A stretch of 57,638 nt of DNA, counting the filler, from Sphacelaria rigidula (lineage: Eukaryota): NCBI GenBank assembly GCA_964200075.2. It is 8 parts of 8 records of this genome, joined end to end, with 100 filler letters (N's around TTAATTAATTAA, not from the genome) between each part and the next. Parts side by side here need not be neighbours in the genome. Positions count along the whole stretch, not along the records: positions 1 to 7,118 come from CAXNAA020016399.1; 7 more parts are not named here. One strand, 5' to 3'. This document shows, piece by piece, positions 1-57,638 of the stretch (position 1 is the stretch's first letter; each line of letters starts with the position of its first letter). Below the pieces are notes generated by a model. That model ran no database searches and had not been told where the DNA came from. It saw only the letters and a list, made by a program, of their open reading frames with translations. The translations under genes and the position numbers were made by a program.

Positions 1-2
1 TT

Positions 3-248
3 GTCGGTTGTTATATTTATTATCGAACCCAGACGACAGGGTGGCAACTGGCACAGGTGATGGGTCTTTTGGAAGATGCAGCGTTGCAAAGGCGTCCGCA
101 CACTATAAGGATGCTGGATCTCGGGCGAAGGTACAACGTTCATCTATTGATGGAAAATTTGAATACTTCTCGAATTCGGGTGGGAGATTGGTGTTGGCAT
201 TATCATGTGCAGCGGGGGACTTCGAAAATTTTCGCGCATACGCTATAG
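3..248 (+). CDS. 3' end of a reading frame open from the contig start; putative Pol/integrase C-terminal beta-rich (SH3/Tudor-like) domain
   Basis: Frame 3 is open from base 3 (VGCYIYYRTQTTGWQLAQVMG...HTIRMLDLGRRYNVHL...GDWCWHYH...TL*) and is followed by AT-rich non-coding sequence. The domain identity is inferred. Confidence 0.4.
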   Translation, partial: VGCYIYYRTQTTGWQLAQVMGLLEDAALQRRPHTIRMLDLGRRYNVHLLMENLNTSRIRVGDWCWHYHVQRGTSKIFAHTL

Positions 249-506
249 CTGAAAGCACTGGAGGGGGACATCTACAACCATCAGATTTGAACACGGACAT
301 CCGAAGATTATAGATGATGGGAGTGGTTTGGCATCCGTACATAACAAAAAGATAGAGATGGAGCTGAGCGGGAGAACGATGGAATGCTATCTAATCTACT
401 GTTCTTCGTTGGAATGTTTCTCTGTTTTATTATGGATATTGTTTGGGACTTCATATTAATGAGACGTGAACCGCAATTGAAGTATGAGGCTGATGTTGGG
501 GAGTGA

Positions 507-1414
507 TGTATAAAATAATTGTAGAACCGAGTGATGTTATATGTGTGTATGTGTATATGTGTGTGTATGTGTATATATGTGAGTATGTGTGTGAGTATGT
601 GAGTGTGTAAGCGTTTTATTCATTCTGAACGCAAACTCGCACCCGTGTCTATTTTTCCGAGATCTTTTTTTTTTTTGGTTTGAGATTTGTTTGAATATAG
701 AAGCACAGGTTGGGAGAATTATTGGGGCTCACTCAATATGTAAGCACGTAGCTAAAGTTTGTTCACCGAAATCATCAATACAATGATGACGTTTAGGTTC
801 ACAGAATGGGCTGATGTGTTGAGCCGATCTCTTGGTGACTTTATTGCTTTATATCAGATGAACAGAAATCAACAGAAAGATTATGTGTGTACAAGAATTG
901 AACTGTTTGAAGCTAGAAAAGACCGTTGTTCGTAACATGAGCATAAACTTATGGATTTTTGGGTACTTTGAGGCATGAGTTCAGGGTCAAACAGGGTAGA
1001 GGTATACTTGTGTCCACTGCAGGTGGAATAGTCCAGAAGAATGTGTGTCCAGAATCGGCAGGTCAGAGAGTTTGTACTTGATTGTAGGCAGATATCAGAA
1101 AAATAGAGGAATCTTGGTATCTAGCGGGGTTTTGGATCAGTATATAGCGAGGTTTTCAGGCTTTTCGGGTGAGGTACGTTGGCGGGATGAAGAGGTCGAC
1201 TGGGGAGAGTGAACTAGGTTTTAGGTTCACCCCCCCACCAAGACACTTCCTACCTCCCTCTTTCTCACTCCACTCAGTTTTACTGTTTTTAGAGTGGAGC
1301 ACTGTTTGTACAAGTGCAAGGTTGGATTCTGTTGGGTTGAGTTATAGAAACCGATAATAAAAACAACATTTTTAAGTCTTTGGAGCATCAATCATCTCTG
1401 TTCGACACGTCACA
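507..1414 (+). repeat. Candidate LTR (boundaries uncertain)
   Basis: PPT-like GGGGAGTGA directly before TGT at 507; AATAAA near 1356; possible ...ACA ends at 1368 or 1414; TGG at 1381 or 1431 as possible PBS; hairpins at 1209-1230 and 1268-1299; TG-rich microsatellite ~538-608. No second LTR is present to confirm it. Confidence 0.3.
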
Positions 1415-1563
1415 TCTTCTACTAGTCTGCTGGTGTCTCGGTCACGTCTTCACAGTCACCCACAAAAGCGACTGAACCTATCAAGAAAAAGGAGCTCAAG
1501 CTTATCTCCTGACAGTGGCGGTCGACGGTAGTTCGCGGGGTGAAGGCCAACAGCTACACGAAC

Positions 1564-3756
1564 ATGTCTGGTAAGCGGGGTCGTTCTTGCAGTAAGATTA
1601 GGCCAGTGAGCAGGCGTACTCGGTCCCACAGTAGAGTAGAGGACAATGCAACCATACAGGAAAACGACGGTAATGAAGACAGTGATTTTTGTATGTCTGA
1701 ACCGTTCAGTCCTGGTGATGCGTTGGAAAGTAGGAAGTCAGTTGAAAGTGCGCGAGACCTAGGGTCGGGGCTTTTGGCGAATACAGTGACTAGCACAGAC
1801 GGGGAAGGGGATAACAGAAATGAAAGCTCGTTAACAATCCACCCCCGGGTGTTGAAAAACATCGACTGTACAGATAGTGAAACGGAGATGAAAAACACTT
1901 CTTCTGTTGCAGCGTGTGTAGGCTCGGTAGCTAGCACTGACAGGGAGGGTAGCTCTACCGACAATCTTGACTCGGCGCTCCGAAACCCTGAAGTAGGCGA
2001 CATGGATTGTGTAATAAGCTCACTCGGAAATAATTCGAGGCTTGAAACAACCCATGTTGACAACAAAAGTGTGAGGGAGAAGACTGGTAGAGAGTCAACT
2101 CCCCTCGCTACTGTACAAATTGGTAGTGAGGTGTCCGCTACCTCAGACCATGTCGATGTTGATGTTGATGTTGATTCAAATCCACGATTGCCGATTGATG
2201 TGACTGCAATGCCATTAGATAGCCGCATGCTCTCCACGTCGAGGATAAAACAGGGTGGTCGGAAGGTAACTCCTTCAGGGGTCGTTCAACAAATTTTGAT
2301 GCTCAATAAAACGGAATCGCAATTACGTTCAATCTTATCTGATATTGAGTGTAGTAACGATAACACGGACAACACTGAACATGTGAAGGAAGAACCGCGA
2401 CAAATTTTCGGAACGCAGGGGGTAAATGCTGTTTCAGCAGGTGTAGAGCCTAGAGCACATGTAACTAGTTCTCGGGTGGAAGATCCAACCATTGTGTCCA
2501 GGACACCACGTGAAATGATACCTCACCAGGTATTAACGTTACGTGCCACTTCTGTTGTCGGTACTACCTCGTCCCCCGCAGACAACGAAGCCCACTCGGT
2601 TGCTGCAGAGACTTCTTCTGAACAAGTAGTCCAGAAGGAATCGCCGGCCACGGACATACCGATATCTCGGACTGTGGAGGTGAACAACCCTGAAACAGTA
2701 GAGTCCCCTAGTCACGACAGAATTGATACCGATCAGTCCAAGGCTGTGATGGAGGGTGTAGTGACGAACCTCCGTCAGATGTTGGACTCCTTATCGCATG
2801 AAGATCGTTGTCGAGTGACTGGTATTGATCCAAAAGACGATAGTCAACAATGTACGACTGTAGCAGCAGCGGGTGGTGCATATACCCCCATTCCGGTAGT
2901 TCCGAAAAGATCTAGAACCGCCGATATAGAGACAGATGCGGGCAAATCACTACCCACGTCGAAAACGGAAATTGGACGATTGGGTGAAGAAATAATGACA
3001 CCTCAAGTACAGTTGGTCTCCACTCGGGAAACCACCTCTTCTACCAGTTCGGATACCGAGGGGGATGAAGCTCTTGCTTTACTGCTGAATCAATCCGAGA
3101 TTCGCGCGGCGGTACGTAGAAAGAAACGGTCGGAGGCGCTGTTAAAAAAGGATGAAGCCATTGCCAGGAAACTGTCTACACTTTCGATCAGCGAACCATC
3201 AGTTAGTGAAAAGGGAGAAGTTCCGGAAATCGCATGGAACTTGGTAGGACCACGAGGGCGGTCATATGCCCAAGTAACTAGTACAAGCACGGCTCAGTTA
3301 AACAACATCGCTGATGACTGCAGTCCTCCTTGCGATGCAAAAATACCACAGAACGCCAGAGCTAAGCTGGATAAAGGAGCAAAGGCCTTTAAAAACACAA
3401 AGGCGGGTTTGGACAGAATCCTTGACAAAAAGGCACTGGTGGGTACTAAGTTGGAAGAAGCGAGAGCAACTCTCGAAAATTTGGAAGAGGAGCACATCGA
3501 ACTAGATACCTCCGCAAAGAAGGAGGAGGCGGTGGTTAACCGAGCGCGCAAGCGTAGAGAGGCCACTACCTCGAGGCATGTAGACAATGCCAACATCCTG
3601 CCTCAGCGACTTGATCCTCCCAGTTTGGAGCGTCATCAGCAGCAGGCCCTCAAAGCTGGTAGAGAGGGGAGGGCATCTGAGCTCGAAGGTAATCGTCAAC
3701 CGATGATTGAGATGGCACGGTACAGCCGCATCAAAATCCTAACCCTGCCCTCATAG
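1564..3756 (+). CDS. Retrotransposon ORF1 or extended Gag N-terminus (low-complexity, S/T/D/E-rich, coiled-coil-like C-terminal part)
   Basis: About 730 uninterrupted codons from the ATG at 1564 (A at -3); overlaps the gag frame by 46 nt. Confidence 0.7.
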   Translation: MSGKRGRSCSKIRPVSRRTRSHSRVEDNATIQENDGNEDSDFCMSEPFSPGDALESRKSVESARDLGSGLLANTVTSTDGEGDNRNESSLTIHPRVLKNIDCTDSETEMKNTSSVAACVGSVASTDREGSSTDNLDSALRNPEVGDMDCVISSLGNNSRLETTHVDNKSVREKTGRESTPLATVQIGSEVSATSDHVDVDVDVDSNPRLPIDVTAMPLDSRMLSTSRIKQGGRKVTPSGVVQQILMLNKTESQLRSILSDIECSNDNTDNTEHVKEEPRQIFGTQGVNAVSAGVEPRAHVTSSRVEDPTIVSRTPREMIPHQVLTLRATSVVGTTSSPADNEAHSVAAETSSEQVVQKESPATDIPISRTVEVNNPETVESPSHDRIDTDQSKAVMEGVVTNLRQMLDSLSHEDRCRVTGIDPKDDSQQCTTVAAAGGAYTPIPVVPKRSRTADIETDAGKSLPTSKTEIGRLGEEIMTPQVQLVSTRETTSSTSSDTEGDEALALLLNQSEIRAAVRRKKRSEALLKKDEAIARKLSTLSISEPSVSEKGEVPEIAWNLVGPRGRSYAQVTSTSTAQLNNIADDCSPPCDAKIPQNARAKLDKGAKAFKNTKAGLDRILDKKALVGTKLEEARATLENLEEEHIELDTSAKKEEAVVNRARKRREATTSRHVDNANILPQRLDPPSLERHQQQALKAGREGRASELEGNRQPMIEMARYSRIKILTLPS

Positions 3757-5348
3757 ATGTAGGTGGCGTTCAAATCACAATTGAGGGCTTCAGATTCCTG
3801 CAGAAGACCTGTCCTCCAGGGGTTACTCTGGTGGAATGGCACCACGTACACGTGTTCCGGCGGGATGTCGAAAAACTTCATTTTAGAACTCCTCTGCACT
3901 CACCTTCGGAGCCCAGGGAGGTTATTGGTAGCTGGGATGGAGGCAGTATTGGATCTAAATCGGAAGGATCGCAAGAGACAAGCAGGGATAGGCTGCCGAA
4001 TTACTATGCTGGAGTCCAGGGATCTAGAAAGAAAAGGTATGCTTCATCTACGATAGAGCAAAAGAACCTAGGTAGTACTAGAGATAGAAGTGTGGTACCG
4101 GACTCGAACGTAGCTAGAGTGGTATCGTCTGGTCAGGCTGCTCCTCAAACTGTTTCCCCGCCCCTGGTTCCGGTGACAGTAGCAACTCAACGTAATACCT
4201 CATCCGTTACAGAAAAAACTGCTGCAGAGATAGCACGGGAATATGCCAAGATGGACACATCTGTCCCGATTGAATTACCCAAACTACCTTTGAGTGTAGA
4301 TCATGACGTGGAAGACTTGGTTGCGTTTGGTGCAGCTCTCCGTGATTCCATACAAGATATGCGCATAATTGTGGGAGATTCTGAACCCCTGTATTGGAAA
4401 AGAGGGTGGGAAAAGTGTCTACAGAAGCATCTTCTCAGGGCAATCCGTGGCAAATCTTCCCATCATTCTCAAACCATTTCCACATTGAGATCGCAAATAT
4501 CTGAAGTTACAACCGAGGCAATCAGAATGCAAGAAGCGGGGTCAACTGGGCCTGAAGCCTTCGACCATGTGTTGCGTATACTAAGTAGGGCTCTCAGTAA
4601 GGTCACGCCCGCAGGAGTAATGGGACTGTTAGTCAACTTCACGGTTGAAACTGGCACCACTTTTGCTACATACTTGGCAGAGTTGAGGATGTTGGTCGCA
4701 AATGTTCAAAGTGTTGGTCGCGAGCTGGCACCTGGAAATGGCTCAATACAATCCGCCATCAAAAATGGTATCGACGATCAGTTCCCCAACATAAGTGCCC
4801 AAGCTTTTGCTGGTAGACATCATCAACCTCTCCCCTTTCATGATGTTGATCAAATGATGAACGCTCTTCGGGATTTTGACACAAACACATCAAAAGCTGT
4901 AGCTCCTTCGCGTTTCGGTACTGGCAGTGCGGGTGGTGTAATTACCAGGTCTCGACACTACGCTAAGGCTTTACACAGTCGCAAGTTTGGCGGGGTGATG
5001 GCAATCTCGGAGTTATACGAGGAAGAGGATGTTGAAATGCAACATGTCCATTCTATAGGGGCGAGACAAAACCAGCGTTTTGGGAAAAAGGGTCGTGATC
5101 CTCCTTTCTATGAACCTTTTTCCTCGCGGGAAGAAAAAGATGCGGCTCGCAAAGCATTCGGACCGTTCTGTTTAAATTGCGGTAGTTCAGACCACATACT
5201 GGCTCGAGATTGTCCCCATGAATATATGAATAAATCGGGTATAATACATCGTGAGATGGGGGAAGGATCTCTGAAAGACATTTCTGAAAAGTGGAGGAGA
5301 TGGCAACGTAGATTATGCGATTATCATCGTAATAGAAACAACAATTGA
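3711..5348 (+). CDS. gag: Gag (capsid-like helical region plus CCHC zinc knuckle)
   Basis: Frame open 3711-5348 (ORF track starts at GTG 3831; first ATG is 4251); CLNCGSSDHILARDC near the C-terminus. Confidence 0.8.
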   Translation, partial: DGTVQPHQNPNPALIDVGGVQITIEGFRFLQKTCPPGVTLVEWHHVHVFRRDVEKLHFRTPLHSPSEPREVIGSWDGGSIGSKSEGSQETSRDRLPNYYAGVQGSRKKRYASSTIEQKNLGSTRDRSVVPDSNVARVVSSGQAAPQTVSPPLVPVTVATQRNTSSVTEKTAAEIAREYAKMDTSVPIELPKLPLSVDHDVEDLVAFGAALRDSIQDMRIIVGDSEPLYWKRGWEKCLQKHLLRAIRGKSSHHSQTISTLRSQISEVTTEAIRMQEAGSTGPEAFDHVLRILSRALSKVTPAGVMGLLVNFTVETGTTFATYLAELRMLVANVQSVGRELAPGNGSIQSAIKNGIDDQFPNISAQAFAGRHHQPLPFHDVDQMMNALRDFDTNTSKAVAPSRFGTGSAGGVITRSRHYAKALHSRKFGGVMAISELYEEEDVEMQHVHSIGARQNQRFGKKGRDPPFYEPFSSREEKDAARKAFGPFCLNCGSSDHILARDCPHEYMNKSGIIHREMGEGSLKDISEKWRRWQRRLCDYHRNRNNN

Positions 5349-5397
5349 AAATGCAACGGTGAAGATCGGGCACCTTCATCGATAGCAATTCAGCCCG
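5346..5397 (+). promoter_or_regulatory. Candidate stop-codon readthrough signal: UGA + 8-nt spacer + H-type pseudoknot
   Basis: UGA 5346-5348; spacer AAAUGCAA; stem 1 CGGUGAAG (5357-5364) with CUUCAUCG (5374-5381); stem 2 CGGGC (5367-5371) with GCCCG (5393-5397). Pairings were assigned by eye. Confidence 0.6.
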
Positions 5398-7118
5398 CTA
5401 TAGGTAATGTGAATACTTGTGGCGTTACTGTGCTTAGTCCACACAGTACAGTTGGCTCAACCTGGCACGGGCGGAACACCAACTGTAGGGGTGGGAGAAA
5501 TCCACTTCAAAAGGGTAAAAAGGGTGTATCCGATGGAACGATAAAATTTAAAGCAGGAACTGATCATTCCCGTGGAGGTATTTTGAAAGTTGGAAAGGAT
5601 CCACACTTTTGTATAGATAGCGGTGTCAACCAGTCTGCAGGCACTTTATTGCAGACAGGTGCTAGTGTGGCCCTGGAGTTGAAATCTGGCACGACACTCA
5701 AATCTAACCGTCGGAATAGTGCTGCGGTTAGGGGTCATTCCCCTAGTTGTGCACCAATCTTAAGCGATAGTTTATGTGAAAATAAACAATCGAGTGCAAA
5801 AGCAAACCACCGAGTTGAATCATCAGTTGAACCTACGGCAGGTGCCAGGGTTATGGATGAACCCGATGTGATTGTACAGTCACATAGTACAGAGCGCCCA
5901 ATAGAAACAGTAAGCATCCAGGGTGAGGCAAGAGGACCGCCAGTTCGAGATACGAAACAAAGTACTTCTCGATACCCATCTGGACCGGGGAAAACATGCA
6001 AGGATCTCTCTGTCGAAGATTCCACCATGCACGAAACAAACGCCAGCATTGGTCGGAACAGTAAGAATAGAAATCTGAACGAACAGACTAAAATCGCCCT
6101 TGCTAGAACTAAAGTTCTATTGGTGCACAATAAAAATGCATGCATCAGTCGAATGAATAGCAATGTTCCGGTGGGATACAAGGAGGGTTATTCCACTGAC
6201 ATGTCTACTGAGAAAAACAAAGGTAATCGTCTTGGTCAGAAACATGATAAAACTATGGTGGGTAGCAATGGCAGTCTTTCAACAGATGATTCCGATGTGC
6301 ACGGTTTATCAGCATGTACCTCTCGGGACAACAGTAGTAAAGGTCAGGGAGGGAAATTGAGAGTTGACCCTACTCTTGATCTGGCAACCGTACATGAGGT
6401 TGGATTAGCAGATGACGGTTACAATGTGCAGGATAGCATGACTATTGATTTCTCCAATAGTGCCGTGATAGCATCCCGAGACACTTCACGTCTTGTAGAC
6501 AGTGACGAGTCTCCATGTCACGTAGTGCCAACTATAGTAGTAAATAATGGTAACGAGCCTAATAGGAACTCAAGCAATACAATATATGCTCTGGATCCGA
6601 AAACAGGTAACCGTCTACCTGATTCAAAAGTACCTGTACGCATTCCGGCTACAATATCTAGTCCAATTTTGCGTGGTCGTGAGGGTAGATACTTGGAAGA
6701 AATTCATGCAGCTGTGGGAGGAGAAGTCAGTCTGAATCGAAAAGAAAATTCAGCCTTCGTTCAAATCTTTTCAGGCCCGAAAGCAACGCGAGCCATGGAG
6801 GTTAAAGCTCTGATGGACACGGGAAGCCCTGCAACGTTTATCCAGTATCCGGTGTGGAAGAAAATGGTGGATATAGGCGCCGCCACCATAGAAGGTGCCC
6901 GCGAAATTGATCCAGTATCATGGGGAGGTTTTAATGGTGTTCCCTTGTGCACCTCGTCACAGGTCCGATTAAACCTTAGGTTATGGCCTCAAAAACCCAA
7001 TCCTAAAAGTTCAATCCAAAACGGGAGGGCATGTTTAGCAGTTTATGCTCATGTGGTACCGGAAGGCACAATGAACTATGATATTCTGGTGGGGCGTGAT
7101 GGGTTAGAATTATTTCCG
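5349..7118 (+). CDS. pol: Pro-Pol N-terminal part: long low-complexity spacer followed by aspartic protease; truncated by contig end
   Basis: Same frame as gag, with no stop from 5349 to the contig end; DTG catalytic motif at 6816; ILVGRD near 7083. Confidence 0.8.
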
Positions 7119-7218
7119 NNNNNNNNNNNNNNNNNNNNNNNNNNNNNNNNNNNNNNNNNNNNTTAATTAATTAANNNNNNNNNNNNNNNNNNNNNNNNNN
7201 NNNNNNNNNNNNNNNNNN
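7119..7218. other. Artificial 100-nt contig linker
   Basis: N44-TTAATTAATTAA-N44 (stops in all six frames). Confidence 0.97.
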
Positions 7219-7345
7219 AGGGCGGACCAACCAAGGGAAGAAACCAGAGGCACCCCCCCCCCCCCCCCCCCCCACACACACACGAAATAATCCAGGATGC
7301 AAACAAGGGGCATAGGGTCTCGGATTTGTTTTTGGGGCACTATCG

Positions 7346-7944
7346 GATGACATTCAAATCCCATTCAAAGCGGTGAGCGATTCGGAAACCATTAATCTAT
7401 ATTATGCAGCAGCAGACTCTCCGTGAGGAGGGGACGATGCAAAGAGGCCAAGGCTGGCAACACGCGGAGATAAGAGCGCAAGATGATTGACGTCCGGACC
7501 CACAAGCACGCAAGCAGTTGAATTGCAAGCCATGGTGTACTTTGTGTTTTGTCGCGGATTACCGTTTGTGTGCTATTTTTTTTCCAGATTCCAGATGTCG
7601 TGCTATGAAACGACAAACCTGGCATATACCCGCAATATCACTTCAAGGTGTTGTGACCACGAGTACTGTACTGTTGTAATGTCTGTGTACCTGTACTGTT
7701 GTCAGGTGCAGACCCCAATCCTATTTCCATTTTTCTCGTAATCATGTAAGCATCTTTGTTAGAAACGACCCATACTAAAAATGGCAAAAAAATAGCCGGT
7801 AACGGCAAACCTCAAATAAACTGGATAAACTGGAGTCCTCATCACCAGTTCCAGTTAAACTCCAGTTCCAGTTAAATTCCAGTTCCAGTTAAATTCCAGT
7901 TCCAGTATAACTGCCAGTACAAACTGGTCCAGTTCACAGCCCTA
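7346..7944. mobile_element. Non-autonomous DNA transposon fragment with hAT-like terminus (C/T)AGGGCTGTGAA(C/T)TGGACCAG
   Basis: Homologous to 40997-41886 and, inverted, to 19973-~20115; subterminal TCCAGTTCCAGTTAAA repeats ~7845-7905. Confidence 0.65.
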
Positions 7945-8416
7945 ATTATTTGTGAATCGGCATCATTATCAGTAGCTTTTCAAGTGATACAGTGCCGATT
8001 CACAACGGGCCCTCCCCCGGGGTTAGTGGGGATCCGGTCCCAAAATTGTTGTGCTATTATTATACGAAACGGTCTCGACAAAACAGAAACATCAAGACGG
8101 GCGGGCAGAACCAACGGAGTAATCTGAAAACCGAGAACCACAACGAAAATACAGAAAACAAATGGCACGCTCTTACACTGTCTCTCTCTCTCTACACAGA
8201 CACACAGACACACAGACACACACACATACACACACACAAGATAAAAAAAAACTTCAGAGGAAGGAAGCAAGGTGAGGAAGAGAAATAATTTCTATATTTG
8301 ACCGTTTGTATCGTGAGAGGCCTCTTTTGTTGAGATTTTGCCTAATGTGTTGAATACTTTTCGAACATATTCTCGTGCTATCTGTTGTTGTCATCGTCAC
8401 CATTTTTCTCTGGCAG

Positions 8417-9811
8417 GACGGCGGCTGGGTTAGCAGGGGCAACCGAACTAGGCGGACTACTGCAAGATCCGGATATTTTGCTGGCCAGTCGACCTGTGCT
8501 CCCGTGGACTGCGAAGGACAGATTGGCTAAGATGGACGGCAACAGAGATAGGGTGAGTTGTTAGTTGCTGGGGCAAGGAAGTAATAAGAAAACAGCATGT
8601 TTTCGGAATATTTATATATATATACATGTATATATGCTTTCATGTGGTGTGTTACTGTTGTAAGGGGTTTTGTGAATGACGTCATATGCTCCATCACTCG
8701 CACGATCCAGGAAGTGATTCAATGGTTTGATATAATAGTAATCATTTTACTTTACGTGCTGATTTTGATGTTCGTTTTGTCTGTCTTGCTATTTGGGTAG
8801 TTATTTGGGTGGCTTGTCCATCCTGTTTCCGCCCATTTTTGCATGTCACGTTCTGTCCGCTGTTTCTACTGCTCTTAAACCGCTCCTTATGGCAAACAAA
8901 ACAAAAATAATATCCTATAAAACTGCCTTTTTGGTCATCCCGTGTCGTTTTGCGCCCTACAACAGGGCTTGGCGGATGTTGACGCCTTGGAATGCCTTGC
9001 TATACTCGTGGAGACGGTTCCGAAACACCGTTGCGTTTGCCGGTGGCCGCAGTTTCTTTTTCGGTCAAACTTGCATTTTTTGTCCGAGAGAGATTGAGAA
9101 CGATCAAGTCCACAAGAAGCCGCTTGGCTGAAAAATAGTGCTGCTTATGGATGGATAAATAAGAAAACTCCGTATGGACATGGGCATCCATTTTTATCCG
9201 CATGGATGTCGGCATCCATGTGGCAGCTTTTTCTCGACTCGGCCGTCTTGCACGAAAATGAAAATTTGGGCAATAAAGAAATTGCGGCCACCGGAAAACG
9301 CAAGGTGTCCTGGAACCGTTTCAACGAGTAGACCAAGATATTCCAAGGTGTCAACATCCGCCTAGCCCTCTTGTAGGGCGTAAGACGACGCATGAGGACC
9401 AAAAAGGCAATTTTACAGGATTCTTTGTTTGCCATAGGAAGCGGCCCGGCCCGTACTCAGTCGCCACGACAGCATATAAAGATGTTTTCATCGCACACCG
9501 GCAGCAGCTGCATGCCTGATATACGGTAGATGAAGACTTGCGTTTTGTGCAGCCTAAAATACGCAAGATTTGATCGATGTGAATCGTCTTTACTATTGTA
9601 CGGATGGATGCTCATATCCATGCGGGCGTAACAGTCGCCACAGTCCTTACCGCGTGAAGTTGCAATTCTGACGTGTTTTTTGCTTCAATATTGTTGGTTT
9701 TGACGTTACGTACTAACGGCTGTTTTCCTTCTGACGCCGTCAGTTGGAGTCGGAGGCTAAGGCGAAGGCGGAGGCGCGAAAACGCCTTATTCGGAGGCAC
9801 GGGGGGGATGG
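8417..9811 (+). CDS. Two internal exons of an unidentified host gene (8417-8552, 9744-9811)
   Basis: Both have pyrimidine-CAG acceptors and GTGAGT donors and join in phase: TAAGLAGATELGGLLQDPDILLASRPVLPWTAKDRLAKMDGNRDR|LESEAKAKAEARKRLIRRHGGDG. Confidence 0.6.
8880..9444. mobile_element. Long-TIR MITE/foldback element
   Basis: About 200-bp imperfect terminal inverted repeats (CCGCTCCTTATGGCAAAC...GTTTGCCATAGGAAGCGG); related copy at 35011-35444. Confidence 0.8.
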
Positions 9812-10049
9812 GTGAGTGTGACGTACGCGCAAGGAGTCGGTATATCTATCTGTACATCTGTATGTTTCTGTCTTTCTTCACCTTGTGTACTACATTGAAG
9901 TAGGCTCATGAAACTAGTCAGGAATGTTTTTGCTTCAAGATAGTTTCTTTTTGTAATGTTTTATGCTGTTGATTCTGGTGTACTAGATGAGTTATCGTGA
10001 TTCTCTCTGTATGATCAATGCTATCATCATTATCCTATGTATCCTATGT

Positions 10050-10830
10050 ATTAATAACATAAATGTCTCTCCGATCCATACATAGATCAGTACACTCGTG
10101 TCCGAATTTTCTATACTTTATCCATATGAAATATGATCCTTTTCGGAACAACATTTTGCACTTGCTCTGACTAGAGAGGCACTCCTCTGGATCACCCCGC
10201 ACAAGCAGGCCGAAATATGGCCCGTACCGAACGGTCAAGTTCATTGTGTACCCAAGGAATATGAGAACCCCTCATTCTGGAGTCCACCGATACGACTCAC
10301 TGCATACATTCACTATTGTGCCCAGGTTTCAATCACAACACACAGTTTTTGTTGTTAGCGTCACGAATCGCCGCCATCTACCGTGTAGACGGTGCTCTCT
10401 ATTTCACATTGCTCGCGGCACCCCGCGCTGCACACGTCCGTCATATATTACAGACAGTGAAGTACAGCAGGGACTACAAATTGTTTATACTGGTCACTGA
10501 AATCCAATAGAGCTGTAACTTTTCCTGTCGCATGCCATGTTGCTCAAGAGCCGTCACAACAAACGGAGGACTGCATGGGAGAAGCGGAGAATGACACGTA
10601 CATACTGCTGTCTGTTTCGAATCGTTTCACGTACGAGAAATTAGATTGCACCCAGTACACACAACCTGCCATGGATAAGCGGACAAATAGATGTACACGG
10701 TGCTGCACACGGCGCTGTCCCTTTCACATTGCTCGCGGTACCCTGCGCTGTACACCTACGGCTATGGACCGTCGGTTATATAATACAGCGCAGTACAGCA
10801 GTGAATACATGTTGTTCTTTGCAAGCGCTG
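10050..10830 (+). mobile_element. DNA transposon end with subterminal repeats (CCCGT-starting, CACTA/CMC-like)
   Basis: 10057-10160 matches the reverse complement of ~45300-45400; internal repeats at ~10390 and ~10710 share GCTATGGACCGTCG/CAGTGAATAC motifs with 45170-45250. The superfamily is inferred. Confidence 0.5.
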
Positions 10831-36864: not shown

Positions 36865-37965
36865 GAAGGGCGAGCGGGGGTACTCATTTGTCGCTTGCCG
36901 TAGTCGTTCGATCACCGACCATATATCCCTTGCGAGACGGAGCCCCGTTACTACTCCTAGTAGAGACACCTCCAACATTCCGCCGGTCATCACGTTTCTT
37001 CCATACATTACACAGGAACCTTTTACATATCTTACCCCCTGCCTGTTTCGCCGTCTGTGGCCACCATCCATCTGTTAGTATAGCCATCATTTTCTCGCTA
37101 CTATCTTCTTGTACGAAACGATTTCATGCAACCTTTGTTTACTTCCGACATTGAGGGGGGCGGGGGCGGGGGCGTACTCATTTGTTGCTTGCCTTAGTCA
37201 TTTGACCATTGACCACGCATCCCTTTCGAGACGGGGGGGTGTACCCATGATCATGCATGCCGTAGCCATAAAACCACTGACCTCGCATCCCTACAAAGCC
37301 GGGACGGGGCACGCCGGGTTTTCGCCATACCAGGCTCGCAATCAATCACCAAGCGCGAAGCGCCGTGGTGTGTTCGGCGAGCCGCATGAAGGGTGGGCTG
37401 CATCCTGCTAAGAATGTTTGGCCCGGAGTGTACTAATCATCATGAATATGAAAATGGCAGCCTACAATGATTTGCTCTATTTTCTGGCATCGCCACTTTC
37501 AGAAACAGCCGCGGGTTATGCACGGCCTCATGGTTGTCTCACTATTTAAATACACACTACGTAGTACGATCACCCCCTCTCCGCAGGGTGGAGGTTCTCT
37601 CATCCCGCACAACATGATCTACCTCGACTACCATAATGTTTACCGCAAAAAAAACGCAAGCGCGCAAATAAAAACGGCAACCAGGTCGCCTAGCTTACCC
37701 AAAAAGTGGCGTGTTTCACAGCGTCATTGCCAAGGGACGCTGCCTTTCTAGGGGGTCCATCCCTACAAAGCCGGAACGGAGCACGCCGGGTTTTCGCCAG
37801 ACCAGGCTAAGGGGGAAGGGGGGGCATACTCATTTGTTGCTTGGCTTAGTCGTTTGACCAGTGACCACGCATCCCTTTCGAGACGAAGCACCGCTGCTAC
37901 TCCTCATAGGGAAACCTCCAACATTAAGGTGCTCATTGCTTTTCTTCCATACATTACACAAAAAT
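36865..37965 (-). mobile_element. Head-to-tail stack: LINE-A (37965-37825), element B (37808-37240), LINE-A (37233-37173), LINE-A (37152-36880), each ending in a C-tract
   Basis: All units are co-oriented and separated on the + strand by G-tracts at 37811-37824, 37233-37239, 37155-37172 and 36862-36880. Confidence 0.85.
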
Positions 37966-38030
37966 ATTTCACCCGTCGGACAAGTCATTACTAGTCGAAA
38001 CGAGTGCACTCGTGGATGTTTTTTGAAAAC

Positions 38031-38298
38031 ACAACGAGCATGACTCGCGTGCTCGAGTCATCACTTTTCTGTACAACGACCAATGCCTCGTGTGCTCCAG
38101 TCATTACTTTTTTTACAACGAGCAATAACTCGAGTGCTCGCACTATTATGTATTTTGCACAACGAGCAATGACTCGAGTGTTCGCCCTATTAATGTTTTC
38201 CACAACGAGCAATGACTCGAGCACTCACCCTATCAACGTTTTCCACAACGAGCACTGACTCCAATACTCGCCCTATTAATTTTTACGGTCAACGAGCA
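38031..38298. repeat. Tandem repeat of ~43 bp, 7 copies (core ACAACGAGCAATGACTCGAGTGCTCG), probably a transposon subterminal array
   Basis: Copies start at 38031, 38073, 38115, 38159, 38202, 38245 and ~38289; intervening sequences are related to one another. Confidence 0.85.
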
Positions 38299-40097
38299 GC
38301 CCAACGAGTACGACTGCCATGATTCACACCCATGCTCACCCGACATGTGAAACCTTTTACATATCGTATCCCCAAGGGGTGAGAGGGCGAACGAAGAAAA
38401 GAAGAAGCGACAAAAAACAGAGTGCAATGTACGCGGAGGCACAACACCAACAGGCAGGTCCCTACTGCCAGGATCCAAACATGTAGACTGTACAAGAAGG
38501 AAGGCCGTGGAACCAGCTTGCGACTCCACTATCTGGGAATCACGCTGTTTGAGCAGGAAATCTCTGATGCCAACTCCACAGGAGGCGGACGCGAACTGCC
38601 TACACGTCAGACAGCTCACGAGCTACCCATACATTACTCATCAGTGAACTAATCCGCATCACGCGCTAGCTCATTTGGCCCCCACCGGACTGGACGCCAA
38701 GCATTCGGAGTCGCGCAAACGTGGAGCCCTGGCTTCTCGGACCCCGCTGCCACGTATCTTGTGTTCTTGGACAAGGCATCTGAGAGTGAGCAATGCTACG
38801 GTAGGGGGGGGTTGCACTTCTTGTTTCTGGGTCTCTTTTTTGTAGGAGCCTAAATATATGGGGCTTACTGTACTGTGCAACACAAATCTCCGGTGACCGG
38901 ACTCCCAGAAACGTGGTTACACGCAGGGGGCCGATTCGTAAATCGGAATCATTTGCAGTCTTTTTTTCAAGTAAAAATAATGCCGATTCTCGAAATGATC
39001 CGTCCAACGCCCGGAGCAGCTCCGAGAAACGTTTTCGCTAAAAAAAGAGTGGGCCTGAGGAAATGTACGTAAACAATGGTTGGTACTATGGAGATGCCGC
39101 CGACCCTAACGCTAACCCTGACCCTAACCTCGACCAAGGCATACCGAAAACCCTCGGGCATGGGGGGTGCGAGGTGTACCCTAGGCAAAGTGTGCTATTA
39201 CCAGAGCTCAAGTCTACGCCTTTCAGCCGGTTTTCCACCGAAACGCGTTCTGGACGAGCTGGGTCTATTGCTCACCACTGCTCACCTACCCCAGACCATA
39301 AAATTTCTCAGAACTTTCTTCAGTCTGAAATCAAGAAAAATCGAGCACCAACCATTGCTGACGTACATTTTGTGGGATCTACTGAAAAAAAGTGTAACCT
39401 CTACCGTAGGATTGCTCGAGTCCTCTTCGACTAGTTGTTCTAGGTAACCCATGAGCGATACGATGTGTGAAACGGTCCAACAACACATTACACGAGATAC
39501 GGAGGGACCACCTACTGCGTCTTGCGGACTACGGCTGAGGCACGGGCCAGGAACCGGGGAAACACATGCGGGGGGTGTTGGGAGTACTTCAGACACGGTG
39601 TGGCGTGCGTGTCGACGGGAGTATACGTGCTGTGGAGTCCGATAGGAGACACGTCTGAACCGTGTTTGACTGCAGGGGCAAATCGTACCGAACGCTTCAC
39701 AAGTCCCACAGCTCGTGAGTTGTCTCCGTTAGGTGGAATCGCTTATCCACTGGGAATAGGTGCCGCTGAGAGCTACTGAATAACTCACCCTATGAAAAAA
39801 GATACCGCTGAGCTATCTCGTACAACTCAGTCAGCGCGGATAGACACCGCTCAGTTATACCGTATAACTCAGCGCTGAGTTATACAAGAGTGAGTCAACT
39901 CGAGTTAAGGGGGCTTGAGTTGTCCGACGTGTGTTTCCCGCAAAAGCAAAAATTTTAGATTCACGATTGTATTCTGCGATGCGTAGGGTTGAAACTGTCT
40001 GTCTGAAACATCCCTCGTGTTAAACACTCTTACACCGGTCGGGCGATATCAAAAAGGAAAACCATCAACGAACATTACACAAAGTTTTTGAATCTTA

Positions 40098-40355
40098 CGA
40101 GGGTCGGACAAATCAATGAGTCGTCTGGGAATTACTTTGGTTTTAGTGTGATTGATTCGAATCGTACGAATCAATCCCTAGGCTTCGTTTTCAGCGTTAC
40201 AATCCAGGTACACGCAACCCAGACACGTGGAATGGCGCAAAGGTTGCGTGGATACCCCTTGGACCAGCGGTCAACGTTTTTCTCCCTTTTGGGCAATCAG
40301 GTCGAAGAAATCGTGCATTTGGTTATTCGAACCCGTGATGATTCGTTCTAACCGT
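40098..40355. mobile_element. Tc1/mariner-type MITE
   Basis: TA|CGAGGGTCGGAC start; homologous copy at 51244-51508 ending GATTCGTCCGCCCCT. Confidence 0.65.
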
Positions 40356-40504
40356 GGGATCTTAGAGCGCGTGTCTGTGTATTATTATCGAGGACGGTAA
40401 CAGACACGCGCTGTGTCACTTCTGGCTTATCCATCGTGGTATTAGGCGCTTCGCGTAGACTTTACCAATAACGAAAATGGCGAGCACAAAGTACTCTCTT
40501 CCTC

Positions 40505-40543
<39 letters not shown>

Positions 40544-40996
40544 ATTTGTTCATTCTTCAATTAGTTTCATTCAGCTTTATGGATGGTAGTTCATGCTCTA
40601 ATAATGGGGTTCCCAAAAATGACGTCCACGTTTCTCCTTGCTCCTTTTCACACGGCGTTTTCCCCCAGAGTGATGCTGCAGTGACAGGGCATTCCTTGTT
40701 TCTTGTTTTGGCATTTCCATTTATTTACCCATTCATTAATTTATTTGTAGCGCTGTGAACTGGCTGCTCTGGCCAGTTGAGTTCAAGCTGGCCGCGCAAA
40801 CGGCCAGTACATCGATGTTTTTGCAGTTAATCGGCTCGGCGAAGCCACGAGCCGCAAACGCCCCCCCGGCTGGTGAGGGGGCCTCGCGGGAGCGCCGCTG
40901 GAGGCGAGAAAAAATGCGTTATTTGGCTTGTTTCACTTCAAAAATGTGGAAAAGTGTAGCAAATGAGACACCTCACATTGAGGAGCTAGAGTCTTA

Positions 40997-41886
40997 GATG
41001 ACATTCAAATCCCATTCAAAGCGGCGAGCGATTCGAAAACCATCCATCTGTAATATGCAGCAACAGACCCTCCGTCAGGAGAGGAGGATACAAGCAAGCC
41101 AAGGCTGGCAGCACGCGGGGATAAGGTACGCTAAATTAAGTAAAAAAGAGCCTTTACTCGGGTGTTATCGTAAAAAACTGGCCGTTACCATACTAAAAAG
41201 TCGTGAACCAGTGAAAAAAACTGATCCACTTTTTTGGTTCATAATGCCCTAGCGAGGCCACACCCAAAATTTTATTACACAAACACCAAACGTGGGCCGG
41301 TAAGTGGCCTGCAAAATACTGTTTGGATTCTTACCGACCCGGTTTTTAAATGGCCCATTAGTAATCTATTACTTAGAGTTGGATCCTAAAAATTGGTATA
41401 GACAATCAATGGGGCATAAAAAGAAACGTCATGCGTTGACCCAACAAGTTATTTTTCCATGAGTTGAAGGCAATAATCAGTTTTCACCTTTCAGTCCAAT
41501 GCCGTTAAAGCATGAAAAAAAAAATCTTTGGGTCCATGCATACCTTTTTTTCTATGCCCTATTGATTGTCCATACCAAAGTTTAGGGTTCAACTCCGACT
41601 ATTAAATTGCGAATGGACCTGCAAACTCCAAATCTGCTTCTAGGCTGGCCCAGCTCGTACCAGGAGTACTGTCTGCACTTGTACTGCTGTCAGGTGCGGG
41701 TCCCAATGCTACTGCCATTTTGTTCGTAATAATGTAAGCATCTTTGTTATAAACTCACCGTACCGGATTTTGGTATAAACATAGCCAGTAACGGCAACAT
41801 TCAGATAAGCTGGAGTCATTACCAGTTCCACTTAAACTCCAGTTCCAGTTTAATCGCCAGTACAAACTGGTCCAGTTCACAGCCTT
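40997..41886. mobile_element. hAT-like element (family of 7346-7944) containing an internal foldback at ~41355-41617
   Basis: Both ends align with 7346-7480 and 7660-7944; the middle is replaced by sequence with ~90-bp imperfect inverted arms. Confidence 0.65.
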
Positions 41887-42626
41887 ATTTATTTGTTGTT
41901 GCTATTTATTTATTGCTGTCATTTTTGTTGTTTTTATCGGGACTGACTATTCGTGTGTGTCTTGTGTTCACTTTACTCTTCATGTAAGGCATAGCAATGA
42001 CGGTACTGGAAAGGTGAGCCTACGTCCGAGACCACGGCCTCGAGAGATTCGCGCTATTGTGTCTAGTGTGCCGCAATAATAATAATAATAATAACCCCGT
42101 TTGCTGTCCCTTCCTTGCTTCGTCTTCTCCTTTCCTCGATTCAGTTTCCTTCAGCGACTTTTTTCCGTGTTGGTGAAACCTTTTGGTACACACTTATCTT
42201 ATGGCCGCGTCTGGGTTCCTCCATCGTGTGATCAGCTATTGCGTGGCAAAAAACAAAAAAAAACATCAAGTACAATCAATCACCTCACCCCGTACTACTG
42301 CCCTTCCTTAGTTCGACTCTCTTGATGCGGGAGGCACAGTATTGCAGCGGTGTCTTGCACTGCGAAATATTTTGGAAGCATTACGAAGAAAAAGACAGGA
42401 GAAAACAAGAACAAACGACACCATCAATTTCGTCCGATTCACCGTCTCACGACAGTAATGGGTGTATCCAGGGGAAGCTGCGGGAGGGGGGGGGGGGGGG
42501 GGGCCCTGGCCTTTTTGGTCTGTCACTTCCCCGACCCCAGCAAGACCGATGCCCCCTCGATCATGGATCACGNNNNNNNNNNGTTCGAACCCACCGGAGA
42601 GGGGGCGGCGGCATGTCGGCTGGGGT

Positions 42627-42658
<32 letters not shown>

Positions 42659-42727
42659 CGTACTCATTTGTTGCTTGCCTCAGTCATTTGACCGTTGACC
42701 ACGCATCCCTTTCGAGACGGAGCACCT
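42659..42727 (-). mobile_element. LINE-A 3' end abutting a long G/C tract
   Basis: CGTACTCATTTGTTGCTTGCC...GAGACGGAGCACC after G-run 42627-42658. Confidence 0.8.
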
Positions 42728-42914
42728 TATCGTCCGAGGCGAAGTCTCTTGGAAAATGCGGAAGGGGGGGCAAGTGGTATAATTTCAACAAGACCACAAA
42801 ATACAGACAGACGCTTCTTCCTCCCAACAAAGCGGGACCACACAGATAGCTGCCTCTCTGTCTGTTTGTCTATCGTTCCCCCTCTCGCTCGCTCTGCCCT
42901 ATCTCGTATCTCAC

Positions 42915-43146
42915 CGCATCCGTCCTCCGCCATCTTCCGATAACTCGGCCACAGTTTCGCCGCCTCTACCCCGAGCTCCCACGCGTCGCAATTCTCATTC
43001 CTCAATCCATTCACCATCGCGGCCGACATTTTTCGAAACAATTTCCGGCCCTCGCTCGCGTTGGCACCCCCGCCTCTACTTAGCTTCAGGTTGAGGTCAT
43101 TTCCAAAATTTTCTGCTGTGGCTGCCAAAACATCCGGCAGCTCATT
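42915..43146 (-). CDS. Internal exon of an unidentified host gene (possible next exon 42019-41973)
   Basis: CAG acceptor, GTGAGA donor, 77 open codons NELPDVLAATAENF...NCDAWELGVEAAKLWPSYRKMAEDGC; phase-compatible continuation GSPFQYRHCYALHEE*. Confidence 0.55.
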
Positions 43147-43204
43147 CTGCGTGGTGGATACGGTTGTATGGGGGGGGGGGGGGGGGGGGGGCGTGTTTTG
43201 TGGT

Positions 43205-43304
43205 NNNNNNNNNNNNNNNNNNNNNNNNNNNNNNNNNNNNNNNNNNNNTTAATTAATTAANNNNNNNNNNNNNNNNNNNNNNNNNNNNNNNNNNNNNNNN
43301 NNNN
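43205..43304. other. Artificial 100-nt contig linker
   Basis: N44-TTAATTAATTAA-N44. Confidence 0.97.
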
Positions 43305-44829
43305 AAAGCACGGCTTTTGAGTTGAACCTCATTTTTTTTTTCAACCCCATTTTCGAAAATCAGCTGTTATATACCGACAATTAACTCATGTCAAACGGGT
43401 TGATTTGTCCGTATCATGCTATTTGGGTTTTCTTTATCAACGTATGGTTTTCGCGGGAAACTACCATTCCCGCGACGAAATCGGCTGTACGTTGCTGGCA
43501 TTTGCTGATTGACTGGGACGAGTGATTAGCATGAACTTGGTTATCGGAGTGATATAATGCCTTGGCGGGCTTGCTTGTTGTTCTATCAATGACCTAAACC
43601 AAATCGGGCATCCAAAAAAGAGTAAACTATCATATTCATGATATAGTTATGGCAGGGTAGGATGATCGTTTCAATGATAATAGGTCTCTGATTTCCTGTG
43701 GCTATCCCGGAAATGCTCACGGCATTCTGAAGACATTGCATTTTGTGGTGTATGGTTTTGATTGTTGATATGGGATTTTGTTTTTCTTTTTGGGGGGGAT
43801 TTCCCATGAATCCGTCTGAATTATCGTATTGGTTCGGTTCTTTTTTTTCTTTGCTTTTTTTCTTGTGTTTGTATTTTATTGATTTCTTTTTTTGTTAATC
43901 ACCCCTTCCCGTTCCCGGTACCAATGAAGACTCGATCTTCAAAATGAGTCTCAGTTTTCTGGGGTGTGGGAGAGGTGTGGCTCGATGCAACTTCGTTCCT
44001 TCTGAAAAGGAACTGCCCTTGAACGAGCCCGGGTGGCCTAATGTGGTGGTAAATGACTGAGTGCCTGAATTAAACTAGTTCTTTTAGATTTGCAGATGGT
44101 CCCCAGAAACGACCGGCGGGCATGGAAAGATTCTAGTCGAATGTGTGTTTGTATAAGACGGGAATTGGATTGTTTTTGTTCGTTGACGCACCTGCTTGAA
44201 GCTGCGTACAAGATTGTACCCGATTAGCCGCGTGTACCTGCTGCTACTACACAGCTTTGATTGGCTAAAGGCACGGCGCATCACGGTGATTTTGTATTAT
44301 GACAAGGTTGTAAGCAGGGCAGGAGGACGTACTGACAGATAGCTTTCCCCAGCTGTTGTACCCCGCCTACCGAGTTCACTCGAACACACCGACCGACCTA
44401 CAGGCACCTATTGGATAAAGAAGAGCTTTGTACCCATCACCTACCACGGTCTCTCCGCCTTCACGATCGCGAGCCCACAGCCTTGACGTGACTCTCTAAG
44501 CTGTGCTGCACTATCACCCTCATCCACAACCGTTATTGTATTCTGGCTTTAGGCTGTGTCATTCTCCCAAACAGCCAGTTGATTGAAAGATAAAGAACCC
44601 TCACTTTGATAAGACGAGTTGATCACAGGACGGGTTTGTCACCATCCCTTCTCTGGTGGGATGCGACTTGCTCTGCTACTGAGCACTGTAGCATGGGTGG
44701 GATATTGTTCCGCACGTTGAACTTTAAATCTCTTAAGAGCTTTCAAATGAACGGCACAATTTCCGTCGGCAATCGAACCTGACAATCTCCCGGTCTTTCT
44801 ATGTGGTTATAAGGTGGGCTACACTGTAA

Positions 44830-45408
44830 TTGTATGTTCAACATAGCTGTGCAGTGTAGACTGTCGCGGTCATGGGAGCTAGACTCTGTTGGATGGCAGT
44901 GCTTGTCATCGCTTGCAAACCAAAATAACGACGGCACTGTCCTGTATTGTATGTACGACGTAGCTCTACAGTGCAGGCTTTCGCGGGGATGGCCTGCGGA
45001 ACACGATGTCGATGAAAAGCCGGTGCTATGCTTTTCTGTTGTGTAACAGGATATTTTGTTTTGTGAAACGATGTGAATCGAACAGCATTCTTTGTCGATG
45101 ATGTTTGCGATCCAGTCGTGTATTTCCATGCCGCTGTTGAAGAACACGGCATCCGGCTGTTGGATGACAGTGCATAGTGCCCTGTATTCACTGTTCGACG
45201 GTCCATAGCGGTACAGTGCACGCTTTCGCGAGCATGACCTATAGCGCACCATGTCGATAAGGTGATGCTATATAGGGCGTCGGACACAAGAGTGTATATT
45301 GAAAACACTGTTTCAAAAAGGATCATATTTGACTTGGATTGAGTATGGATTCAGCGGACGCGTTCGTAGTGAGGTATGTATGAAGCGGAGAGATATTTGC
45401 GCTACGGG
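44830..45408 (-). mobile_element. CCCGTAG-terminated DNA transposon end with subterminal repeats (family of 10050-10830)
   Basis: Minus strand begins CCCGTAGCGCAAATATCTCTCCG; homologous to the contig 2 copy. Confidence 0.5.
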
Positions 45409-46726
45409 CTTGGCCGGCAGTAAATCCCGCATTCGCTTTCCACATCACAACTTCTCAAGTTTCCCAAATCAGCCCGACTTGAGCATCTCGCTGTAAAGTG
45501 CAGACCAACCAGGTAAAAAACACGGCACCGCAGTTGGATGAAAAATGTACTGCATCATATATGACCTCAACGATGGACGAAACAAAAAGAGACTGTCGGG
45601 ATTCGAACTCATGACCTCCATAACTGGAGTCTCCTGTATCACTTGGATTAAAGGGACGCAGCCGTGTCACACGAAAAGTGCGATGCGGCGCCCAATTTGA
45701 GGTATTTTTGACTGAAACCTTACCAGGATGACCTGGACACGAGTGTCCACACCGATGTTTGGGGTGCAGCCTTTTCTATCAACTTTTTATACTTTTCCAG
45801 TTTTTGCTAACAATTCAACTCGCTCCAACTTCCTGCTCTCTTTCCCCCCCCTCTGCGCCTTCAATAGGTTACGCGTGTTGATGATGAACTTGTCTCGTCA
45901 AATATTCAGCGGCTAACTATTCGACTTACCGATCGCATCGCGATTTTTCATTCAAAATCACTGTCAGCTGGCCCAGCTCGTATTGATATATATTCTTGAT
46001 AAAAAGGATGCCCTGCAATGACGTATACGTGGTGCATATGTCGGGCGCTATTAACTGTCCCGTATGCTAACCGTATGGATGAGCGCTGAAATTCTGATGC
46101 GAGGTACCAGTGGCCCTTGTAAGAGACTTACAACTTCACACAATATTCTTCCGGCTACTGGTTGGGACCATACAGGGTGGTCCCACTACTGAGACCACAT
46201 CCTCTCCCGCGCAAAAAGGACGAACGGAGCAGAAAGTAAAACAATGGTGAGGTTCCCCTGCGACCGTACATTCAGCCTGGATCGCACCAGGTACTCTGAT
46301 TAGTCATCAAGAGTCGTATCGAATTTCGGTCCATCTATACCGCGGCACCAAATAACCCAGGGGGTGGTACTCCCCGGTGCACGTTTGATGCAAAATCAAG
46401 ACGCCCGGATTCTTACTCAATTGCGCTCAACATCGGTTGGCGTGTAGCTGCATCAAAGAGGGAACAACGATGATATTACCTGTTTCGACTCTTAAATCGC
46501 CATCGTATAAATCTTACGGCCAACGTACACGCCACGGAGTCTTGGAGAACGTATCTAGAAAAGTGTATTTCATGTCTACTATGTTCTTGGGAATCTACAT
46601 ACAGTATATTGCATTACTCACGCAACGTTTCAGAATGACGACTTGAGCATTTGGGAAGAGGTGGGCATCGGCAAGTAACTTGGAGGCCATTATAACTGCA
46701 ATTTTCTTCACTGATATAAGAGCAGA

Positions 46727-46757
<31 letters not shown>

Positions 46758-47096
46758 TTCCCGACAGTAAGCCAAATGGATTTCTCTCAATACAATGAAA
46801 ATCAAAATATTGGCCGATGGTTCCCTCCAAATTATCGTTTCGCACCTCTCCTCACGATTCCAGGTTCTAATTCTAAAAAATCGCATGAGGAATCGCCATT
46901 TACACGTTTGGAAATCAAGGAGTGGCACAAGCCCCGAGGCGTACGAATAGTCGGCTAGCCCAAGCAGTGACAAGACTAGCACTAGCCAAACCGCCTGTTC
47001 GATGTGCGACCACCCATTCACATTATCGAGGAACCACGAACACTCGACCGATTATTCATTGGTACTCTTTAACAGACCAGATATTCCAAACGTTTG

Positions 47097-47657
47097 CTAG
47101 GATAGCGTACTTGCTAATGCTGGACTGTTGTTTCTCCGATAGAGAATATCGCGATCAATTTCGCGTAGCATCGACTCTTCTGTCCTGGCTTTGTCATCCT
47201 TGCGCTGGACGAGGGCCGCAAGATACTCCATGTCTAGCCCGGTAGTCATTTGCAGAAATGGTTGGATGTGGAAGTGCGGTGATTTCGGGTCCTCCCTGAA
47301 GTTGCATTTGTCTGCGATTTTCAATGCCTGGTTCCAGAGTTCATCATCTCGACGCTCTTCTCCGGGCATCACCGCGCACCGATCCTGCTCCTTTTCTTGG
47401 GTATCTTCTTCTTTTTTGCGTTTCCTCAAGCTCCACACCATCCAATCACCTATGCTCCAGATGCCCCGCAACCATAGCAAAAGGGAGCCGCAAAAACAAA
47501 ACACGCAGAACGCTGCCGCCAAGAGCATGGCGAACACCCAGCCGCCTAGCTTCACGAGCGTATGGAGGAAAGGAAGGATGTACCCCTGTTGCCAAATGTT
47601 GTAGTTGCTCTTCTCTTCCAGATGTTCCTGGGTCGTTGCGGCGGGTTGATCATATAC
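47097..47657 (-). pseudogene. Exon-like 187-codon frame encoding a TM segment and a charged region; probably part of a degenerate gene
   Basis: CAG acceptor at 47659-47658; hydrophobic LGGWVFAMLLAAAFCVFCFCGSLLLWL followed by RKRKKEED; neighbouring minus-strand frames are disrupted. Confidence 0.4.
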
Positions 47658-47972
47658 CTGAGGATTATAGTACAGAGCACAGACGAGAGACAAAAGGAGG
47701 ACATGAAAAATATGAGGAAGTAGTTAGCGGAGACTCTGATGCCGCCCTCCGCACACGAGGCTGTCATGAATCATAACATACCCAGTACGTCGCATAGTGT
47801 TGAGTTTCGGACCCCCCATGACCCACAAGGATGTTCCCGATCTTACGCAAGGGCCTCGGGAGTGGTCTGGGGATATGGATTGCAAATTCAACACAAGAAA
47901 GTGGCGAAACACGTTACAGGCAAGAGGTGCGTTCGACGAGGAACCGTCGCTCACGCGCTCAGTTGAGTATTG

Positions 47973-48610
47973 CAAGGGCAGGTCGGGTAGGGTATAGATT
48001 CGGTACGACCTCGAATATTCTACCCAAATTTGGTTAGAGCACTCTCAACAGTACCTGGGTATAGAGATCACTTGGGTATGACCTCATCACCCTAGCCAAA
48101 GTTTGGGCGGATCGGGTACGACCTCAAATACTCTACCCAAATTTTGATAGAGCACTCTCAGCAATACATGGGTGTAGAGTATCACTTCGGTATGACCTCA
48201 ACACTCCACCCAAGTTTTGGGTAGATCGGATACGACCTCGACTACTCTACCTGAATTTCGGGTAGATCGGGTACGACCTCAAATACTGTACCCCATTTTT
48301 GGTAGAGTACTCTCAGCAATACCTGGGTGTAGAGTATCACTTCGGTATGACCTCCACACTCTACCCAATTTTTAGGTGGATCGGATACGATCTCAACTAC
48401 TCTACCTAAATTTAGGGTAGATCGGGTACGACCCCAATTTCTCTACCCCACTTTTGGTAGAGCACTCTCAGCAATACCTGGGTATAGAGTATCACTTGGG
48501 TATGACCTCTACCTAAATTTTGGGTATTGGATATTATCTAAAAGCTCTACCCAAATATTGTGTAGTTTAGGCACGATTTCAATACTTCACCCAAATGTTG
48601 GGCAAGGTCG
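47973..48610. repeat. Hairpin-containing tandem array with higher-order structure inside a hAT-type element
   Basis: Starts with TIR CAAGGGCAGGTCGGGTAGGGTA; GGTA(C/T)GACCTC recurs at spacings of about 73, 40, 74, 40, 41, 74, 40, 41, 74; monomer contains CTACCCAAA/TTTTGGGTAG. Related arrays at 49368-50002 and ~28095-28350. Confidence 0.85.
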
Positions 48611-49367
48611 TGTCGTAGCACATTATTTTTCGATCGTTCAAAAAGTGCGGTGAAATTGATTAGAGCGAATTCGTTCATATCTCGCGAGATGGGTCAAAAC
48701 GAATTTGCAAGCTTCCGATCTAAAAAAAGACAGTGACTCCGTGAAGCAGCACTTGGTCGCTTGTCTACAGTACAGTACTGCACTGTCTGCGCTGTATACA
48801 TACACACAGTGTGCCTGAGTGTGTGTGTGTGCGTGTTTCTTACGGTAATTGTAGGGTGTGAAAGAAAAGGGGAAAACGTGCATTGCAGACAGCGTAGGAC
48901 TAGCTGCACTCCCTGCTTACAGTGCGACGTGAAAAAGGACCTGCACAACGTGCAGCTTTGTACTGCTTGCACTCTCTATGAATATACGCAAGTCGGTCGT
49001 CCACCCTACCACGCAGTTCCGTCGCCGATCCCTACCATGAACAAAATGCCCAAGTTCTCGCCAACGAAAACTAAATACACCATACCCAGCTACTACTGCA
49101 GTGTATCTATCCCTGCGTGCCCAACTCGCGCTCTATAACAGCCGATCATCGAAGTTGAGGATGGAGCTTTTCATTGAGGATGAGAGCCCGGAGGAGTAAA
49201 AGCTTCGTATCCACACCAAATCTTCGAAATATGGTTCCATTCCTTCACCTGCTCGTAGCTATTGACAACTGCTACACGCCCTACAAATTTGGATTTCGAT
49301 AACCGAAATGTTGGGGTCCTAGAGGAAGAAAAGAATTTGGCGAACTAAAGTGATTCGATCAAAAAGT

Positions 49368-50002
49368 CAAGGGCAAGTCAGGTGGGGTATGTACTTTTGA
49401 ATACTCGGGTAAAGTACCCGGGATTTACTCTACCCGAGCTTTGGGTGGATTGGGCACGGCCTCAAATGCTCTACCCAAGGTTTTGGCTAGATTGCGTACG
49501 ACCTCAAATAATACACTCAAATATTGGGTAAGTACCCTCAGCAATACCGGAGTATAGAGTATCACATGGTTATGACCTCAAATACTCTACCCAAATTTGG
49601 GTAAGCACTCTCAGCAATATCTGGGTTAGAGTATCACATGGGTGTGACCTCAATAATATACCCATATTTTCAAGGTTCAGAGTGCGTGTTGTCATTCCCT
49701 TTATCCTGGACGCCAGTCTACACCAGGTGTAGACTAACGGTGTAGACTGGCGTCCAGGATAAAGGGAATGACAACACGCACTCTGAACCTTCAAAAGTTT
49801 CCACTCCAAGCTTCTTCCACTTTGACGAAAAACCATTCATTTTCCGAAAATTTCTACTATGGGTATCATCTACCACTTTACCCAGATTTTGGGTAGTTTG
49901 GGTACGATTTCAACATTTCACCCAAATGTGCTAGGAATGTGCAAGGTGTACAACTCCTCGAAAATACCGAGTTTTGGGTATACCGAACCCGATTTGTCCT
50001 TG
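49368..50002. mobile_element. hAT-type non-autonomous element with the same internal array, interrupted by a palindrome
   Basis: TIRs CAAGGGCAAGTCAGG...CCCGATTTGTCCTTG. Confidence 0.65.
49672..49791. repeat. Perfect 53-bp inverted repeat with 14-nt loop
   Basis: 49672-49724 is the exact reverse complement of 49739-49791. Confidence 0.95.
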
Positions 50003-50421
50003 GAGCTTTGTAATTAATTGGCTGCTGATATCAAGTTGTCTCAGGACTCGAGCATGACGTACGACACTTTTTACGTTAACGTTGAAGTGTGGAAGTGCGG
50101 GTTGTTGGTTCTATTCCTGCTGGCGCCACATGCTTCCTTGCAACACCCTCTCGCGTGCCACAAGGGCAGCGACAATCTCTGTTCCGGATCAGTAGTCTGC
50201 AACCACCATGTTTGAGAAACGTGCTTGCTCATGGCGGGTGAGTAACACCGGCACACTGTAGGTTAACCTTTTCGGAATCGTCGATGAAAAAATGGCGATT
50301 GACAGTTGACTTTTCTTGGACAAGAGATGGTCATTATTCTGCAACTGTTACCAGTGGATCCTAGAAAATGAGGTTCATACAAAATATGGGGTTGAAGTGG
50401 CATTTCTCTTTTGCAGGGAGG

Positions 50422-50521
50422 NNNNNNNNNNNNNNNNNNNNNNNNNNNNNNNNNNNNNNNNNNNNTTAATTAATTAANNNNNNNNNNNNNNNNNNNNNNN
50501 NNNNNNNNNNNNNNNNNNNNN
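50422..50521. other. Artificial 100-nt contig linker
   Basis: N44-TTAATTAATTAA-N44. Confidence 0.97.
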
Positions 50522-51550
50522 AATGGTCTGATGACTATGGCATGCATGATCATGAGTACACCCTCCCCCCATATCATGGAATCATTGATTGGGTTGATTG
50601 AGTGATTGATTGATTAATGAATTGTCGCACATGAACTGATCCACGAGGGACCTAGCCTTGATTGGTCATTATCCAGAAGATAGACGTACCCAAGGTAAAC
50701 AAATCGGAAAGACTCGCTCTAAAGAGAACCAAAGAAGGATCAGCAGTCGATGAAAGGTTGAACAAGTTAGAGTAAACCGAACAAAAACAAGAGATGACAA
50801 GAAAATAGAGCATGGAAGAAAAAAAGGAAGAGAAGAGAAAATAAAATATAACACAGGTTGAAACAAATTATAAATAAAACACGGTTGCGATGAAGAAATT
50901 AATACCATAGTTTTGTAGCGGGAAATGGCCGTCTCCGGCAGCGTGACTTTCAGGTGAAACCACCGTGTAAAATGAGTACATGAAAAATGAAGGAAAAAAA
51001 ACGTGAAGCAGGTTGCGGCTCATCTAATTTGGAAACCGCACTATTCGGGCATGGAGTCCACGCCCTGGATACAGATTACATTGTCAAAAAGTGTACTGCC
51101 TACAGTATGGAGTACATTGTCTATTGCAATAGACGCAATAGTCGATACTGAACACAGTACACTTTGCGACAATGCAATTTATTGCCATCCTCCAGGGTGT
51201 GAAGTCTGACCTACGAGCTCTACAGGAGCGAGACACAAACTTGCGAGGATCGGACGACTATTGACTCGTTTGAAAATTTCTTGCTCTTAGTCTGATTGAT
51301 TAGTACCGTACGAATCAATCCTTGGAACTTGTTTTGAGCATTGCACCCCCAAGTATGAGCACCCCAGGCACGTGGGAATAGCGCGAAATTTGCTCAGAGG
51401 CGTTTTTGACCGGCGGTCAAGGTTTCCCCCCCCTATTTTTTCGAGCAAAACAGGCCTCAGAAATAGTACATTTGGTGATTCGAACCGAGATTGATTCGTC
51501 CGCCCCTGCACAACATGACTTCATCAAATCATTTCACCCCTCCGAGACAG

Positions 51551-54500
51551 GTGCAAACCTTGGAGAAGGAGATTGTGACGATCCTCAGCGATGCCGATCC
51601 GTTGGAGCTCAACTACATGCTGCCCAAGATAGGTCTGGGATTGCTGTTCTACAAAATTAAAGACCATGTTCCTACCAACATGCACAGGACGAGGCTCTTG
51701 GACCTACTCGCTGTCACAAGGGTTGCGGTGAGTTATGTGAATGCTGTCCCAGCGATTAACGGTAGTGAGCTGAGCCATCCCATGATTGCGGATGGAGGAG
51801 CTGGGGCGCAGATTTTTGCTCTAGACAGCAGGGTTCTTGGCTCTGTGATGTACAATGATTCTCTTTTATTTTCGTTTTTTTTTTCATTGTGTTTGTGATC
51901 TCTTCCCCTCCTCGGGGCAATTCCCTAGTCTGTGGAGATCAACCAACGCATCTTGTTTCCCGGCGCTTGCCCGACGCATTGTTATCGAGGGTTTCGATCG
52001 GCATTCCGGTATTTAGCAAAACCCCGTAGACTGACCCTCGTCATAATTTTCCCTTGATACTCGCGTCCTGATACTTGTAACGACGGGAACCATATATTGG
52101 ATAGTTCAGGCACCGGGACTGGTTTGATCAATGTCTAGTATGAAGGAGAGCTTGTGGCTGGGGTTGGCAGGCAAAAGTTTGCGGTGGGCTCTGCATACAA
52201 CGCTGTACAGTAGAGTCAAGTACCGCAACCCACTTGCTAAATTACATCATGCACCCGATCTGTTACTCACAATCAGAGTTAGGTTGATTGTGGCACTTCA
52301 ACTGACTGGGGGGTCCAGTCTGTGGCATGCATTATCATGAGTACACCCCAGGGGTCTAGTCGTGGTCTCATGATAGACGTACCCAAGTTTGTCTTCGTGC
52401 AAAGTCTTAACGCGAACCCTAACGCTAACCCTAACACCCCAAGGCGTGCCGAGAACTTGGGCAAGGGGTACTCGAGGTAAGTGTGCGTCGGGAGACCTCA
52501 AATCGACGTATTTTTTGTCATCATCCAAGAATGTACACAGGTCTGAGGGTGAACCCAGTTGCACATACAACTTTTGCGCGTTTGTCTGGCCATATTCCCA
52601 TCATGTGACTCGTCTTGCAGGATACAAAGGGATTCATGGGTAGATACAGCGCGAGAGCAGTGAAACTAAGCAGGATTCTTGACACGATCTCGTAGGGGAG
52701 GGGTTGATGATGAAGCAAGTTGTGGTGTGAATGGAGCGTGCGAGAGGAGCTGACACGCACATGTACAAAATACCGTGCATTAATTTATTTTCTCCCTCGT
52801 TTTTCTGTTGAACGGACGCTGGCCTCACAGCATGGATATCCAACTCTACTTCGCGGTTTAAAATGCTACACAGGTCACGTGGCACAGATATCACGTTACA
52901 TGGGCCACGTGGCACATATATCACGTGACACGCACAGGTCACGTGGCACGGCGCTGTAGTGCAGAATAAGGACGAGCAGGATGCCATGTAAAAGCAACAG
53001 AAAACTGCGAGATAGTAACCGAAACATTCATAACGTACTATGGTAGTGTATAAACACTTGAGTCGCGGCGGTGTCCATTTCCTATTTCCCCGTGTAGGGC
53101 ACTAATGCAGCAGATGATTAAGCAGTTACGTAGCACTTTGTGCTTGATGCGAGCCACACAAAATATTCTGTGGCATGACGTCAAGTTCTTTCTCCAGTTG
53201 GCACGCGTCAAAGTCATATTCTTGAACATGGAAATTTGGTAATCCCTCCCCCCCCCCCTTCCTGTTGAAGGTTTTGTGTAGTGTATGGAAGAAACGTACT
53301 GTGATGAGGGCCAAAATGTCACAAGTGTCTCCATTAGGAATAGAAACGGTGCTCCGTCTCGAAAGGGGTGCGTGGTCAATGGTCAAACGACTAAGGCAAG
53401 CAACAAATAAGGACCCCGCGCCCCTCCCCGAAGATGCGGGGTAGAAGACGAAAGTAACGGACGTGATGGAAATTATATGGAAAAGGAAACGCTCAGACGA
53501 AAAGTGAACGAGGAAGAACACCTGAACACCTGGACATATACGGGGGTTGAGAGAGGAGACAAGGATGAGAACATATCTGCATGGCCCAATGGATGCGGCG
53601 AAAAAATTATTTCCCGTGGGGCAACTGGCCCTCCCAGAAAGAAGAAAGGGATGGACCAGTGGTCGAGAGGAGGAGAAAGTAGATGCACAGAATTGCCCTT
53701 GTGGCAAAGCAATAGAGAGCAGAAGTCATCTAGTGGCAGGATGTGAACTATACAAGGAGGAACGGGACGTGCTAGAGGGGGAAATGCGGGACGTGAACGA
53801 AGGTGGCATGGAATTGTCTGATGAAAAAATGAACGGAAGAAACGATGGCTATACTAGGAGATATATGGTGGCCAGAGACGGCGAAACAGGACGGGGATAA
53901 GATATGTAAAACATTTTTGTGCAGCGTATGGGAAAAATGTAATGAGCACCGAGATGTTGGAGGTGTCTCTATTAGGAGTAGGAATGGTACCCCGCCTCAA
54001 AAGGGATGCGTGGTCAACGGTCAAGCGACTAAGGCAAGCGACTGATGAGTACTTCCCCCCCTCTCCCAATGACTTGGGCCACATGTACTGGCGAGAATAC
54101 TCGGGTCATCTGGGTCTTCCGTTCATTTTTTCATTTGAAAATAATGCCGATGTAACAGACGGCTCACCCTGTTGGTCAAGGGTGAAGGATTCATGGCATC
54201 ATTATTGTCCTGTTGTTTGGTGTCTTGTGACGACCTCTCTGGCCTGTTGTGACAGGAATTGAACATTACATCGCGAGCGATCGTACTGGACGCGCTGCAG
54301 CAGATGAAGCTCTCAGCGCACAGGAAAAGGTGCGTCCGGGTTGACGATAAAAAATCACCCTTTCGTCTTTCAGGGATTGCTTTGTTGGTATCGTGTCTTG
54401 TGCCCATGTTTTTGGTGGGGCACACAAGTAAACCCACCGCATTTGATATGAATCATTGTTTTGTTGCTATCAAGTCTGCACTGTGCATGTGTCCATATAT

Positions 54501-56345
54501 AATCGCCTATTTTGTGCACGTGTTAGCAGGCTGAATTTGCAGCGGGACATAATTTACTTAGTACGTACCGATGAGGTCGCTCCATTCTACTTGAGAATTT
54601 CCAGGAGAATAGTCTAAAACATAGTGTCCGTGCAGTCTAGTCTAGTGTTCGTGCGGTCTAATCTCACTGCCAATGACGCCCGCACTCATATGTTCCGACA
54701 CAATACAGTAGTACCGTACAGCACACTGCCCCAACGCACAGCACCGGTGGGAGTGTCGCAGTAGGGAGCAGCGCTTTGTTTCTTCTACGGAAGACTAAAC
54801 AGAAAACGCACCATGAAATTTTCAACAGTCGATTGATTGATTATCTCACATTAGCTGATTGCAATAATCCAGCCCGTGGTCAGGAGCAGCAGAAAAAGAG
54901 CAGAATAAGAAAGAAAGAAGGAAGGACACAGGAAAAGAAGCAACATCCACAGGAAGGAAAAAAGACAAGAAGCAACAACAACAACAGCAGCAATAACGGC
55001 AATAACAACAACAACAAACACACACACACGCACACACGAACAAACAGCAGTGTGCAGCCAGCACTGCGTGCCGACCAACATTGTTTTCTGCAGAGACAAG
55101 ACAATGACAATGCCGCAGCTCACGCGATCCGAACCGCTGTCGCAATGCGTAAACACGCGCACAGTACAGCGTCGGCTCCAGCACATGAGAGAGGGCGCCG
55201 AGTATGCTTTTGCTGCGGTACAGTGAAACAGGACATGTCCCATGTTTTAGTCCTCCGCTTGAGTTGGAACAGGTTCTCAATTTTGGGCGGGTGCCGAGTT
55301 TGAACCCTCGGCCACAGTCACGCTGCTTTTAATTCGCTTTGAGTTATCCATCTTCAGTTTGCCCATGTATTGATGTTTATCTTGCCTCGTTTATGCATGT
55401 GGTTATGTATATATCTTGTCAATTGTGTAATATTACTGATATGTATCCTGCCTATTCTGTGCATGTGCTCATGTATGTCTCGTCTATTTTGCGCGCGTTC
55501 ATGTCTTGCATATTCTGTGGACATGTTCATGGGTATACCTATATATATAATTATGTACATACGGAAACAGCGAGTACTACGCCAAAAATGTCATCTTGAA
55601 GACTAAGGGCGACGAGCTGTCGGAGCTGAAAAGTCTGACGGACTACAAAGGAGACGTGCACTCGCTCCACAAGCTGGTGTACCAGGACATCAAGGACGTG
55701 GCCGTTCGAGAAGAGGTTAGCGTCCTACCGTAAGGTTACGGAGCATATCACCCGGGGCGATGGGAAATTCCAACCGACCTTGATTTTTTTTCTTGTAGAA
55801 AAACGGCTGGCTGTCATGCACAGGCCGACGCTACTTTGTTGTTGGATTGATGGATTGGTGCACATTAACTTATCGATTTTGAATCCAGTCGAGATGATTA
55901 GATACGAGATAGATGTCGTCCGTCGACAGTCCTCGTGATATTATATTTTGATTATTGTTAATACTACTTTTATTAGTACTACTACTAGTACTGCTAACTA
56001 TTACTATTGTTGCTGTTAGTATCATTGCCATTGCCATTGCCATTGCCATGTCATTGTCACTGTCATTGGTATCATCGTTATCATTATCAATGCGCGACAA
56101 TTAATCAATCTATCGAACGATCATCAATATGGTCATCATTCAAAATGATGAAACGAAACATAGTCCATCGATCAATGAACCAATCAATCGAAACCATTCA
56201 CTGGAACAGGTACTTCGACATATCGCGAAGGAAGCGAGAGTACAAGCGGCGCACATGAGGCTGGGCACGAGGACCGGTAGCCGACGCAGCGGGAAAGCCT
56301 GGCGCAAGATCCTCTCGGACGTCGACGACACGCTCACTTCTTCTG
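51551..56345 (+). CDS. HAD-superfamily DxDxT protein, App1-like phosphatidate phosphatase domain; internal exons 51551-51727, 54256-54329, 55571-55715, 56210-56345
   Basis: Four CAG/GT exons join in phase: VQTLEKEIV...LLFYKIKDH...LAVTRVA|ELNITSRAIVLDALQ...HRK|SEYYAKNVILKTKGDELSELK...LHKLVYQDI...|VLRHIAKEA...WRKILSDVDDTLTSS. The coding call is strong; the function is inferred from ILSDVDDT, which resembles the App1 motif ISDIDDT. Confidence 0.75.
53262..54053 (+). mobile_element. Two stacked LINE-A 3' fragments (53262-53410; ~53440-54053), the longer encoding a degraded ORF2 C-terminus with CCHC zinc knuckle
   Basis: CPCGKAIESRSHLVAGCELYKEER (from 53694) ... MAILGDIWWP...KGCVVNGQATKASD*, then GTAC and a C-tract; C-tracts also at 53243-53258 and 53414-53429. 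A further copy lies at ~56578-56702 after a C-run. Confidence 0.85.
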
Positions 56346-57568
56346 GTGAAGGAGGCGTTTTTGTGTGGTCGTAATATTTTTTTCTTGAATCTTTTTCATC
56401 TCTCCTCGGCCCCGAAGTGTAGAGGAATCCTCTCAGACAGCACAGCAAGCCATTCCGGGGTAGCTTTATCTGCCTGGCCGTCTTTACTAGTCTGAAAAAC
56501 GACGCGGAAGGGCTTCCCTACTCAAGACGAGTCCGCATTTCCAAGGGGTCAATAAGTCCATACTCACCCCCCCCCCAATGTTTTTGTGTAATGTATGGGA
56601 GAAACGTGATGAGCTGCGGAAGAAACGTAATGAGCGCCGGAATGTTGGAGGTGTCTCTATTCGGGGTAGGAACGATGCTGCTCTTGAACGGGATGCGTGG
56701 TCCCCCTCGTCTAGGGGCGTGATTGTGTTGCATTCGACTCAGCACTCTCGCAGATCGCTCGGCTTTCGCTTTGTCTGGAACCTATTTTTCGCCAACTTGT
56801 GTTGTTTGGAAGAGATAAAATATTGACCATCACACAAAAATAAGAATATAAACAGGAGAAAAACTTATTATTATTATCATGCTGTCGTGATTGTTTCGAC
56901 CCGACGACCTAATCTTCCTTGACCTATAAATATATATGTACATTTTCGTCATAATTTTCCTACCTCGGCTCTTCCTCGGAACGAGTCCATCTTTGCAAGG
57001 AATCAACCTAGTTACATTTCCAAGGTGTTGTACTGGTACCTGCCCGACATTTTGTTGCCGAGGATTGAGTCAGCACTCCCGCAACTGCAGCACCCCAATC
57101 GAACTCTCACGTTTCATCTATATTATTCAGCTCGTAAAGATCCGGAACTGATGGAATCAGGGATTCGTCTTATTTTTTTTGTTAAGGTTGCTTCCCCTCT
57201 CAGCTTGAATTTTGATTTATTGGTTGATTGTCGCACTTCAACTTACCCCCCAGGGGTCCAGCCGTGGTCTCATGATAGACGTAACCCAAGTAAAACAAAA
57301 CTGAAACACTTGCTGAAGAAAAGAAGGAACATAAAGAAGAAAAAAAAAGTCGAACAGTAGACTAGGACGTAACAAGAAAATAGTAACAAAAAGTCAACAA
57401 GATCAAAGCACAGAAAGGAGAGTATACGTATGTTTCCACTCGAAATAATCGTACCGCTCAGCCTCATCGATTGGTCAGGTTTTGAGCCCACGACGCAATG
57501 AATCGCGAGACTCAGAGTCGCGGTGTTGAGGAGTAAACAGATGAACTGAGAGAGGAAATGCTGACAGG

Positions 57569-57602
<34 letters not shown>

Positions 57603-57638
57603 CTTCACATTAAAAGCCGTTCCGATATCTGCGCGGTA

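Follow-up and report, generated by a model that had tools for sequence, protein, structure and literature searches.

A candidate structure-aided UGA readthrough junction between gag and pro in a multi-copy retroelement of the alga Sphacelaria rigidula

Results

Gag and protease reading frames lie in one frame across a single UGA

The window analyzed here is a stretch of 57,638 nt (filler included) from assembly GCA_964200075.2 of the alga Sphacelaria rigidula, composed of 8 pieces of about 7118 nt each that are joined by 100-nt N/TTAATTAATTAA linkers. Its first piece (positions 1 to 7118, from CAXNAA020016399.1) carries the 5' side of a retroelement in which a gag reading frame is followed by a protease reading frame; the other 7 pieces contain no further copy of it. 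The features of this locus are the following:

1540..3756, + strand: upstream open reading frame of 738 aa, probably the N-terminal part of Gag (frame arithmetic, relatives)
3831..5345, + strand: gag open reading frame in the form present in this copy, 505 codons (ORF map, relatives)
4596..4892, + strand: helical domain resembling a capsid C-terminal domain (CTD; structure model)
5169..5213, + strand: CCHC-type zinc knuckle, CX2CX4HX5C (sequence)
5346..5348, + strand: in-frame UGA between gag and pro (sequence, ORF map, relatives)
5349..5356, + strand: A-rich spacer of 8 nt, AAAUGCAA (sequence)
5357..5381, + strand: stem 1 hairpin of 8 bp with a 9-nt loop (part of the MFE structure)
5367..5397, + strand: candidate stem 2, CGGGC at 5367-5371 with GCCCG at 5393-5397 (complementarity only)
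5349..7118, + strand: post-stop open reading frame, a linker and then protease, with no further stop before the piece ends (ORF map, relatives)
6750..7118, + strand: retropepsin-fold domain with DTG at 6816-6824, truncated where the piece ends (structure model)

The TGA at 5346-5348 is the sole stop across the 1,136 codons of its frame between 3711 and 7118, and 590 codons stay open past it to the end of the piece. Between 3702 and 7118, this frame holds 2 stops (3708 and 5346) while the other forward frames hold 58 and 99, so that the ORF map bears out the initial annotation of this DNA in placing gag and the downstream reading frame in one frame with a single UGA between them. Frameshifting is not required as a route from gag to pro because the two share their frame. 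Selenocysteine insertion or a reassigned UGA at 5346-5348 was considered as well and set aside with nothing in its favor. That the downstream reading frame is cut at 7118 follows from the assembly of the window from pieces and not from decay. The stop stands in the context AAU-UGA-AA and is followed by AAAUGC, which agrees with the earlier statement that the context is not of the CARYYA type; nor is this UGA-A of the UGA-C/CU type, and UGA-A is not known as a leaky context.

The assignment of the upstream partner as gag draws on structure and on the zinc knuckle. In Foldseek, the gag model (pLDDT 75.5) returned nothing significant. VIA-align matched its residues ~80-178 to the Copia capsid (Z 7.3, rmsd 3.4, 90 aligned), PNMA2 (Z 7.0), PEG10 CA-CTD (6.8), the Ty1-derived Drt2 (Gag CA-CTD; 6.5), and MOAP1 (6.4); all 5 of these matches are retroelement capsid CTDs, with Z scores of 6.4-7.3 that are middling but consistent. 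At the sequence level, Pfam gave 0 matches at E<=0.01 for the three reading frames of the window, and a profile of the gag family found only weak matches in the PDB, to retroviral nucleocapsid knuckles at E 0.05-0.6. Among the relatives described below, P0065 has a zf-CCHC match at E 4.4e-6. The knuckle of the window copy, which had been placed directly before the UGA in the initial annotation, in fact lies 44 codons before it.

Downstream of the stop, a poorly conserved linker of about 470 codons leads to the protease, and two relatives (P0121 and P0155) carry a NADAR domain ahead of protease (E 4e-36 to 4e-46). The last 153 residues before the end of the piece were modeled with a pLDDT of 86.7, and the top Foldseek matches of this model in the PDB are the FIV, RSV, and HIV proteases together with DDI1 (E 1e-4 to 5e-3). 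By sequence, the protease profile had 0 matches in the PDB, and Pfam Peptidase_A2B reached relative P0002 at E 0.011 only, below the family cutoff. P0002 aligns with few gaps at 53% identity over query residues 534-1096 (its protease part at ~85%), and relative P0025 aligns from query residue 522. Because of the capsid-like fold, the CCHC knuckle, and the retropepsin fold, we take the pair of reading frames, as modeled, to be a retroelement gag followed by pro. The initial annotation went further and spoke of pro-pol; protease is all that is visible of this in the piece, which ends at 7118, and no pol is seen. Searches of the window and of the relatives detected neither reverse transcriptase (RT) nor integrase (IN), whose order together with RNase H distinguishes Ty1/copia from Ty3/gypsy elements, and the protease-bearing relatives reach at most 138 aa past protease. 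A repeat search detected no LTR pair in the window, where only the 5' side of the element is present, and a reading of positions 1-1620 did not define an LTR boundary.

The element is a multi-copy family whose copies keep gag and pro in frame

To compare this copy with others, contigs of four public sequencing runs (X1, X3, X4, and X6) were aligned to positions 1000-7118, bearing in mind that contigs drop rare forms. The three deeper runs gave 478-513 pieces each, with a likeness to the window ranging from >99% down to <90%, and the element is a multi-copy family. One joint in these contigs, from 1255 to 4755, belongs to an internal-deletion derivative.

Most copies differ from the window in their upstream part. 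An extra C behind 3717 is found in the majority (depth 226.1 of 376.5 in X1, 35.8 of 66 in X3, and 41.9 of 41.9 in X4), and frame arithmetic done by hand shows that it would bring 1540-3756 into frame with gag and so bypass the stops at 3708, 3754, and 3760. Gag is therefore probably one reading frame of ~1,260 codons in most copies. A long single Gag reading frame agrees with the 370-1380 aa that precede the Gag domain in distant relatives and with homology that begins upstream of the first ATG of the gag reading frame (4251); the upstream reading frame at 1540-3756 itself had no match among the relatives retrieved. Since it is without the C behind 3717 that most copies have, the window copy may be slightly defective, or else misassembled at this base.

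Around the junction, all listed length differences amount to 27 nt. They comprise an insertion behind 5405, gaps totaling 27 in an 88%-alike contig over 5275-5653, and a diverged copy that has 175 nt in place of the 148 nt at 5343-5490. Because the listed differences are multiples of three, gag and pro stay in one frame in other copies. The diverged copy is <80% alike and could not be aligned over 5343-5490, so primary sequence is not conserved there. No variant at 5346-5348 is among the best-supported differences listed (1341 further differences lie beyond the list), which is weak evidence for TGA in all copies. One contig that resembles relative P0003 reaches >=80% likeness to the window over 5325-5397 only. 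Directly ahead of this block, 17 of 30 nt are identical (hand count), and hand translation of the loose end there gives RRWQHRLCAY, a stretch of P0003. This pattern may point to additional conservation at the nucleotide level near the stop and the structure behind it, although the conserved block ending at 5397 may merely stop at the adjacent 27-nt indel.

The conserved frame bears on how protease is expressed. In the window copy, the first in-frame ATG after the stop lies at 5853, 168 codons downstream, and P0002 (from residue 534) and P0025 (from residue 522) encode homologous sequence over the stretch ahead of it. Ribosome entry from gag by UGA readthrough is the simplest account, since stop and frame are conserved and no ATG is available over these 168 codons. 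Alternatively, pro or pro-pol could have an RNA of its own, spliced or internally promoted, or could be translated through non-AUG or internal initiation, with the UGA serving as an ordinary Gag terminator. Separate routes have precedents: Drosophila copia sets Gag versus Gag-Pol by splicing, and a minor promoter is located within the junction of the Candida element Tca2 (PMC2194720). Moreover, P0025 and P0002 are called with an M 9-28 codons past the stop, though this M may denote GTG or TTG. Yet a frame kept across the stop in other copies would be needless if protease were expressed apart, the window copy offers no ATG where one would be wanted, and no joint skipping the stop is listed in any of the four runs, bar the one replaced stretch, in contigs that drop rare forms. 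We regard separate expression as improbable.

The stop is shared by diverged relatives

With the read-through protein as query (TGA written as X), an exhaustive HMMER search retrieved 365 relatives at E<=1e-3, most of them metagenomic fragments. The two closest of these end at the same residue as Gag of the window: P0003 (77% identical) with ...YHRNRNKP and P0021 (62%) with ...YHRDRSNP, compared with ...YHRNRNNN-stop here. More broadly, 33 relatives contain the Gag C-terminus, and 19 of them end within ~15 residues of the window stop while 14 run 24-160 residues beyond it; because these ends were read from proteins, a stop and a contig end look the same, as do the different stop codons. Not one of the 33 has a protease match (0/33), and the sole protein that matches both gag and protease, P0089, is a 185-aa internal-deletion form without the Gag C-terminus. 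The conservation of the stop that the initial annotation had proposed to check in homologues is thus upheld in part: the common end of P0003 and P0021 and the lack of any relative reaching protease suggest that the stop is, apparently, ancestral, and the stop and frame relation is common to relatives, but the 14 longer proteins suggest that its position is not fixed family-wide or that it is absent in some relatives.

Other searches for the family added little. A profile of the gag alignment found no related loci in metagenome contigs and viral contigs. A search with P0053 had a sole match of 33 residues in genome contigs, which lies on a bacterial scaffold and was rejected as spurious. No fused forms of protease and RT were found among the relatives, the Protein Atlas contributed only unnamed clusters without taxa, and 0 of the 23 relatives whose records were examined carry a name.

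The shared stop also speaks to a more trivial account, in which nothing is programmed: this copy or the whole family would be non-autonomous or in decay, with the stop tolerated because what lies downstream is dispensable and the hairpin behind it a product of chance. The base that the window copy lacks behind 3717, the failure to find RT or IN in the window or in any relative, and internal-deletion derivatives (P0089 and the joint from 1255 to 4755) would all be expected of such elements. A decaying family would hardly keep 590 codons open after the stop and a protease ~85% conserved with P0002, though, nor a stop common to subfamilies that are only 62-77% identical, and the contig pieces, of which hundreds are 80-100% alike, speak for repeated amplification. 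This account is very improbable in our estimate.

A hairpin stands at retroviral distance behind the stop

The UGA is followed by the spacer AAATGCAA (5349-5356), which has 8 nt with 6 purines and thus is purine-rich and of about the length known from murine leukemia virus (MLV)-type signals. Stem 1 then forms between CGGTGAAG (5357-5364) and CTTCATCG (5374-5381) and encloses the loop ATCGGGCAC (5365-5373). Its 8 bp with one G-U (5359/5379) starting 8 nt after the UGA are as the initial annotation had described them, and the same is true of the second pairing proposed there: the GCCCG at 5393-5397, which starts 11 nt past stem 1, is complementary to CGGGC at 5367-5371 in the loop. With these 5 bp only as stem 2, the loops of a candidate H-type pseudoknot would measure 2, 2, and 11 nt, sizes that we judge to be sterically reasonable.

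Within a 181-nt context, the predicted pair probabilities of stem 1 are 0.97-0.98; on its own the stem has an energy of -9.0 kcal/mol, and the stem 2 duplex is estimated at ~-8.3 kcal/mol. The MFE fold of the 55-nt segment (-12.8 kcal/mol) lengthens stem 1 on its outer side while GCCCG stays unpaired, which makes it a rival to the pseudoknot of similar energy. The hairpin is therefore solid and the pseudoknot only possible, as a matter of complementarity. Overall, the folding energy at the junction is ordinary: the 55-nt segment has a z of -0.91, with 44 of 200 shuffles folding equally well, and the 181-nt context has a z of -1.01. Rfam includes gammaretroviral readthrough families, and none of them was among the matches at E<=10, which were two chance rows.

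We also asked how often such a hairpin occurs by position, scanning the piece for stems with at most 1 G-U and loops of 5-14 nt under criteria that were set after the structure had been seen. A stem of >=8 bp exactly 8 nt downstream is found at 12 of 6898 positions, and 3 of 6898 positions have in addition a 5-bp pairing between loop and downstream sequence. Looser criteria (spacer 5-10, stem >=7 bp) are satisfied at 139 of 6898 positions for the hairpin and 21 of 6898 with the second pairing; in dinucleotide shuffles of the local 100 nt, the corresponding figures are 83 and 11 of 5000. A hairpin at MLV-like spacing is thus rare by position (~2%, or ~0.2-0.3% with stem 2), and these figures are optimistic because the criteria were chosen with the structure in view.

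Other copies bear on stem 1 through a single position. At 5359, most copies have A in place of G (depth 2421.5 of 2907.6 in X1, 1213.8 of 1507.5 in X3, 454.7 of 549.8 in X4, and 34.1 of 34.1 in X6), which turns the G-U into an A-U and leaves stem 1 wholly Watson-Crick; the change is one-sided. We weighed these observations with the possibility in mind that the UGA is bypassed for Gag-Pro while the hairpin or pseudoknot is incidental, the bypass relying on other signals such as distant RNA elements, host tRNA pools, or a protein of the element that targets the release factor, as has been proposed for Tca2. An incidental structure fits a junction at which stop and frame are conserved yet the folding energy is ordinary, as well as the diverged copy that defies alignment over 5343-5490. 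It also has a parallel in the Tca2 junction, where a similar spacer and pseudoknot were insufficient for readthrough in Saccharomyces cerevisiae (PMC2194720). What argues for a functional hairpin instead is that the exact MLV spacing is seen at so few positions of the piece and that the majority variant at 5359 strengthens the stem, and we consider an incidental structure rather unlikely.

Discussion

A tentative model of the junction

Our overall reading, which we find plausible and put forward tentatively, is that the window holds the 5' half of a single member of a multi-copy, retrovirus-like family of the LTR-retrotransposon type, an element that uses structure-aided UGA readthrough. Most ribosomes would halt at the UGA and release Gag, whereas in a minor fraction a near-cognate tRNA would decode the UGA and yield a fusion of Gag, linker, and protease, presumably with pol behind it. 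With the UGA positioned in the ribosomal A site, the hairpin that starts 8 nt further on would stand at the mRNA entry channel, where it could raise readthrough as in MLV, perhaps in the form of an H-type pseudoknot. The in-frame stop, the position of the hairpin, and the protein folds are direct observations or models of this locus, and from them we infer both readthrough itself and a role for the structure, to which we attach different degrees of confidence. Readthrough or bypass from gag is probable, and the structure as its stimulator is a less secure possibility. The pseudoknot-stimulated UGA suppression proposed in the initial annotation is accordingly supported in part, by an apparently old in-frame UGA with a hairpin at MLV spacing, while its pseudoknot comes down to 5 bp of complementarity.

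A wider interpretation would see here an undescribed, widespread algal lineage, represented by the 365 metagenomic relatives, with a Gag of ~1,260 aa, a fast-evolving linker of 450 aa (with NADAR in some members), and structure-stimulated UGA readthrough as the first such signal documented outside animals, fungi, and amoebozoans. We mention this as a doubtful extension of the model. Our literature search found no description of gag stop readthrough in diatom or stramenopile retrotransposons, a subject on which Additional file 1 of Maumus et al. may bear.

Comparison with known readthrough systems

The MLV signal has a first stem of 8 bp and a second stem of 7 bp. The algal junction shares with it the single frame with one stop, the purine-rich 8-nt spacer, the 8-bp stem 1, and possibly an H-type pseudoknot. 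It differs in its stop (UGA-A as opposed to UAG-G), in a candidate stem 2 of 5 bp, in the ~470-codon linker that precedes protease, and in the lack of sequence similarity, and readthrough is predicted here, whereas for the UAG of MLV with its purine-rich 8-nt spacer and pseudoknot a level of ~5% is given (PMC2194720; features also in PMC5009743).

Tca2 (pCal) of Candida albicans, a Ty1/copia element, is a close parallel. Its gag-UGA, purine-rich 8-nt spacer, and pseudoknot were described in 1997 (PMC2194720), and the novelty suggested in the initial annotation was thus overstated. The algal element has the same gag-UGA and purine-rich 8-nt spacer with a candidate pseudoknot and is known from sequence alone; unlike Tca2, it does not reside in a fungal host, and the two have no detectable protein homology. 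With dual reporters in S. cerevisiae, the Tca2 junction gave no readthrough, a cryptic promoter accounted for the downstream expression, and the mechanism of stop bypass in Tca2 is described as still unknown (PMC2194720). This precedent shows that the architecture is no guarantee of readthrough.

In-frame stops between gag and pro/pol are found in other retrotransposons as well. Such gag stops are presumed to be read through in Skipper of Dictyostelium and in the fission-yeast Ty3/gypsy elements Tj1, Tcry1, and Tosmo1-3 (PMC10085805; PMC5911963), and the fission-yeast elements have a conserved short context, GAA-TGA-CT (PMC10085805). The algal junction resembles all of these in its in-frame stop but combines AAU-UGA-AA with a spaced structure where the fission-yeast elements have a short context. 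Skipper reportedly has a pseudoknot shortly after its stop as well (Leng et al. 1998). RNA viruses, for their part, are said to carry extended 3' stem-loops ~8 nt after readthrough stops that are usually longer and comparatively supported (Firth et al. 2011); the algal hairpin is likewise a stable structure ~8 nt past the stop, here predicted and with a stem of only 8 bp.

The algal junction adds a member to this known readthrough-type arrangement and no new mechanism. If confirmed, it would provide a natural readthrough signal for algal genetic tools and would extend the combination of stop, 8-nt spacer, and structure in the style of MLV and Tca2 to an algal retroelement lineage, which would suggest that one ribosome-level solution to the Gag:Pol ratio has evolved repeatedly and independently.

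Composition of the window and its other repeats

The window is made up of 8 pieces of ~7118 nt each, joined by 100-nt linkers that are all identical, and neighbouring pieces are not necessarily contiguous in the genome.

Linkers between the pieces (each 44 N + TTAATTAATTAA + 44 N)
7119-7218
14337-14436
21554-21653
28771-28870
35988-36087
43205-43304
50422-50521

Besides the retrovirus-like element of the first piece, several direct repeats of 75-90% identity (D4, D6, D9, D11 and D12) link 7346-9414 with 35029-41896 in two other pieces and therefore represent another dispersed repeat family. A tandem array with a 155-nt unit (48089-48553 and 49469-49623; three adjoining copies and one further copy 1 kb off) likewise lies in a different piece from the element, and an imperfect (TG/TA)n microsatellite is located upstream of the element at 535-610.

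Reading frame and structural variants of the element

The majority of copies, as represented by contigs from three public sequencing runs, carry an extra C at 3717, which would join the upstream ORF (1540-3756, 738 codons) and gag into a single ORF of ~1,260 codons. Because most copies share this nucleotide, the window copy appears to be either frameshifted or misassembled at this position. Behind the gag stop, some copies have a 27-nt in-frame insertion (9 codons) at 5405 that is absent from the window copy and corresponds to the residues TGGPAP of the protein relative P0025. The family also includes internal-deletion derivatives, one being the 185-aa protein P0089 that joins a mid-Gag stretch to the protease and another being a contig with a joint from 1255 to 4755 that skips 3499 nt.

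The linker between gag stop and protease

In each of the four runs, summed contig depth across 5488-6099, within the linker part of the post-stop ORF, exceeds the depth on either side 10-30x. The contigs of these runs show near-fixed differences in this segment at 5789, 5818, 5896, 5901, 5935 and 5957, and loose contig ends are numerous at 5600-5990. The segment is related to a short repeat that is far more abundant. In two protein relatives of the element, P0121 and P0155, a NADAR domain is found N-terminal to the protease (E 4e-36 and 4e-46, respectively), as an accessory domain in a position equivalent to the linker of the window copy.
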